From an uncultured Pirellulales bacterium (lineage in GTDB: Bacteria > Planctomycetota > Phycisphaerae > Sedimentisphaerales > Anaerobacaceae), in the NCBI GenBank assembly GCA_964514115.1, contig CAZEPI010000011.1, positions 7,443-71,442 on the forward strand: a stretch of DNA of 64,000 nt, read 5' to 3'. This document shows, in pieces, positions 1 to 64,000 of this stretch; position 1 is the first letter of the stretch; every line of letters begins with the position of its first letter. The notes beneath the pieces are model-generated. The model saw nothing but the letters and a program-made list of their open reading frames with translations. It was not told the DNA's origin and did no database searches. Both the position numbers and the translations under genes were made by a program.

Positions 1-768
1 TTGGCCAAGGCGATAGATGCCCAAGTATGTACGGAACTTGTCCTCACAGACATCGAGGTTGGGTCCATCAGAACTTGGGTGCGGAGCGTGGTCGGTGGGG
101 TCAGCGATGAAGATATCATGAAGCACGGTTGGAAGGCGGTCGCGCGTGCCTTCATGGTGGAAGGAAAACATGCTGTGTTAAGGATACTTGGAGAAGAACC
201 ACTTACGGGGGCGACACTTGAGAAGATGCAGAATGAGTTGGAAGGGTTGGCGCAGAAAAGCAAGGCGCGAAGGATTCCGGCATACGGGAGAGTGGAGAGG
301 AAAAGGCTGGTGGCATTTTGCGAGGGTACGTCTAATTCGCTGGCGCGCCTAAGGGAGCGGGAGCAAGCTAAATATATTGGGGCGGGGGAAAAAACTGAGA
401 TGCCTAAAGAGCTGCAAGTATCTGAGACTCTGAAAGAAGAACTGCTGATTCAGAAGAAAACTGTTGAAGGCGCGCGATTAGTGCTTGCAGTGAAGAAACC
501 TGATTACTTAGGGTATTCGATGTGGGACTTCAGGCATGAAGGACACACGATCGAGGCTGTTATTGAGGATCACGAGTGGTTGCAGAAATTTCAGATGGGG
601 CGGGTTCCGCTGGAGCCAGGAGACGCGCTAGATGCGAGGGTAAGAATAGAGGTGCAGGAGGGATTCGAGGGGGAGTCTCCCATTATACATTACGCTGTTA
701 CGAAGGTAGAAGATGTTGTGAAGTGTGACAGGCAACGGGGAATGTTTAGCGACGGAGATGAAGGGTGA
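1..768 (+). CDS. hypothetical protein (may be 5'-truncated by the window edge)
   Basis: The frame is open from base 1 (TTG) to the stop at 766-768. Composition looks coding. I recognise no motif. A same-strand membrane-protein ORF follows 80 nt downstream. Confidence 0.45.
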   Translation: MAKAIDAQVCTELVLTDIEVGSIRTWVRSVVGGVSDEDIMKHGWKAVARAFMVEGKHAVLRILGEEPLTGATLEKMQNELEGLAQKSKARRIPAYGRVERKRLVAFCEGTSNSLARLREREQAKYIGAGEKTEMPKELQVSETLKEELLIQKKTVEGARLVLAVKKPDYLGYSMWDFRHEGHTIEAVIEDHEWLQKFQMGRVPLEPGDALDARVRIEVQEGFEGESPIIHYAVTKVEDVVKCDRQRGMFSDGDEG

Positions 769-847
769 TTTTGTGGAGAGGGTTGGTGCTGGGGAGAAAC
801 AGGAGGCATCGACTGGGGGTACAGGGAGGAAAACAGAAGAGTGAGAT

Positions 848-1705
848 ATGGGGCCATTCAACAATCGAGAACTGGCAAGCGGTTTCTGGGTGATTGTGTT
901 TGCTGTTTGGGTGCTGCGTAAAAGCGATGTACGCAGAAGTCTCGGAGGAGTCTTGCAGGCATTCTGGCGTTTCAAGATCGTGGTGTGTGTATGTCTACTG
1001 CTTCTCTATGTCACCGGTGTGGTCACGTTGCTGAGGGAAATCGGCGTTTGGAATGTAAGTCTCCTCAAAGACACAATCGTATGGTTCTTCCTCGGTGCGA
1101 TGGCGATGATGATGCGTTTTGGTACTGGGGACAAAACCGGGAACATCGGTCGGCAGATACTCAAGGACAGTATCAAGGTCGTGCTCTTACTGGAGTTCCT
1201 AGTGAATACATACACATTCCCTCTGGTTGTCGAGCTAATCTTGGTGCCGGTGGTTGCGCTTGTGGCAATGCTGGATGTTTTTGCCAGCAAGGGTGACGAG
1301 TACGCCAGCGTGGCTAAAGTCACCGGAATAGCACAGATGGTCGTTGGTTTTGCGATTCTCGGGTTTGCAGTCAGCCGAGCCGTCGGGGATTTCCAGAATC
1401 TGAAATCTATGGACACCTTCAGAGACGTAGCTCTTGCTCCGCTTATGTCTGTCCTGATGTGCCCCTTCATATATATTATGCTAGTGCTTTCGAGCTACGA
1501 ACTCGTGTTCATGAGGATTGATTTGGGTCCTGAGAAGAGTCGAAGTCTGAGACGATACGCGCGACGACGGATTGTATGGTATGCGGGTGTTAGCCTGAAA
1601 CGGCTACAGCATCTGCTCAGGAATCATACGGTTGACCTGATGCATATGGAGAAGGAGGGGGATGTTGACGGTTTTCTAGAACAAGGAGACAGTGCTCGTA
1701 GGTGA
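848..1705 (+). CDS. hypothetical multi-pass membrane protein with basic C-terminal tail
   Basis: 285-aa ORF with several long hydrophobic segments (e.g. FWVIVFAVWVL, IVVCVCLLLLYVTGVV, LVVELILVPVVALVAML, MVVGFAILGFAV). No recognisable family motif. Confidence 0.55.
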   Translation: MGPFNNRELASGFWVIVFAVWVLRKSDVRRSLGGVLQAFWRFKIVVCVCLLLLYVTGVVTLLREIGVWNVSLLKDTIVWFFLGAMAMMMRFGTGDKTGNIGRQILKDSIKVVLLLEFLVNTYTFPLVVELILVPVVALVAMLDVFASKGDEYASVAKVTGIAQMVVGFAILGFAVSRAVGDFQNLKSMDTFRDVALAPLMSVLMCPFIYIMLVLSSYELVFMRIDLGPEKSRSLRRYARRRIVWYAGVSLKRLQHLLRNHTVDLMHMEKEGDVDGFLEQGDSARR

Positions 1706-1727
1706 TGGAGGTAGGCGGGGGACTGCC

Positions 1728-1741
1728 ATTTAAGATTTAAG
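1728..1741. repeat. heptamer tandem repeat (ATTTAAG x2), left half of the IS target
   Basis: ATTTAAG occurs at 1728-1734 and 1735-1741, directly abutting the IS left end. Confidence 0.8.
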
Positions 1742-2788
1742 ATTGCTCTGTAGAAACCTTTGATTAAAAGTTCTTTGTAAAAAGTAAATAAAGAAGCATC
1801 AGGTTGTAGGTCAGGACTCTCAGGGCGCACTCGGCGCTACGAGATTCGTCCGTTCGGCCACGAAGGGCATAGCCCAAACGACGCTTCATCCGAGACATTA
1901 CACTTTCTACCTGCCATCGCTGACAGTATTTGCGTTTGGGAAAGTTTTTCTTCATCTGTCTGCGGTAATGACCTGTTAACTCGCCCTGCTTGTGATAACG
2001 GTCGTTGACAGCGATAACCGTTGAGCGGATGCCGAGATACTGACGACAGAATCTATGATTCGCTTCGGCGTCATACCCGGCGTCGGCCAAGAGTCGGTCT
2101 ATAGGCAAATTTTCCGTCGCTTGGGTAACTGCAGGCATCAGGTAGGGACAGTCGTTGCTTGGCCCAGTGCTGACGATGCCGCCTGCAATCAGATGGCTGG
2201 CATTGTGGCAAACGATAGTGAGTTTTGTCCATCTGCGATAACGCTGCGTACGCTTGCCTTGACGCATTAGAAAGTGGCGGCTGACAAAGTGACTTTCCAG
2301 TCCCGTCGAATCAATAGATGCCTCGGGACGCTTCTCGATTAAGCCATCGACCTTGGCAGTACTGAAAATGGCGGCTAACAGGTTATCCCAAGCCCCTTTT
2401 TTAGCAGACGCTGCTGTGCTTTTTGAAGGGTGGTGTAGTGCGGAATTTTCGACAACCCTATCGCGGCCCTCAAGTCCGTCAAGTCCTGCAGCAGTTGCAC
2501 AATCCCGCGGTAGTCGGTTTGAAAAAACTGCCGCAGAGTCAGAATGGCGAACAACTGTGCCTGCGTAAAATCGTGTCGTGAACGGCTGGCTGAATATGGC
2601 GAGAGTACTGTTGTGGCTGTCTTCAGTGCCTGCTTTGCCAGTACCACAGGCGATTTGGTCATAATCCCGTGCTTGGCCATCGTGGAATCCTTTCCATTGC
2701 AGCTTATGGCTGATAGTTAAGTTATTGTCTCTATTGATACTTATCGCCATGACCAACCCTTATGGCTCAATCTTTTCTACAGAGCAAT
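1742..2788 (-). mobile_element. IS4/IS5-superfamily insertion sequence (two-ORF IS5-like), 1047 bp
   Basis: There are perfect 15-bp terminal inverted repeats: ATTGCTCTGTAGAAA (1742-1756) and TTTCTACAGAGCAAT (2774-2788). Identical TTAAG sits on both flanks (1737-1741 and 2789-2793). A DDE transposase lies inside. Confidence 0.8.
1764..2680 (-). CDS. IS5-like DDE transposase, orfA-orfB fusion by putative programmed -1 frameshift
   Basis: orfA (2375..2680) has a typical IS5 N-terminus (FAILTLRQFFQTDYRGIVQLLQDLTDLRAAIGLSKIPHYTTLQKA). The DDE part is in the 1764..2756 frame: IDSTG, LADAGYD, and Y-x2-R-x3-E-x6-K in YCQRWQVESVMSRMK. The two frames overlap at the minus-strand heptamer A AAA AAG (2396-2402). 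Confidence 0.75.
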
Positions 2789-2813
2789 TTAAGATCTAAG
2801 ATTTAAGATTTGG
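2789..2813. repeat. heptamer tandem repeat, right half of the IS target (TTAAG ATCTAAG ATTTAAG ATTTGG)
   Basis: Read directly from the sequence. Together with 1728-1741 it rebuilds an (ATTTAAG)n-like array once the IS and one TTAAG are removed. Confidence 0.8.
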
Positions 2814-2932
2814 CCCCCGTTGGAGCTTGCGCTCCAAGGCACGGGGGTCTGCGCTTCCGTCTTCGCCGAAGGCTACGCCGGACAAGTCGCTTCGATCGGT
2901 GGAGGCAGCTTCACTTATAATGGTTAGCTCTG

Positions 2933-4264
2933 CTATTTTACGAGGAGGGGGGCGGCGCGAGCGGCGACGAGCTGGCAGGGGAGACAATAATCGGCCACCT
3001 TTTTGCCCGGCGGGAAGGTTATCTGCTCGTAGGCCGTCAGGTGACCTTCCGCCTGGTGATAGGCAATATGTCCATACAGACTGAGCAGAAAATCGTTCCT
3101 GCGGCCAAGAGACCACAGTGCATAGAGATACTCGGCCAGAGGCCAGTCGTCCAGATGGTCGATAAAGCGGGTCATTCCACAGAACTGCCCCCCTGCGGAG
3201 AGGCGTGCGGCAACTACCCTTTCGGCCATGTCTTTAGGCAGGAGACCGCTCGAGAGCAATTCGGGCCAGTAGCGATAATTAGTGTAGGATGCCTCGAGTG
3301 TTCTGGTGAGGGACGTCGGTGGTCGCAGAGGTTCGATTCGCGGAGGCAGCCACCAGGCAGAGGGGTCGTCCGGCCAGGTCTTGCGGATGGCGCCAAGAGT
3401 ATCCTGAGCCAGTGCCGCAGCGACTTTGCGAATAGCGGGCGGCGACGTCGCAGGAGCAGCCGAGAGACGTTCACACAAATCCGCCCATCGCTGAAGACCT
3501 TTTGCCGCCCATGCGTTGTTGTGGAAATATTTGCCTGTGTCTTCTCTGGTATCAGCTTCAGGCACTCCGGAGATGAGACCGTCATCTTTGACTGCATCAG
3601 CGTGGAGCTGCAGAAGGTATTCGCAAATGCGGTCAAGCTGCTTAAAGCCATCCTGCCACCAAATCGCCGTGCCGGCCCTTTCCTCCAGCAGCGCCGCCGT
3701 ATGAAGCATCTGGCCGTATTCACTGATGGATGGGCCGTAGTATTTGAACGTTCCATCTTCACCGACGAAGTTCGAGAGCCAGTAATGAAATAGCTGGGCC
3801 GCACGGGTGTTCAGGCCCCAGGCCGACAGCGCATCTACCGCGGCGATTATCGTGGGTGGGAAGCCGTCATGGGCATCATCTGCGTAGTTACCTACGCCGT
3901 ACTTGGGATGGTCGCCCTGGAATGTTGCGTCGATATGTGCAAGTCCCGTCTTGACCGACAAGTCCAGGAAAGGATGGCCCGTGTCAACCGGCGGGTCTGT
4001 TTGAAGTCTTTTGATGTTCTCGGCTATTTGGGCCGGATCAAAGGCGGGTGACCCGGTAGTGCGAGGGAACAAACCAAGTACTTTATCAAGATCAGGTTGT
4101 CCTGAAATCATATTGCGAACGGGGTCTTCTCGCGCCGCTATCCATTGTGCTTTTGGTTTTTCCTCGAGTGCAGCGAATAAAGCCAAAGGTGCAACTATGG
4201 TTGCTGCCGAAATCGCGGTGCTTCGCTTGATGAAATCACGTCGCGTCATAGTGGAGTTTGTCAT
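2933..4264 (-). CDS. Tat-exported protein of unknown function (possible alpha/alpha-barrel glycosidase-like)
   Basis: Twin-arginine signal MTRRDFIKRSTAISAATIVAPLALFAA. The segment YFHNNAWAAKGLQRWADL resembles FWFANNAYAWLGLKSTAEAF in the 1137-aa protein (37354..40767). The fold assignment is a guess. Confidence 0.6.
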   Translation of the reverse strand: MTNSTMTRRDFIKRSTAISAATIVAPLALFAALEEKPKAQWIAAREDPVRNMISGQPDLDKVLGLFPRTTGSPAFDPAQIAENIKRLQTDPPVDTGHPFLDLSVKTGLAHIDATFQGDHPKYGVGNYADDAHDGFPPTIIAAVDALSAWGLNTRAAQLFHYWLSNFVGEDGTFKYYGPSISEYGQMLHTAALLEERAGTAIWWQDGFKQLDRICEYLLQLHADAVKDDGLISGVPEADTREDTGKYFHNNAWAAKGLQRWADLCERLSAAPATSPPAIRKVAAALAQDTLGAIRKTWPDDPSAWWLPPRIEPLRPPTSLTRTLEASYTNYRYWPELLSSGLLPKDMAERVVAARLSAGGQFCGMTRFIDHLDDWPLAEYLYALWSLGRRNDFLLSLYGHIAYHQAEGHLTAYEQITFPPGKKVADYCLPCQLVAARAAPLLVK

Positions 4265-4666
4265 TCTTCCGGTCTCCTCGATAGTCTATCAGCAGGTTGG
4301 CTCAGTTGTGCCACTGCGCCCGTGGGACCCAAAAAATCAAAGTCTACGGTATGACGTACGTTCTTACGATGCAAGTAGAATCGGGGAGTAATCGTAATGG
4401 GTCAGTTATAGACGGGGAGAGGCGGGGGGCGAAATTGAGAATGTGGAATAGAGAATTGAGAATGAAGTCAGGGGCTGTGCAGAGGACGCCTTGAGAAGGG
4501 CGTGGCTGAATATTGGGGGGGGGAACGTCCAACATCGAACGTCGAACAGGGAATCGGTGGATGAGTGATGCGTAGATGTGTTACGGTGGGGGGCGTTCTT
4601 AGAGTTAGAGGTTGACTTGGATAGATACCTGCTGATAAAAGTTAGACGGCAGAAAGGGTTATTGGA

Positions 4667-5605
4667 GTGAAGCCGACATTGCTCATCATAGCCGCGGGAA
4701 TGGGAAGCCGGTACGGCGGGCTAAAGCAGATTGCCTCGGTCGGGCCGAACGGCGAGATGCTCATCGAGTATTCCGTCTATGACGCAATAAAAGTCGGCTT
4801 CGGCAAGGTCGTCTTCGTCATTCGCCACTACTTTGAAGAGGCCTTCAAGAAGAGTATCGGCAGTAACCTTGACGGGCTCGTTGAAACGGCGTACGCCTAC
4901 CAGGAGCTCGACACCTGCCTTGAGCAGTTCCCTCTGTCCGGGGACCGGGAAAAACCCTGGGGCACCGGGCATGCGGTTTTGATTGCGAAGGACCTGATTG
5001 GTGAGCCGTTCGCAGTGATTAACGCCGACGACTATTACGGGCGTGGTTCATTCGAGCTAATTGCTAATCAGCTCTGTTCCAGCGCCGAGTCCGGAGCGAA
5101 CGACTATTCAATGGTTGGTTATACGCTGCGCGACACGCTGAGTGAGCACGGGCACGTAGCGCGAGGCGTCTGCCGGTGCGACGAACAGATGTACTTGGCC
5201 GGTGTCGTCGAGATGAGTAAGATTGAGAGAGTCGCCGACGGTATTCGCTATTTCGACGAGCACGGCAGAAGATGCAGTTTGACCGGCGACGAAGCGGTCT
5301 CGATGAACTTCTGGGGCTTTAAGCCCTCCATCTTCGGGCATCTCGATAGGCAGTTCCGCGAATTCCTAAAGCAATCCGGCAGCGACCCGAACGCGGAATT
5401 CTATATCCCAATGGTAGTTGATAATCTGATACGGACAGGTCAGGCCCGTGTGAAAGTGCTCGCGACAAATGAGCCGTGGTTCGGGATCACGTATCGCAGG
5501 GATAGAGATATTGCGGCGGCCAGCATTAAACAAATGATAGGGGCCGGCCTCTACCCCGAAAAACTCTGGCAGAACACTGGTAATTGCCCGCAAGAAAAGG
5601 TATAA
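4667..5605 (+). CDS. sugar-phosphate nucleotidyltransferase family protein
   Basis: The N-terminus LLIIAAGMGSRYGGLKQ matches the G-x-G-t-R-x nucleotidyltransferase loop. The ORF is 312 aa with a GTG start. Confidence 0.75.
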   Translation: MKPTLLIIAAGMGSRYGGLKQIASVGPNGEMLIEYSVYDAIKVGFGKVVFVIRHYFEEAFKKSIGSNLDGLVETAYAYQELDTCLEQFPLSGDREKPWGTGHAVLIAKDLIGEPFAVINADDYYGRGSFELIANQLCSSAESGANDYSMVGYTLRDTLSEHGHVARGVCRCDEQMYLAGVVEMSKIERVADGIRYFDEHGRRCSLTGDEAVSMNFWGFKPSIFGHLDRQFREFLKQSGSDPNAEFYIPMVVDNLIRTGQARVKVLATNEPWFGITYRRDRDIAAASIKQMIGAGLYPEKLWQNTGNCPQEKV

Positions 5606-5672
5606 TCACCGATAGAGGAACGTATTTGCGTTATCAGATAGCGCCGAGCGGAGCATATTGAAAAGTGCATAT

Positions 5673-6021
5673 GGGGGCGAATGGCTTCGACCGGATGTCG
5701 GACGGTCAAGCTGCATGCCCAGGATGCCGGTTGGCCTGGCTAATCATCCGGCACACGATTAATTGGCAACTACCAGTTGCGAATGGCTGCTTAATTAGCA
5801 GCCCGTCCTTTCAGGCAGTGTCTGCGGGCCTGAGATGGGCGTCAGATAGCGGGCTGCGCTGCGCGGTTTTTCGGGCTGGGTGGCTAAGACAAATCCCGAA
5901 ATAGCCGAGCCGGCGGCCTGTCGCCTGGCGGTCGGTAAGGCGAATTGTAATAAAGCGACTAAGCATGTAGAGGCTTGTCTTGAAGCATCACGGGACGGGG
6001 GTTCGAATCCCCCCGCCTCCA
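5673..6021 (+). ncRNA. ssrA: tmRNA (SsrA), 349 nt, CCA not encoded
   Basis: 5' GGGGGCG (5673-5679) pairs with CGCCTCC (6014-6020) and includes the G3:U alanine identity pair. The T-arm is GGGGG-TTCGAAT-CCCCC (5997-6013). The conserved ACTAAGCATGTAG box is at 5958-5970. The candidate tag frame GGC AAC TAC CAG TTG CGA ATG GCT GCT TAA (5765-5794) has its stop in a hairpin loop (GCTGC-TTAATTA-GCAGC). Confidence 0.93.
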
Positions 6022-6029
6022 TTGAAGAA

Positions 6030-6066
6030 AATCCTTGATATTGTTGTGATATCAGGGATTTTTTTG
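6030..6066 (+). terminator. rho-independent terminator of ssrA
   Basis: A 12-bp stem AATCCTTGATAT / ATATCAGGGATT (one G:U), a 7-nt loop, then a T-run (6059-6065). Confidence 0.75.
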
Positions 6067-6170
6067 TTCTTCACAGTGAAACTTGTTGCGGCTATGAGTC
6101 TGCGCGCAAAAGGGAGAAGTTTTTGAAATCCGGACAAGGTAGAAAATTCCTCGAGAAGTTGTGCCCACGA

Positions 6171-6232
6171 GGTTCGCCCGCCTCCGGCGGGTAAACCCGC
6201 CTATGGCGGGTAAAAATCCCCCCGCCTCCATT
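6171..6232 (+). repeat. att-like duplicates of the tmRNA 3' end plus two tandem 19-nt hairpin units
   Basis: 6215-6232 (AATCCCCCCGCCTCCATT) is an exact 18-nt copy of tmRNA 6006-6023. 6171-6185 (GGTTCGCCCGCCTCC) equals tmRNA 6000-6020 minus 6 nt. CCCGCC-NNN-GGCGGG-TAAA occurs twice (6177-6195 and 6196-6214). Confidence 0.7.
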
Positions 6233-6414
6233 CTGCATCCATACACATCTTCTGACCTTCTGATCATGAGTGGTGCACATCATGCATTTGCCCCGCCGGC
6301 TAATCGCTCAGTGTATCTGTGTATTATCAGCATGTTCGGCGAAGATTTTTGCCTCTTCTATGGTCTTGACCTGCTTGCCGTGAACGGTGAGGTTCTCGAT
6401 TCGGATGTCCTCGG

Positions 6415-7152
6415 CTAATGCATGAGCAATTCTCTGAGTGTTTTTGCGTTGTTGACGGCGTGGGCCTGGATGTCGTTGTTGAAGTAGGCGTAGGCGGCGT
6501 GGGCGTTTGAGGTATGCTGCTTAATCCAGTCGGCCCATTTTTTGAGCATTGGCTCTGTGTAGTTGCCGCGGTATCGCCCGCTCGTGCCGTGAAAGCGAAT
6601 GTAAAGACGGCCGCCGGTGATTAAACGCGGTGTCGTCAGCTCACCGAGGTCGTGGATGCAAAAGCCGACACCATTCTTGTTGAGCAGTTCAAAGGTGTCA
6701 TCCTCGTACCAGCTCTTGTGACGGAACTCAAAAACCGACGTATGTCTTTTGGGCAATAGTTTTACAAAGGCGGTGAGTCGCTCGAGGTCTTTGTGTAATG
6801 AAGGCGGCAGTTGATAGAGTATGGGGCCAAGGTGGCTTTTGAGCATTTCGATTCGCTCGAAGAATCGCTCCAGTTCTTCCTCACAGTTGCTGATTTTCTT
6901 GATATGCGTAATGTAGCGGTTGGCCTTTACGGTGAACTTAAAACCCTTCGGGGCTTTCTTTCGCCAGTTCTCGAAGGTCTGCTCTTTGGGCAGATGGTAG
7001 AAGGTATTGTTTATCTCGACCGTGTCGAAGTGCTGCGCATAGAAGTCGAGCCATTTATTCTTGGGCAGGCTGTGCGGATAGAATTTTTTCTTCCAGTGGT
7101 CGTAGTGCCAGCCGGATGTCCCTATCCGAATCTCACATTTTCGCCTGTTCAT
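6415..7152 (-). CDS. DUF72 family protein
   Basis: The hallmark N-terminus IRIGTSGWHYDHWKKKFYP is present, and the 245-aa length fits the family. Confidence 0.85.
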   Translation of the reverse strand: MNRRKCEIRIGTSGWHYDHWKKKFYPHSLPKNKWLDFYAQHFDTVEINNTFYHLPKEQTFENWRKKAPKGFKFTVKANRYITHIKKISNCEEELERFFERIEMLKSHLGPILYQLPPSLHKDLERLTAFVKLLPKRHTSVFEFRHKSWYEDDTFELLNKNGVGFCIHDLGELTTPRLITGGRLYIRFHGTSGRYRGNYTEPMLKKWADWIKQHTSNAHAAYAYFNNDIQAHAVNNAKTLRELLMH

Positions 7153-7172
7153 AGCAGGCCGCCCGCTTGTGG

Positions 7173-8243
7173 CTAAAGGCCGTACAGCTCGGCCATATAG
7201 CGGTTCGGCTTAAAGTGGTATTGGCACTGGTCAAGCGGCGTTCCAATTGGCTCTATCTTGTCCAAATCACCCTGCCCCATCCCCGCCTCATTCAAGGTCG
7301 AAAGGTACATAATCCGTGTCGGGTCGAATCCCATAATCTTCGTCGCCAGCGTGTCCGCCGCCAGGGCGTCGCGGCTCGCCAGGGCAATGCGCGAATCAAA
7401 CGGCGTTCCCCTTGTCGGGCCGTCGCCTTCCATCGCCTCGAATCCGTCAATCACAGCCAAATCGGGATAAATCTGCTGGGCCAAATGAAACATATTAAAG
7501 TGCAGTATGGTGTTTACGGCGCGCCGGCCCGTGTGCATCTGGAATTTGTCGTTACCGGCCTCGTCACTGACCGGCGCACCCAGCAGGACGTTCTTCAATG
7601 AAAGCGTCGTTACAACCCGGTCGTGTGTCTTCATCTGCGCGGCCGAAATTATGTAAACGTTCGGGTCAAGAAAAGTGGATATGATTCGAATCGGGATTGG
7701 CCGGTTGCCCTGGCCGAATACATACCGGTATTGCCAGCTTTGTTTGTTCAGGTCGATGAGTGCGACGTCGTATTCTTTCTGCAGGTCGAGATATCCGTAG
7801 TTTTTGAACCCGTCCGGGGTCTGGCCGAACGCACTTGCCTCGCCGATTATTACCTGCTTTTTGTAGTGCGGCTTTAGAAAATCAAGAATCGCACGCACAG
7901 CATCGACGTGTGTCGCGCAGAGCTGATTCCACGTTGTCACCATGTTCGGTTTTATCAGTATCTGTTTGTCGCCTATCGACGCAAGCACCTGGTCTTCCAT
8001 CTTCTTCAGCGCCTGATAGACTATGTCTCGCCGGTCGTTTCCTTTGACGAGTGCGACCTGGGCCGGGGCGGTTCTTTTCTCGTATAAAGATTTTTCGCCC
8101 TGCCCCTGTTTGGCCTGCTCGTCGCCCGCCAAGGCCCGGCTGCCCAGACCAAGCAAGTCCGTAGCGACAAATCCACCCACGGCAGCGGCGCCGAGAGTTT
8201 TCAGTATTTGCCGACGGTTCAGCCGGTTGTGTAACTGCGGCAT
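7173..8243 (-). CDS. Tat-exported DUF362 domain protein
   Basis: Tat signal NRRQILKTLGAAAVGG. DUF362-like motifs ILIKPNMV and MKTHDRVVTTLSLKNVLLG. Confidence 0.7.
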   Translation of the reverse strand: MPQLHNRLNRRQILKTLGAAAVGGFVATDLLGLGSRALAGDEQAKQGQGEKSLYEKRTAPAQVALVKGNDRRDIVYQALKKMEDQVLASIGDKQILIKPNMVTTWNQLCATHVDAVRAILDFLKPHYKKQVIIGEASAFGQTPDGFKNYGYLDLQKEYDVALIDLNKQSWQYRYVFGQGNRPIPIRIISTFLDPNVYIISAAQMKTHDRVVTTLSLKNVLLGAPVSDEAGNDKFQMHTGRRAVNTILHFNMFHLAQQIYPDLAVIDGFEAMEGDGPTRGTPFDSRIALASRDALAADTLATKIMGFDPTRIMYLSTLNEAGMGQGDLDKIEPIGTPLDQCQYHFKPNRYMAELYGL

Positions 8244-8266
8244 CTTATTCCCCCTTTTTTTCCGGC

Positions 8267-10039
8267 TTACTGCCCTTTCACACTCATCCTGAGGCGGTAC
8301 AACGAGTTCTCAGCCGTTATGAAGAGCGTGTCGTTATTGCTCCCACCGAAGCAGACATTTGCGGTCCAGCCGGCCGGCACTGCAATCTGCTCAATCTTAT
8401 TGCCGTCCGAATCAAATACCGTCACGCCGGCTCCGGTCAGGTACACATTGCCCCTTTCATCCAATGTCACTCCATCAGAGCCCATTGAGGCGAACAGCTT
8501 CTTATCGGAAAGTGTCCCGTCGTCGTTTACCGTGTAAGCGTATGTTTTCCGGCCTCCCTGGTCGGCGACGTAAAGCGTCTTGCCATCAGCGGTCCCAATT
8601 ACACCATTGGGTCTGACCATATCGTCGATCACGCACAGAAGCTCACCACCTTGCGGCGGCAGGTAAAAAACATATTCGCCCGCCAGCTCCATATCGTCTC
8701 GCTTCTGGCCGTACCTCGGGTCCGTAAAATAAATGCCGCCCTTCGCATCGCGCCAAAGGTCATTCGGGCTGTTGAGCTTTTTGCCCTTATAGTTGTCGGC
8801 AAGAACGGTCACGTTTCCCTGCGGGTCAATCTTCACAATTCGCCGATTGCCTCCCTCACATACATAGAGATTTCCCTCGGCGTCGAAGCACAGCCCGTTC
8901 GCGCCGCCCGAATTCTCGCGGAAGGTTGACAGGGCTCCACTAATCGACCAGACGTGAATCCGATTGTTGGGTATGTCGGTGAAATATACATTGCCTTTGG
9001 CGTCTGCTGCAGGTCCTTCGGTGAACGCGAAACCGTCGGTTAGCTTCTCAACTTCTGCACCGGGTGCTATCAGCGACTTGGTATGCGGCGGGACCCAGGC
9101 GGCGCCTTTAGTGTTTGTCTTGATTGCGTACAAGGCGTCCGAGGCGGTGATGAAAAGCGTGTCGAAGTTTGCGCCGCCGAAGCACACATTCGCCGTCCAT
9201 CGCTCATCGATTTCAATGTGGTCGATTTGCTTTCCATCCTTATCGAATACCGTTACGCCCCTGCCTGTCAGATAGATATTGCCCCGGTCGTCGATTGTCA
9301 TACCATCCGAGCCCATTTCACAGAACAGCTTCTTGTTCGAGAGCGTGCCGTCTTCGTTTATGGTGTAAACGTACGTTTTACCTGCTCGAATATCGGCGAC
9401 GTAGAGCAGCTTGCCGTCGGGTGTTCCGATTATTCCGTTCGGCTGCTCGAGGTCCTCGGTGACTCGAATAACCGTCTGGCGGTCCGGTTTGAGGTAGTAA
9501 ACGTGCTGGCCGTCCTGCTCCATCTCACCTCGGTCCCAGTAGTCGCGCTTGTAGAACGGGTCGGTGAAATATATGCCGCCCTTCGGGTCCCGCCACAAGT
9601 CGTTCGGTGCGTTTAGCTTCTTTCCTTTGTAGCTGTCAACCAGCACAGTCATCTTTCCGTTTTTGTCGAACGAGACGAGCTTGTTGTATAAATCTGCACA
9701 CGCCAGGAGGGAGCCGTCCGCGTCGAAATACAGTCCGTTCGACCGCTCGCATCCGTCGAGGAAGACAGACAGTTTTCCGTCGGTTGACCATAGGTAAATC
9801 TTGTCGTTCGGCTGGTCCGTAAAATAGACATTGCCTTCTGAATCTGCCGCCGGCCCTTCGGTGAATGTGAAGACCTCGGCTAACTTCTCGACCTCTGCGC
9901 CCGAAGCGACGACCGCGTGTTCGTGTTTGGCAGGTGGCTCACCTTCGGCTGGGCTGTCTTGCGATGCGGGTGACATACAGCAGACCACGCCCAATACCCC
10001 TGCCAGAAACAAACGCAAACCAAATCCTGAAGTCCTCAT
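8267..10039 (-). CDS. tandem-duplicated SMP-30/gluconolactonase/LRE-like beta-propeller protein
   Basis: Two homologous halves begin GAEVEKLAEVFTFTEGPAADSEGNVYFTD and GAEVEKLTDGFAFTEGPAADAKGNVYFTD. Both contain KGKKLN[AS]PNDLWRD.KGGIYFTDP. The start is placed at ATG 10039 (MRTSGFGLRLFLAGVLGVVCC signal) rather than at 10123. Confidence 0.85.
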   Translation of the reverse strand: MRTSGFGLRLFLAGVLGVVCCMSPASQDSPAEGEPPAKHEHAVVASGAEVEKLAEVFTFTEGPAADSEGNVYFTDQPNDKIYLWSTDGKLSVFLDGCERSNGLYFDADGSLLACADLYNKLVSFDKNGKMTVLVDSYKGKKLNAPNDLWRDPKGGIYFTDPFYKRDYWDRGEMEQDGQHVYYLKPDRQTVIRVTEDLEQPNGIIGTPDGKLLYVADIRAGKTYVYTINEDGTLSNKKLFCEMGSDGMTIDDRGNIYLTGRGVTVFDKDGKQIDHIEIDERWTANVCFGGANFDTLFITASDALYAIKTNTKGAAWVPPHTKSLIAPGAEVEKLTDGFAFTEGPAADAKGNVYFTDIPNNRIHVWSISGALSTFRENSGGANGLCFDAEGNLYVCEGGNRRIVKIDPQGNVTVLADNYKGKKLNSPNDLWRDAKGGIYFTDPRYGQKRDDMELAGEYVFYLPPQGGELLCVIDDMVRPNGVIGTADGKTLYVADQGGRKTYAYTVNDDGTLSDKKLFASMGSDGVTLDERGNVYLTGAGVTVFDSDGNKIEQIAVPAGWTANVCFGGSNNDTLFITAENSLYRLRMSVKGQ

Positions 10040-10168
10040 TTTCTTACCCCTTTTTATAGACCATTTGGACCGAAACCTTCTCAGGAACACGATACCGTCG
10101 ATGCCCCGCGCAGTAAAGCGCAAAGGCCGGACCAGAATAGTAGGAATTGGGACTCGTTCGGCTCGATG

Positions 10169-12646
10169 TTACTGTTCCTGTTTCAACGGCCTTTTTCTCG
10201 CCCCCGGCGTTTCAAGAGGCGGCAGTCTTTTCTTAATTCCTGGAGCGGTTTTGGAGGCCGGCAGGTCCCGGCGCACTTCGTCGATGGATTTGACGTTGCC
10301 CCGGGCCTCGCGCTGCTCGGCCGGGCTGCCAAGGCCGATTACTACAGGGATATCAGCCCCCTCGCCCCGAGATGCTTCGGAGTAAGTCATGCTCAGGTAA
10401 ACATCCAGCTCAACCCCGTCGTCTGGATTAACCAGCACATCGCTGCCGAAATAAGCGGCGAATATGCCGGAATAATCATAGTCGAACAGAAACTCCTGCT
10501 GTTGCGTGTTGCTGTTCCATCGATACCCAACTATTCTGTCGACGTACGGCTCGATAATTATTGCGAGTGTCCCGCCGGGTATGCCGTAGCTGTCATACAG
10601 ATAAGTATCGACAAAATGATAATCATCGGCATACCAGAAACCAATTTCGACAATGGTCGGGGCGCTCGGCGGAGCTAGGTACGACGTGGTGATATACTCG
10701 CTGTTTATGTAGAGGTCGAACTCATCATCCACCTCTTCGCCGGCGTCCCACAGGGTTATTGTGCACCAGATGTAATTAGTCAATTTGAAGGCGTAAGGGT
10801 CGCTTGTATTGCCGTCCACCGTAACAGTTGTGTCAGTCCAGAAGTAATCAACATCATCCGCATCGAAGAACGGCAGCTCTACCGTCAGCCATGTCCCGTT
10901 GACGTCGGCGCTGAGCACGTTGCCATAGACATCCGGATAGACGCCGTTGACATCCTCAAAACGCACCACATTCTCAGCCGGTGTAGCCGAAAAACCCGAA
11001 CCTTCAATCAGCAGCACCGAGCCGGGGCAGCCCATCTCAGGCGTTATGCCGGCGATGGATGGCGGCGGTTCAGGCGGTGCGAATGTGTCAACGGCCATGG
11101 CGTTTGGGTCGTCGGCGTCCGGCTGAGCGGGGTTAGCGTTAATTTGGCCTTTATAGACCAAAATATATTTGCTTATCTGGTGTCCCTGTGACGGGGTCGG
11201 CTTGGTGAATTGCCCCGTTACGGATTGTCCATAGCCGAGTGTGCTCGCCGGATTCCATCCGGGGACGGTAAATCCGGCCACCTGCGCTCTGGCGCCTTCT
11301 TCATCGTCCCGGTAAAGCTCGAATGAGCCGCCTTTTAACGTTTGCGGTACGCCCGAGTTATTCGAGTCGTTGGTGATAGTAAGCTCTATCTGGTTACAAT
11401 CCGGGCTAACGCAGCTCGGCTCAACAGATAACCGCCCGCGGAAAAAGTAGTTCAACAGGCCCGTCGCGTGGTCGATGGTTCGCGGGATAGTTATATCGGC
11501 ATAGTCTTCAAATACATTCACATCGTCCGTAGTAATCGTGCTGTCGATTACAGGAACGTAGGTATAACCAAAGCCGGCCGCTACATAGCGGGTGTATGAA
11601 TCACGCGCAAGATGCGATACTCCATAGTTTGAGCCGTTGAAGAACGTTTTATTGCCTTCTTTTTGTATTGTTGTGTGGTCCTCAGCCGGGTGGGGAAACT
11701 GGTATTTGACGCCGGAGCAGCCGAAGACCGTGCTAAACGATAGAAACTGATAATTCGTGCATTCGGATAGTCCCCACAGACCTTCCGGCGGGGTAATCCC
11801 GTCACCGAGATAACCGCCCGTATATACATTTGCATCGAAATACTTTGCCAATTTGTCGAAGACAACAGGCCCGGCCCCCAACCAGGAACACTGCCCGTTG
11901 CTGTCTTCAACCTGCTCCTCAACCCAACCCTCAAAGGGATTGCCGTAATTATGCCAAGATCGATAATGGCCGAAAAGAAAGTCATTTCTCGCGTGAGCAG
12001 GGACACCCAAATCCTCTACAAGATGGATAACCTGCCCGAGATCAACAAATGCAATAGCCATGCACGCTTCTCGATAACTCTGGCTACTCGATATTAACCC
12101 AAGATAGAATCCCTGTCTTGCATAATCCCAAGTTTGTTCGTTGATCGTCGGTTCTTTTTGCGCAATTCCTTGTATTGCCCAAGTTAGACTTGATGTCCCT
12201 GTGAAATCGAAGCCGCTCCAACTTGAAGCATATAATCTCCATTCTGGGTGGTCTGTTTGATTATCTAATCCGGAATTCCTTATCGGATCGTGGAAATGAT
12301 GCCGTGGTCGAATTGGTTTCCATCTACCATCCTCATCTTCAATTGTACTCCCGGCCCCTAACCAATCCAACACACTCCTGGTCGTTATCTCAGGATTAGC
12401 CTGACCTTTCGAAAGCCGTTCTCTTACATCCTCGGGAAAATCCCAGTGGAGTTGAGTGCTAAGTCCCTGACTAAAACCGAGCTGTGTTTTTAAATAATTG
12501 TCTATTTGAGCCGCGTCGCTATTGCCTGCCCTTTTTGTTATTGCGGGATGAGTCGACTTGTTTCCCCAGGCGTATGAATCTTCGATCGAACCCATGAGAA
12601 CAACCAAAAAGAGCAAAGTGTAAATAATTGATTTTTTCATCTCCAT
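10169..12646 (-). CDS. secreted zinc phospholipase C / P1-nuclease-fold protein with IPT/TIG-like domain and long unknown C-terminal region
   Basis: The signal peptide ends SYA|WGNKSTHPAI, giving a mature N-terminal Trp followed by His as in PLC/P1. Other motifs: RPRHHFHDP and HLVEDLGVPAH (H-x3-D-x5-H spacing, as in the P1/PLC metal site). An IPT/TIG-like segment reads GSVLLIEGSGFSATPAENVVRFE. The 5' third is lower in GC than the 3' part. Confidence 0.7.
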   Translation of the reverse strand: MEMKKSIIYTLLFLVVLMGSIEDSYAWGNKSTHPAITKRAGNSDAAQIDNYLKTQLGFSQGLSTQLHWDFPEDVRERLSKGQANPEITTRSVLDWLGAGSTIEDEDGRWKPIRPRHHFHDPIRNSGLDNQTDHPEWRLYASSWSGFDFTGTSSLTWAIQGIAQKEPTINEQTWDYARQGFYLGLISSSQSYREACMAIAFVDLGQVIHLVEDLGVPAHARNDFLFGHYRSWHNYGNPFEGWVEEQVEDSNGQCSWLGAGPVVFDKLAKYFDANVYTGGYLGDGITPPEGLWGLSECTNYQFLSFSTVFGCSGVKYQFPHPAEDHTTIQKEGNKTFFNGSNYGVSHLARDSYTRYVAAGFGYTYVPVIDSTITTDDVNVFEDYADITIPRTIDHATGLLNYFFRGRLSVEPSCVSPDCNQIELTITNDSNNSGVPQTLKGGSFELYRDDEEGARAQVAGFTVPGWNPASTLGYGQSVTGQFTKPTPSQGHQISKYILVYKGQINANPAQPDADDPNAMAVDTFAPPEPPPSIAGITPEMGCPGSVLLIEGSGFSATPAENVVRFEDVNGVYPDVYGNVLSADVNGTWLTVELPFFDADDVDYFWTDTTVTVDGNTSDPYAFKLTNYIWCTITLWDAGEEVDDEFDLYINSEYITTSYLAPPSAPTIVEIGFWYADDYHFVDTYLYDSYGIPGGTLAIIIEPYVDRIVGYRWNSNTQQQEFLFDYDYSGIFAAYFGSDVLVNPDDGVELDVYLSMTYSEASRGEGADIPVVIGLGSPAEQREARGNVKSIDEVRRDLPASKTAPGIKKRLPPLETPGARKRPLKQEQ

Positions 12647-12686
12647 GATTCCTCAATAACAAGCTTAATTAAACCAAGAATTTCAA

Positions 12687-13055
12687 CTACGCCATCATAT
12701 GATGCCACATATTTATTAAGTAAATATCCGTCATAACCACAGCAGATAAAACAAGAATCAATAACGTTAATATTATTTTGGCCACCCTACCCCCAACAGG
12801 CAATATACTCATAATCATTATCCATAATAAATCACATCCCAATATTACAATGTGGGGCATTAGTTCTGAATCAAACATGTAAACCAAGTACCTGTGAGGG
12901 TAATTGTATTCGGTGCGTATCACAAGAAAGCACAATGCCAGATACAATATCGGGGCTGCTATTACCATAAGCAGGATTTGCCAACGATGCAGTCTTTGTT
13001 GCTCTTTCTTGCTGTCCATTGCTTTACTCCTAATATTCTTGCTCAAAAGTTGCAT
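12687..13055 (-). CDS. small polytopic membrane protein, unknown function
   Basis: 122 aa with about 3 hydrophobic helices. Very AT-rich: 60-nt lines at 12661 and 12721 counted by hand at 30% and 27% GC. Its start overlaps the stop of 13043..13954 by 13 nt. Confidence 0.5.
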   Translation of the reverse strand: MQLLSKNIRSKAMDSKKEQQRLHRWQILLMVIAAPILYLALCFLVIRTEYNYPHRYLVYMFDSELMPHIVILGCDLLWIMIMSILPVGGRVAKIILTLLILVLSAVVMTDIYLINMWHHMMA

Positions 13056-13954
13056 GTCCTCGAGTCTTTGTCGCCGCCTCTTGCAGAAATAACAGGGAAA
13101 CTATAAATTACAGTAGTATATTGCTGAGTTGTCTCGCAAATCACCCCATCTTCAACCTGCTCCTCAACCCAATCCTCGAATCGGTTGCCCCAATCCTTCC
13201 ATATTTTTGGTCCTGTTGATTTCATATGACCATATACAAAGTCGTTCCTCGTATGGGCAGGCACGCCCATATCCTCAAGCAGATGAACCGTATGTCCTAA
13301 TGATATAAATGCAAGTGCAAGATAGTGTTCTCTCTCTGCAGGGTTTGATTTGGTCAAAGACCTGTAGAAGTAAACCTTTGTATCCGGCCAGGCGAAGTAG
13401 TTTTCATATTCTGTCTCCCACACAGCGCCCTCTGTCCCTAATGCTCTTTTTTGTGCCGATGCGCCGGTCAAGTCGAAATGAAGCTTATATTTTCTCCACG
13501 TATACCAATCAACAACTACTGCCCAGTTCGGATGGTCTGTCTTATTATCCAAACCGGCATTTGGATTTGGCGGCGAAACACCCGGATTTGCTATTGGCGC
13601 ATGAAAATGATGTCTTGCCCTTGGAACAGGGACATCTTCGAGGTTTGCTCCTGCCTTCAGGAAATCCAAGATTGCGCAGGGGTTGGCTGGCAACTCCGGG
13701 TTAATTCTGGTTTCAAACTGTTCCGTTGGAATCCTTTCTGGTGCTGGAACAACCGACTGGTCTAACAGTAACATTACCCCCAAGCCCTGATTAAGCCCGA
13801 GTTCGTTCTTCAGAAACGAATCTGCGTATGAGTCTTGGGCTGCCTTTTCAGAAATCGCCTTATGGGTCTTGTTTGCAAACCCCTTCGCAACAGAACAAAG
13901 GCCCGACAACGTCATAGTAATTGTAATCAATGAAATGATTGGATTTATTTTCAT
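13043..13954 (-). CDS. short paralog of the PLC/P1-nuclease-fold catalytic domain (secreted)
   Basis: Signal peptide, then FANKTHKAI. Motifs RARHHFHAP and HLLEDMGVPAHTRNDF. Homology to 10169..12646 ends right after WVEEQVED, followed by a short unrelated tail. Confidence 0.65.
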   Translation of the reverse strand: MKINPIISLITITMTLSGLCSVAKGFANKTHKAISEKAAQDSYADSFLKNELGLNQGLGVMLLLDQSVVPAPERIPTEQFETRINPELPANPCAILDFLKAGANLEDVPVPRARHHFHAPIANPGVSPPNPNAGLDNKTDHPNWAVVVDWYTWRKYKLHFDLTGASAQKRALGTEGAVWETEYENYFAWPDTKVYFYRSLTKSNPAEREHYLALAFISLGHTVHLLEDMGVPAHTRNDFVYGHMKSTGPKIWKDWGNRFEDWVEEQVEDGVICETTQQYTTVIYSFPVISARGGDKDSRTCNF

Positions 13955-13965
13955 TGCTCAACCTC

Positions 13966-14280
13966 CTAAGGGGTTAAATGTGAGATAAAATATATGCCAG
14001 CTAACCATATTAAGTCATATACGAGCATTAATATAGAACACGCTATGACAAATACCCGTACTACTCGGGTGTAAGGTTTCCATAATATGGTCAGCGTTAA
14101 TGAGGCATCCAAAAAAATAATTGCAGGCAACCAGCCCCAGCGAGTCAATCCAATATCAAATAGAAATCCAGCGAAAGAACCTTCGTGCAAAAAATCAAAC
14201 AACAAAGATAGGGCGTTTATTATTATCGCTCCCCACAAAAGAATTGAAACTACTGTCCGCTTGCTTCTTTCCGAAGGCAT
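13966..14280 (-). CDS. small 3-TM membrane protein (paralog of 14314..14613)
   Basis: Shares RWGWLPA / YWGWVPA, WKPY / WKPW and FISHLTP / FISQLGP with its neighbour. AT-rich. Confidence 0.55.
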   Translation of the reverse strand: MPSERSKRTVVSILLWGAIIINALSLLFDFLHEGSFAGFLFDIGLTRWGWLPAIIFLDASLTLTILWKPYTRVVRVFVIACSILMLVYDLIWLAGIYFISHLTP

Positions 14281-14313
14281 AAATATATTCTCCTTGAACC
14301 GATGCTAAATCTC

Positions 14314-14613
14314 CTAAGGGCCCAATTGTGAAATAAAAAAGAAAATAAACCAAAAGCCCGCAAACATTAACGATATTATTAAAAGAAACAAAATGACTCC
14401 GCGGAGTGTTTCATTCCATGGTTTCCAGCATAATGCGCCTGCTATAGCAGCTAAAGGCAGAATAAATGCAGGAACCCAACCCCAATAAGATACCTGAATT
14501 CTCTCCAGTATTGCGTCAAGAGATCTGAGCGGCAATACTACTATCATGTCTAATACAAGTGAAATCAAGGCCAAGGTTAGAACTGTTATCTTCTTTTTTC
14601 TTTCGGGAAGCAT
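14314..14613 (-). CDS. small 3-TM membrane protein (paralog of 13966..14280)
   Basis: Carries the same conserved motifs as 13966..14280, in tandem arrangement 33 nt apart. Confidence 0.55.
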   Translation of the reverse strand: MLPERKKKITVLTLALISLVLDMIVVLPLRSLDAILERIQVSYWGWVPAFILPLAAIAGALCWKPWNETLRGVILFLLIISLMFAGFWFIFFFISQLGP

Positions 14614-14652
14614 TGTTTATTCTCTCCCTGAAATTGATTTCTCGCGGCATCG

Positions 14653-15738
14653 CTAAAAATTAAGAAGCCGCCAGTTTCCGTCTTCATCTCTTATGAAGAA
14701 GACGGGGAAGCTATAAGTCTCGCTGCCGTCCTGATGGAGCATTTCGTATATAACTTCGCCATTCCTTTGCCGCTCGAACGTCAGCGCGCCCATACCTGCT
14801 GCGAAATCGGGAAGGTTGGGCTCAATTATCGCGAAAATCTCGTCGTATTTTTCCCTCGAAATCTCCGTGACATAAGTAAGGGCCTCGTTCACATCACCAG
14901 CCGTCAGGGCCGTCTTGAACATCCCGAAGACATCCACCGGATGCGGGCCGTTCAGCCAGAAATAAGCAAAGATTTCCAAATCGTTGATGTCAACCGCTCC
15001 GCTGTCGTCGAAATCGCCGCCAAGACCGCTGCCTGACTCTCGCCAGTTACCGGCGAACAAAGCAAAATCAGCAAAGTTCACTATAGCATCGCCGTTTAAG
15101 TTGGGATAAAAATCAGGCTCCGGAAAGCCGTCAAGCCCGCTTGCTCTGCCGCCAGAGCCGGCTGCAAGATAATCCTTCTCAGGGCCGCTGTCCTGTGAAA
15201 CGAAAATCTTCTGTTCTGTCTGTGGCGGACTCGGCGGTCGGCTGAGGACCTCAAAGTTTATCCCGATTACGGTAGTAATGTCCGTATCGGCGCAATAAAA
15301 CAGAACCAGCTTATAGACGCTTGACCCCGCCGATACAACCGTCCCGTCGATAACCATATCCCGCACAGCTACTAACATTATCTCACCGACATGCGGGTCC
15401 GGGCCAAACAAGAACCGATACGCCGGCACCGGTTCATCGACAGAGCTATTCGGCTCAGCCAATAGCTCAAGCACTCCTTCGCCTTCACATACTACCGAAT
15501 AGGTCTGCTCGTTTACTTCAGCCCCAGCCACCCTTATTATAAGCTCGTCTTCGCCCTGTATTATGAGCGGCTCTGCCGCACTAAGACCGTTGACCGTCAA
15601 TATCGGCGTTGCACCATCGGCTGCCCGTGTCCCTGCCGACGACACCGTCATCATAAGGATTAAACGAATGCTAACCACCAACAGTGATATGGAAGCCGAT
15701 TTCTTGTCCATTATCCACCTCTCGTGTGAAAAGTCCAT
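14653..15738 (-). CDS. secreted/anchored protein with dockerin-like EF-hand repeats and a C-terminal NTF2-like region
   Basis: N-terminal hydrophobic anchor. Dockerin-type repeats NLNGDAIVNFADFALFAGNW and GDFDDSGAVDINDLEIFAYFW. The C-terminal fold is a guess. Confidence 0.6.
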   Translation of the reverse strand: MDFSHERWIMDKKSASISLLVVSIRLILMMTVSSAGTRAADGATPILTVNGLSAAEPLIIQGEDELIIRVAGAEVNEQTYSVVCEGEGVLELLAEPNSSVDEPVPAYRFLFGPDPHVGEIMLVAVRDMVIDGTVVSAGSSVYKLVLFYCADTDITTVIGINFEVLSRPPSPPQTEQKIFVSQDSGPEKDYLAAGSGGRASGLDGFPEPDFYPNLNGDAIVNFADFALFAGNWRESGSGLGGDFDDSGAVDINDLEIFAYFWLNGPHPVDVFGMFKTALTAGDVNEALTYVTEISREKYDEIFAIIEPNLPDFAAGMGALTFERQRNGEVIYEMLHQDGSETYSFPVFFIRDEDGNWRLLNF

Positions 15739-16074
15739 TCCCCGTAGCCGTTTTGTGCGCAGACGGCCACCACCTGTCTACTGAACGCTGTCCGCTGAAC
15801 GCTCTTCCTGATGTGCGGGTGTGAGCCGCTTTCATTATTGCTCCCTATTTTCCTTCGCAAAACATGACTTCAGAGTATGTATATACCCCCCCCCAATGTC
15901 AACAAAAAAATTAAAATATTGAAAAAAATTTCGAGCCGATTCAGAAACGCCCCCAAACCACCCCATTTGCCCTCACCCACAGGTATCCCGCAGCCCGCCG
16001 TGTGCCTTGACCGCGATACACCTAAACCTGTGCAATTAGCGACAATCGTATGTAAGTGTTGCCGGATTAAGGGC

Positions 16075-16104
16075 TTGACAAAGCCGGAGCGAAAATCGTA
16101 TGAT
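16075..16104 (+). promoter_or_regulatory. sigma70-like promoter for fhs-folD
   Basis: TTGACA (16075-16080), an 18-nt spacer, then TATGAT (16099-16104), about 100 nt upstream of the fhs ATG. Confidence 0.5.
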
Positions 16105-16207
16105 TTTTGTTTCGCTTCAAGTTGGACCGTTCGTTTTCTGTAGCAACGGCGGCGGCAAGGGGCGCCGCTCGAGCACAAAACAAAAGTCAATTGTGGGAAA
16201 TCGAAGA

Positions 16208-17971
16208 ATGAAACTTGACCCGTTGACAATGAAGGACTGGCAGATAGCGGAGGCGGCGGAGGAAAATATCAGGCCGATATTTGAGCTGGCCGACGATATG
16301 GGCTTAGAGCGCGAGGAGCTGCTGCCTGTCGGGCACACGCTCGGCAAGGTCGATTTTATAAAAGTCCTCGAGCGATTTGACGATGCACCGGCCGCAAAAT
16401 ACATTGATGTCACCGCCATTACGCCCACGCCCTTCGGCGAAGGAAAGACAACTACGACCATCGGACTCGTCGAGGGGTTGGCGAGGTGCGGCAAGCGTCC
16501 CGTCGGCGCCATCCGCCAGGCAAGTGCCGGCCCGACGTTCAATATCAAGGGAGGCGCCGCCGGCGGCGGCCTGGCACAATGCCTCCCGCTTGTGCCCTTC
16601 TCAATTCGCCTGACGGGCGATATCGACTCGGTGACCAACGCGCACAACCTGGCTATGGTCGCACTGACGGCGCGTATGCAGCACGAGAGAAACTACGACG
16701 ACGAACGACTGGCCAAGCGCGATCTCCGCCGGCTTGATGTCGATCCCGATTCGGTCCAGATTGGCTGGGTCATGGACTTCTGCGCCCAGGGCCTGAGAAA
16801 CGTCAGAATCGGAATGGGCGGGAAAATGGACGGTTATGAGATGGATTCGGGCTTCCAGATAACCGTCTCAAGCGAGGTAATGGCTATTCTTTCTGTGGCG
16901 AAAAGTCTCAAAGACTTCCGGCAGCGTATTGCCAGAATGGTTGTTGCCAGGGACCGCAGCGGCAATGATGTTACGACAGCCGACCTCGAGGTCGATGGTG
17001 CGATGACCGCGTGGATGGTCGATGCCCTGAAGCCCAATCTTCTTCAGACAATCGAGGGTCAGCCGGTTTTTGTTCACGCAGGTCCCTTTGCGAACATAGC
17101 AATAGGCCAAAGCTCGGTCATAGCCGACCTTACGGGCACCCGGCTCGGCGATTACCACGTTACCGAGAGCGGCTTCGGCGCCGATGTCGGCTACGAGAAG
17201 TTCTGGAACCTCAAGTGCCGCCTTTCCGGCCTGAAGCCCAGTGCCGTCGTTATCGTTGCCACCGTCCGCGCGCTTAAGATGCACGGTGGTGGGCCGCCTG
17301 TAAGGCCGGGCGCACCGCTCGACGAGGCGTATACGCGGGAGAACTTGGGCCTGCTCGAAAAGGGCTGCGAGAACCTCGTAGCGCATATCGAGATAGTCAA
17401 AAAGAGCGGCATAAAACCAATCGTATGTATAAACAGCTTCCACACCGACACACCGGCGGAACACGAGCTTATCAAAATTATCGCTGAACAGCACGGCGCT
17501 ACGCCGGTCGTCTCGGACCACTGGCTCAAAGGAGGCGAAGGGGCGGTCGAACTGGCCGAGGTGGTGATAGATGCTGCTGAACAAACGAATGATTTCAGAT
17601 TCCTGTATGGGGCGGACGTGCCCCTTCGCAGGCGCATAGAGATAATCGCCAGGGAAGTCTATGGAGCCAACGGCGTCTCTTACAGCGACAAGGCCGCGGA
17701 GAAAATTAAGGCCCTCGAAAATGACCCGGAGACCAACGGCTTTAACCTGTGTATGGCCAAGACGCACCTGAGCTTGTCCTACGACCCCGAATTCAAGGGA
17801 AGACCCATCGGCTGGCAGCTACCAATAAAAAACATTCTCGTCTATAAGGGCGCCGAGTTCGTTGTTCCTATGGCGGGTGAGGTAAAGCTTATGCCCGGAA
17901 CGGGTTCCAATCCGGCCTTTCGATATATCGACGTCGATGTCAACACCGGCAAGGTCCAGGGCCTCTACTAA
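16208..17971 (+). CDS. fhs: formate--tetrahydrofolate ligase
   Basis: The sequence shows full-length similarity to FTHFS (TPTPFGEGKTTTTIGL, GGAAGGG, FANIAIGQSS). The start is placed at ATG 16208 (MKLDPLTMKDWQIAE), in frame with the longer 16100 ORF. Confidence 0.95.
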   Translation: MKLDPLTMKDWQIAEAAEENIRPIFELADDMGLEREELLPVGHTLGKVDFIKVLERFDDAPAAKYIDVTAITPTPFGEGKTTTTIGLVEGLARCGKRPVGAIRQASAGPTFNIKGGAAGGGLAQCLPLVPFSIRLTGDIDSVTNAHNLAMVALTARMQHERNYDDERLAKRDLRRLDVDPDSVQIGWVMDFCAQGLRNVRIGMGGKMDGYEMDSGFQITVSSEVMAILSVAKSLKDFRQRIARMVVARDRSGNDVTTADLEVDGAMTAWMVDALKPNLLQTIEGQPVFVHAGPFANIAIGQSSVIADLTGTRLGDYHVTESGFGADVGYEKFWNLKCRLSGLKPSAVVIVATVRALKMHGGGPPVRPGAPLDEAYTRENLGLLEKGCENLVAHIEIVKKSGIKPIVCINSFHTDTPAEHELIKIIAEQHGATPVVSDHWLKGGEGAVELAEVVIDAAEQTNDFRFLYGADVPLRRRIEIIAREVYGANGVSYSDKAAEKIKALENDPETNGFNLCMAKTHLSLSYDPEFKGRPIGWQLPIKNILVYKGAEFVVPMAGEVKLMPGTGSNPAFRYIDVDVNTGKVQGLY

Positions 17972-17998
17972 CGCCGGGGTCTAAAGGAGCATGCGCAA

Positions 17999-18889
17999 AT
18001 GACCGCAAAAATCATAGACGGCAGGCAAATAGCCGCTGAGATGAGGCAGGAGCTAAAGGCCGAGGTCGCCGCTCTGGCGGAAAAAGGTATTGTACCCGGG
18101 CTTGGTGTGATATTAGTCGGGGAGGACCCGGCGTCGCAGTCTTATGTCACGGCTAAGGAGAAGGCCTGCGCCGAGGCGGGGATATATTCGGATGATAATC
18201 GTCTGGCTGCGGATACGACGCAGGATGAGTTGATGTTGCTTGTGGCGAAGATGAACAAGGATACGAAGATAAACGGGATACTTGTTCAGCTTCCTTTGCC
18301 GAGGCAGTGCAATGAGGCGGAGGTTTTACTTTCGATAGAGCCGGCCAAGGATGTTGACGGATTTCATCCTGTGAACGTGGGCAAGATGGTGGTGGGAGAG
18401 AAGGGTTTTTTGCCGTGCACGCCGCACGGGGTGATACAGCTTTTGATACGCAGCGGGGTGAAGCTGGAGGGTTCGGAGGTTGTTATTGTGGGGCGAAGCA
18501 ACATCGTGGGCAAGCCGTTGGCTAATATGCTGATTCAAAAGAATAAGACGGGCAATGCAACGGTGACGGTATGTCATACGCGGACGAAAGATTTAGGGGC
18601 ACATACGAGGCGGGCGGATATTGTGATAGCCGCAGCGGGCAGGCCCAACACGGTTACAGCCGATATGGTCAAAAAGGGCGTGGTGGTCATTGACGTGGGG
18701 GTCAATCGCGTAGAAGATGCGACGAAGAAACGCGGCTATAGACTCGTCGGGGACGTGGATTTCGAGGCGGTAAAGGAAAAGGCCTCACTGATTACCCCTG
18801 TCCCCGGCGGCGTCGGACCGATGACAATTACGATGCTGCTCTACAATACAGTCGAATCGGCAAAGAGAGCGGCGCAAATCGATTTGTAA
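17999..18889 (+). CDS. folD: bifunctional methylenetetrahydrofolate dehydrogenase/cyclohydrolase
   Basis: Classic FolD sequence: [47 protein letters not shown]. Confidence 0.95.
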
Positions 18890-19229
18890 TTTGCGAGGGT
18901 CGTTTCGATAGTAAAGCAGGAAGGCGCACGGCCTGTCCTGACTGCTGGCAGACGTACCACCGAGCGACCCGGATGTGCTGTGCAAACTGGAGGAGGAATC
19001 GTACTTTCCTGACTTCGAGATGCGGCTGGGGATACCGCCTACCTGCGATGGATATCCTGACGTTGACACATACCGCGACCTGGAGTTCTACCTGCTCGCG
19101 TGTGAGCCGATGCAGGGCAACTATTTCCTACAGCGTCTGGACCCCGCTCGTCCGCGATGCTGCTTTACAACACCATCAAGTCAGCCAAAAAAGCGTGGGG
19201 GTTGGCCTAAAGGCAAGAGCAGGGGTGCT

Positions 19230-19258
19230 TTGACAAATTGGGTCTGATTTGGTATAAT
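19230..19258 (+). promoter_or_regulatory. consensus sigma70 promoter with extended -10
   Basis: TTGACA (19230-19235), a 17-nt spacer ending in TGg, then TATAAT (19253-19258), 54 nt upstream of the GH5-like gene start. Confidence 0.6.
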
Positions 19259-19311
19259 GGGGTGTGTTATAAATTCCTGCCGCACCTTCATATCGAGTTG
19301 AGGATGGTGTT

Positions 19312-22083
19312 GTGAAACTTATGCTCCGCACTATAGCTCTCTTTATTGCCTTTCTGAGCTCAAGCGTCTGCATTGCGCAGATGGTTCCGTTTGTGATTCC
19401 CGCCCAGCAGGACCCCAACTCACTTATCTCGATGCCTTATGAGCCAATCGATGTGAACGGAGAGTGGATTGTGGCGGCCGGCGACCGATTTATGCGCGGC
19501 GGCGAGCGTGTGAAGATATGGGGGATGAACTTGTGTTTCGGGAGCAACCTGCCGAGTCACGCCGATGCGCCGGTCGTAGCGGAGCGGATTGCGCGGGCGG
19601 GTATCAACTCAGTTCGCCTGCACCATCTCGATACGCAGAACTACCCGAACGGGATATGGGACCCAACGACCGGGGCAACGATCTATGCCACCGCAATGCA
19701 CCGGCTTGACTACTTCGCCAGCGAGCTGGCCCAGCGAGGTGTCTTCATCAACCTCAACCTGCACGTCGGACGTGCGCACAGCCAGTACATTGGATTGCCG
19801 GACCCCGGCAGCGGCTACGACAAGGTGGCGGATATTTTCACGCCGGCGCTGGTGCAGGCACAGAAGGACTATGCCGAGGACATGCTCGAGCATGTGAATC
19901 CGTATCGAGGGGTGAGGTGGGCGGATGACCCGGCGGTCGCCTTTGTGGAGATTACGAACGAGGACAGTTTCTTCATGTGGGACGGGGAGGAGAGGTTGCG
20001 AAACCTGCCGGCATACTATGCAGATATCCTACAGGAGCAATATAACACATGGCTTGGGAGCGAATACGGTGACACGAACGGGCTGCGGGCGGTCTGGGAT
20101 GCGAATGTGGAGCCATTGGGCCCGAATGTGGTTACCGGTTTTGTGGAGCATTTCAACAATCCGGGAGCGAACAAGTGGGTACTGGAGGAACACGAGGGAT
20201 GCGATGCGACGTTCGAGTTGGGGACATACGACGGGAACACTGCCGCGAAGTTCACGATAGTTATCACGGACGACACAAGCTGGCATTTGCAGGTCAAGCA
20301 TCCGCAGCTCGAAGTTACCGATGGGCAGTACTACACGCTGAGTTTCGAGGCCGCGGCGGAGTCACCGCGGAGCATCTCGTGCAGTATGATGCAGGACCAC
20401 AGTCCGTGGAGCAACTTGGGCTTCAGCCGGACGGTTGCGCTGACGACGCAGTGGCAGACGTATGAATACGGGTTTACGGCCAATGCAGATGACCTTAACG
20501 GGCGAGTCAATTTCGGCTTCGGCGGCGGTGACACGAGCACCTGGTATCTGACCAACGTCCAGTTGCGCACGGGCGGTCAAGTGGGACTGATGGAAGATGA
20601 GTTCATCGAGACGGGCACGGTGCGCCTGTTCGTCGACCGGGAGGTCTATGCACGCGCCGTCGACCGGATGAGGTTCCTGGGCGAGACCGAGAAGGCCTAC
20701 TTCGACGATATGAGAAGCTATATCAAGAACGACCTTGGCTGCGACGCGCTGGTAACAGGGACCATCGTCTTCGGGCCTCTCGGGCTTTATGCGCAGAGCG
20801 ACATGGATTTTATCGACAGTCACGCGTACTGGCAGCATCCGGTGTTTCCAAATGTACCGTGGGACCCTGCTGACTGGTACATTCAGCAAAAGCCGATGAC
20901 CGACTACATCAATGAGGCGACGCTGTTTGGTCTTGCGGGCGACCGGCTGGGAAGGAGCGGCAGCTTCGCGGGCAAGCCGTTCACCGTGAGCGAGTACTGC
21001 CATCCGGCGCCTTTGGATACACAGGCGGCATGTATGCCCATGCTTACATCGTTCGCGGCGGCCCAGGACTGGGATGGTCTGTGGCCTTTTACCTACGCAA
21101 ACTGGGCGGGAGAGTGGTATGACAATTACTTCGACAGCTACTTCGGATTCATGCACAATCCCGCCAAGTGGGGATTTGTGCAGGCGGCTGCGAGCATCTT
21201 TCTGCACGGCAGCATCGGTCCTGTGGGTGAAACGTATTCTTACGTCGGCATGACGGACGTGGGGGACCCTGTTGCCGGCCTGGCCGAGCTGCATCTGATG
21301 CACGGCAGTGACATGTTCGGTGTGCTGGCGGACAACGGCAGTGTGACACGGCGAGACCTGCTGAGCAAGCGAATAGTCAATACGCTGTACGAGACGGGGC
21401 AGCTCGCTCTACCGGAGGCGGCCAATGATACGACGATAGACTGGACCATCGGCGGTGACGGCAGGGGGATTTACGTTGCCAAAGGGGCAGCAGCGTGGGT
21501 AGGCGTGGGACATCAGGACAAGTTCATGGCGGCAAGCGGCGGCATCGTGACAGTCAATGAGCCGAATTATGCGGCGCTTACGATAACGGCGCTCGAGCCG
21601 CCGTGCACGCAAGTCGCCATACCACAGAGGCAGAGCATGCTCATTACGGCCTGCGGGCGGTCGGAGAACACGGGGATGGTATTCTCGCCGGACCGCACGA
21701 CGGTCGGGACAAACTGGGGACATGCGCCGGTGCAAATCGAGCCGGTCGAAGGGACGATACGATTTGCGTTCAAGGGCTTGACATGCTATGCGCTGGGGCC
21801 GGATGGAAAGGTCACCGCTACGGTGCCGATCCAGGTTGTCGGGGACCAGAGCGTTATTGAGCTTTCGCCGACGTATGAGACAATGTGGTACCTGGTTGTC
21901 GCTTCCGGAGACGTCAGCGGCGATGGGCGGACCGACTTCGGGGATTTTGCGTTGCTGGGGCAGAACTGGCTCGGCAGCGAGCCGACAGTTGACATAGCTC
22001 CGCTGCCCTTCGGCGACGGAGTTGTGGACTTCAGGGATATCGCAGTCTGGTCAGACAACTGGCTTCTTGGCGTCGGGCCTTAG
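19312..22083 (+). CDS. GH5-like TIM-barrel glycoside hydrolase with inserted CBM4/9-like module and C-terminal dockerin-like repeats
   Basis: Signal peptide. Motifs INSVRLHHLD and FVEITNEDS (NE acid/base-like). A CenC-type CBM-like block reads WHLQVKHPQLEVTDGQYYTLSFEA. The tail is GDVSGDGRTDFGDFALLGQNW ... GDGVVDFRDIAVWSDNW. Confidence 0.65.
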   Translation: MKLMLRTIALFIAFLSSSVCIAQMVPFVIPAQQDPNSLISMPYEPIDVNGEWIVAAGDRFMRGGERVKIWGMNLCFGSNLPSHADAPVVAERIARAGINSVRLHHLDTQNYPNGIWDPTTGATIYATAMHRLDYFASELAQRGVFINLNLHVGRAHSQYIGLPDPGSGYDKVADIFTPALVQAQKDYAEDMLEHVNPYRGVRWADDPAVAFVEITNEDSFFMWDGEERLRNLPAYYADILQEQYNTWLGSEYGDTNGLRAVWDANVEPLGPNVVTGFVEHFNNPGANKWVLEEHEGCDATFELGTYDGNTAAKFTIVITDDTSWHLQVKHPQLEVTDGQYYTLSFEAAAESPRSISCSMMQDHSPWSNLGFSRTVALTTQWQTYEYGFTANADDLNGRVNFGFGGGDTSTWYLTNVQLRTGGQVGLMEDEFIETGTVRLFVDREVYARAVDRMRFLGETEKAYFDDMRSYIKNDLGCDALVTGTIVFGPLGLYAQSDMDFIDSHAYWQHPVFPNVPWDPADWYIQQKPMTDYINEATLFGLAGDRLGRSGSFAGKPFTVSEYCHPAPLDTQAACMPMLTSFAAAQDWDGLWPFTYANWAGEWYDNYFDSYFGFMHNPAKWGFVQAAASIFLHGSIGPVGETYSYVGMTDVGDPVAGLAELHLMHGSDMFGVLADNGSVTRRDLLSKRIVNTLYETGQLALPEAANDTTIDWTIGGDGRGIYVAKGAAAWVGVGHQDKFMAASGGIVTVNEPNYAALTITALEPPCTQVAIPQRQSMLITACGRSENTGMVFSPDRTTVGTNWGHAPVQIEPVEGTIRFAFKGLTCYALGPDGKVTATVPIQVVGDQSVIELSPTYETMWYLVVASGDVSGDGRTDFGDFALLGQNWLGSEPTVDIAPLPFGDGVVDFRDIAVWSDNWLLGVGP

Positions 22084-22104
22084 TACGGACCTGCCTTTGC
22101 GCAA

Positions 22105-23322
22105 TCACTCCCTGATTTCCAGCTTGTTTTTTTCGGGTAGTGGCGGGAAAGATTCGTGTGGTTCGGCCTGGTACCAGAATGCAACGGAAGAGAGGTCGTC
22201 TTTGAGTGGCAGGTATCTTCCTTCACTCTGCCAGCCGAGCGCCTGCATCGTGACTTTGAGGTCCTGCTCGAACCTGACCGGGTCCATAATGTGCCAACGG
22301 TAGAGCGAGAATCGCGGCATATCATCATTGATGACCTTAGTTATTTCTTCGATGCTGCCGTCGGGTTTATGTATCTTGCTCGTCCGGACTACACGGCCTT
22401 CGGGGTTAAGGACCTGGGGCATACCGACGAACGGTGTGGTGAATGTTTCGTAGCCGCCCGTGCCGTCATGCTTTTCGAAGCCGTATGAGCCGCAGAAATA
22501 GTCTTCGGTGCCGGTGCCGCAGATGGTGGGAAAATCGGTGTCACCGTCCATATAGAATTTAATCTCGCCCTCGCCCCACCAGCCGGGCGAGTTTGAGCCC
22601 CATGTCATGTATGTGCCGACGTAGTGGCCTTTGCCTTTGATGCCGTCCACAATCGTATAAACCTCTTTGTCTGGCAGAGGGTTGACGCGGCGGAACTGGG
22701 CGTGGAGATACCCGGCCGTTTCGGGAACATCGGTCAGTGTGTAGTCAATCTGGTAGTAGAGCGTCATCTCTTTATCGTCGATGTTGGTCATCGTGACTTT
22801 GCAGGATTTTCTAAACGGCATAAGCCAGTAGCAGTTAAAGCCGCTGCGTGGATTGACGCAGACTGGCAGTGAAGTCACCTTATGATAATCACCCGCGCCG
22901 CACGCGAAGAAATCGCCGACGGGGCACTCGATTGAGGGGTTCTCCTCGCCGTCCCAATAGATACGAAAGATATTCAAGCGGTTGTTGCCGGTGGGCGTCA
23001 TCCAGATGTGCTGTATAGCGCCGGGGCCTTCAATCTCAGCCATAATAAAGGTCTGACCCGGCTTTATGCGAACGTAGGGGTTGACCTTCCAGCCCTGGCC
23101 AAGTTCTCGCGCCGCGTACGATGCCGAGCCGTCTTCGAGCGTGGCCATACCGCCTTTGCCTTTTTCACCGGTGAAATTCTCAGGGCTTATTGAGCGGGTC
23201 TTTGCGTCGGACAGCAAGGGCAGTGTCCCCATGTTCATATTCAGTCCATCGAAGTCCGCCTGCTCTGCAAACGCTGCTGTCGCAGCGGCAACGGCCAGGC
23301 AAAGCACAATCACTGTTCTCAT
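22105..23322 (-). CDS. DUF2961 (GH172-like) protein
   Basis: Signal peptide. The characteristic WWGEGEIKFYMDGDTDFPTICGTGTEDYF block is present. Confidence 0.75.
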   Translation of the reverse strand: MRTVIVLCLAVAAATAAFAEQADFDGLNMNMGTLPLLSDAKTRSISPENFTGEKGKGGMATLEDGSASYAARELGQGWKVNPYVRIKPGQTFIMAEIEGPGAIQHIWMTPTGNNRLNIFRIYWDGEENPSIECPVGDFFACGAGDYHKVTSLPVCVNPRSGFNCYWLMPFRKSCKVTMTNIDDKEMTLYYQIDYTLTDVPETAGYLHAQFRRVNPLPDKEVYTIVDGIKGKGHYVGTYMTWGSNSPGWWGEGEIKFYMDGDTDFPTICGTGTEDYFCGSYGFEKHDGTGGYETFTTPFVGMPQVLNPEGRVVRTSKIHKPDGSIEEITKVINDDMPRFSLYRWHIMDPVRFEQDLKVTMQALGWQSEGRYLPLKDDLSSVAFWYQAEPHESFPPLPEKNKLEIRE

Positions 23323-23352
23323 AACACATCCTTTCGCTTGACTGTTAATTGT

Positions 23353-24360
23353 TTAGTGAGAAAGAGCATAGCCGCTCAAAACGCGTATATTTTCTTCGGG
23401 CGTATCTCTTGTGACCTCACAACCGGCCCCGACAATGAATCTGCCGCCGGCCTCGTTGTGGCATCTTTCTATCGCCTCGCGGACGTCCTGCGCCGAGCCG
23501 TCCTGAAGCACCGACACGGGATTGATATTGCCGCAGATGACCTGCTCAGGCCCCATCTTATTCCTGCCCATCGCAACAGGACAGGGAAAGTCAAGGTCCA
23601 CCATTTCACATTTTAGCTGGCCCATACCTTCGAGTATGGCGCGTGTGTCGCCGCAGATATGCAGCCGAACCGCCGCCCCCATCTCATGAACGCCGTCCAC
23701 CAGCCGTTTCTCATAAGGCCAGATGAATTCTTCGTAAATCTTCGGGCCGACCAGTGATGCTGCTGCGTCGCCGATACCCATCACATCCACCCCGGCCTCA
23801 ATCTGCGCTTCGGCGAAGCGAAGCTCCATCTCAATAACAAACTCGAAAAGGTCGTGAATGAACTTCGGGTCCTCAAGAAAATCCAGCATAATCGTATTGA
23901 TGCCGCGAAGGTCGGCGCCTTCGGCGCAGGGGCCTTCAATCCAGCCCTCGATGATTTTGTCGTTTCCGACCTTGTCTTTGAACAGGGCGGCGGCCTTAAC
24001 TCTGTCGTGCATTCGTCCGCCACCAAGCGGGTCAGGGGTTTTCAGTGAGGCCAGCTTACTCTTATCGGCGAGCAGCGCATTTCGCTCGTCTATGTCGGGC
24101 GGGGTGTTCTCGTTAAAGACTATAGCAGCGCCGCAATCGGTCGCCTCCCGAGCCGGGTCTGAGATGCAGGCGACCTGGTCGAAATCATATTCCTCGACAA
24201 CCTTTAACTGGCCCTCGACCAGGACCGTGCAATCCGTGACGTAATCGTAGTACTTCCTTTCGATGGCGTCGGCGGCAAACATCATCGTAATGGGCATCAA
24301 GGCCAGATGGTCCACCGGCTCACCAGCAAATGTGGCAAAGACTCTTTCCCGGCTGTTCAT
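23353..24360 (-). CDS. uroporphyrinogen decarboxylase (URO-D) family protein / MtaA-like methyltransferase fold
   Basis: The N-terminus MNSRERVFATFAGEPVDHLALMP and the overall length are typical of the URO-D family. The start is placed at ATG 24360. Confidence 0.75.
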   Translation of the reverse strand: MNSRERVFATFAGEPVDHLALMPITMMFAADAIERKYYDYVTDCTVLVEGQLKVVEEYDFDQVACISDPAREATDCGAAIVFNENTPPDIDERNALLADKSKLASLKTPDPLGGGRMHDRVKAAALFKDKVGNDKIIEGWIEGPCAEGADLRGINTIMLDFLEDPKFIHDLFEFVIEMELRFAEAQIEAGVDVMGIGDAAASLVGPKIYEEFIWPYEKRLVDGVHEMGAAVRLHICGDTRAILEGMGQLKCEMVDLDFPCPVAMGRNKMGPEQVICGNINPVSVLQDGSAQDVREAIERCHNEAGGRFIVGAGCEVTRDTPEENIRVLSGYALSH

Positions 24361-24456
24361 ATCCTTACCCTTTACAGAATACAGAAGTAGCACGGCCTTG
24401 GAGGCCGTGACACGGGCGGGCCTGTCCCGAGCGAAGTCGAGGGGATGCCCGTGCCA

Positions 24457-25644
24457 CTACGGCGCATTCGGCTCATTCGGTTCGAGCTGGTCGAGCATTT
24501 CATCAACCATTTGCCCGGCTGCCGCCTCGGTCGGCTGATCGCCCGTCTGCGGCTCCTGCTGCTCAGGCACATCCTCCAGCAGGCCCGAAAGCTCCATTGT
24601 AAGATTCTCAACACGATAGTCTGGAAGCTCATAGAGCCAGCGACTATGTTTTTCGGCGAAATCTTCGGTGCTGTCCCGCGCCAGCAGTGTCGCCTCCTTT
24701 TTCTTCAACTGTTCCTGCGACTCCACCTCGCCCTGCGTCTTGGTCACGGGCGTGGTGTCCGTGAACTCGGCATCGCACCTGGCAAACCATTTGTTGTTCT
24801 CTTGTGCAAGCTTAATAGTGTACACCATCGAGTTCTTAAGCCGGCAGGCGTATGTTCTCTCAAAACCGATATTTGCACTGTCGGGTGAAAATCTTTTAAC
24901 ATCGTCGAACCGCAGATTCCCCAGCGCCGTCCATACCCTGTTGGCTATGTTGTCCTTAAGCTTCTTGCCTTCGGGCATGTTCATAAGTTTCACTGTCTTG
25001 CCTTCGTCGTCTGAAGTGAGCGTATAGACCTCATTCGGCGAGGTTACGGTAACCGATTCGATATCTGCGAGGTCGACGTTGATAAGCTCCTGGTCCACAT
25101 AGTCAAGGGCACGTTTCTTAATCCACGGAGTTGTGAATGAAATATACACATTGTCGTCGTCAACGCGCCTGACGTATGTCCCCCGGCCCTGTTCGCGCAG
25201 TTTACCGACGATGATGCCCGTAAGAAGAGATGAGTCTGCTTTGAAGAATTTGACTACATAGCGGGCATCCGGCTCGGTGACTCCCAGGTCTTCGAAGTTG
25301 CCCGGGTCCTTCGTGTAGAGACCTTCGGTTTTTACGTCGAGGCACTCGGTGATGAGCTTATTTATTTCCTCGGCGAGGGCGGGATAGTTGTCCTTGGAGG
25401 CGACGACGAAGCCGCGACCCGCCGTAAGGTGTCCTGTGGACTGCCGATTGAGTATCGCCTGGTCAACGCCTGTGCCTATTATAATGCCGGCTATCTGGTC
25501 CGGGTCGAGACCCTGTATAAGGTAGGCGGCCTCGGAGGCCTGCCCCGCCGGCCTGTTTGCAACGTGAGACTGAACTACCGCCAATACCACCATGGCGATA
25601 GCGACTAATCCGAGTATCGCTAATTTCCTGTTGGTCATTGCCAA
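24457..25644 (-). CDS. DUF4340-like anchored protein, last gene of the GldG/ABC-2 operon
   Basis: It has an N-terminal TM helix and sits immediately downstream of the GldG-like gene. The family call rests mainly on this conserved context. Confidence 0.5.
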   Translation of the reverse strand: MAMTNRKLAILGLVAIAMVVLAVVQSHVANRPAGQASEAAYLIQGLDPDQIAGIIIGTGVDQAILNRQSTGHLTAGRGFVVASKDNYPALAEEINKLITECLDVKTEGLYTKDPGNFEDLGVTEPDARYVVKFFKADSSLLTGIIVGKLREQGRGTYVRRVDDDNVYISFTTPWIKKRALDYVDQELINVDLADIESVTVTSPNEVYTLTSDDEGKTVKLMNMPEGKKLKDNIANRVWTALGNLRFDDVKRFSPDSANIGFERTYACRLKNSMVYTIKLAQENNKWFARCDAEFTDTTPVTKTQGEVESQEQLKKKEATLLARDSTEDFAEKHSRWLYELPDYRVENLTMELSGLLEDVPEQQEPQTGDQPTEAAAGQMVDEMLDQLEPNEPNAP

Positions 25645-25667
25645 ACTCCTGCAAAATCACTTTGCCG

Positions 25668-27644
25668 TCAGGCGTCGCTGGCGTGACTGATGTAGTGTCT
25701 TTTCGTTACGCTGCGACGGATTCCCAGCACTATCGCGAACATTAGTATCACCGCCGGAGCCATCAGCATATTGAACGCCCGCAGCCAATCACGCAGATGC
25801 TCGACCCTCTGCCGTCTTTTCTTTCCCACTTCCTGAAGCTGCTTTTGGGCTTCTAACTTTTTGAGGTCAAGCTCGTCTTTCCTTTGGAGGAGGTCGCTTC
25901 CGATGATTTGTCTCTCCTGCTCTTCTGTGGTCGTCAGCAGCTTCCTTAGTTCCGCTTCAAAGCCGGCGATTTCGGTGTTGAGCTTGGCGACTTCCTCAAC
26001 CGTCTCGGCCTGCGCCTCGGCCTCGATTTCGTCGACGACCGTAAACGGCCTGCGGAAGTTGCCCCGCGACCTGATAGAAATAAGCTCGCTCGAACCCGAA
26101 AGCTCATCGATAGCGTTCATAAGCAGTGAGCTGTTGTCGGCCACGACTATCTTGCCGAATATCGTGTTCTGATAGGCCATCATATCGCTTATGAAGTCCA
26201 CATCTGAAAATACGATGACCGCGCAGTCCTCCGATGCTTCCACAAGACCGGTGATATGTCTGGTCCTCGGCTCAGCGTCGTTGGCGTCCTCGCTGCCCTC
26301 GGCCTCGAGCTCAATACCGTCCGGAAAACTGCTCTTGAATCTGCCCGTGAGCATATAGCCCATAACCACCGGCTGCGTGCCGTCGATGAACTTGGCCATA
26401 AGCTGACCCGCGTCCATCATTGTAATCTCAAACGGACTGCTTACCGTGAACGAGTTACCTCTATCGGTGGTTGTCAACAAAGGAATGCGTTCGATGTCTC
26501 CCGGCGCGCCGGAATTGGCATCCGCCGCTGGCAGCGTCTCGTTTAAGACGCCTGCAAAAAGAATGCGAACACGGTTCAGCTCGGCCGTTATCACACTATC
26601 GGGATTGAAGTTCGCAGGCGGCGTCAGGTTCAGAAAACCGATAACCGTCTCGGGCCTGCTGTTCGCGGTCAAAGCCGCCCTCAACGCCATTTGCCGGTCA
26701 CCGGCAAATGTGTTTTGTGGTATCTCAAGCCCCCAGGTTCGCAGCAGGGTGTCAAGCTGCGAGCCCTGCGACTGTGTCCCCATCTGGCTCATTGCGGGAT
26801 TAGGCGTGTCGGCGAAACAGTGGGGGTCAACGCAGATAATGGTCCTGCCTCCTTTCAGGATGAACTGGTCAATGGCGAACAACGTCTTTTCCGGCAGGTC
26901 TTTTGGGTGAATCACCAGCAGGATATCGACGTCGTTTATGTCCTCCGTATCGGCGGGAACCGATTGCACGTCGTATTGCTGGCGGAGGTGTTCGATTATC
27001 GTCCACGGCGGCTCGGGCTGCTGACCCTGCATACGCATCATCTGAGCCATATAGCCGCTCACGTCCTGGCCCATAACCGGTAAAGAGCTGAGAACCCCTA
27101 TCCGCTGCTTATGGCGTGTGACCGCAGAGTCAATCAGGTCGCTTATGTCGTATTCCACAAAATTCTGGCGGTCCGGCGAGAAAAACGGTATCGACTTTTC
27201 TACGCCGAATTGAGTCTGCACCACAAGGCCGAAGCAAAATGCCTCCTCTTCAGTAATCGGAAAACGCCTCAGCCCTTGTCGGCTTGCCTCCACCTCATCG
27301 TCGGAAAAAGGCCGAGGGTCAATTATCTCAAGGGCCACCATTCCCTTCGCTGCTGCCACGTATTCGGCGAGCAGGGCTTTGACATACTCATAGTAGTTGT
27401 TGAAATACTTGATTTGGTCCGGGGCCTTCATCGCCGCGGTTTTGGCGTAATAGAGCTTGAGCTTAATCGGCTGATTGAGCTTAGCCAAAATCGCCTTGCT
27501 GCCGTCCGAGAGTGTATAAAGCTTTTGCTCGGTGGCATCAATCTTAATACGCCCGCCCGTGTTCTGGCAGATGCTTATCGCACCGAACGCTATGACCAAG
27601 ACAAAAATGATGCCCGTTATTGCTCTTATTGTTCTGTTCATCAA
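25668..27644 (-). CDS. GldG-like ABC-transporter auxiliary protein
   Basis: 658 aa with N- and C-terminal TM helices. Its start overlaps the permease stop by 4 nt. The position after ABC-2 permease genes is typical. Confidence 0.65.
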   Translation of the reverse strand: MMNRTIRAITGIIFVLVIAFGAISICQNTGGRIKIDATEQKLYTLSDGSKAILAKLNQPIKLKLYYAKTAAMKAPDQIKYFNNYYEYVKALLAEYVAAAKGMVALEIIDPRPFSDDEVEASRQGLRRFPITEEEAFCFGLVVQTQFGVEKSIPFFSPDRQNFVEYDISDLIDSAVTRHKQRIGVLSSLPVMGQDVSGYMAQMMRMQGQQPEPPWTIIEHLRQQYDVQSVPADTEDINDVDILLVIHPKDLPEKTLFAIDQFILKGGRTIICVDPHCFADTPNPAMSQMGTQSQGSQLDTLLRTWGLEIPQNTFAGDRQMALRAALTANSRPETVIGFLNLTPPANFNPDSVITAELNRVRILFAGVLNETLPAADANSGAPGDIERIPLLTTTDRGNSFTVSSPFEITMMDAGQLMAKFIDGTQPVVMGYMLTGRFKSSFPDGIELEAEGSEDANDAEPRTRHITGLVEASEDCAVIVFSDVDFISDMMAYQNTIFGKIVVADNSSLLMNAIDELSGSSELISIRSRGNFRRPFTVVDEIEAEAQAETVEEVAKLNTEIAGFEAELRKLLTTTEEQERQIIGSDLLQRKDELDLKKLEAQKQLQEVGKKRRQRVEHLRDWLRAFNMLMAPAVILMFAIVLGIRRSVTKRHYISHASDA

Positions 27645-28372
27645 GCCGCCTTCCTTTCTTCCAGAACAACGCCACTTGCCGCAATCCAGCCGATTATCAG
27701 CAGCACAAAATAGGATGCGTCTCTGAACTGAACTACGCCTCTCTGAATCGACTCAAAGTGGGTCTGCAGGCTCATCGTCTCAATTGCCGAAACCAGCCCG
27801 CCGGGCAAGAACGTCGAGAGATAGTCCATCGTTGTCGGCATCCCCGCAAAAACCAGAATCGCGCACGCCACCACCGATAGTACGAAGCTGATGACCTGAT
27901 TCTTGCTGACTGCGGAGAAGAAACATCCGACGGCCAGAAATGCGCCGGCCATCAGGAAGCTGCTGATATAACCGGTCACTATCAAACCGGCGTCCGGGTC
28001 GCCCAGGTAGCAGACAGTTATCACCACAGGGAATGTCAGGCCCAGCGCTATGCCCAAAAAGAACCAGGCCGCGAAGAATTTGCCCAGGACCGCCTGGGTC
28101 ACCGTTATGGGAAGCGTAAGCAAAAGCTCCACGGAGCCGCTTCTGCGTTCCTCGGCCCAGAGCCGCATCGCCGCGGCCGGTACTAAAAATACAAACAGAA
28201 GCGGCATATTGGCAAAAAACATGCTCAGATCCGCCTGACGTATCTCATAGAAGCCCTGCTTGAACGTCAAATACCCCGAGAAGAACAAGAACACCATGAG
28301 AAAAACATAAGCGATGGGCGTCGTAAAATACGACTTCAACTCTCTCTTGAATACCGCCCGAAAGCCGTTCAT
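27641..28372 (-). CDS. ABC-2 type transporter permease
   Basis: Six-TM pattern. The start is chosen at ATG 28372 (MNGFRAVFKRELKSYF), which is preceded by AAGGAG. Confidence 0.8.
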   Translation of the reverse strand: MNGFRAVFKRELKSYFTTPIAYVFLMVFLFFSGYLTFKQGFYEIRQADLSMFFANMPLLFVFLVPAAAMRLWAEERRSGSVELLLTLPITVTQAVLGKFFAAWFFLGIALGLTFPVVITVCYLGDPDAGLIVTGYISSFLMAGAFLAVGCFFSAVSKNQVISFVLSVVACAILVFAGMPTTMDYLSTFLPGGLVSAIETMSLQTHFESIQRGVVQFRDASYFVLLIIGWIAASGVVLEERKAA

Positions 28373-28409
28373 TCCAAACTCCTTAAGTAAACTCAAAGCC
28401 GCAAAAAAG

Positions 28410-29129
28410 CTATGCAACCTTGCTGGTCGTTATTTTTCTGAAGACCTCGTCAAGGGTCCCTTTGTATTTCTCTTTGAGCTTATCCGGTGTTGAATCGGCC
28501 AAGATTTTGCCCCGTGCAATTATTATCGTCCGCGTGCAAACCGTGTCCACCTCCTCAAGTATGTGAGTTGAGACGATTATGCATTTATCTTTGGCCATCT
28601 TATTTATAAGCCGATGCACCTCGTATTTTTGATTCGGGTCGAGTCCGTCGGTTGGCTCGTCGAGTATCAGCACCTCCGGGTCGTGGATTAGCGCCTGGGC
28701 CAGTCCGACCCGACGCCTGTAACCCTTCGATAGTGTCTCTATGGTCTGGTGATAAACCGATTGAATCGCACACATAGGGACGATTCGGTCCAGCGCGCGC
28801 TTGCGCTCGGCACCGAAGATTCGCCTGGCGTCACAGATGAATTTCAGGAGGCCGCCTACCGTCATCTCGCTATAGGCCGGCACGTTCTCCGCTAGATATC
28901 CAATGGTGCGTCTGACCTCGAGGGGCGACTTTAGTATGTCGTGGCCGCAGATTGTGGCTGTGCCGCTGTCGGGCTTCAAAAAGCACGCCAGCATCCGCAT
29001 AACCGTGCTCTTGCCCGCGCCGTTCGGGCCGAGAAAACCCAAGACCTCGCCCCTGCCCGCCTCGAACGACACACCGTCAACGGCGACAATCGGGCCGAAG
29101 CTGCGCCTTAGTTCCTTAATACTTATCAT
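28410..29129 (-). CDS. ABC transporter ATP-binding protein
   Basis: Walker A GPNGAGKST, signature LSKGYRRRV, Walker B ILILDEPT. The start is at ATG 29129, preceded by AGGAG. Confidence 0.92.
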   Translation of the reverse strand: MISIKELRRSFGPIVAVDGVSFEAGRGEVLGFLGPNGAGKSTVMRMLACFLKPDSGTATICGHDILKSPLEVRRTIGYLAENVPAYSEMTVGGLLKFICDARRIFGAERKRALDRIVPMCAIQSVYHQTIETLSKGYRRRVGLAQALIHDPEVLILDEPTDGLDPNQKYEVHRLINKMAKDKCIIVSTHILEEVDTVCTRTIIIARGKILADSTPDKLKEKYKGTLDEVFRKITTSKVA

Positions 29130-29174
29130 TTCATGCTCCTGCCACAACGCTTCGCTATCTCTTAATTTCGCGCG

Positions 29175-29202
29175 ATTGTAACGATATCCGAGGATTGGTC
29201 AA
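29175..29202 (-). promoter_or_regulatory. sigma70-like promoter (minus strand) for the ABC-2 operon, inside repeat copy A
   Basis: The minus strand reads TTGACC (29202-29197), a 16-nt spacer, then TACAAT (29180-29175). Confidence 0.5.
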
Positions 29203-29262
29203 GCCCTTGTCCTGCCCCCGTCATCTCCGCGGGTTTGTTAGCACCCGGGGTATCTCATCGTG

Positions 29263-29370
29263 CTACCAGAAAAGCACGTAGAGCGTTATGTAAATCGCAA
29301 GAAGTATTCCCCACCAGAGAAGGAGCCGCTTGTACCAGGGATACGGACGCAACGGGTCGGCTCGCAGCGG
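29263..29370 (-). pseudogene. 3'-terminal fragment of a sodium:solute symporter gene (last about 35 codons)
   Basis: The translation PLRADPLRPYPWYKRLLLWWGILLAIYITLYVLFW* matches the C-terminus of 31501..33102 (PLRADPSRPAGRRPFREYPWYKRLVLWWGILLAIYVTLYVIFW*). An in-frame TAG lies immediately upstream. Confidence 0.8.
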
Positions 29371-29484
29371 CTATTTGTCTGCTGCGACAGGAGAATGTGG
29401 TGTTGAAGGGAGCCGGAAAGCATTCTTGCTTCTGCCCGCGTTTCGGGTATACAGCCGATATCACAGGGACTGCTCCGAAGTTTC

Positions 29485-31332
29485 TCAGTCAGCGCCGGTG
29501 TACAGTCGGGTCAGAGCTTTGAGCGATTCTTTGCTTTCGTGATTTACGGTTAGAACACCGTAAGGGCCGAAAACCGCATAGTCAATGAATTCGCGTCTGT
29601 GGTAATAGTCTGCCCAGCACCAAAGAGCGCCACCAGACACATCAGGAATACTGCTTATAGCCTCCCAGACTTTCTCAATGTATCGGGCCTGGAAGTCCTC
29701 AGAGTAGTGGACGTTGCCACGGATGCCTTTGATGCCGCGTGTGCCGAATTCACTGATGATGATAGGTTTATTCCAGTATCGCCTTTGACGCATGATGTGT
29801 TGTTGCGAGGGTATTCGCACATTTGAGTCAAGCTGGTCGGGGTGATGGGCGACGGGTCCCATGAAGATTCCATAGTAGATATTGAAGCACACTATATCAG
29901 CCTGCTCGAAGGCGCGGTGGTCTTTTGTTTCACCGCTGGCAACAAACGTGACGAGCCGAGTGGTGTCGAGTTCTCTTGCCTCCGAAATAAGCTCTCGCAT
30001 GACTTCAATACCGATTTCATTGTCGGTCGCACATTCATTGCACATGCTCCAGATGATTATACAGGGATGGTTTTTATCTCTTCGAATCATTTTTCTGAGG
30101 ACATTTCTGGCTTGCGTGAGTATTGCAACATCCTGAGTGACTTCTTTGCTCCACCATTTCTGTCCCCACCAGTTAAACGGCAATTCTTCAATCATAAGGA
30201 AACCCATTTCATCGAACAGAGACAGCATATCGGGGGAGTTCGGGTAATGAGTGCGGATGAGGTTGACCCCTGCCTGCTTGATTTTACAGAGGTCTTCGAT
30301 GATGAGCTCCCTTGGTGGAGTGGGGCCCAGTTTGCCGTAGATGTCATAGCGGTTTACGCCTCTGACCTTGAGCTCACGGCCGTTTAAGAGGATCTTATTC
30401 CCATCAACAGCGATGGTTCTTACTCCAAAACGATCGGTGAAGCTGTCAATGATGCTATCTTCCGACTTAAGTGAGGCAGTAAGCTTGTAAAGTACCGGGG
30501 AGTCCGGAGACCATAATGAGGCATGAGGCATTTTGAACTCAATCTCGCGCAGGACTGAAGCGCCTGGCGGAACTGCAATGGACGTCTCAGATGTGGCGTC
30601 CAATCCTTCGACATTGACACAGAATTTTACTTTTGCCTGGTCTTGCCGATGGTTAACAATTTCGACTTTGCAGTTCACCTTTGCCCCATCGCCATCGGGC
30701 AGAGCTCTAATGGTAAGATCACTCAGGTAGAGCGGGTCGGTGGCAACTAGATTAACCGGCTGGAGTATGCCGCCGTATTGCACCCATTCGATGTTCGAAG
30801 CGGCGGGCAGCCATTCAACACGAGGCCTGTTATCAACACGGAGCACAAGTTGATTCGCTGTGTCAGGTTTAAGATTGGCCGTGACGTCAACCTCAAAAGG
30901 CAGGTAACCACCGATATTTTCACCTACAAGCTCGCTGTTGAGCCATACTTTCGAATAATAATTAACCCGGCCAAAAACAAGCCGGTGTATCATTGCGGGG
31001 ATAACATTTTCATCTTCAATCGTGGTACAGTACCATCCAATCCCCTCATAGCCCCAAAGAGCCTCGTTGAGACAATCCCAGGCCTTCGGCACTTCAACTT
31101 CGGCCCAATCGCTGCGACAAAAATCATCTGCGTACCAGATCTCTTTTTCGCCGATGTCGAAGGCATCGATCTGAAATCGCCAGCCCCGATTCAGAATGTG
31201 CTCGGTCCTGCCCGTGTGCGAGACTTTCGGACGGCACAACTCGAGCCTGTTTTGACAGCCGTTGTTCATAAGATTTAAGCTTGCCGTTGCAAGCGACGCT
31301 TTTTTCAGGAACTCTCGACGGTTCATAACCAC
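29485..31332 (-). CDS. Tat-exported glycoside hydrolase family 2 (beta-galactosidase/glucuronidase-like)
   Basis: Tat signal NRREFLKKASLATASL. GH2 blocks NHPCIIIWSMCNECA and IISEFG. Confidence 0.85.
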   Translation of the reverse strand: MVMNRREFLKKASLATASLNLMNNGCQNRLELCRPKVSHTGRTEHILNRGWRFQIDAFDIGEKEIWYADDFCRSDWAEVEVPKAWDCLNEALWGYEGIGWYCTTIEDENVIPAMIHRLVFGRVNYYSKVWLNSELVGENIGGYLPFEVDVTANLKPDTANQLVLRVDNRPRVEWLPAASNIEWVQYGGILQPVNLVATDPLYLSDLTIRALPDGDGAKVNCKVEIVNHRQDQAKVKFCVNVEGLDATSETSIAVPPGASVLREIEFKMPHASLWSPDSPVLYKLTASLKSEDSIIDSFTDRFGVRTIAVDGNKILLNGRELKVRGVNRYDIYGKLGPTPPRELIIEDLCKIKQAGVNLIRTHYPNSPDMLSLFDEMGFLMIEELPFNWWGQKWWSKEVTQDVAILTQARNVLRKMIRRDKNHPCIIIWSMCNECATDNEIGIEVMRELISEARELDTTRLVTFVASGETKDHRAFEQADIVCFNIYYGIFMGPVAHHPDQLDSNVRIPSQQHIMRQRRYWNKPIIISEFGTRGIKGIRGNVHYSEDFQARYIEKVWEAISSIPDVSGGALWCWADYYHRREFIDYAVFGPYGVLTVNHESKESLKALTRLYTGAD

Positions 31333-31384
31333 TGGCTTTCAAGACGTGTTCTCATTTGGATTGGGGCACGACTTTTATAATCAG

Positions 31385-31632
31385 ACGCTTCGCTATCTCA
31401 TAATTTTGTGCGATTGTAACGATATAAGAGGATTGGTCAAGCCCTTGTCCTGCCCCCGCCATCTCCACTGGCCTGTTAGCACCCGGGGTATCTTCCTGTG
31501 CTACCAGAAAATCACGTAGAGCGTTACGTAAATCGCAAGAAGGATTCCCCACCAGAGAACGAGGCGCTTGTACCACGGATACTCCCGGAAGGGACGCCTT
31601 CCGGCGGGACGCGACGGGTCGGCTCGCAGCGG
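31385..31632. repeat. direct repeat copy B (248 bp) of 29147-29370
   Basis: See copy A. This copy covers the 3' end of the intact symporter gene plus the intergenic promoter region. Confidence 0.85.
31413..31440 (-). promoter_or_regulatory. sigma70-like promoter (minus strand) for the GH2 gene, inside repeat copy B
   Basis: The minus strand reads TTGACC (31440-31435), a 16-nt spacer, then TACAAT (31418-31413). Confidence 0.5.
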
Positions 31633-33102
31633 TTTGAGCATCGCCGGCTTCCATACCCATTTGTCAACCCTCTCGGGGTCGGGGCCCGGCTTTAGGTAAG
31701 TCACGCAGACGTGGAAAATAATCATAGGAACGAGCAGCAAACCGGCCATGTTGAAATGGTTCACCTCGACCTTGAGAACTTTGAAGACGAACGGAAGCAG
31801 AGTCATCGGAAGACAGAGGAGCAGCGTTGAACTGGCGGCTAAGTTGTTCGACCTTCGCCAGAACAGACCTGATACGAAGACGACGACGACCGGCACAGCC
31901 ATGAAGAACCAGCATTGCTGAAAATAGCCGAAGATGGACTCCCACTTACCGACAACCGGCGCCCAGAGGACACCTATTGTCAGTATTGCGGTAGAAGCGA
32001 ACCGGCCAAAGCGAATCATATCGGGATCGCTCGCGCCCTTCCTCCAGAATCGTTTGTAGAAATCAATTGTAATCACGGTCGAGCAGGAGTTTGTCAGTGA
32101 CTCGATTGTTGACATGATAGCACCGGCTAATCCGGCGAATATCAAACCCCTGATGCCGTAGCCCAGCGGCCCGATAAGGGCACTTACAATTTTAGGGTAC
32201 GCCTCATCAGGATTCTCAAGGTTTGGGAACAGCCGATACGCAACCAGCCCCGGAAAGCAGACGGCGAAGGTCAGGAATATACCGAGAAATGCCGCAAACA
32301 GGATGCCCGCCCGAGCATGCCAGTCGTCCTTGGCGCCGAGCACCCGCTGGTTTATGTATTGGTTGGTTGCGTAGTACCAGACGTTAGTCGATAGAAACAG
32401 GACCATCATACCGGTCCAGGGAAGCTCAGGGTGGTCGTAGGGTAACATCAGGTGTGCCCGGCTGCCCGTGCCGCGCAAGGCCTCCCAGCTTCCGAGCTCA
32501 TTTAAGCCGAGAAAGAAGACCAGCAGGCCGCCACCTAAGAGCAGAATCGTCTGCAGGACATCGGTCCACACTACCGAAGCCAGTCCGCCGGCCACCGTGT
32601 ACGCACCCGCGACCACCGCCAGGAGCAGTATGGCCAGCCAGATGTTGACGCCGAAAATGGAATGCAGCGCCAGACCACCGGCGTAAAGAACGCCCGCTAA
32701 GTTGATAAATGCATACGATAACACCGTGATAAGCGCAAAGATAACGCGAGCCGACGGGCCAAACCGATTCTCAAGATACTCCGGCATTGTGGCGATGCGA
32801 CGGCGAAGATAAAACGGGGCAAAGAATGCAACCATAATGGTCATAGCCGGGAATACGCCCCACTCCCAGTTGGAAACAGCAAAGCCATATCGGTATGCAA
32901 AACCCACCTCGCCTATGAACTGCTCGGTGGAAATGCTCGAGGCCACCATGGAAAAACCAATCGCAAACCAGGGAAGTTTGTCCCCGGCCAGGAAGTAATC
33001 GATGGCGGTGGGCTTTTCCCTTCTGGCTACCCAGAAACCTATCGCCAGGACCGCTGCGATGTACCCGAAAAAGACAGTGTAATCCAAAATGCTGAGTTCC
33101 AT
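31501..33102 (-). CDS. sodium:solute symporter (SSS) family transporter
   Basis: 533 aa with about 13-14 TM segments. The N-terminal pattern DYFLAGDKLPWFAIGFSMVASSISTEQFIG is typical of SSS transporters. Confidence 0.85.
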   Translation of the reverse strand: MELSILDYTVFFGYIAAVLAIGFWVARREKPTAIDYFLAGDKLPWFAIGFSMVASSISTEQFIGEVGFAYRYGFAVSNWEWGVFPAMTIMVAFFAPFYLRRRIATMPEYLENRFGPSARVIFALITVLSYAFINLAGVLYAGGLALHSIFGVNIWLAILLLAVVAGAYTVAGGLASVVWTDVLQTILLLGGGLLVFFLGLNELGSWEALRGTGSRAHLMLPYDHPELPWTGMMVLFLSTNVWYYATNQYINQRVLGAKDDWHARAGILFAAFLGIFLTFAVCFPGLVAYRLFPNLENPDEAYPKIVSALIGPLGYGIRGLIFAGLAGAIMSTIESLTNSCSTVITIDFYKRFWRKGASDPDMIRFGRFASTAILTIGVLWAPVVGKWESIFGYFQQCWFFMAVPVVVVFVSGLFWRRSNNLAASSTLLLCLPMTLLPFVFKVLKVEVNHFNMAGLLLVPMIIFHVCVTYLKPGPDPERVDKWVWKPAMLKPLRADPSRPAGRRPFREYPWYKRLVLWWGILLAIYVTLYVIFW

Positions 33103-33140
33103 CTGTGCGTCCTGCTATATATCAATGGAATAAAGAGGCA

Positions 33141-34070
33141 TCAGCCGGCCGAGACTTCTTTGTAGAGGTCGGCATAGGTACAGGGCTTAAGGCCGAGCTT
33201 GCGAACGTGCGTAAACGTCAGTTCGAGCATCTTCATTTCCGGGTCGAACGAGTGAAGTGACCACGGATGCCATATAAGCGAGACAAACGGCTTGTCTCGT
33301 TCGAGCGCCTTTTCCAAAAAGACACGGTTGACTTCAAACTCATCCTGCGGTGTTTTGGCAAAGTCGGCGGGGATGGCTTCCGGCATCGGCGAGGGCCAGA
33401 GGGTCAGCCGTTTCGGTCCCCAGTTGTTGTTGTCTTTTAGCAGGTTCTCATGCCAGCCGTGGCCCGGTAGCTCCCAGATCTCAGGAAATCCTTCTGCACT
33501 ATAGGTAAAGGGCCTCCTGAGCAGAGCCGGCATTGAGTAATCCGGCCCCCAGAGCAAACTGCTGACGTATCTGTGTCCGGCTTCCTGAAACAGCTTGAGA
33601 ACATCGACGGCGCCTTTCAGGCCATCGTCGAAGCCGCAGGGTGTCCGAAACCCGATACAGGGACGCTCAAAGACTTGCTCAATTACCTCCTTCGCTTTGA
33701 ATAGCTCCTTTTGTTTCTCCTCATGCGATACCGCCGGGCCGCAGAATATATGGTCTCGCAGCATTTGATGCGAATAGCTATGTGAGGCAATCTCGAAAAG
33801 GGGGTCGTCAAGCAGTTGTTTGTATTCTCTGGGGTTCGCCTCAAGTGTCCTGCCGACGATGAAAAAAGTCGCCGGCATCTCCATGCGCTTGTGCACTTCG
33901 ACAATCCTCCCGCACGCGTTCAGGCAGGCAGGAGATTCGGTATCGTAGGCGGCAATGTACCTTGTCACCTTATCCTCTTGCTGTGCCCTTGCTGTGTTCA
34001 AAGGCATGGTTGAAGCGGCAAGAGCCGCCGCTGTGGTCTTTACAAATTGTCTTCTTGTAAGGTCTTTCAT
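33141..34070 (-). CDS. Tat-exported polysaccharide deacetylase (CE4/NodB-like)
   Basis: Tat signal TRRQFVKTTAAALAAST. NodB-type motifs FFIVGR and EIASHSYSH. Confidence 0.75.
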   Translation of the reverse strand: MKDLTRRQFVKTTAAALAASTMPLNTARAQQEDKVTRYIAAYDTESPACLNACGRIVEVHKRMEMPATFFIVGRTLEANPREYKQLLDDPLFEIASHSYSHQMLRDHIFCGPAVSHEEKQKELFKAKEVIEQVFERPCIGFRTPCGFDDGLKGAVDVLKLFQEAGHRYVSSLLWGPDYSMPALLRRPFTYSAEGFPEIWELPGHGWHENLLKDNNNWGPKRLTLWPSPMPEAIPADFAKTPQDEFEVNRVFLEKALERDKPFVSLIWHPWSLHSFDPEMKMLELTFTHVRKLGLKPCTYADLYKEVSAG

Positions 34071-34073
34071 TTT

Positions 34074-35156
34074 TCAGTCCTCTTTTCTCTTGCTCTGGAC
34101 TTTGGCCAGCATGCTTGGCCTGACGATTTTGAATGCGCCATCCGGCACCCACTCAACCTCGGTGAAACCGAGTTTCCAGTAGTCTCTCGGTCCGAACGTA
34201 CCGGAGCGATACCATTTGCCGTTGAGTTCGACCATTTCACCGGCAAAGCCGATGTCGATTCTCTTGCCGTTGTACTCGGTGTCATAGACGTGTACCGCCG
34301 AGCCCCTGAAGTCTGTCGGGTCGTCGGAGACAATGTACTGCCAGTTACCAAGCATAATCCATTTGCCACTGAGGGGGTGTTTCAAGACGTTGAGACTTTC
34401 TGCGCTGTGGAAGTAACCTCCGATTCCTTCGGCCGTAGCACCGTAGTCAAAGTCCGGGTCGAGCTTTGAGAAATCAGCACAGATGCCGAGCGATTTCCAG
34501 TTCCTCAAATCTGTTGATTTGGACACATTTGCCTGCATTGTGCCTATCGTGCTGTAAAGCAGCCAGCGGCTGTTTTCTTCGTCGCGGACAACGTGAGAAT
34601 CGCGTCCCTGGACCTGCAATCCTTTGGCCGGGTCGGCGATTTTGGTCCAGTCGGTTAGGTCCTTTGAATATGCCAGGCCCTGAGCTTCGCGGTGTCCCTT
34701 GAATACCCACGGGTGGTCGTGACCGAGCTTGCGGTATTCCATCGGCCGAGTCGGATGGACGATGCCCGAGTAGAACATATAGAAACCATCGTCGGCTTTG
34801 AAAACAAACGGCGCCCATATCTCATGCTGGTCGAATGTCCCCTCGCGGTGAGAAGAGTGCAATACATGTCCCCGGAATTCCCAGTTGACCAGGTCCTTGC
34901 TGATGCTCCAGGCGACGGTCTCTTCATTGCCGGTGTAGCCGTGATAGTAACCTGCGGTTCCGCTGATGTTGTAGAGGTGATACCAGCCGTCGTGAAAGAC
35001 TATAGTGTGGTCCTTCATATACTCACCCGGCGGAGCATAGGCACACTCCACCGGCGAGAGCGGTTTTTCCGCTACTGCGGTGCAGGCAAGCAAAAGGACG
35101 GCAAGAAATGCGGAGCTACACATCCTTAATCTTCGGCTTGATTTCAGATTCACCAT
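34074..35156 (-). CDS. five-bladed beta-propeller glycoside hydrolase-like protein (GH32/43/68 clan)
   Basis: Signal peptide. Motifs WYHLYNI, WSISKDLVNWEFRG and EIWAPFVFKADDGFYMFYSG resemble clan GH-J/F blades. The family is not resolved. Confidence 0.55.
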   Translation of the reverse strand: MVNLKSSRRLRMCSSAFLAVLLLACTAVAEKPLSPVECAYAPPGEYMKDHTIVFHDGWYHLYNISGTAGYYHGYTGNEETVAWSISKDLVNWEFRGHVLHSSHREGTFDQHEIWAPFVFKADDGFYMFYSGIVHPTRPMEYRKLGHDHPWVFKGHREAQGLAYSKDLTDWTKIADPAKGLQVQGRDSHVVRDEENSRWLLYSTIGTMQANVSKSTDLRNWKSLGICADFSKLDPDFDYGATAEGIGGYFHSAESLNVLKHPLSGKWIMLGNWQYIVSDDPTDFRGSAVHVYDTEYNGKRIDIGFAGEMVELNGKWYRSGTFGPRDYWKLGFTEVEWVPDGAFKIVRPSMLAKVQSKRKED

Positions 35157-35178
35157 ACTATTGCCCCCTTTACAGGCC

Positions 35179-35967
35179 TTAGTGTTTCAGATATTCGAGC
35201 GTCTTGCGCAGTGACTCTTTGTGGTCGAAGCTCGGCTCGTATTCGAGGCCGAATATGCCTTTGTAATCAAGTTTCTCGATTTGGCTCAGCACAAACGGGT
35301 AGTCCGTCTCGCCGTTGTAAAGTTCATGCCTTCCGGGCACACCTGCCGAATGAAAGTGCCCTATCACGTCGAGATTGCCTTCTATGTGTTTGACCAGGTC
35401 GCCCTCCATAATCTGCATGTGGTAGCAGTCGAATAGCATCTTCATTCGCCTGGTACCGATTTTCCGGCAGATATTGGCGCCAAGGTCGCTGCTTGTAAGA
35501 AAGTATCCGGGATGGTCGTATCTGTCGTTCAGGGGTTCGAGCAGAAGTGTCACGCCGGCTTTCTCTGCCATCTCAACGGTGGCCTTTAGTCCATCCATTA
35601 CCGATTGCAGCATCTGTTCGCGATTCATTCCTTCGACAACATTGGCCGTGCAGACAATGGTGGCGGGGATATTCGCCTCTTTTGTGAAGTCGATGGTCAT
35701 CTTCGCCCGCTCGAGCCACTGGTCTCTGTTGGCCGGGTCGGTCAGGCCACCGCCAATCGAGCCATCAGGCGCGCCGATGACCGTATTGGTAATCGTGACC
35801 TTGTTGTCCGCAGCGATTTTGGCCAGCTCGTCCGGCTTTCCTTTGAAGCTCATATCCACAAACCACATCTCAACGTTCTTAAAACCCAGCTCAACCGCTC
35901 TTTTAACTCTCTGCTCAAAAGGCAATTCCGCAAAGGCCATCTCGATACACAGTCCGAACTCCATCAC
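35179..35967 (-). CDS. hydroxypyruvate isomerase-like / xylose-isomerase-fold TIM-barrel protein
   Basis: The N-terminus FGLCIEMAFAELPFEQRVKRAVELGFKNVEMW and the 262-aa length are typical of the Hyi family. Confidence 0.75.
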   Translation of the reverse strand: MMEFGLCIEMAFAELPFEQRVKRAVELGFKNVEMWFVDMSFKGKPDELAKIAADNKVTITNTVIGAPDGSIGGGLTDPANRDQWLERAKMTIDFTKEANIPATIVCTANVVEGMNREQMLQSVMDGLKATVEMAEKAGVTLLLEPLNDRYDHPGYFLTSSDLGANICRKIGTRRMKMLFDCYHMQIMEGDLVKHIEGNLDVIGHFHSAGVPGRHELYNGETDYPFVLSQIEKLDYKGIFGLEYEPSFDHKESLRKTLEYLKH

Positions 35968-35994
35968 GAGTCTCCTTAGATATAAACCATCCTG

Positions 35995-37320
35995 TTATTT
36001 GAGCAAGGCCAGAAGGACTTTGTTGATTCCAAGAGCAATGGCGTCACAATCTGCATTTGAGTAATTGTAGTTAATATCAACCATTATCGCACGGCTCAGC
36101 AAATCGAGCGTTCGGGGACACATATCACGCGAATATTTGGGCAGCTCATTCTCCGGAACCGCGCTCCACGGCAGACCATCTCCGGCAACAGTTTTTTTGT
36201 CTAAGATATGCTCCCAGTAGTAGTAGATGTGCCAGTCTCTAACCTTTGAGTCGTATATGCCGCCTGCGGGGACACCCTCGGCCTGCATCGCCTCGATTGC
36301 TTTTCGGGTCACGTCGGCATCAGGCAGAAACATCACAAGACAAATAGCTGTGTCACCGGCCGGGTCGGTAAGCCGGCGGAAATCCAAACCCTTGAAACCC
36401 TCGATTTGCTCCTTAATCCTCTTCTTGGCCTTGCGATAGCCGGCCAGCATCATCTCGGTCTTGCGAATCTGCGCCAAAGCGACCGCACCAGCCAGCTCGC
36501 CCATTCGATAATTCTCCCCGCAGAAAAGCTCACCTTCCCTTCGCTCCTTTGCAAATCGGTCGGGCCGCCAGCAGGCCGCGCAGTCGTGCCAGCTCTGTGC
36601 GCGCGTGTAAAGCCACTCATCATCGGTCGTGACAAATCCGCCCTCGCCACTGACGATGACCTTGTAGTAGTCGAAACTAAAACAACCGATAGTGCCAATA
36701 CTGCCTAATAGCTTGCCGCCGAAGGAGCCGCCGCCCGCCTGGGCGGTATCCTCTATTACCGGTATGCCTTTTTTATTGGCCAAAGCCATAATCGCATCCA
36801 TCTGGGCCGGCGCGCCACGCATGTGAACAGGGACGATGGCCTTTGTCCGCTTTGTTATCGCCGGCTCAATCGCCGCAGGGTCCAGGTTCAGGGTTTCGTC
36901 TATATCCACGATTACCGGAATCGCATTGCTCGACGCAACCGTCGCGGAGGTGGCAAAAAACGTATATGCGGGCACAATCACCTCGTCGCCCGCCCCTATT
37001 CCCAGCGCCCTGTAGCTCGCCACGAGCGCCGACGTGCACGAGTTGACTGCAAGGCAGTATTTCGTCCCAATGAGCTCGCGCATTGCCGCCTCTGCTGCCT
37101 CAACCTTGCTCGGCTTGGGATTATAGTACCGAAACAGGTGCGGCCCTTTCACTTCGGACTCGTTCTCGATTAACTGCTTTAGTGTTTGCTCTGTTTCGGG
37201 GCCCAACTCCCACATGCTTAGAATCTCGAGAAGCTCTTCGGTGCCTATCTTGGTGGGAAAGGGCCCAAGCTGCCCTGCTGCCTTTGGCCCACCGTCAATC
37301 GCCAGTTTCTGCTCACTCAC
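35995..37320 (-). CDS. DegT/DnrJ/EryC1/StrS family PLP-dependent aminotransferase
   Basis: The block LAVNSCTSALVASYRALGIGAGDEVIVPAYTFFATSATV and the later FSFDYYK (Lys-containing) motif are present. Confidence 0.85.
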   Translation of the reverse strand: MSEQKLAIDGGPKAAGQLGPFPTKIGTEELLEILSMWELGPETEQTLKQLIENESEVKGPHLFRYYNPKPSKVEAAEAAMRELIGTKYCLAVNSCTSALVASYRALGIGAGDEVIVPAYTFFATSATVASSNAIPVIVDIDETLNLDPAAIEPAITKRTKAIVPVHMRGAPAQMDAIMALANKKGIPVIEDTAQAGGGSFGGKLLGSIGTIGCFSFDYYKVIVSGEGGFVTTDDEWLYTRAQSWHDCAACWRPDRFAKERREGELFCGENYRMGELAGAVALAQIRKTEMMLAGYRKAKKRIKEQIEGFKGLDFRRLTDPAGDTAICLVMFLPDADVTRKAIEAMQAEGVPAGGIYDSKVRDWHIYYYWEHILDKKTVAGDGLPWSAVPENELPKYSRDMCPRTLDLLSRAIMVDINYNYSNADCDAIALGINKVLLALLK

Positions 37321-37353
37321 TTGCTATTCCTTTCCAAAAGATACGTCTGTCTA

Positions 37354-40300
37354 TCAATACGATATAACAACATCGAGGTGTTCGTCGTCCGCCGGCAATA
37401 TGACTGCTTCCCTCTGGTCATCCCACTCTTGCCAGTTGCGCCCGTTTACCTCCACACTCTTGATGGACCGCTCGAACGGGTCGCGAACAAACAGGACAAC
37501 TTTTTCCGGCCGTCTCCGCGTCGGCAGCTTAATTTTGGCCTCTATAGTGTTCGCCTTGTCCCCGTGGCCCATAACGTATGCAACCTTTCCGAACATCGTC
37601 TCAATTCCATAGACCTCGACCTTCCTGCCGGGCTCCAGCCATTGTCTCGGTGTGCCCGCCGCAAGCCACAGCTCATTGCCGACCTCAATCGCCAGCATGT
37701 CACAGACGCGATTGACAAAACGCGCCTCGTCGGGAATTTTGTACATCGGCCCGCTGCCAATACCCCATCGGCGGTACTCCTCCGTAAAGGCCGTCACGTC
37801 CGGGTACAGGCAGGATGTCATCGCATTATAGATATTTCTGATTGCCGCGGGAATCTCGTTTCGCAGCAGGTATGCCTGGATGGGATTCTGGAGGTTCGGC
37901 TGAAAAACCATCCCTCCCCTGCTGAACCAGTATTCATCGTCCACCACGCCGTGGATATGCTGGCCAAGTGAGCTGGACAAGGTGATGTTGTCTTCCCAGT
38001 CGTCGAGAATCGCATCAGACAGCGGGTCGTGCGGGTCAAGGACGGCGGTGGTTATGAGAATCATAGGGCCGTAAAGGACTTCGCGCGTAGCCGACAGCCG
38101 GAAGGTAAGCAAAGTGTGCTCGCCATACCGGCTGTAGTATCCCGAACGCAACGGCCCGAAATAGCGAAACCGCTGGTCCACCCTTGAGGGTACGAACGGG
38201 ACGTAGATGTTATTCCGCAGTCGCACGACCGGTGCAAGCTCACTCGTGCGTTTAACCGCCGTTCTCAAATCCTCGATGTAGGCGTCGGCCTCTTGTGCCA
38301 GCCGCTCGGCATCAGCCAGACCGGCCTGTCTAAAGGCCTCGGCCGTACTTTTTAGCCCCAACCACGCATACGCATTGTTGGCAAACCAGAAACCCCAGTC
38401 GTCGTTGTCTTCCAGCCGCCCTGCAGGGAGCAGGCCGTACTGGATAACCCGCTTTCCGTTGTCATCGGCGAGTTTTGTTGTGTTGCGCTGTTCAGTAATC
38501 CAGTCAGCCGCCTGAAGCATCTTCGGCGCTGCACGCCCAAGCCACTCAGCGTCACCTGACATCAGATAGTGCTGCGCCAGCCCCCAGAGCACCGTGCCGT
38601 GGTCGAGATTGTAAGGTCCCATCGTGTAATTGTAATCTTTGTCAACTCGCGTGCCGTGCAAGACCGCCTCCTGCCTGCCCCTGAAGGTCCCCGGCATCGG
38701 CACTGAGCCCTGAAGCTCGAGAAACGTCTGGAGATAGTGAGCGGCTGTTTCGTGGTCGCCAATCCTGTCCAGGAAAATCGTCTGAAATGCAGACTCGTTT
38801 GCAAAGACCTGATAACCAAAGGTAGCGGCGGGAACCATAAACAGACCACTGTTGGGGTCTTTTGTTGTGCTCATTCGGATGTGGCACATAACCGACTTTG
38901 ACATATTGTTGAACATTCTCTCCGGCACGTCGAACGGCTTGAAGCGGTTGACGATGTCGCGCCAGTAGGCCGTTACGCGCCGGTGCTCTGTGTTGTAGTC
39001 TAAGTCGGCGATATCGGCCTCGTCCGCCTCAGTCAGGTCACCAACGAACGGGACGGCAAGGTACATAACCGCCGATTGGTGAGCCGGAACGGGAAGTGCG
39101 TGATGTACCGCCTCTTTTTCAATCCTTGCAACCGTGCCTGTGGGTGTCTTTACGTGTGCCCGCACAAACGCCCTGTCACGTATTGTGTCCATCACAAAAT
39201 CATCTTGCAGCCGTATCCTGTCAAGCCGGTCGGGCCGCAGCCAAACATGCGCAGTCCTTGCTTCGTCGGTAGGATTCGAGACATTCAGCTTGAGCATCAG
39301 AATCGCCGGCGTCTGCTCGCTTCTTCGTGAATCATACGGTGACAGAGGCCCCTCGAGCAGAGTCACGAATGCCTCCTCGTGGAAATTGAGTTTCTCGTGG
39401 TTCCATCGCACAATCGGCACAGGCAAATAATCGCTCAGAACCGACATCTGTGATGTCACGTCGTTACGGTCATATACCGGTTTCTTGCCCGTCCCGATGT
39501 ACCAGTGCAGTTCGGCCCCTTCCCAGTTACAACGAGCTAACTCTTTACCCTTTGCCTTGGCTCCATGCTTATTCATAAAAAACCCGCCGCCCCACTCCAC
39601 CGCAAATTTTTGCCAGCTTGCGTCGGCTGCGATGGGAAGATAGAGCCGGCCCCCGTCTTCTCTGAGTATAACGTCCAGTGGCGGAATCTCCTTGCGTGCT
39701 CGGTCGTATGTCTGCTCCGGCTCAGCCCGCAGCTTCTCGCGGACGGTTTTGCCCTTCGTCACATCGGCGTCGGCATACGCAACAGAGTCGTCGGCCCTGG
39801 TTACGAAGACCGAATATGCCGGGATGTAGATGGGCCCTTGTTCCAGGTCATCTACCAAGAATGAAAATGTCCCTTCGCCTGAACGAACCGTGACGATTGT
39901 AAGGTCGTTTGAACCCGGCAACCTTGGCTTTGCCACTCTAAGCTCTGCCGTGATGCCCTTCGGCTTTGCGGTTAGTTCTATCTGCCAGGAATTGTCCGAC
40001 AGCGCTTTGTCCCGAGTGTCCCATCTCCAGCCGGAAATCTTCTCAACATAGCCGTTGAAAACTTCAAGCTGACCGGCGACAATGCCGTTACCCGGCTTAT
40101 CACAGCCAAATTCGATACGTATGGATAACTTCTCTTCCTTCGCCGGTGAATAGACCTTCAGGGACGAAATGGCGGGCGGCTTCTGGTTATAAAACGCCCT
40201 GACTTTAAGAGTCCGCCTGTAATCCACCGGTTTGGGCAAATTGCCGGCGCGTTTGTTTTCGTCTTTGCTCAAGGGCAGAAAACTGTAAGTTACTTTCTTT

Positions 40301-40767
40301 CCTTCTATTTTGAAATCAGTCTGTGCGGTCAGCCATCTTCCCTGCCAGGGGTCATCGACGTTGTCTTCTATGGTATGCCGGCTGGGTGACTCGCCCGGCC
40401 AGGTCCTGAACCAGTATTGCACCTCTGTCGCCTCGGCTAACTGTTTTGAAACCTCTTCATCATAGGCAATCTCGATACCGCAGATGTCTCGCTCTTCCTT
40501 CCACGCTATGCCGATATTCCACTCTTCACGCGCCGACTGCGGCACGTCTATTCGTCTGTCGCCACCTGCTGTTTTCATGCTTTGACCCAGAGGCCCAATC
40601 TCGCGCCACCGGTCACCGGCCGGCGTCATACCCCAGTAGAGCAAATCGCCGAACGGCGCGATATCCCACGTATGTCCGGTCCCGCCGCCGGCGCTAATCG
40701 ACAGCCCCAGCATCACCGCACAAATAGCGACTGCTGTTCGCGTAATTCCTGACGATGTTCGATTCAT
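37354..40767 (-). CDS. large secreted protein of unknown function (possible six-hairpin glycosidase-like C-terminal half)
   Basis: 1137 aa with a signal peptide. The region LLPAGRLEDNDDWGFWFANNAYAWLGLKSTAEAF is similar in style to 2933..4264. No family is recognised. Confidence 0.6.
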   Translation of the reverse strand: MNRTSSGITRTAVAICAVMLGLSISAGGGTGHTWDIAPFGDLLYWGMTPAGDRWREIGPLGQSMKTAGGDRRIDVPQSAREEWNIGIAWKEERDICGIEIAYDEEVSKQLAEATEVQYWFRTWPGESPSRHTIEDNVDDPWQGRWLTAQTDFKIEGKKVTYSFLPLSKDENKRAGNLPKPVDYRRTLKVRAFYNQKPPAISSLKVYSPAKEEKLSIRIEFGCDKPGNGIVAGQLEVFNGYVEKISGWRWDTRDKALSDNSWQIELTAKPKGITAELRVAKPRLPGSNDLTIVTVRSGEGTFSFLVDDLEQGPIYIPAYSVFVTRADDSVAYADADVTKGKTVREKLRAEPEQTYDRARKEIPPLDVILREDGGRLYLPIAADASWQKFAVEWGGGFFMNKHGAKAKGKELARCNWEGAELHWYIGTGKKPVYDRNDVTSQMSVLSDYLPVPIVRWNHEKLNFHEEAFVTLLEGPLSPYDSRRSEQTPAILMLKLNVSNPTDEARTAHVWLRPDRLDRIRLQDDFVMDTIRDRAFVRAHVKTPTGTVARIEKEAVHHALPVPAHQSAVMYLAVPFVGDLTEADEADIADLDYNTEHRRVTAYWRDIVNRFKPFDVPERMFNNMSKSVMCHIRMSTTKDPNSGLFMVPAATFGYQVFANESAFQTIFLDRIGDHETAAHYLQTFLELQGSVPMPGTFRGRQEAVLHGTRVDKDYNYTMGPYNLDHGTVLWGLAQHYLMSGDAEWLGRAAPKMLQAADWITEQRNTTKLADDNGKRVIQYGLLPAGRLEDNDDWGFWFANNAYAWLGLKSTAEAFRQAGLADAERLAQEADAYIEDLRTAVKRTSELAPVVRLRNNIYVPFVPSRVDQRFRYFGPLRSGYYSRYGEHTLLTFRLSATREVLYGPMILITTAVLDPHDPLSDAILDDWEDNITLSSSLGQHIHGVVDDEYWFSRGGMVFQPNLQNPIQAYLLRNEIPAAIRNIYNAMTSCLYPDVTAFTEEYRRWGIGSGPMYKIPDEARFVNRVCDMLAIEVGNELWLAAGTPRQWLEPGRKVEVYGIETMFGKVAYVMGHGDKANTIEAKIKLPTRRRPEKVVLFVRDPFERSIKSVEVNGRNWQEWDDQREAVILPADDEHLDVVISY

Positions 40768-40829
40768 AATTTCCTCCGGGTTCTCATTCCTGGCTTTAGT
40801 GTCTATTTTGTCCAGCCCTTCATTTCACG

Positions 40830-41384
40830 CTAATACTTGGGCGGGTGCATCACGGTTATCTGTTTGATTGTTCGCTTGCCTAAATTGACAAGCCGGTGCT
40901 TCAATCCCGCTTTGATGTAGAAGGCATCACCCTTTCTGACCACCCAAGCGCCTTGTCCCTCTATTTCCAGGCGGGCGGGCCCACCCGAAAAAATCACCCC
41001 GCCCACGTCGCAGTCATGAACTTCCCACTCCGCTCCTGATTCGCCCGGGTCAATCGATTCGTCAACCATCTGAAACCGCATGTCCCCTCGCTTCGGCAGC
41101 AGGAACGCGTACTCTCTGTGGGCATCGGCCGCTGAGCGCATGTCCCTACGATAGAAAACCGCCTCGCTTGCCGGCTCCGGCGAGTTCGTGAAAAACTCTG
41201 CAAAGTCAGTGCCGAGCGCCTTGAGGATTTTATGCAGAGTGGCCAGCGTAGGGCTGCTTCGTCCTTTTTCAATGGCCGTCAGCGCCGCTGGCGACATTTC
41301 TGCCAGCCGGCTCAGCTCACGCAGCCCGATGCCCGCCTTTAGCCGGACCCTGCGAAGTGATTGGCCAAAACCTTCGGCTCTCAT
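40830..41384 (-). CDS. XRE-family HTH transcriptional regulator with C-terminal cupin domain
   Basis: The HTH_3 region is LRRVRLKAGIGLRELSRLAEMSPAALTAIEKGRSSPTLATLHKILKALG. The cupin-like C-terminus contains GDAFYIKAGLKHRLVN. Confidence 0.85.
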   Translation of the reverse strand: MRAEGFGQSLRRVRLKAGIGLRELSRLAEMSPAALTAIEKGRSSPTLATLHKILKALGTDFAEFFTNSPEPASEAVFYRRDMRSAADAHREYAFLLPKRGDMRFQMVDESIDPGESGAEWEVHDCDVGGVIFSGGPARLEIEGQGAWVVRKGDAFYIKAGLKHRLVNLGKRTIKQITVMHPPKY

Positions 41385-41622
41385 ACCCGCGTAATCTCCA
41401 TCGTGCGTTCTCTATTACGAACGTATGTTACTAAATACTATAACAAGGGGCGCACAGGCATGTCAATACCCGGTTGCTCTGGATTTGCGGACTGCAGAAG
41501 AAAAAAGCTTCTTTTCGGTACGGGAAAACCCACGTCTCGCTGTGATTGCAACGGACCGACATCTACTGTGCGTCCCGTAAGTGTGGATGCGCACGGCTTT
41601 TACGAAAATGCCTCACGGCAGA

Positions 41623-41642
41623 AATGGAGGCGGGGGATTCGA
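41623..41642 (-). repeat. inverted att-like copy of the tmRNA 3' end
   Basis: AATGGAGGCGGGGGATTCGA equals the reverse complement of tmRNA 6003-6023, apart from one missing G in the homopolymer (20 matches, 1 gap). Confidence 0.65.
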
Positions 41643-41733
41643 GAGAACAACCCGATATCGACCCTAATAAAACTATCTTCAGCTTCGAGTCCTCATAACC
41701 ACACCCTTTTCACCTGTAACCGACCGGTTACAC

Positions 41734-43224
41734 TCAAACGTTATTCGGAACGATGTAGGGGCGGCGGTAATCTCTTGTGAGCATTTTGTCGGCGGTCCAG
41801 TCGTCGATGAACTTTTCAGCTTTGGGGTTGAAGGATACTTGTCGGCCCAGCCGGTACGAGATGTTTGCGAGGTGCGGCAGGACGGTGGAGCGGAAGCCGA
41901 CTTCGATGTCGCAGGTTAGGTCTTCTTTCTTTCCGCTGCGAAGGGCGTAGATGAAGTTCTCGTAGTGCCCCTCGCCGCCTGTGCCTTTGATATTCATTGG
42001 GTCTGCGGCTTCTTCTGCGGTCTCGGAAGATGGTCCGGGCTCGTTTTTTCTGCCGAAGTAAGTCTTCCAGGTGGTGCCGTTGACGTACATCCAGCCCTCG
42101 GAGCCGTAGAAGATGTTTCCGACGGCGATGCCGTCCTGTATTTTTTTGACGGCGTCTTGGTCTTCGATAGGTGCGAACATAGCCGCTTCATCGTTGGTGT
42201 AAACGCCTCGCACTTCGAATTGCAAGATGGCGCCGTCGGCGTATTTGAAAGTAGCGGTCTGGGTGTTGGGTGTCTGCTGGTCGGAATCGAAGGCAAAGTA
42301 TCCGCCCGAAGAGAAGGCCTTGAGGGGGTGCGTGTTTTTGTTCAGTCCCCATCTTGCGACGTCGAACTGGTGCGGGCCCTGGTTTCCGATGTCGCCGTTG
42401 CCGTAGTCCCAGTTCCAGTGCCAGTTGTAGTGGAATCGGTTGTAGTTGAAGGGTTTTTTGGGGGCCGGTCCCGTCCAGAGGTCGTAATCAACGCGACTGA
42501 GGTAATCGGCGTCGTAGTTGTCGCCGGGGTTGTTCCAGACAAAGTATCTGTATCTTTCGCCGGTGCCGATTCCGTCGGGCACTTTTCCGATGGAGTCGCG
42601 GGGCTTGAAGCACAGTCCCCTTGCCATATAGACGCGGCCTATGCCGCCTTCGTGGAGGAACTGCATCGCCTGGCGGACGTTTCTGATGGAGCGGTTCTGG
42701 AATCCGACCTGGACGAGGCAGTTGTATTTTCTTGCGGCCTCGACCATTTTTCTGCCTTCGAAGATGTTATACGAGCAGGGTTTTTCAACGTAGACGTGTT
42801 TTCCGGCCTGGCAGGCCCAGATGGTGGCCAGCGCGTGCCAGTGGTTGGGCGTGGCGATGGTGACGGCGTCGATGTCCTTGTCGTCGAAGACCCTGCGAAG
42901 ATCCTGCTCGTAAAGCGGTGCGACCCCGGCTATGTCGGCGATTGTCTTCGCACGAGAGCCGAAGAGGTTTTCGTCCACGTCGCAGAGGGTTCTGATTCGG
43001 ACATTATCGATTTTTGCGAATCCCTCTGCATGAGCCATGCCCTGGCCGTGGATGCCGATGACGCCGAGGTTGATTGTTTCGTTGGCGCCGAGGATTTTTG
43101 CCTTCGGCCGCTGTGTGGCGGTTGGTGCGCAGGAGGCCAGGGCGGTGGCGGCGAGGGCGCCGGCGGCGAATTGGGTGGACTTGCCGAGCAAATCACGGCG
43201 GGATATTTTTGCTTTTTCAGACAT
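41734..43224 (-). CDS. Tat-exported Gfo/Idh/MocA family oxidoreductase
   Basis: Tat signal SRRDLLGKSTQFAAGALAA. The Rossmann start is INLGVIGIHGQGMAHAEGF. Confidence 0.85.
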   Translation of the reverse strand: MSEKAKISRRDLLGKSTQFAAGALAATALASCAPTATQRPKAKILGANETINLGVIGIHGQGMAHAEGFAKIDNVRIRTLCDVDENLFGSRAKTIADIAGVAPLYEQDLRRVFDDKDIDAVTIATPNHWHALATIWACQAGKHVYVEKPCSYNIFEGRKMVEAARKYNCLVQVGFQNRSIRNVRQAMQFLHEGGIGRVYMARGLCFKPRDSIGKVPDGIGTGERYRYFVWNNPGDNYDADYLSRVDYDLWTGPAPKKPFNYNRFHYNWHWNWDYGNGDIGNQGPHQFDVARWGLNKNTHPLKAFSSGGYFAFDSDQQTPNTQTATFKYADGAILQFEVRGVYTNDEAAMFAPIEDQDAVKKIQDGIAVGNIFYGSEGWMYVNGTTWKTYFGRKNEPGPSSETAEEAADPMNIKGTGGEGHYENFIYALRSGKKEDLTCDIEVGFRSTVLPHLANISYRLGRQVSFNPKAEKFIDDWTADKMLTRDYRRPYIVPNNV

Positions 43225-43362
43225 TTTGGCTTTCTCCTTAAATTTTGGTGTCTGGGATTTTTCTGTTGAACGTTTAGCCGTGGTGCGTTGTCGTGGTGCA
43301 CCTTAATAGCGCTATGCTAACGGGCTGAGGTGCGTTGTCAAAGGAAAATCGGGCAGGTTGCG

Positions 43363-44274
43363 TCAGGTGGTGGTTTGTGCGTTTTGGAGCATCTGTTCGA
43401 AGATTGCCCTTTGTTCAATGAGGGCCTTTATACGGTCGGGCGGCTGGGTCCTTGCCTCGAGTAGTATCCAGCCGGCGTAGTTGATTTTGACGAAGAGGTC
43501 GATGAGCCGCTGGTACGGGTAGTCGCCGATGCTTAGCTCGCGGACGTGGACGGTTTGGCCGAGGCGGTCTTTGACGAGGTTAAGGTTGTATTCGAGACCC
43601 CGGCCGTCGAGGTCCTGAGGATTTGAATTCCAGCAGATGCCGATGTTGGGTTCTGTGACGTGGTCGAAGATTTGCTTGATGACGGGCAGCTTCTGAGTTT
43701 TTTCGCCGTGGACTTCGAGGCGTATTTCCTGGTCGAAGTCGCGGGCGAATCTGCCAAGCTTGTTTAGAGAGCGGCCGAGTTGCTCGATGGTCTTTTCGAC
43801 GGGGACGCCTTCGGGCAGGGTGTTGGGTTTTACCTTGACGCCGGAGGCGCCGACATCGTAGGAGAGGCGGACGTATTGCTTTGCCTGCTCGATGTTCTGT
43901 CGGAGCTTGGTCAGGTCTGGACTGTGGAATTCGAAGTTGGTGCCGAGGCCGACGAGTGTGACGGGGCTGTCGTCGAATTGTTTTTTGACGTTTTCTCGCT
44001 GCCGGGCGTTCAGGTGGGCTTCGACGCCGTGAGCGTGCTCGGTTCGCAGCTCGACGCCGAGGACGTTTGTTTTCTGGCAGTTTGCGATGAGTGTGGGCAG
44101 GGGCCAGTCCCGTCCCCAGAGGTATGTGACGAGGCCGAAGCGCATCTTCGAGCCGCACTTTGCGGCGGTCAGCGGCGATGTTGAACAGGAGGTCAGTGCT
44201 GTTGCGCAAGCCAGGCCGGCGGTGGTGGATAGTGAGCGATAAAGAAATTGGCGACGTGACAGTTCGGATGACAT
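43363..44274 (-). CDS. Tat-exported sugar phosphate isomerase/epimerase (xylose-isomerase-fold TIM barrel)
   Basis: Tat signal SRRQFLYRSLSTTAGLACA. The pattern RFGLVTYLWGRDW...GVELR is typical of AP_endonuc_2. Confidence 0.8.
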   Translation of the reverse strand: MSSELSRRQFLYRSLSTTAGLACATALTSCSTSPLTAAKCGSKMRFGLVTYLWGRDWPLPTLIANCQKTNVLGVELRTEHAHGVEAHLNARQRENVKKQFDDSPVTLVGLGTNFEFHSPDLTKLRQNIEQAKQYVRLSYDVGASGVKVKPNTLPEGVPVEKTIEQLGRSLNKLGRFARDFDQEIRLEVHGEKTQKLPVIKQIFDHVTEPNIGICWNSNPQDLDGRGLEYNLNLVKDRLGQTVHVRELSIGDYPYQRLIDLFVKINYAGWILLEARTQPPDRIKALIEQRAIFEQMLQNAQTTT

Positions 44275-44451
44275 TTCAGTTTCTCCTTAAATTACGGATA
44301 AGATAAGCCATCTCAGCAGATTGTGCAATGGGCGTGAAGAGCAAAGCACAGAAGGTTGGTTTTTGATTGACAAAAGGCGCTATCCTGCGAGAATAGTGGC
44401 GTGTTGGCAGTGACGCAAACAGTAGCAGGCAAAAGTGGTATCGAATGAGGA

Positions 44452-45306
44452 GTGATTTCGATGGGTAATGGACAAAGCAGGCGCCAGTTTCTCAAGGTAG
44501 CGGGGGCAGGGGCGGCATTTGTAGCAGGCCGGGCCGGGATGAGTGCGGCGGATGAACCCAGTGAAGAGTCAGGGCAGGTCAAGTTCAAGTTAGGAATGGC
44601 GTCCTATACGTTTCGGGAGTTTCCCACGGAGAAGACGGTGGAGATGACGAAGCGGCTTGGGTTGAAGTACATTTGCTTTAAGAGTATGCACCTGCCTTTG
44701 GAGAGCAGCCCCGAACAAATCGAAAAGGTCGTGGCGAAGGTGCGTGAGGCCGGCTTAGAGCTTTATGCCGGCGGCGTCATTTATATGAATGAGCCGGCTG
44801 AGGTGGACCGGGCGTTTGAGTATGCTAAGTGCGCGGGGATGAAGATTATTGTGGGGGTGCCGAGGCATGAACTGCTGGAGATGACTGCCAAGAGGGCGGG
44901 CGAATACGATATCAAGGTAGCGATACATAATCACGGGCCGGGCGACGAACTTTATCCGACACCGGAGAGTGCTTATGAGAAGGTAAAAGATTTGGATGAG
45001 CATATGGGGCTTTGTATCGACATAGGGCACGCGAAGCGAAGTGAAGTGGGCCCGGCGGACGCGGCGGAGAAATATGCCGACCGGCTCTATGACGTGCATA
45101 TAAAGGATGTGGATAAGGCGGCAGCTGAGGGGGAGACGGTTGAGATAGGCAGGGGGGTGATAGACGTTGTGAAGTTCATCCGGACGCTGATAAGAATCGG
45201 CTATGCAGGCAAGACTTCGTTTGAGTTCGAGAAAGATGGTCGCGACCCGCTGCCCGGGGTGGCCGAGTCGGTCGGGTATGTCAGGGGGGTGCTGGCGGCT
45301 TTGTGA
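44452..45306 (+). CDS. Tat-exported sugar phosphate isomerase/epimerase (xylose-isomerase-fold TIM barrel)
   Basis: Tat signal SRRQFLKVAGAGAAFVAG. Motifs FKLGMASYTFREF and VAIHNHG. Confidence 0.8.
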   Translation: MISMGNGQSRRQFLKVAGAGAAFVAGRAGMSAADEPSEESGQVKFKLGMASYTFREFPTEKTVEMTKRLGLKYICFKSMHLPLESSPEQIEKVVAKVREAGLELYAGGVIYMNEPAEVDRAFEYAKCAGMKIIVGVPRHELLEMTAKRAGEYDIKVAIHNHGPGDELYPTPESAYEKVKDLDEHMGLCIDIGHAKRSEVGPADAAEKYADRLYDVHIKDVDKAAAEGETVEIGRGVIDVVKFIRTLIRIGYAGKTSFEFEKDGRDPLPGVAESVGYVRGVLAAL

Positions 45307-45376
45307 TTTACTATTTGATATTGATTATTTTCTATTTGTTTGATGCGGGGGGATGTGGACGCTTTGAAAGGATTGT

Positions 45377-46759
45377 GTGATGAGGCGAGTAATTGGTTTG
45401 GCACTGTTGGCGTGGCTTGTTCTGTTTGTGTGTGGATGCGGGAAGAAGGAGGAGGGACAGGAGGGTTATCGAGTGAAGCTAATAACGCTTGACCCGGGTC
45501 ATTTTCACGCGGCATTGGTGCAGAAGACGATGTACGACGCGGTTTCGCCGGTGGTGCACGTTTATGCGCCGAAGGGGCCTGATGTTGAGGACCACTTAAA
45601 GCGGATAGAGGGATTCAACACGAGAGCAGAGGAGCCGACGAGCTGGGAGGAGAAGGTCTATACCGGGCCGGATTACCTGGAGAAGATGCTCAGCGAGAAG
45701 AAGGGCAACGTTGTTGTGATATCGGGCAATAACAAGAGGAAGGCGGAGTATATCAAGGCGTGCGTGGATGCTGGGCTTAATGTGCTTGCCGACAAGCCGA
45801 TGTGCATAAACTCGGAGGGGTATGAGGTTTTACTGTCGGCGTTTGATTCAGCGAAGAAGCATGACGTTCTGATTTATGATGTGATGACCGAGCGGAGCGA
45901 GATAACGACGATACTGCAGAAAGAGCTTGTTCATAATAAGGAAGTGTTTGGGGAGCTTGTGGAGGGGACGGCTGAGGAGCCGGCAGCGGTCAAAGAAAGC
46001 GTTCATCACTTTTTCAAGTATGTATCAGGCCAACCGATAAAACGACCCGGCTGGTATTTTGATACGACCCAGCAGGGCGAGGGCATTGTCGATGTGACCA
46101 CGCATCTTCTCGATTTGGTGATGTGGGAATGTTTCCCCGATGAACCCATTAGCTACGATAAAGACATCGAGATAGTAAGCGCGCGGCGATGGCCTACAAT
46201 GATAACGAAGGAGCAGTATGAGAAAGTAACGGGACTTAGCGAATGGCCGGAGTATCTCACGGCCAACGTCAACGATGAGGGTGTATTGGCCTGTTATGCC
46301 AACGGCGAGATAGTCTTTAAGCTGCGTGGCAAGTTCGCGAAGGTCTCGGTTGTATGGAATTTCCAAGCCCCCGAAGGAGGCGGCGATACGCATTACTCGG
46401 TGATGCGCGGGACAAAGGCCGACGTGATAATCAAACAGGGCGCCGAGCAGCAGTATCGCCCTGAGCTGTATATCGAGCCGGCAGAGGACATCGACAAGCG
46501 AGCGATGGAGATTACGCTTATGATGGCGCTGCTTGATTTGCAGGAAAAGTATCGTGGTGTGATATTTGAGGAGACCGAGACCGGCTGGCACGTGACGATA
46601 CCCGATGAATACCGAATAGGCCACGAAGCCCACTTTGCGCAGGTGGTTGATAGATTCCTCGGCCACCTCAAAGACGGCAAGCTTCCCAAATGGGAAATCG
46701 CAAACATAAAAGCCAAATACAACACCACAACCGCCGCCCTACAGGTCGCAGGAGAATGA
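45377..46759 (+). CDS. lipoprotein, putative oxidoreductase (Gfo/Idh/MocA-related, oxidoreductase C-terminal-domain type)
   Basis: Lipobox-like LVLFVCGCG. The conserved LITLDPGHFHAALVQK start is present. The family assignment is from memory and unverified. Confidence 0.55.
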   Translation: MMRRVIGLALLAWLVLFVCGCGKKEEGQEGYRVKLITLDPGHFHAALVQKTMYDAVSPVVHVYAPKGPDVEDHLKRIEGFNTRAEEPTSWEEKVYTGPDYLEKMLSEKKGNVVVISGNNKRKAEYIKACVDAGLNVLADKPMCINSEGYEVLLSAFDSAKKHDVLIYDVMTERSEITTILQKELVHNKEVFGELVEGTAEEPAAVKESVHHFFKYVSGQPIKRPGWYFDTTQQGEGIVDVTTHLLDLVMWECFPDEPISYDKDIEIVSARRWPTMITKEQYEKVTGLSEWPEYLTANVNDEGVLACYANGEIVFKLRGKFAKVSVVWNFQAPEGGGDTHYSVMRGTKADVIIKQGAEQQYRPELYIEPAEDIDKRAMEITLMMALLDLQEKYRGVIFEETETGWHVTIPDEYRIGHEAHFAQVVDRFLGHLKDGKLPKWEIANIKAKYNTTTAALQVAGE

Positions 46760-46778
46760 AAAATAAGGGAGGTCTATT

Positions 46779-48119
46779 GTGAGAGCGAGAATCATACTGA
46801 GCTTGCTATTGACCGGCCAGCTAATGCTCACTGCACCTGGGTGTATAGACTTGTCTCTTGATGGCATAGTGGGTCCGGAACTTAAGCCGGTTGTTGGAAC
46901 GCTGCTGGTATCCTGTGAGGTTCTTCATGCTGCTGTGCTCTACCGCGACAAGACGGACCACTGGCCTGAGACATCGGTCGAATTGCGGGATTTCTGCGGC
47001 CAGGATGATGCCAACTGTGCCGACGTGAACTGGAGCGCTATTCAACACGCCAGTTTCCATTCGCTGCCGAGTGACGGTGTTCGTATGGACATTGTGATGG
47101 GACAAGGCATGCAGCACGTCATTCTTGACCTTCACGGACCGGTATCCAGCGATGATTGGGACAACCCCATTGATTTTAGGCTTGAGACGGAGGATATGAT
47201 TGCCGAGTTCGCCTTTGGTGGGACTGGAGGAGACGAATATTTTGGATTCATAGAGCAAGAGGAGAAGATTAAGGTTCTGATTAACGGCGATAATGTCGTC
47301 AGCTACAGGTATGGCGAGGAGCTTACCAAGCCGATTCTTTGGCCGGTCAGAACGCCTTCGGGGATTGTGGTGACACGCGGATTCCCGTTTGAGAAGGTCG
47401 AAGGCGAGAGCACCGACCACCCGCATCATACAGGTGTGTTCTTCACCTATGACAAGGTAAACGCAGATGGCTTCTGGAACAATACGACGTCGCCACCGCA
47501 GATTAGGCAAATCGGACCGGTCAAAATGGAAACAGAGGCCGGCCAAGGCATGCTCTCTGTCCTGCTGCACTGGGTGGGTAAGAGCGGCAAGGTCCTGCTC
47601 GAAGAAAAGAGAGATATGCTATTTCGCGCAGGGACCGATGAGTATTCGATTGATTTTACGATTAAGCTGACTGCTCAGGATGAAAAAATCGTTTTCGAGG
47701 ATACGAAGGAGGGAATGTTCGGGATTCGTGTGGCTGACTGGCTGAAGGAAGATGGCGGGACGGGAGAGTATCTGAGCAGCAACGGCGACCGCAAAGAAGC
47801 AGGCGTTTGGGGCAAACGGGCCGAGTGGGTTCGGTTAGAGGGAAAGAAGGACGATAAGGTAATCGGGATTGCCATATTCAATTATCCCGACAGCGTGAAT
47901 TTCCCGACCTATTGGCACGCGAGGGGCTACGGGCTTTTCAGTGCGAACCCTTTGGGCCAGCTCGATTTCCAGAAAGGGCGCAATGTTGAGGATCCCCAGC
48001 CGCTCAATTTCACACTTGCCCCGGGCGAAAGCGCGGTATTTAAGTTTCGGATGCTGATTTACGAAGGGCCGAGGAGCGCGGAGCAGCTTGAAGAACGCTA
48101 CGCAGAGTATGCCGAGTGA
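46779..48119 (+). CDS. PmoA-family (DUF6807) protein with about 150-aa N-terminal extension
   Basis: The hallmark ESTDHPHHTGVFFTYDKVNADGFWNN is present. The N-terminus looks like a lipoprotein signal (LTAPGC). Confidence 0.7.
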   Translation: MRARIILSLLLTGQLMLTAPGCIDLSLDGIVGPELKPVVGTLLVSCEVLHAAVLYRDKTDHWPETSVELRDFCGQDDANCADVNWSAIQHASFHSLPSDGVRMDIVMGQGMQHVILDLHGPVSSDDWDNPIDFRLETEDMIAEFAFGGTGGDEYFGFIEQEEKIKVLINGDNVVSYRYGEELTKPILWPVRTPSGIVVTRGFPFEKVEGESTDHPHHTGVFFTYDKVNADGFWNNTTSPPQIRQIGPVKMETEAGQGMLSVLLHWVGKSGKVLLEEKRDMLFRAGTDEYSIDFTIKLTAQDEKIVFEDTKEGMFGIRVADWLKEDGGTGEYLSSNGDRKEAGVWGKRAEWVRLEGKKDDKVIGIAIFNYPDSVNFPTYWHARGYGLFSANPLGQLDFQKGRNVEDPQPLNFTLAPGESAVFKFRMLIYEGPRSAEQLEERYAEYAE

Positions 48120-48307
48120 TAGGGACGTGCGTTTGGACACGGCAGCGGCCTGGGGGCGGCAAGAAGGTTGTACGTGTCCGCTTGGGTTTAAGGAGACAGG
48201 CCCCTACAGATATAATCCGATAGAAGGTGCGGTGTTTATGGAACTGTCGCTGGCGTGAACTGCAAATCGGCTTTAGTTTTGCTGTCGCGTTTGTCGATTA
48301 TTTTAGC

Positions 48308-48910
48308 ATGGTCTACCTTGAAGCGATTTTGGCGTTGTTTGCAATCGTTGACCCGGTGGGCAACATCCCCATACTGCTCCACATCGCCGAGCACACGCCG
48401 GAGGGGCAAAGTCAAAAGGCATTCAACACTGCTGTTGTGGTCGGCGTAATCATTCTGTTAGGGTTTTCATTTGCAGGCAACGCGGTCCTGGACTATGTGT
48501 TTCATATTCAGTTGGCCGATTTACAGCTTGCCGGGGGGATACTTTTGCTGATTATCGCCATCGACCACTTGATATTCGGGTCGCTACGCCGCTCAGTGGA
48601 GGTAACGGGTACGTTCAGCCCTTATGAGATTGGTTGTGTGCCGCTGGCTTGTCCGCTTCTTGCAGGGCCCGGTGCGATGGTGACCAGTCTGACGACACTG
48701 GAGAGGTCGGGCCCACTGGCGGCGGTAATCGCAATCGCAGCCGTCTTTGGATTTCTGTGGGTAATAATGCGGTTCATTCAGCCCATACACAGGCTTCTGG
48801 GCAGGATGGTCTGCACGGTATTCTCGAAGGTGATGTGCCTGTTTATTGCGGCAATCGGTGTACACATGATAATGTCGGGTCTGCAACACTATTTCGCCGC
48901 CGGAGGGTGA
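48308..48910 (+). CDS. MarC family (UPF0056) membrane protein
   Basis: The start is at ATG 48308 (MVYLEAILALFAIVDPVGNIPILL). Multi-TM. Confidence 0.8.
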   Translation: MVYLEAILALFAIVDPVGNIPILLHIAEHTPEGQSQKAFNTAVVVGVIILLGFSFAGNAVLDYVFHIQLADLQLAGGILLLIIAIDHLIFGSLRRSVEVTGTFSPYEIGCVPLACPLLAGPGAMVTSLTTLERSGPLAAVIAIAAVFGFLWVIMRFIQPIHRLLGRMVCTVFSKVMCLFIAAIGVHMIMSGLQHYFAAGG

Positions 48911-48968
48911 CATTTCGAGCTGGGAGTGGGGCGCACGAGGGACCAGGATGGAACGTTGACGGAGTAAA

Positions 48969-49961
48969 ATGGATAATCAGGATGCCATCGGGAATCCAAA
49001 ACAACCCCGGCGTGCCGGGGTCGACGAGGCAAGAAGACAAGGGCTTTTGCTGCAATTTCTGAAATGCTTCGCGATTGCGGTTGTTGCAGTTGCGGTGCTT
49101 ATTGGGGGGATATTGTATTTCAATGTGTATCTGCCCGAGGGATAGGGGCCTGCCGGCCCGGAGGTGCCTGAGCAGCCCTTTGGGCAGAGATGGAGAGAAG
49201 GGAGCGTATTACTTCTCGGGGTAGGGGACAGCATCACCGACGGCTTTGGTGCGCGCGATGGGTATTCATATTTTGAACGGTTAGTGAAGAATCCGGAGGG
49301 GGACGCTGAGGATATGGCGGGGAAGAATCTTTCGCGGGTGTTTGCGAATCTAGAAAGCAAGAACATAGCTGTTTCGGGGAGTACTTCGTTTGGGCATCTT
49401 GAGGATATCGAGCGGTTAGGCAGTTATGGCGAGGATGTTTTTGGGGTAGTGGTGATGACGAGCGGCGGCAACGACCTGATTCACAATTATGGAAGGCAAC
49501 CGCCGGAGGAAGGAGCGATGTACGGTGCGAGTATGGAGGAGGCGCGGCCGTGGATAGCTAACTTCGAGAAGCGACTTGCTCATATGATGGAACTGATAAC
49601 GGCCAAGTTTCCGGGTGGTTGTGAGATTTTTCTTGCGAATATTTACGACCCAAGTGACGGGACGGGGGACACGAAGGAATACTTTACCGGATTGCCGGCG
49701 TGGCCTGATGGAGTTGCGATACTGGCGGAGTATAACAGGGTTATTGCAGACTGTGCTGCGAGGTATGAGAATGTTCATCTGGTAGATATCCACACGCCAT
49801 TTATGGGGCACGGGATACACTGCAGGCAGTTCTGGATTGGGCACTATAAGTGGTCGGACCCGACGTACTGGTATTTTATGAACATCGAGGACCCAAGCGA
49901 GCGCGGATATGACTGTGTACGAAGGGTGTTTCTTTTGAAGATGATAGAAGTTTTCTATTAG
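48969..49961 (+). pseudogene. membrane-anchored SGNH/GDSL hydrolase interrupted by an in-frame TAG (49143-49145); alternatively a 58-aa anchor ORF plus a GTG-started hydrolase at 49164..49961
   Basis: ATG 48969 opens a frame encoding a TM anchor (FLKCFAIAVVAVAVLIGGILYF). It hits TAG and then continues in the same frame into the SGNH domain (LLLGVGDSITDGFG block I, TSGGNDL block III). The frame was checked codon by codon. Confidence 0.55.
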
Positions 49962-50072
49962 AAAGCGGAGAATCGCGATGGATAAGCAGGAATTTGGTGG
50001 GGACAAGAAGGTGGTGATGCGGAGCACAATGGAAGCTGGGGAAGTCCTACCAAAAGGTAAACAAAGGCACAG

Positions 50073-50714
50073 GTGGAACAGTTCGGGAGATCGGAAATGC
50101 AAGAGTTGACTATTTCGGAGTTTGTCGCGAAGTTGTGTGTTACATTTATTCCATTCATTATGGCTTATGCGTGGGTGGTCATTAGAAGCTTTATTCGCCA
50201 TGGATTCGTCTTTTCGGGGATAGAGTTGGAGCGACGCGCTGTGGAGGGAGGATTATTGGACATACCCAAGCTTCAGGAAAGTACATGGTCGGCGAATGCA
50301 TCGCAGGTCCAGAATTTTTCAGCTATTAGTGTTGCGATTGTTTTGCTTGTGGTCGTGTTCGTAGTAGAGACAATGCTTAATTATTGGAGTGAGCAATACT
50401 TGGACTTGATCATTCTTGTTATTGGATCATCGTGTCTGGCGGAAACGTTCAGTCTTCAGTTTTGGAATTGTGCGCTTGACAAAGCCCCAGATACGAAGTG
50501 GTTGCTCTCGCGGCGAAGAATTGCCACTACCCTTCAGGTTGTTGGTTGGAACGGGCTGTACTTGAGCGTGATTCTCTGTGTTTCTTATGCTGACACAGTG
50601 TGCGGTGCTCTGCTTAGCATCGCTGGCGCTATTGAGCTTGTGCTTACCGTTGAATTGAAATGCCATTTCAGCCAACCCGTTGACCATAAAGGACGTCAAG
50701 CAGTTCGCCATTGA
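50073..50714 (+). CDS. hypothetical multi-pass membrane protein
   Basis: 213-aa ORF with 4-5 hydrophobic segments. An internal ATG at 50097 (MQELTISEF) is a possible true start. No family recognised. Confidence 0.45.
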   Translation: MEQFGRSEMQELTISEFVAKLCVTFIPFIMAYAWVVIRSFIRHGFVFSGIELERRAVEGGLLDIPKLQESTWSANASQVQNFSAISVAIVLLVVVFVVETMLNYWSEQYLDLIILVIGSSCLAETFSLQFWNCALDKAPDTKWLLSRRRIATTLQVVGWNGLYLSVILCVSYADTVCGALLSIAGAIELVLTVELKCHFSQPVDHKGRQAVRH

Positions 50715-50765
50715 TTACAGGAACAACGACCGGTACATTTTGGCCTGTGGGCGGGGCCGACGGAG

Positions 50766-50960
50766 GTGCGAATCGGATTTATAGTCTTGAACTGTTTGAT
50801 AATTGCGTTCGGGACGGGGTGGATCGAGCGGATACTTGCATACGTGTTGGCGGTGTCGCTGATAGTGTTGTGCCTGGTGGTGTACAGGACGCAGAAATAT
50901 ATCTGGGGTGTGGATATGTCGGATAAGCGACAAAGGGACAGTGAGGGTGAAGCCAGTTAG
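50766..50960 (+). CDS. hypothetical small 2-TM protein
   Basis: 64-aa ORF (IGFIVLNCLIIAFGTGW, LAYVLAVSLIVLCLVVY). Its end overlaps the convergent 50957..51316 gene by 4 nt. Weak call. Confidence 0.3.
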   Translation: MRIGFIVLNCLIIAFGTGWIERILAYVLAVSLIVLCLVVYRTQKYIWGVDMSDKRQRDSEGEAS

Positions 50961-51316
50961 AATTCGAACCGGTCTTTGAATGTGGTTTTGAAGTCGTAGA
51001 TGTCGTTGAAGTCATCGACGGAGTCGGTGGGCTGGGCTTTCATCCAGTTGTTTTCTATCATAAGATAGACGATTTCGCCGAAGTCTTTGGTGGACTTGAC
51101 GCCCCAGGAGCTGAGGACGAGCAATGCGAGTCGCCCGTATTTTTCGAGTGCGAGTTTTTTGAGGCCGTCGCAAAGGGCTTGTCCTGCGATATGGCCTGGT
51201 TCGCCCACGATTTTTTTAATGGTGTATCCGAGTCCTTCGTAGACGAATTTCACGGCCCTGGAGCTGTATCGGCCGTCCTGTTCGGCGATTTGTTCGAAGG
51301 TTTTTTTCCTAGGCAT
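50957..51316 (-). CDS. conserved hypothetical protein (I tentatively recall similar PVC-restricted proteins annotated as Minf_1886 family; unverified)
   Basis: The start is placed at ATG 51316 (MPRKKTFEQIAEQDGRYSSRAVKFVYEGL), 4 nt after the metG stop. Composition looks coding. Confidence 0.6.
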   Translation of the reverse strand: MPRKKTFEQIAEQDGRYSSRAVKFVYEGLGYTIKKIVGEPGHIAGQALCDGLKKLALEKYGRLALLVLSSWGVKSTKDFGEIVYLMIENNWMKAQPTDSVDDFNDIYDFKTTFKDRFEF

Positions 51317-51320
51317 TTTC

Positions 51321-53399
51321 TTAGCTGACTTTCTGTCCGGGTTTTGCGCCGGGGTCGGCGGTGAGCATGAAGATGTCTTTTCCACCGGTGCCGGCAGCGA
51401 GAATCATCCCTTCTGACAGGCCGAATCTCATTTGTCTCGGCTTTAAGTTCGCGAAGTAGATGACGGTCTTGTCGGTGAGGTCCTCGGGTTTGTATGCCTG
51501 GGCGATAGCGGCGAGGACGGTTTTCTGGATGTCACCGACGTTGAGATGCAGGCGGAGCAGTTTGTCTGCGCCTTCGACGGGCTCGGCCTTTGTCACTTTT
51601 GCGATTCGCAGGTCGATTTTGTCGAAGTCTTCAATCGTGCATTCGGGTTTGATGGGCTCGGTCATTTGTTTTTTACCTCCTGTCCGGCTACGGCTCGGCG
51701 TCTCTGTTGCTTCTGTGGCCACATTGGCGCCTTCGCCGGGACGAGTTTCTTTGCTTTGTTCAATCATTGCGTAGATTTGTTCTGGCTGGATTCTTGTGAA
51801 GAGGTGCTCGAAGTTGCCGATTGTGTGGTCTTCGAGGGGTTTTTCGACGTCTGCAAAGGTGAGATTTTCGAGGTTGAGGAATTTTTCGACCTTTTGGGCG
51901 TAGGCGGGGAGGATGGGTTTTAGGTAAATGGTGAGGATTTTGACGGCGTTAATGACAGCGGTGAGGGTGGTTCTTGTTTTTTCGGGGTCGGTTTTGACGG
52001 TGGCCCAGGGCTGTTTTTCTTCGACGAACCTGTTTGCGAGGTCGGCCAGGGCGACGATTGTTCTGACGGCGTTTGCGTAGTTGAGGTTTTCGTAGTTCTG
52101 TGTGATGTTGTCTTTTTCTGCGGTGAGTTTTTCGATTAGCTGTTTTCCATTGCTGTCGAGTTTGCCGAGTCGGGCGTCGAGTTTTTTGGTGAGCATTGGG
52201 CCTGAGCGAGAGGCGAGGTTTGCAAATTTACCGACGAGGTCCGAGTTTGTTTTGTTGATGAAGTCTTCGATGGACAGGTCAATATCATCGATACCTGCGG
52301 TTAGTTTTGATGCGTAGTAGTATCGGAGGAACTCGGGGTTGAGGTGGTCGAGGTATGTGCTTGCCTTGATAAATGTTCCTCTGGACTTGCTCATTTTCTG
52401 GCCGTTGACGGTGAGGAAGCCGTGGACGAAGAGTTTGTCTGCGGTCTTGAAGCCGGCGGCGGTGAGCATGGCGGGCCAGAACAGGGCGTGGAAGTACATA
52501 ATGTCTTTACCGATGAAGTGGTAAAGCTCGTACTCGCAGTCGGTCTGTCCGGGTGTTTTTTCGCCGGGCCAGAGGAGGTCGAAGTCGAGGTTGTTTTTTT
52601 GGCAGTAGTTTTTTGCCGAGGCCATGTATCCGATGGGTGCGTCGAGCCAGACATAGAAGAATTTGTTTTCTTCGCCGGGGATTTTGAACCCGAAGTATGG
52701 TCCGTCGCGGGAGATGTCCCAGTCTTTGAGGCCTGCGGTGAACCATTCGTCGAGCTTGTTTGCGACGGATTTATGAGTGTGGCCTTGTGCGATGAGTTGT
52801 TTTAGCTGCTGTTCGTAGTCGGCGAGCTTGAAGAAGTGGTGTTCGGACTGCTGCCAGACGGGGGTGGCGCGGCAGTTTGCGCAGTATGGGTTGATAAGGT
52901 CGGTGGTCTGGTAGGTAGCGCTGCAGATTTCGCAGGAGTCGCCGTACTGGTCTTCGGCGTTGCATTTGGGGCAGGTTCCACGGATGTATCTGTCGGGCAG
53001 TGACATATTGCAGTTTTGGCAGTAGGGCTGGCTGATGGTGCGTTTTTCGATGGAGCCGGCCTGGTTTAGTCGGCTGAAAATCAGCTCGCTGAGATGTTTG
53101 TTTTCGGGTGAGTGGGTGGAATGGTAGTTGTCGAATTTGATGAGGAAGGCGGCGAAGTCTTTCTGGTGTTCGGTGTGGACGCGGTCGATGAGCTGTTCGG
53201 GGGTGATTCCTTCTTTTTTGGCGGTAATCATAATTGCGGTTCCGTGGGTGTCGTCGGCGCAGAAGTAGAGGCATTGGTTTTGGGCGAGTTTTTGATAGCG
53301 GACGAAGATGTCGGTCTGGATATACTCGACGAGATGCCCTATATGTATCGGGCCGTTTGCATAAGGCAGTGCGGAAGTTACGATGATTTTTCGAGGCAT
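51321..53399 (-). CDS. metG: methionine--tRNA ligase with C-terminal tRNA-binding (EMAP/Trbp111-like) domain
   Basis: HIGH motif PYANGPIHIGHLVEY, KMSKS motif KMSKSRGT, zinc knuckles CQNC...CPKC, and a C-terminal DLRIAKVTKAEPVEGADKLL block. Confidence 0.95.
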   Translation of the reverse strand: MPRKIIVTSALPYANGPIHIGHLVEYIQTDIFVRYQKLAQNQCLYFCADDTHGTAIMITAKKEGITPEQLIDRVHTEHQKDFAAFLIKFDNYHSTHSPENKHLSELIFSRLNQAGSIEKRTISQPYCQNCNMSLPDRYIRGTCPKCNAEDQYGDSCEICSATYQTTDLINPYCANCRATPVWQQSEHHFFKLADYEQQLKQLIAQGHTHKSVANKLDEWFTAGLKDWDISRDGPYFGFKIPGEENKFFYVWLDAPIGYMASAKNYCQKNNLDFDLLWPGEKTPGQTDCEYELYHFIGKDIMYFHALFWPAMLTAAGFKTADKLFVHGFLTVNGQKMSKSRGTFIKASTYLDHLNPEFLRYYYASKLTAGIDDIDLSIEDFINKTNSDLVGKFANLASRSGPMLTKKLDARLGKLDSNGKQLIEKLTAEKDNITQNYENLNYANAVRTIVALADLANRFVEEKQPWATVKTDPEKTRTTLTAVINAVKILTIYLKPILPAYAQKVEKFLNLENLTFADVEKPLEDHTIGNFEHLFTRIQPEQIYAMIEQSKETRPGEGANVATEATETPSRSRTGGKKQMTEPIKPECTIEDFDKIDLRIAKVTKAEPVEGADKLLRLHLNVGDIQKTVLAAIAQAYKPEDLTDKTVIYFANLKPRQMRFGLSEGMILAAGTGGKDIFMLTADPGAKPGQKVS

Positions 53400-53445
53400 T
53401 GCTGCTCCGTGGAAGTCAGTTGTTTACTAGTGCGACTTTCGCGAG

Positions 53446-54405
53446 TTATTTTGACTTGTCCTCTTTATTTTGGCTCCGGCTGTTTGTGTTTTTATCGTTT
53501 TTTGTTTTGGGCGCAATTTTTATTTCTTCTCTTGGTACGGCGACTCTGGTGCCGTTGTCAAGTTCGACCACTACAAGCTGGGTCAGGATTTGTGTGTTGA
53601 CGACTTTACCGTTTCCATGCTCGGTTTCAACTCTGGTACTCTTTTTTGGCAGGAGTTTTTTAAGTTCGGTGTAGGTTTTATCCTCGTAACGCAGGCAGCA
53701 TTTGAGTCGGCCGCAGTATCCGGAGATTTTTGAGGGGTCGAGGGTGGCTTTCTGGAGTTTAGCCATTCTCATATTAACGGGCTTAAGGGCCTGGAGGAAT
53801 CTGATGCAGCAGCACTGCTGGCCGCAGCTCTCGAAATCGCCGAGTATTTTGGCTTCATCTCGAGAGCCGATTTGTCTCATTTCGATTCTGGTCTGGTATT
53901 CCTGCGCGAGTTTTTTTACGAGCTGTCTGAAATCGACTCTGCCGTCGGCCATGAAGTAGAAGATAATTCTTTCGCCGCCGATGATGTGCTCGGCGTCAAC
54001 GATTTTCATGTCAAGGTTCATTTCTTTAGCGAGGTTTCGGCAGAAGTCGGCCTCTTCTTTTGCGATTTGCCGGAAGTGTCTTTCTTCGCTGATGTCTTCG
54101 GGAGTGGCGAATCGGATGAATTTACCGGCGGGCTGGGGGCAGAAGTCGATGTTGGCATCGGTGAAGTATTGCGTGATTTGGCTTTCTGAGAGCTTGAGGT
54201 TTCCGGCCTTGTATGCGGTGGGGTTTCCGACGAGCGAGCCGAGTTCGAGTCCCTTATCGGTTTTGATGACGACGCGAGTGGGCAGGGCGGGGATGGAGGT
54301 CTGGTTGTGCTCGAAGAGACCGAGGATGTTCATTCGGCTGTATCGGGCGAGCATATATTTTTTATTCTTAGCCAGCTTGGGCTTTGTAGCTGTGTTTTCG
54401 GTCAT
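53446..54405 (-). CDS. PSP1 domain protein (YaaT/RicT-like)
   Basis: A Cys-rich PSP1 block is present (CGQQCCCIRFL ... CGRLKCCLRYE). The position next to holB-tmk matches Firmicutes synteny. Confidence 0.8.
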   Translation of the reverse strand: MTENTATKPKLAKNKKYMLARYSRMNILGLFEHNQTSIPALPTRVVIKTDKGLELGSLVGNPTAYKAGNLKLSESQITQYFTDANIDFCPQPAGKFIRFATPEDISEERHFRQIAKEEADFCRNLAKEMNLDMKIVDAEHIIGGERIIFYFMADGRVDFRQLVKKLAQEYQTRIEMRQIGSRDEAKILGDFESCGQQCCCIRFLQALKPVNMRMAKLQKATLDPSKISGYCGRLKCCLRYEDKTYTELKKLLPKKSTRVETEHGNGKVVNTQILTQLVVVELDNGTRVAVPREEIKIAPKTKNDKNTNSRSQNKEDKSK

Positions 54406-54497
54406 AGGGTATTCCAGCGTGTTTTATGACGGACGAGGCCGAATTCGACGGCGTAACTGCATATTGTGTGGCAGCGGCCCCGACGTTGGCAAGCAAC

Positions 54498-55610
54498 CTA
54501 AACCTTCATACTATCAGAATCGGTGAGATTTAACAATAGCTGCTCGAAGATAAGTCTTTCGTTGACGCTGGATTCGATCCAATGAAGCGTTTTGTAGCAG
54601 TCGGCGATTTTTTCGGCCGCTGTCTCAGGGTCGAAGCGGCGCGCGAGCAGCTCTATTTGGGGCCTCTGGTCGGAGTTGGTAAGTGGTTTTTGGGGGTCGA
54701 TTTGAAACAGCATAGCGTCGTGGAGGGCGGCGATGATGATCTGGACGACGGTCTTCTGGGCTTTTCGGCTGATGTCGGATTTGCTTGTGGCGGGGTCGAT
54801 TTTGTGCCAGGCGTCGGCGATGGTTTTGGCATTTTCGATGAGCCGGCCGGCGAGGTCGATGGAATTTTGGTATTTGGCTTTTGCGATGGAGTTTAGGATG
54901 TCGGTTTTGATTTGGCAGATGTCGGCGTCGGCGAGCTGTAGTTTTGTCCATTGGCAGGCCAGGCCGAGCGAGCCCTGAGCGAGGCGGGCGAAGTATCGGG
55001 CCTGTGTGTCGGCCAGTCCCATCGGCTGGATGGTTTGGATTATTATGTCTTCGTCGATTGGGCCGAAGCGGACGGTCTGGCAACGCGAGCGGATGGTGGC
55101 AAATAGCTTGTCGGGTCGAGTGCAGAGAAGGATGATGCAGCAGTAGGCAGGGGGCTCTTCGAGGACCTTGAGCAGGGCGTTTTGTGAGGCGATGTTGAGT
55201 TTTTCGGCTTCGGAGAGGACGAAGATTTTTCTCGCCGAGAAGGTGGGTTTGGCTGCGACTTTTTCGATGAGGAACTCGCGGACGACGTCGATGGGGAATT
55301 CGACGGGGGGGGCTTTGTCTTTTCCGTCTTTGGTGAATTCGCGCAGCTCTTTGTAGATGTGTTCAAAGTCGGGGTGTGAGCCGGCGTCGGCGAGTCGGCA
55401 GGATTCGCATCGCCCGCAACTGTCAGAGAAACCGTTATCGGCGGTTGGCTTCTTGCATAGCAGCAGCTTCGCAAATTCCTTCGCGGTGGTAAACTTTCCA
55501 ACGCCTTCGGGGCCTGCGAAGATGTAGGCGTGCGCGACCTTGTCCGCGGCGAAGGCCCGCTGCAGAGCGGCGATTGTTTTGTCCTGGCAATGGATTTGGT
55601 TGAGTGACAT
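54498..55610 (-). CDS. holB: DNA polymerase III subunit delta'
   Basis: Motifs HAYIFAGPEGVGKFTTA, the zinc module CGRCESCRL, and the SRC-like TIRSRCQTVRF. Confidence 0.85.
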   Translation of the reverse strand: MSLNQIHCQDKTIAALQRAFAADKVAHAYIFAGPEGVGKFTTAKEFAKLLLCKKPTADNGFSDSCGRCESCRLADAGSHPDFEHIYKELREFTKDGKDKAPPVEFPIDVVREFLIEKVAAKPTFSARKIFVLSEAEKLNIASQNALLKVLEEPPAYCCIILLCTRPDKLFATIRSRCQTVRFGPIDEDIIIQTIQPMGLADTQARYFARLAQGSLGLACQWTKLQLADADICQIKTDILNSIAKAKYQNSIDLAGRLIENAKTIADAWHKIDPATSKSDISRKAQKTVVQIIIAALHDAMLFQIDPQKPLTNSDQRPQIELLARRFDPETAAEKIADCYKTLHWIESSVNERLIFEQLLLNLTDSDSMKV

Positions 55611-56306
55611 TTAACCGAAATCAAGTTCTTCAAGTGTGCGTAGGATGCGTTCGTGTACGGTCTTTATGTCGCCGGAACCGTCCACGATTTTTACGGTCTT
55701 CGGATAGTATTCTGGTAGCCTGAGGAATTCTTTCCTTGTTTTTCGGTGGTATTCCAGCGGCCTGGAATCGAACCGGTCCGCAATAGCGTTGCCGAACAGG
55801 TAAGCTTGATAGGCGTCTTTATGATTTACTTTGGTTTTTTGGTAGCGCTTGTGTCCTGTTCGCTCGCGTCCTTCTTCGACCGGCAAATCAATTACTATAG
55901 TGAGATCCGGCCACGTGTCTCCTACCGCTAGTATTCCCAGCTCGATTATTTTGGCGGTTGGATATCCGGCACTGCCCTGATAGGCGCAGGTGGACGAGAT
56001 AAACCTATCGCACAGGACCGTCTTGCCTGCTTGGAGGGATGGTTCGATCAGTTCTGCCACAAGCTGAGCTCGCGAGGCCATGAACAACATGACCTCTGTA
56101 TTTACAGCCATTTCACCTTGGGCGTCGTACTTCAAGAGCCGGCTGATCTGGTTACCGATCTTAGTACCTCCCGGGTCTGTGGTTTGAATGACGTCGAGTC
56201 CTTGCGCCTTAAGGTAATGGGCGAGCAACTCCAGTTGCTCGGTTTTTCCGCAACCGTCGGGGCCGTCAAGGACAATGAATTTAGCTGCTAATTTTCTTGC
56301 GTTCAT
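55611..56306 (-). CDS. tmk: dTMP kinase
   Basis: The P-loop FIVLDGPDGCGKTEQ and DRF/DR motifs are present. ATG 56306 overlaps the upstream ORF stop as ATGA. Confidence 0.9.
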   Translation of the reverse strand: MNARKLAAKFIVLDGPDGCGKTEQLELLAHYLKAQGLDVIQTTDPGGTKIGNQISRLLKYDAQGEMAVNTEVMLFMASRAQLVAELIEPSLQAGKTVLCDRFISSTCAYQGSAGYPTAKIIELGILAVGDTWPDLTIVIDLPVEEGRERTGHKRYQKTKVNHKDAYQAYLFGNAIADRFDSRPLEYHRKTRKEFLRLPEYYPKTVKIVDGSGDIKTVHERILRTLEELDFG

Positions 56307-56557
56307 TCTTTCCAACCTTTAGCCGCGGCAACTTTTTGAGCAAGTTCTTCGCCATAGCACCTGCGGATGACCTCAAGTCTGACTTGCTGTTCTGTGAACT
56401 CAGGGTGCTGTTTCTTTATGTCCGCGATTAGTTCCTGACGTGCTTTATCGCTCAACTGGAAGGTCATCTCAGCCCGGCCTTCTATGCCGATTCGCTCAAG
56501 AATCTCAAACTGCTTTCGCAAAGCATCAATAGTCGTGTCTCTTGGTATTAAGTTCAT
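56303..56557 (-). CDS. hypothetical 84-aa helical protein
   Basis: The ORF is translationally coupled to tmk (ATGA overlap). No motif recognised. Confidence 0.5.
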   Translation of the reverse strand: MNLIPRDTTIDALRKQFEILERIGIEGRAEMTFQLSDKARQELIADIKKQHPEFTEQQVRLEVIRRCYGEELAQKVAAAKGWKE

Positions 56558-56572
56558 TTGGCACCCTGAACG

Positions 56573-57001
56573 TCATTTGGACAGCCAGTTTACTATTAGC
56601 GTGCTGATAATGCCACCGAGGAAAGCGACAATCAGCCACATCCAGTGTCCCTTGTATTCTGAATACCACAAGCCCGTCCGTGACCACCACGAATCATATT
56701 TTCTTCCTAAATCGTATCCTTTCAGCGTGAATTCTAAACACATATTTTCTGTGAATTCATCTTCTGGAGAAGAAAGGAAATTCTTCATATCCATCTCATC
56801 GGCCGCAAAGTAATTAGCCAGATATTCGATGTGTTCTTCGCCTCCTTCTTTAATTTCGTGAATCAATCCTCGCTCTATGAGATTACGGGTTGCATTGTAA
56901 GCTCTCTGAGACAGATGGGTGAAGTATCCAGTTGTGTCTAAATTAGGAAGGCAAGAGTAATATTTGCGTAGTGTTTTTCTTTCGTCTTTTAGCAGCCACA
57001 T
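56573..57001 (-). CDS. hypothetical protein with wHTH-like N-terminus and C-terminal TM helix
   Basis: The segment RAYNATRNLIERGLIHE looks like a recognition helix. The C-terminus WMWLIVAFLGGIISTLIVNW is a TM helix. AT-rich: the 60-nt line at 56701 was counted at 32% GC, against 62% for the line at 57061 in dnaE. Confidence 0.5.
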   Translation of the reverse strand: MWLLKDERKTLRKYYSCLPNLDTTGYFTHLSQRAYNATRNLIERGLIHEIKEGGEEHIEYLANYFAADEMDMKNFLSSPEDEFTENMCLEFTLKGYDLGRKYDSWWSRTGLWYSEYKGHWMWLIVAFLGGIISTLIVNWLSK

Positions 57002-57012
57002 ATTGCTTGCCT

Positions 57013-60000
57013 CTATTTTGTTAGCTGGAGATTTTCCTGGCCGACGAGGTGTCGGATTTTTCTGCAGAAGTCGGGGTCGGGATTGACGGCGAGGTTTTTG
57101 TCGGCTGCCGCGTGGACCTTTCCTTTGTTGGTGCTAACGGCGACATATACAGGGCTTTTGCCTTTGTGGTGCAGGCATATAGATTTAATGGCAGCGACTT
57201 TTTCTTTGGTGACGCTTTTGGCGTCGAGGTTGATACGGACTTTGGCGGCGAGACTGTCGGCGGCCTGTTCGAGGGGAATGATTTCGGCGGCGAGGACGTT
57301 TGGTTTTTCTCTTCTGAAGTCGAGTCGGCCTTTAACGAAGACGATTTTGTCGGGTGCGAGGAAGTCGGCGTATTGCCGGAGCGTGTTTGGGAAGAGGACG
57401 ACTTCTGTTTGCCCCTGGAGGTCTTCGAGTGTGCAGACGGCCATTTTAGCGCCGGCGTTTCGGCCGGACTTTGTGAGGTTGTATCTTATTTTGGAAATCA
57501 TACCTCCGATGACGACCTGTTTGTTTTCTCCGAGGTCGGTGAGCTGCGAGGTATTGGCGGTTGAATAGAGACTTATGATTTCGGCGCAGTGGCTGAGCGG
57601 GTTGCTGGTGACATAGAAGCCGAGGACCTGTTTTTCGTATGCGAGCATCTGCGGCTCGGGCCAGGGGGCGGCGTACGGCAGCTTTTTGTGGTCCTGTGAG
57701 TAGTCGGTTTTTGTGACTTGGCCGAAGAAGCTAAGCTGTCCGTTGTTTTTGTCGGTCTGGACGGCCTGGCCTATTTGCATGGCTTTTTCGAGCCCTTTGG
57801 TCATCTGAGCGCGGTTTCCGCCGAGGCGGTCGAATGCGCCTGCTTTTATGAGGGCGTCGAGGATCTGTTTGTTGGCGGCGCGGAGGTCAACGTTTTCGCA
57901 GAAGTGGAACAAGCTCTGGAACCGTCCTGTTTTTTCCCTTGCGTGGATGATTTGCTCGACGGCCTTTTCACCGACGCCTTTAACGGCGGCCAGGCCGAAG
58001 CGGATGACGCCTTTCCTGGGTTTTTCGTTTTCGCTGGCCTTATAGAGGGGAGTGAAATCGACGCCGCTTTCGTTGATGTCGGGGGGCAGGACCTCGATAC
58101 CCATATCGGCGCATTCGGCGATGTAGTCAACGATTTTGTCGGTGTTTTGCATTTCGTATGTGAGCAGGGCGGCCATATATTCGACGGGCCAGTGGACTTT
58201 CATATAGGCGGTCTGGTAAGCGATGAAGGCGTAGCGGGTGGAGTGTGATTTGTTGAAGCCGTAGCCGGCGAATCGTTCAATAAGCTCGAAGATTTGTTTT
58301 GCCCGGGGTTTTTTGAGGCCTTTGTCGGAGCAGCCAGTGATGAATCTTTCTTTTTCTTTGGCGATGGTCTTGGCCTTCTTTTTGCTTATGGCTTTTATGA
58401 GCGTATAGGCCTCTCGCAGGGGGATGTCGCCGAGCTGGTTGCAGATGCGCATCACCTGTTCCTGGTAAACCATGATGCCGTAGGTTTCTTCGAGAATGTC
58501 GTTCATAATGGCGTGGGGAAGAGACCATTTTCCGCCGTGCTTTCGGTCGATGTAATCCGGGATGAGCGTCATAGGGCCGGGTCGATAGAGGGCGTTTGCG
58601 GCAATGAGGTCCTGGATTCTGTCGGGCTTCATTCTTATGAGGAGCTGCTGCATGCCGCCTGATTCGAACTGGAAGATTCCTTTTGTTTTCCCTTTTGCGA
58701 AGAGCTTAAAGACGGCGGGGTCGTTCAGGTCGAGTTTTTCGAGGTCGATGTCACGGTCGTGTAATTGTTTTACGAGCTGTCTCGCTCGTTCGAGGACGGA
58801 GAGTGTTTTTAGCCCGAGGAAATCCATTTTGAGCAGGCCGACTTTTTCGACCGTAGGGCCTTCAAACTGTGTGATGATGTCGTCGGAGCCGGGTGCTTTG
58901 TAGAGCGGGATGAAGTTGGTGAGAGGTTCGTCGGCGATGACGACACCGGCGGCGTGGACGGAGGCGTGTCGTGCGAGGCCCTCGAGTTTCTTGCTGATGT
59001 CGATGACCTTTCGAGTCTGGGGGTCTTTTTCGTAGGCCTGCTTTAGCTGGGGTTCGGTCTGGAGGGCGACGTCGAGCGTCATGCCGAGGGATTCGGGGAC
59101 GAGCTTTGCGAGGCGGTCTGCTTCGCGCAGCGGGACATCGAGGACTCTGCAGATATCGCGGATGACGGCGCGTGCTTTCATTGTTCCGAAGGTTATGATT
59201 TGAGCGACGTGGCCGTATTTCTGCCGGACGTAGTCGATGATTTTGGGCCGGCTTGTCTGGCAGATGTCGATGTCGATGTCGGGCATTTCGTTTCTTGCCG
59301 GGTCCATGAAACGTTCGAAGAGCAGGTCGTACCTGACGGGGTCGATGTTGCAGAGGCCGAGCAGGTAGCCGACGAGTGTGCCGACGCCGCTGCCTCTTGC
59401 GCCTACGGGGATATTGTTCTTGTGGGCGTAGTCGCAGAAGTCCCAGACGATGAGGAAGTAGCTTGCAAAGCCCTTCGATTCGATGACGTTGAGTTCTCTG
59501 TCGAGTCGTTCTTTAATCTGGTCTGTGAGCTGCGGGTAGATCTGGTTTGCCTTTTCGTAGCAGAGTTTTGTGAGGAACTGTTCGGCAGTAGAGCCGTCGG
59601 GCGGGGCGAATCGTGGTGCGTGTCGAGTTTTTAGATCGAGCTCGACGTTGCAGCGTTCAGCGATGGCCAGGGTGTTGTCGCAGGCCTCGGGCGTGTCGGC
59701 GAAGAGGTCTCTCATCTGTTGAGGGCTTTTGAGGAATACGTCGGCCGGATAAATCATTCTGGTCGGGTCGTCGGCTTTCTTGCCGGTGCTGATGGCGCAG
59801 AGACAGTTGTGTGCCTCGTGGTCGTCTTCTTCGAGGAAGTGGACGTCGTTAGTGGCGACAAGCCCTATGCCGAGTTTTTTTGCCAGGTCTATAAGGGCCT
59901 GTCGGGTATTGGGGTCGTCGCCCTGGTGGTTTTGTATTTCGATGAAGAATCTTTCGGTGCCGAAGATTTTGAGGTATGTTTCGGTGGTCTTTGTTGCGGC

Positions 60001-60471
60001 CTTTTGGTTTCCGGCGGCGAGATTGACGGCTATTTCGCCTTTGAGGCAGGCGGTTGTGGCGATGAGACCTTCGTTTAGCTCGGCGAGCAGGTCCTTGTCG
60101 ATTCTTGGTCTGTAGTAGAAGCCCTCGAGGAAGCCGGCACTGGCGAGCTTTATGAGGTTTTGATAGCCGGTATCGTTTTCTGCTAACAGGACGAGGTGAT
60201 GGGCGGCGTCACTGATGGTGGTTTTTGTGCGGTCGAATCTGCTTTTTGGTGCGACGTAGGCCTCGATGCCGATGACTGGTTTTATGTGGGCGGATTTTGC
60301 CTTTGAGTAGAACTCGACGGCGCCGAACATATTTCCGTGGTCGGTGACGGCGACGGTGTCCATATCGAGCTGTTTGCAGCGTTTTGTGAGCTTGTCGATT
60401 GATATGGCGCCGTCGAGGAGTGAGTAATGGCTGTGTAGGTGTAGATGAACAAATCCGTTGTTGCTCTGCAC
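57013..60471 (-). CDS. dnaE: DNA polymerase III alpha subunit
   Basis: The PHP domain start FVHLHLHSHYSLLDGA is present. The protein is 1152 aa with canonical DnaE blocks (GFNKSH, FDRLGGNR). Confidence 0.95.
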   Translation of the reverse strand: MQSNNGFVHLHLHSHYSLLDGAISIDKLTKRCKQLDMDTVAVTDHGNMFGAVEFYSKAKSAHIKPVIGIEAYVAPKSRFDRTKTTISDAAHHLVLLAENDTGYQNLIKLASAGFLEGFYYRPRIDKDLLAELNEGLIATTACLKGEIAVNLAAGNQKAATKTTETYLKIFGTERFFIEIQNHQGDDPNTRQALIDLAKKLGIGLVATNDVHFLEEDDHEAHNCLCAISTGKKADDPTRMIYPADVFLKSPQQMRDLFADTPEACDNTLAIAERCNVELDLKTRHAPRFAPPDGSTAEQFLTKLCYEKANQIYPQLTDQIKERLDRELNVIESKGFASYFLIVWDFCDYAHKNNIPVGARGSGVGTLVGYLLGLCNIDPVRYDLLFERFMDPARNEMPDIDIDICQTSRPKIIDYVRQKYGHVAQIITFGTMKARAVIRDICRVLDVPLREADRLAKLVPESLGMTLDVALQTEPQLKQAYEKDPQTRKVIDISKKLEGLARHASVHAAGVVIADEPLTNFIPLYKAPGSDDIITQFEGPTVEKVGLLKMDFLGLKTLSVLERARQLVKQLHDRDIDLEKLDLNDPAVFKLFAKGKTKGIFQFESGGMQQLLIRMKPDRIQDLIAANALYRPGPMTLIPDYIDRKHGGKWSLPHAIMNDILEETYGIMVYQEQVMRICNQLGDIPLREAYTLIKAISKKKAKTIAKEKERFITGCSDKGLKKPRAKQIFELIERFAGYGFNKSHSTRYAFIAYQTAYMKVHWPVEYMAALLTYEMQNTDKIVDYIAECADMGIEVLPPDINESGVDFTPLYKASENEKPRKGVIRFGLAAVKGVGEKAVEQIIHAREKTGRFQSLFHFCENVDLRAANKQILDALIKAGAFDRLGGNRAQMTKGLEKAMQIGQAVQTDKNNGQLSFFGQVTKTDYSQDHKKLPYAAPWPEPQMLAYEKQVLGFYVTSNPLSHCAEIISLYSTANTSQLTDLGENKQVVIGGMISKIRYNLTKSGRNAGAKMAVCTLEDLQGQTEVVLFPNTLRQYADFLAPDKIVFVKGRLDFRREKPNVLAAEIIPLEQAADSLAAKVRINLDAKSVTKEKVAAIKSICLHHKGKSPVYVAVSTNKGKVHAAADKNLAVNPDPDFCRKIRHLVGQENLQLTK

Positions 60472-60604
60472 GGGTCAATCCTTTTTTTATGGGTTAGTTT
60501 GTTGTTGCCAATCTGCGGTTGATGGTGAATAATTGTAATTGCTTGAGAAAAAGTAATCAAGAACCAAACGAACGCAAAGGCAGTTAAGATGAAGGGGTTT
60601 TACT

Positions 60605-61657
60605 ATGGATTGGGACCGGGAGGATAATTTCGGCAGCGGCGAAGGCAGCGGAGGTGCGGGTCCGCCGCCTATTCCTGTTGCGCGGCCGCTGGAGCCGAGG
60701 AGAAAGGGCAGCGGGTGGAAGGTGTTCTGGGGGGTGGTTCTGGCGCTATCGGTCTTTGCGAACATCATTTTGTTTTTGGCGCTCGTGGGCACGGTGGCGG
60801 TGTTTGCTGCGGGCAGAGAGCGGATGTTTATGGAGGAGGTAATCCGTAAGGGGCCTCGGACGGCGAAGATAGCGGTGGTTTCGATTAACGGGATAATCGA
60901 CGATGAGCAGTCACGGGGTTTCTGGCAGCAAATGAAGGCGGTTGCTGAGGACAAATACGTAAAGGGGGTGATAGTTCGGGTGAATTCTCCCGGCGGGACG
61001 ATATCCGGCAGCGACGAGATACACAACGAGATATTGAAGTATCGCGCCGAGCAGGGCAAGCCGGTCGTTGCATTTATGCAGGGGATGGCGGCATCGGGCG
61101 GGTACTATACCTCGGTGGCCTGCGAGCGGATAGTGGCAGAGCCCACCACGATAACCGGCTCGATTGGCGTGATAATGGGCTATCTCGTGTTGGAGGAGCT
61201 TTTGGAAGAGAAGCTTGGTATTCAACCGGTGATAGTCACGGGCGGTGAGAAGAAAGACTGGGTAAGCTCATTTCGCGCGCCGACGGAAGAACAGCTTGAG
61301 TATATCGACCAGCGAGTGGTCAGGCCCGCTTATGAGCGTTTTGTGCAGGTTGTGACCGACGGAAGGGAGTCGCTTTCGGCTGAGCAGGTCGGCGCGGTGG
61401 CCGACGGCGGGATTTATACGGCCCCACAGGCACTTGAGGAAGGCCTGATAGATGAAATCGGCTATATGGATGATGCGATAAAGGCGGTGCTGACTCTGGC
61501 CGGAATAGAAGAAGCGCAGGTCGTGGAGTATCGCCGGCTGTGGTCTTTTGCTCAGATGCTTGGGGCCGAGCAGAAAGGGCTGTTATCGCTTAGCAAGAGC
61601 GACCTCTATGAGCTTTGTGTGCCGCAGGTGATGTACCTCTGGACGACGTTTGAATAG
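60605..61657 (+). CDS. sppA: signal peptide peptidase SppA (36K type, S49)
   Basis: N-terminal TM helix. Motifs VRVNSPGGT and MAASGGYY (Ser nucleophile region). Confidence 0.85.
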   Translation: MDWDREDNFGSGEGSGGAGPPPIPVARPLEPRRKGSGWKVFWGVVLALSVFANIILFLALVGTVAVFAAGRERMFMEEVIRKGPRTAKIAVVSINGIIDDEQSRGFWQQMKAVAEDKYVKGVIVRVNSPGGTISGSDEIHNEILKYRAEQGKPVVAFMQGMAASGGYYTSVACERIVAEPTTITGSIGVIMGYLVLEELLEEKLGIQPVIVTGGEKKDWVSSFRAPTEEQLEYIDQRVVRPAYERFVQVVTDGRESLSAEQVGAVADGGIYTAPQALEEGLIDEIGYMDDAIKAVLTLAGIEEAQVVEYRRLWSFAQMLGAEQKGLLSLSKSDLYELCVPQVMYLWTTFE

Positions 61658-61700
61658 CAGCAGTGCGGCGCCTGGCAGAGCGAAGCGGATATATACAGGG

Positions 61701-61729
61701 GCGGCCATTAGTGTGGCCGCTCTTCTCTT
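61701..61729 (+). terminator. rho-independent terminator after sppA
   Basis: GCGGCCA (61701-61707), loop TTAGTG, TGGCCGC (61714-61720), then TCTTCTCTT. Confidence 0.6.
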
Positions 61730-61787
61730 GTCACTGCCGCATCCAGCGCAGACAGTATTAGCGGAGAGTTGATATAAAGGAGCAATC

Positions 61788-62516
61788 ATGAAAATCATGA
61801 TTTTTAACGGTTCGCCGCGTGGTGAGTGGGGAAATACGCAGGTTATGGTTGAGGCGTTTGCCAAGGGCGCATCGCAGGCCGGTGCGGACGTGGAAACGGT
61901 ATTCCTTGCGCAAAAGGAAATACAGCACTGCCGGGGCTGTCTTAGCTGCTGGCTGAAGACGCCGGGCCGGTGCGTCATCAAAGATGATATGGAAGGGCTT
62001 CTGGAGAAGGTTAAGGGCTGTGATGTTGTAGTATTTGCGACCCCTTTGTACGTCGATAACGTCACAGGGATTATGAAGAGCTTTATGGACCGGCTGATTC
62101 CATTAGGGGACCCGCATTTTAACAAGGATGAAAACGGCGAATGTAAGCATGCGCCGAGAGTTGAGAAGGTCCCCAAGGTTGTCGTCATCTCGAACTGTGG
62201 TTTTCCCGAACAGAGCCACTTTCAGGTCCTGCGGCTGTTGTTCAGGCGCGTTGCTCGGAACATGAATACCGACGTGATTGGAGAGATATATCGTGGAGCC
62301 GGCGCGATGCTTGCCGAGCATCCGGTGATAATCAAGCCGTTAATCTATCGCTACAGGCAATTGGTCCGGCAGGCGGGCAAAGAAATTGTCGAGCAGGGCC
62401 GGATATCACAGGACCTTCACCACCTTCTGGAAAAGCCCCTGCTGCCGGATGATATGTATATCTCCAATGCTAACAAGTACTTCGACAAGGTCCTTGCCGA
62501 ATTGCAGGAGGGTTGA
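61788..62516 (+). CDS. iron-sulfur flavoprotein (Isf)-like / NADPH-dependent FMN reductase family protein
   Basis: Flavodoxin-like start MKIMIFNGSPRG. Compact Cys motif C-x2-C-x2-C-x7-C (HCRGCLSCWLKTPGRC). Confidence 0.75.
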   Translation: MKIMIFNGSPRGEWGNTQVMVEAFAKGASQAGADVETVFLAQKEIQHCRGCLSCWLKTPGRCVIKDDMEGLLEKVKGCDVVVFATPLYVDNVTGIMKSFMDRLIPLGDPHFNKDENGECKHAPRVEKVPKVVVISNCGFPEQSHFQVLRLLFRRVARNMNTDVIGEIYRGAGAMLAEHPVIIKPLIYRYRQLVRQAGKEIVEQGRISQDLHHLLEKPLLPDDMYISNANKYFDKVLAELQEG

Positions 62517-62626
62517 GCCGGCAGAGGCAGCAATACCCCGGTGATTATATCTGAGTTGTATGCCTGAACACAGGTGGGCCGGATGCCGCGACGTCTTGCA
62601 CAGGCGCATCATCACGGGAAAAAAAC

Positions 62627-62662
62627 AAAGGGCAAAGCCGCCGCTTGGCGACTTTGCCCTTT
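62627..62662. terminator. bidirectional intrinsic terminator between convergent genes
   Basis: AAAGGGCAAAG (62627-62637) pairs with CTTTGCCCTTT (62652-62662). An A-run lies upstream and a T-run downstream. Confidence 0.65.
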
Positions 62663-62690
62663 TGAATCCAGCGAATCTTAGTTGCCTACG

Positions 62691-64000
62691 TCAATCGCAC
62701 TCCGCATCGCAATCGGAGTCTTCGCAGTCGGTATCGCCATCGTGGTCGTTGTCCACACCGTCGTCACAGCAGCCCTCCTCAGTGGATGGGCATGAAACCA
62801 CGGATGCACACTCGTCAAATGCCTCGTTGATGGCCGTCACGGCATCGTTGATTTCGTCAAGACTGTATGGGCTGATGTCCATGCCCGCCAGCGCATCGTT
62901 CGCTAAGTCAAGCAGGTCCGCGACCGTCATATCGCCAATCGGTGACTCATACGGCACGCGGCAAGCGTCCGGGTCATCATAGGGCACAACGCAAATCCAG
63001 CCATCCTCTGGAATAGGGAAATCGCCCAGAGGCGAGTCTGTTACATCGTTGCTCAGGCAGGGTAAATCGCCTAACCTCACGTTGAGGGTCAGAGCAACCA
63101 CCTGGCCGATCAGCACGTTGTTAAACCGTGATTCCTTCTTGCTGAATTCTTGTAGGATGCTCTCGGGAATGTCCGCACAATTGAAATTGCCCGCAGGCAG
63201 TCCATTAGGTTCGCCGCCTGCCGGCAGCAGGTCAATGATGCAGTCAGAGCTGGCAAGCGTTATCGAATGCCCGTCACGACCGACGACTACCGGGTCGGCA
63301 CCGTCATCGATGAGCTCGTCAATGAGGTCGGCCGTCTTCTCCCCGCATGCCCTGCCGCCGGCATTGCCATAGAAGCCCTGCGTGAAGCTGCAGTAGGTAT
63401 CACCGGGAGCTTCCACCGTGACTTCTTCGAGGCCACAGCCGCTACTGCACGGGTCGTTGTTGGCGTCTCCGCTGTAGTCTGCCGTCCAGCTATAAATACC
63501 GGCAGCCACGGCGGTGTAGCCACCACTGGTGCCGTAGGCGCCGTTTCCATTGACAGTTACAGTATCCGTCCAGATTACGGCGCCTTCGCAACTGGTGTCA
63601 TCCGGCCCATAGAGGTTGAACGTGATGCTGCCAGTCGGGTTGTAGCCGCCGGAGAGGGTAGCTGAGTCGTTCAGCGTACTACCGACAGGAGCTATGCACG
63701 GGTCGGGAGCAGTTTCGATACTGGGGGTCACCGGCCCTACCGTGACCTCTTCGAGGCCGCAGCCGCTACTGCACGGGTCGTTGTTGGCGTCTCCGCTGTA
63801 GTCTGCCGTCCAGCTATAAATACCGGCAGCCACGGCGGTGTAGCCACCACTGGTGCCGTAGGCGCCGTTTCCATTGACAGTTACAGTATCCGTCCAGATT
63901 ACGGCGCCTTCGCAACTGGTGTCATCCGGCCCATAGAGGTTGAACGTGATGCTGCCAGTCGGGTTGTAGCCGCCGGAGAGGGTAGCTGAGTCGTTCAGCG
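62691..64000 (-). CDS. repetitive secreted/surface protein (5' end beyond the window) with Ig-like 108-aa repeats and Cys/Asp-rich C-terminus
   Basis: The frame stays open to base 64000. The track's start at 63833 is only the first in-frame GTG. The repeat unit contains ...GSITFNLYGPDDTSCEG...GIYSWTADYSGDANNDPCSSGCGLEEVTV. The C-terminus is CCDDGVDNDHDGDTDCEDSDCDAECD. Confidence 0.75.
   Translation of the reverse strand, partial: LNDSATLSGGYNPTGSITFNLYGPDDTSCEGAVIWTDTVTVNGNGAYGTSGGYTAVAAGIYSWTADYSGDANNDPCSSGCGLEEVTVGPVTPSIETAPDPCIAPVGSTLNDSATLSGGYNPTGSITFNLYGPDDTSCEGAVIWTDTVTVNGNGAYGTSGGYTAVAAGIYSWTADYSGDANNDPCSSGCGLEEVTVEAPGDTYCSFTQGFYGNAGGRACGEKTADLIDELIDDGADPVVVGRDGHSITLASSDCIIDLLPAGGEPNGLPAGNFNCADIPESILQEFSKKESRFNNVLIGQVVALTLNVRLGDLPCLSNDVTDSPLGDFPIPEDGWICVVPYDDPDACRVPYESPIGDMTVADLLDLANDALAGMDISPYSLDEINDAVTAINEAFDECASVVSCPSTEEGCCDDGVDNDHDGDTDCEDSDCDAECD
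63418..64000 (-). repeat. 324-bp in-frame tandem repeat, at least 1.8 copies within the window
   Basis: 63436-63676 and 63760-64000 are identical over all 241 nt that can be compared. I checked this line by line. Confidence 0.9.

Follow-up and report, generated by a model that had tools for sequence, protein, structure and literature searches.

A planctomycete gene cassette composed of two fused adaptor-membrane protein-enzyme modules, whose enzymes are distant relatives of bacterial phospholipase C

The AT-rich gene cassette at positions 10169 to 15738 of the window, by which we mean the whole 64,000-nucleotide stretch of DNA that was analysed, is made up of a three-gene module, not described before, that is present in two fused copies. 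Each copy encodes an exported adaptor (D), a tiny membrane protein (M) and a zinc enzyme (E) that is likewise exported and is a distant relative of bacterial phospholipase C, and the D-M-E arrangement recurs in dozens of sediment bacteria. A preliminary description of this DNA had recognised no known system of this composition, and none was found across Pfam, NCBIfam, PADLOC and the literature. Judging from sequence, we tentatively suggest, with a probability of roughly 0.4, that the module may export a metallo-phosphodiesterase accompanied by an immunity-like or escort protein (M) and a tether (D).

The six cassette genes lie close-packed on the minus strand where they had been reported, with gaps of 40, 11, 33 and 39 nt and one 13-nt overlap when the longest ORFs are used. 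In minus-strand order, they encode the exported adaptor D361 (361 aa; 14653..15738), the small 3-TM protein M99 (99 aa; 14314..14613), its 2-3-TM paralogue M104 (104 aa; 13966..14280), the catalytic-domain-only enzyme E303 (303 aa; 13043..13954), the small 3-TM protein M110 (12687..13019) and the full-length exported enzyme E825 (825 aa; 10169..12646). Beyond the ORFs themselves, these assignments draw on an AF2 model and Foldseek for D361; paralogy and hydropathy for M99 and M104, both of the M104-type family; paralogy with E825 and conserved ligand positions for E303; gene callers, family alignment and hydropathy for M110, of the M122-type family; and homologues and an AF2 model for E825. 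The overlap with E303 exists in M122, the 122-aa longest-ORF version of M110 (12687..13055), but is probably an artefact, because the start codon chosen by gene callers and favoured by the family alignment is the ATG at 13019, which shortens the protein to 110 aa and leaves 23 nt between its gene and that of E303. The earlier description of the cassette overlooked that two units had been fused by deletion.

E825 and E303 are indeed paralogues, with 38% identity over 272 aa (E 4e-48), and belong to a large unannotated family of ~2,000 clusters at 50% identity. None of the six cassette proteins matched a Pfam, NCBIfam or PADLOC model, aside from a weak TIG signal in the C-terminal part of E825. 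The only detectable relative of the enzyme family is zinc phospholipase C, as indicated by several comparisons. Firstly, E825 matched Bacillus cereus PC-PLC (1ah7) over the H-x3-D-x5-H region using phmmer (E 0.002). Secondly, PC-PLC was the sole match when the PDB was searched with a profile of 36 diverse members, which placed HHFyDP over SHFYDP (H69) and E239 over E146; the E-values of the PDB matches are marginal, at 0.002-0.05. Thirdly, hhalign paired the family profile with PC-PLC at 88% probability (E 2.9e-6). Fourthly, 5 of the 36 relatives matched Pfam PF00882 (Zn_dep_PLPC). Such alignments support placing both enzymes in the tri-zinc phospholipase C / P1 superfamily; of the two relationships originally proposed, that to phospholipase C stood, whereas that to P1 nuclease was weak.

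The predicted zinc site is consistent with this placement. The putative E825 ligands are the W27 N-terminus, H33, D104, H117, H208, D212, H218, H227 and E239; seven of the nine were placed by alignment to PC-PLC, with H69, H118, D122, H128 and E146 among the aligned positions. Across the family H33, E103, D104, R113, H117, H208, D212, H218, R220, N221 and D222 are invariant, and at least 90% of members have H227 and E239, although the spacing of these two differs from that of H142 and E146 in the phospholipase. The motifs HHFH.P and HL(V/L)ED(L/M)GVPAH, already noticed in both enzymes, are invariant or nearly so family-wide. The proposed signal peptides were likewise borne out, as each enzyme has a single N-terminal hydrophobic segment, after which a small residue precedes W or F, and nearly all family members are predicted to begin, once mature, with W, F or Y. 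E303, which is identical on 6 contigs, has a signal peptide, a mature N-terminus of F-A-N-K-T-H and all the conserved ligand positions. Among 188 homologues of E825, those with a named source are from Sedimentisphaerales, Phycisphaerae or Planctomycetes.

The same motifs could instead suggest that E is an S1/P1-type extracellular nuclease, acting on single-stranded DNA or RNA in sediment rather than on lipids. The H-x3-D-x5-H core is P1-like, and aligned to P1 residues 111-128, as is the spacing from the N-terminal aromatic residue to the first histidine (W+6 in E825 and F+5 in E303), the corresponding residues of P1 nuclease (1ak0) being W1 and H6. Yet the hhalign probability for P1 was 1%, neither the S1-P1_nuclease nor the Het-C Pfam model matched any of the 36 family members, and the profile search of the PDB returned PC-PLC alone. 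Furthermore, membrane-embedded partners would hardly be needed by a nuclease that works only outside the cytoplasm. Overall, this explanation is improbable.

The AF2 model of E825 (pLDDT 77) has a predicted all-helical N-domain, and the whole model yielded Foldseek matches to the C-terminal Ig-like domains only. The predicted catalytic domain (aa 27-250; 11897..12568) is recognised from invariant and near-invariant columns, the PC-PLC alignment and predicted helical secondary structure. Homologues and the model define the adjoining family-specific conserved region and first beta-sandwich (aa 251-522, with the beta-sandwich at 404-522; 11081..11896); this region is common to all long planctomycete members, and contains the motifs WGLSE.TNYQFLS and TIPRTIDYATGL.NYFFRGRL. 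The variable C-terminal part (10172..11062) comprises a TIG/IPT-like domain, recognised from its weak Pfam match, the model and the Ig-like Foldseek matches, together with two more beta-sandwiches (aa 529-751) and a disordered charged tail (756-825). In many paralogues, this part contains RCC1 repeats.

The first protein of the cassette, D361, had been described as dockerin-like, a description that was accurate for its repeats but missed its Ig-like and NTF2-like domains. Its model (pLDDT 74) opens with a helix that would be a signal peptide or an anchor (aa 4-33). An Ig-like beta-sandwich follows (46-161), and a disordered linker (169-208) then leads to a pair of dockerin-like Ca-binding repeats (~210-262), with an NTF2-like cone at the C-terminus (267-359). 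Four D homologues match PF00404 (Dockerin_1), with D361 itself falling under Pfam detection, and the best Foldseek matches of D361 are the NTF2-like proteins 3b7c, 3f40, 2rfr and 6xj6 (target-normalised TM 0.42-0.56).

D361 also provides the key to the composite structure of the cassette, as E303 is not enzyme sequence throughout. Its residues 264-303 align without gaps to residues 322-361 of D361 (16/40 identical, E 6e-6), with both proteins finishing in NF-stop, and an alignment was also made at the DNA level. The last 40 residues and stop codon of E303 (13043..13165) are a remnant of a second D-type (NTF2) gene, corresponding to its 3' end, and mark a deletion scar uniting two ancestral D-M-E units. 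A 373-aa, unfused version of E303 is present in a close relative (L069). At the DNA level, E825 and E303 are most alike at a junction motif (GNPFEGWVEEQVED; 11904..11956 in E825, with its partner at 13149-13201 in E303), which forms a repeat with 81% identity over 53 nt, and 88% over 41 nt, and is a candidate recombination point. In L069, similarity between paralogues changes at this point, from none detectable in the DNA except for one 38-nt patch to 92% DNA identity; such a switch at the junction occurs in L069 and L015, being clear in 2 of ~9 multi-E loci. Elsewhere, N-terminal fragments of E genes each have an M gene ahead of them. Arrays may grow and decay by recombination, partly at this conserved junction just past the catalytic core, which would generate short or fragmentary E genes still preceded by their own M gene, with E303 and its D-derived tail one such product.

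The small membrane proteins fall into two families. M104 and M99 are paralogous, as suggested previously (29% identity, E 6e-9), and the M104-type family includes 17 non-redundant ORFs, from 25 jackhmmer matches in all, that share the motifs ML.E.KK, WGW, WK and W..FIS. M104 is 60-68% identical to counterparts in L008, L009, L019 and L069 that precede E303-like enzymes, pointing to it being the cognate partner type of these enzymes; M110, from the M122-type family (34 ORFs; motifs MQEKKRK, P..WF, GFD..WI..MKL.P.K and LSA), pairs in the same way with E825-like enzymes as their cognate type. Each small protein has 2-3 hydropathy peaks, and divergence is faster in M than in E or D. It is very improbable that these small ORFs are non-functional, with only the large enzyme being real and the packing reflecting chance or decay. 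Such an explanation could draw on the small proteins' lack of matches to known families, the very few database relatives of the fast-evolving M110 (4 word-index matches only) and the presence of at least one rearrangement scar in the locus. However, members of both M families are intact ORFs in dozens of loci, where they share one 3-TM plan and never vary in position or strand; their type co-varies with the enzyme subfamily; and the M genes are identical on six independent contigs.

The regular arrangement of these genes across genomes is the principal evidence for the module. The same-strand order D, M, E was found using jackhmmer across 62 loci, and these three were the only families broadly conserved in the flanks of the compared loci. 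A membrane-protein gene is directly upstream of E in 48/49 planctomycete-type cases, such that the small ORFs are conserved neighbours of these enzymes, in agreement with the original interpretation, and a D-family gene (dockerin and NTF2-like) heads the array, less than 6 kb upstream of E, in 47 of the 49. Furthermore, M and E types are paired in 36 of 37 cases, with E825-like enzymes following M122-type genes (n=26), E303-like enzymes following M104-type genes (n=10) and one exception (Fisher p = 3e-8, a value inflated by shared ancestry). In other phyla, the M slot holds either a beta-sandwich protein or an NTF2 protein anchored in the membrane; in Patescibacteria and one gammaproteobacterium, the gene immediately upstream of E encodes a TM-anchored NTF2 protein. 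D is, via its NTF2 domain, an integral and evolutionarily older partner. Fusions of the polytopic module to an X domain (L010 and L038), and of the X domain to an NTF2 domain (L039), are evidence for a functional linkage of the parts. Any protective role of M is not universal, because members outside Planctomycetes often have no polytopic M.

Base composition initially suggested a different origin for the cassette, namely that it was a recently acquired horizontal island. The local drop in GC was confirmed by the computed profile, with values of 0.33-0.49 at 12.45-14.55 kb relative to ~0.54 across the window, and GC3 of 0.37-0.47 in the cassette relative to 0.646 +/- 0.053 in other genes; a tmRNA gene and a DDE transposase are also found 4-8 kb away. 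However, a GC dip occurs in the homologous cassettes of 28/28 other genomes, whatever their base composition, with M genes on average 11 points lower than their flanks. The dip is therefore a property of the gene family, and the AT-richness is no evidence of recent transfer into this genome. Moreover, GC3 is near-normal in D361 (0.58) and in the C-terminal half of E825 (0.63), the cassette edges have no tRNA, integrase or flanking direct or border repeat, and the sole copy of the ssrA 3' end is 190 nt from ssrA itself. As the family has expanded into multiple copies across the Sedimentisphaerales lineage, recent acquisition is distinctly improbable, and this part of the preliminary description is not supported.

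How the module might function can be outlined from these patterns. E would be a Sec-exported metallo-phosphodiesterase, belonging to a large branch of the tri-zinc phospholipase C superfamily that is new and lacks annotation, and signal peptidase would cleave it right before the aromatic residue. The freed aromatic N-terminus would complete the three-zinc site with the eight side-chain ligands predicted above; since this site needs the freed N-terminus, E would be active only outside the cytoplasm. In the Bacillus and Listeria phospholipase C enzymes, activation is delayed by a propeptide, which E is predicted to lack. M, a small polytopic protein of the cytoplasmic membrane translated just ahead of its cognate E, may bind newly exported E at the outer membrane face, keeping it harmless to the producer's own lipids, or passing it on for secretion, or both; such self-protection or escort is favoured over anchoring. 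The exported D may bind E through its NTF2-like domain, with the dockerin-like repeats tethering or targeting the complex.

It is also possible, if somewhat doubtful, that the module is a surface or periplasmic enzyme complex that harvests nutrients without any antagonism, with E cutting phosphodiesters from the surroundings (phospholipid head groups or further organic phosphates, for example) to feed the sediment heterotroph, D tethering it in the manner of a cellulosome, and M serving as an anchor or assembly factor. Variable C-terminal binding domains (TIG and RCC1) and a dockerin partner are equally typical of secreted nutrient-harvesting enzymes, and several Sedimentisphaerales paralogues have such variable modules (TIG, RCC1 and PD40). 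In addition, neighbouring genes in the window are carbohydrate-related (e.g. CBM_4_9 and GH172/DUF2961), no toxin-delivery system or dedicated secretion apparatus was found in the window, and pseudopilin clusters adjoin the cassette in only ~7 loci. Yet nutrient harvesting leaves unexplained why each enzyme subfamily has its own fast-evolving M family, why M genes accompany mere enzyme fragments, and why non-homologous membrane proteins are swapped in one slot; nor could an inner-membrane anchor hold an enzyme acting outside a diderm cell.

The exported, potentially protected enzyme favoured here most closely resembles the PF00882 phospholipases, including B. cereus PC-PLC, Clostridium perfringens alpha-toxin and Listeria PlcB. 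They share Sec export, an all-helical catalytic domain (predicted here), an aromatic residue at the mature N-terminus, and alignable H-x3-D-x5-H core, HF(Y/H)DP histidine and acidic ligands, and alpha-toxin also has a beta-sandwich after the catalytic domain. However, the E proteins of the window are too divergent for the Pfam model; their catalytic domain exceeds that of the phospholipases in size, carries inserts specific to the family and has an invariant R-N-D following the core; their last His and Glu ligands are spaced otherwise; and they have long TIG or RCC1 extensions at the C-terminus. E genes are also almost always accompanied by NTF2-type and membrane-protein partner genes, whereas we know of no such partners for classical phospholipases. 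Other superfamily branches, the S1/P1 nucleases (PF02265) and the Het-C domain, share the tri-metal ligand logic and the helical fold predicted here, but the profile similarity of the E family to S1/P1 is negligible, and the HxxxDxxxH of Het-C differs from the H-x3-D-x5-H of E. Very divergent branches such as Het-C exist and serve as toxins (Zhang et al. 2012, PMC3482391).

Comparison with cellulosomal dockerin display is more partial, as the dockerin is on the non-catalytic D rather than on the enzyme, and no cohesin was identified; the common features are the two-loop Ca-binding dockerin-like module, with its PF00404 matches in homologues, and a polymer-degrading organism. Bacteriocin and effector-immunity systems, such as the immunity proteins of pore-forming colicins, colicin M/Cmi, Tle/Tli and Imm-NTF2, differ in that T5, T6 and T7 secretion, Rhs and colicin-type delivery domains are absent here, and D is exported and dockerin-bearing. 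An immunity gene upstream of the toxin gene is an unusual order, and the N-terminal catalytic domain and upstream partner gene of the D-M-E module mirror the usual layout. What is shared with these systems is a small gene tightly linked to a potentially membrane-damaging enzyme, cognate family-to-family specificity between M and E, rapid divergence of the partner, the swapping of non-homologous proteins in the M slot, and stacked, truncated 'orphan' modules, with the NTF2 fold of D also being a known immunity scaffold in polymorphic toxins.

The main finding of this analysis concerns the genes accompanying the exported enzymes, which are conserved partners. The preliminary description had recognised six genes on one strand, and the ORF list bears these out, all on the minus strand: an exported adaptor, D361 (14653-15738); two small membrane proteins, M99 (14314-14613) and M104 (13966-14280); a short exported enzyme, E303 (13043-13954); a 122-aa ORF (12687-13055), encoding the 110-aa membrane protein M110 if translation starts at 13019; and a long exported enzyme, E825 (10169-12646). 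By hydropathy, D361, E303 and E825 each have a single hydrophobic segment at the N-terminus, and every small protein has two to three membrane spans. The paralogy proposed for both pairs holds: the first ~270 residues of E825 and E303 are 38% identical (E 4e-48), and M104 and M99 are 29% identical (E 6e-9). An identical cassette was found on six contigs from several samples, the window's own being the 436-kb metagenome contig JGI Ga0309839_1000011 (Sedimentisphaerales-type; Planctomycetota, Phycisphaerae), with JGI 3300028837 and 3300008516 as source samples, and a scan for promoters and terminators gave a result at chance level. Directly downstream of the cassette (8267-10123, minus strand) is a gene whose secreted product contains a tandem pair of SMP-30/gluconolactonase/LRE-like (SGL) beta-propellers, followed by genes for a TAT-signal DUF362 protein and a DUF72 protein; none of the three recurs beside the cassette in other genomes.

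A scan with the family alignment, using one genome per species, recovered 62 loci, with several genomes containing three copies. When every ORF of these loci was searched iteratively with the window's small proteins, a three-gene module emerged, D-M-E, in which a D361-like gene, a small membrane gene and an enzyme gene follow one another on the same strand. Among 49 planctomycete-type E genes with enough upstream sequence, the gene directly upstream encoded a membrane protein in 48 cases: 27 were of the M110 family (M122-type), 12 of the M104/M99 family (M104-type), five were an alternative protein in the same slot, X, and four were other polytopic membrane proteins, with nothing upstream of the last. 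For 47 of the 49, a same-strand D gene was present no more than 6 kb upstream, and clustering of all flanking ORFs found no gene family beyond D, M and E to be broadly associated with the loci. The small membrane ORFs are conserved beside such enzymes in other genomes, the contrary of which had been named in the preliminary description as a refutation, and it is extremely improbable that they are spurious.

Proteins of both M families open with a short, basic stretch, after which come three spans. Iterative jackhmmer searches draw no link between them, and hhalign aligns them with 72% probability, a score affected by transmembrane composition bias; a word-index search with M110 returned four relatives, too few for a profile. 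The X proteins, which occupy the M slot before E in some Planctomycetes, Desulfobacteraceae and Bacteriovoracaceae, are anchored in the membrane by a TM segment or to lipid by a lipobox, and combine a beta-sandwich resembling CarboxypepD_reg (PF13620, E 1.7e-5, short of the Pfam threshold), with a TG.PIEGA.V motif, and a charged tail rich in lysine and glutamate. Such genes are found in L035 (5159-5755), L036 (1769-2371), L052 (1337-1918) and L058 (7321-7944 and 8686-9330), and fusions join X to an N-terminal polytopic module in L010 (7099-8013) and L038 (7048-8007), and to an NTF2 domain in L039 (4594-6039).

The adaptor D361 begins with a signal peptide and an Ig-like domain, continues through a linker into a pair of dockerin-like repeats, and ends in a C-terminal domain of ~95 aa. 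The repeats are two D.(N/D).(D/S)G..(V/I)(N/D)..D(F/L) segments, the columns of which are nearly invariant in the family; the dockerin model PF00404 matches four D361 homologues, and D361 itself has no Pfam match. The best Foldseek matches of the C-terminal domain were all NTF2-like (3b7c, E 4.5e-3; 3f40, 2rfr, 6xj6 and KSI), with target-normalised TM scores of 0.42-0.56 over ~105-135 columns; the E-values are weak and the fold uniform, such that the modelled domain appears to be NTF2-like. This domain is the part of D361 still linked to E outside Planctomycetes; Patescibacteria and a gammaproteobacterium encode, directly upstream of E, an NTF2 protein of 155-190 aa with an N-terminal membrane anchor. 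The conserved residues of the domain are structural only, suggesting a binding module rather than an enzyme. E does not stand alone: partners of the NTF2 type accompany it in six or more phyla or candidate groups, and the Sedimentisphaerales enzymes have additional, fast-evolving small membrane proteins specific to each enzyme subtype.

Domain libraries gave little indication of what E is. [quoted passage not shown] The N-domain alignment of these members, which include Nitrospirae, Desulfobacteraceae, Bacteriovoracaceae, Patescibacteria and a gammaproteobacterium, is invariant (E825 numbering) at H33, G99, E103, D104, R113, H117, G204, H208 and D212, and at the further columns G214, V215, P216, H218, R220, N221 and D222. 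H227 and E239 are conserved in at least 90% of members, with altered spacing relative to the B. cereus phospholipase PC-PLC (PDB 1ah7), and a W, F or Y directly after the signal peptide is a trait of the family. The zinc ligands of PC-PLC, namely W1, H14, D55, H69, H118, D122, H128, H142 and E146, are matched as a nine-ligand set by the E family at the sequence level: D104, H117, H208, D212 and H218 align with their PC-PLC counterparts, and the aromatic N-terminus and H33 are conserved and unaligned.

Comparisons with individual structures favour the phospholipase side of the superfamily. With E825, phmmer identified PC-PLC in the PDB (E 0.002), and the family profile matched PC-PLC alone (E 0.017-0.05), pairing H208/D212/H218 with H118/D122/H128, E239 with E146, and HHFyDP with the SHFYDP that contains H69; no nuclease was matched in the PDB profile search, and phmmer with E303 alone found nothing. 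Using reference sequences confirmed to be identical to 1ah7 and 1ak0, hhalign of the family profile gave 88% probability (E 2.9e-6) for PC-PLC and 1% for P1 nuclease. A Foldseek search of the PDB with the whole E825 model matched only Ig/TIG-like structures, through the C-terminal domains; a PLC fold for the N-domain is supported by sequence and secondary structure rather than by structural superposition. By sequence, the proposed PLC/P1 relationship is supported on its PLC side and not on its P1 side. Although the ligand set is that of the PLC/P1 superfamily as a whole, it is improbable that E is a nuclease, given the 1% score and the missing Pfam and PDB nuclease matches. We conclude that E probably represents a new and highly diverged branch within the tri-zinc PLC superfamily, nearer PLC than P1, and would be expected to act as a phosphodiesterase on lipids.

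The AlphaFold model of E825 (pLDDT 77) is all-helical at residues 30-250, continues through a family-specific region of lower confidence (250-400) and three or four beta-sandwich domains (404-751), and ends in a disordered charged tail (756-825). A large protein database contains 188 homologues of E825, those with a named source being Sedimentisphaerales, Phycisphaerae or Planctomycetes; these share the N-terminal ~520 residues and vary at the C-terminus, with TIG domains in the nearest relatives and RCC1 repeats in many others. Records for many MAGs with close homologues (L007, L008, L011, L012 and other assemblies with CAY or CAZ accessions) read "uncultured Pirellulales" or "Planctomycetaceae"; as the better-annotated relatives are all Sedimentisphaerales or Phycisphaerae, these labels may have been assigned automatically and only coarsely. 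With E303, which approximates the catalytic domain alone, a full HMMER scan identified 1,986 representative clusters (at 50% identity) with E <= 1e-3, and 335 with E <= 1e-10, the distant members likewise lacking a recognised catalytic Pfam domain. This is likely a zinc phosphodiesterase family of about 2,000 clusters, unseen by current domain databases. In Patescibacteria (CPR), giant proteins of 1,400 and 1,700 aa start with the catalytic domain (L059, 7839-12068; L062, 4219-9342), and the TM-anchored NTF2 gene directly upstream of E is a feature of some other CPR loci. These arrangements could bear on how lipid-auxotrophic episymbionts attack or harvest host membranes. A 3,315-aa protein, P0272, contains the domain as well.

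The cassette is locally AT-rich, as first noticed by eye, with a GC of 0.33-0.49 at 12.45-14.55 kb relative to ~0.54 for the window. In 21 other long ORFs GC3 is 0.646 +/- 0.053; it drops to 0.37-0.47 in M99, M104, E303, M110 and the first half of E825, and is near normal in D361 (0.58) and the second half of E825 (0.63). This had been read as the mark of a horizontally acquired module, an interpretation the comparison with other genomes does not sustain. In 28 other loci with enough flanking sequence (host GC 0.41-0.53), M genes were more AT-rich than their flanks in every case (mean -0.113), and the E N-domain in 25 (mean -0.050), whereas the C-terminal parts of E were not (+0.015). Because the dip recurs across loci, it belongs to the block of M and the catalytic domain, and does not mark a recent arrival here. 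The local dip notwithstanding, a recent island in this genome is a quite improbable explanation, and the cassette flanks contain no tRNA, integrase, or direct or border repeat. The block may owe its composition to exchange within a gene pool of lower GC, or to selection acting on expression. The compositional break falls inside E genes, between the AT-rich N-domain and the C-terminal domains (window 12000-14700; L008-L051). Elsewhere in the window, a tmRNA gene (5673-6021, plus strand; tag peptide GNYQLRMAA) has a 16/18 copy of its 3' end 190 nt downstream (6213-6230), which leaves the cassette unenclosed and may be what is left of the attachment site of an element since excised or decayed. 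A DDE_Tnp_1 transposase gene (1764-2756, minus strand; E 1.6e-20) lies ~7.4 kb from the cassette end, beside ORFs of no Pfam family (2933-4264, 4667-5605 and 848-1705).

The layout of the cassette bears a deletion scar. Residues 264-303 of E303 align without gaps to residues 322-361 of D361 (16/40 identical, E 6e-6), and both proteins end in NF-stop. As the tail of E303 is a D361-type C-terminus, E303 is a chimera in which the catalytic domain runs into the 3' end of a second D gene, and the cassette is two D-M-E units joined by deletion. M110 and E825 come after the D-like tail of E303 just as M99 comes after D361, an arrangement that supports ATG 13019 as the M110 start. The reported tight packing persists as gaps of 11-40 nt, and the 13-nt overlap between E303 and the 122-aa ORF is probably an artefact of choosing the longest ORF. 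A D-derived tail was sought at the ends of other short E genes and was absent, making this scar specific to the locus.

The switch point is immediately after the motif GN.FE.WVEEQVED, the DNA encoding which shows the highest identity between E303 and E825 (81% over 53 nt; 88% over 41 nt), and five short E genes end immediately past WGLSECTNYQFLS. In L069, a close relative of the window locus with the layout D-M-M-E373-M-e225-M-E, the short and final E proteins are ~30-50% identical before the junction; past it, DNA identity is 92%, and successive protein windows are identical at 28/30, 30/30 and 19/19 positions. A similar block follows the junction in L015, and the signature is clear in these two alone of the multi-E loci. 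Together with the scar, these blocks indicate that arrays rearrange often, partly at the conserved junction, and the short or fragmentary E genes are products of this rearrangement.

The M proteins are matched to their enzymes. When each E catalytic domain was classed as nearer E825 or E303, and the family of the adjacent upstream M recorded, 26 E825-like domains were paired with M122-type proteins and 10 E303-like domains with M104-type proteins, with one exception (36/37; Fisher's exact p = 3e-8, the cases being phylogenetically non-independent). Hence both the tight linkage (48/49) and the cognate co-variation typical of toxin-immunity pairs are present. M also diverges faster than its neighbours, with M110 showing 24-34% identity in the same loci where the D family shows 44-61% and E825 homologues 43-55%, and an M gene precedes each of the N-terminal fragments of E genes (60-170 aa).

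The module, its pairing, the scar and the link to the superfamily are established by these comparisons; how the parts work together is inferred, starting from enzyme maturation. In PC-PLC and P1, residue 1 coordinates zinc through its free alpha-amino group, and in the PLCs of Bacillus and Listeria a propeptide delays activation. E has no propeptide, and its signal peptide is predicted to be cleaved directly before the aromatic residue 1; since the amino group of this residue would ligate zinc, E would be active upon export. It would then emerge on the outside of the cytoplasmic membrane of the cell that made it, and would need handling. M, being cognate, co-translated and fast-evolving, is the obvious candidate and might keep E inactive, pass it to secretion, or both, with the NTF2/dockerin protein D subsequently binding and positioning E. 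This protective or escort role for M, to which we assign a probability of roughly 40%, is ranked first because cognate specificity, non-homologous replacement in the M slot and stacked truncated modules resemble toxin-immunity systems. The main rival is that E is a displayed, nutrient-harvesting enzyme with M as its anchor, which accords with the dockerin and with the variability of the binding domains but leaves the pairing unexplained; we consider it possible, if on balance rather unlikely.

Other loci provide hints of the export route. As noted at the outset, no known secretion apparatus is recognisable: domains of the T5SS, T6SS, T7SS, Rhs, PVC and colicin types are absent from the six proteins and their neighbours in the window, which likewise contains neither the delivery apparatus or trafficking domain of polymorphic toxins nor a prepilin motif or pseudopilin cluster. 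In about seven other loci, the cassette has T2SS-like pseudopilin genes beside it, and in L017 and L028 it is among pseudopilin-like genes on the same strand; such clusters hint at how E is exported. Genes of this T2SS/type-IV-pilin-like set encode N_methyl prepilin motifs, a protein resembling T2SS-I, and one of 884 aa that has an HHH_3 motif and that we guess to be GspK-like; the set is found in L017 (6769-8633), L028 (3525-7000 and 10785-15234) and L023 (10080-17544), as well as L034, L038, L043 and L045.

To our knowledge, no classical phospholipase C needs such partners, and the module therefore suggests a new form of control, escort or neutralisation of a membrane-active exported enzyme. 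As an enzyme, E is a new branch within a known superfamily. Neither the three-component module nor its cognate pairing or spread across phyla is described in the domain libraries and literature searched, in agreement with the earlier impression that no such system had been described. Were the partners anchors, this would be a new enzyme-display architecture; were they immunity proteins, the module would represent a weapon of a new class used between bacteria, in abundant uncultured sediment bacteria as well as predatory and episymbiotic lineages. A more elaborate version of the latter, which we regard as unlikely when taken as a whole, is an undescribed antagonistic system of several phyla, in which a tri-zinc lipid phosphodiesterase exported by Sec and a T2SS would attack foreign membranes, with M, X or the TM-anchored NTF2 protein conferring immunity, catalytic and immunity cassettes swapping at the conserved junction, and versions being used by predatory Bacteriovoracaceae, and by episymbiotic Patescibacteria against their hosts. 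In its specificity, slot replacement and stacked truncated modules, D-M-E resembles toxin-immunity systems in mirror image, and under the antagonistic reading it would be the mirror image of C-terminal polymorphic toxin systems.
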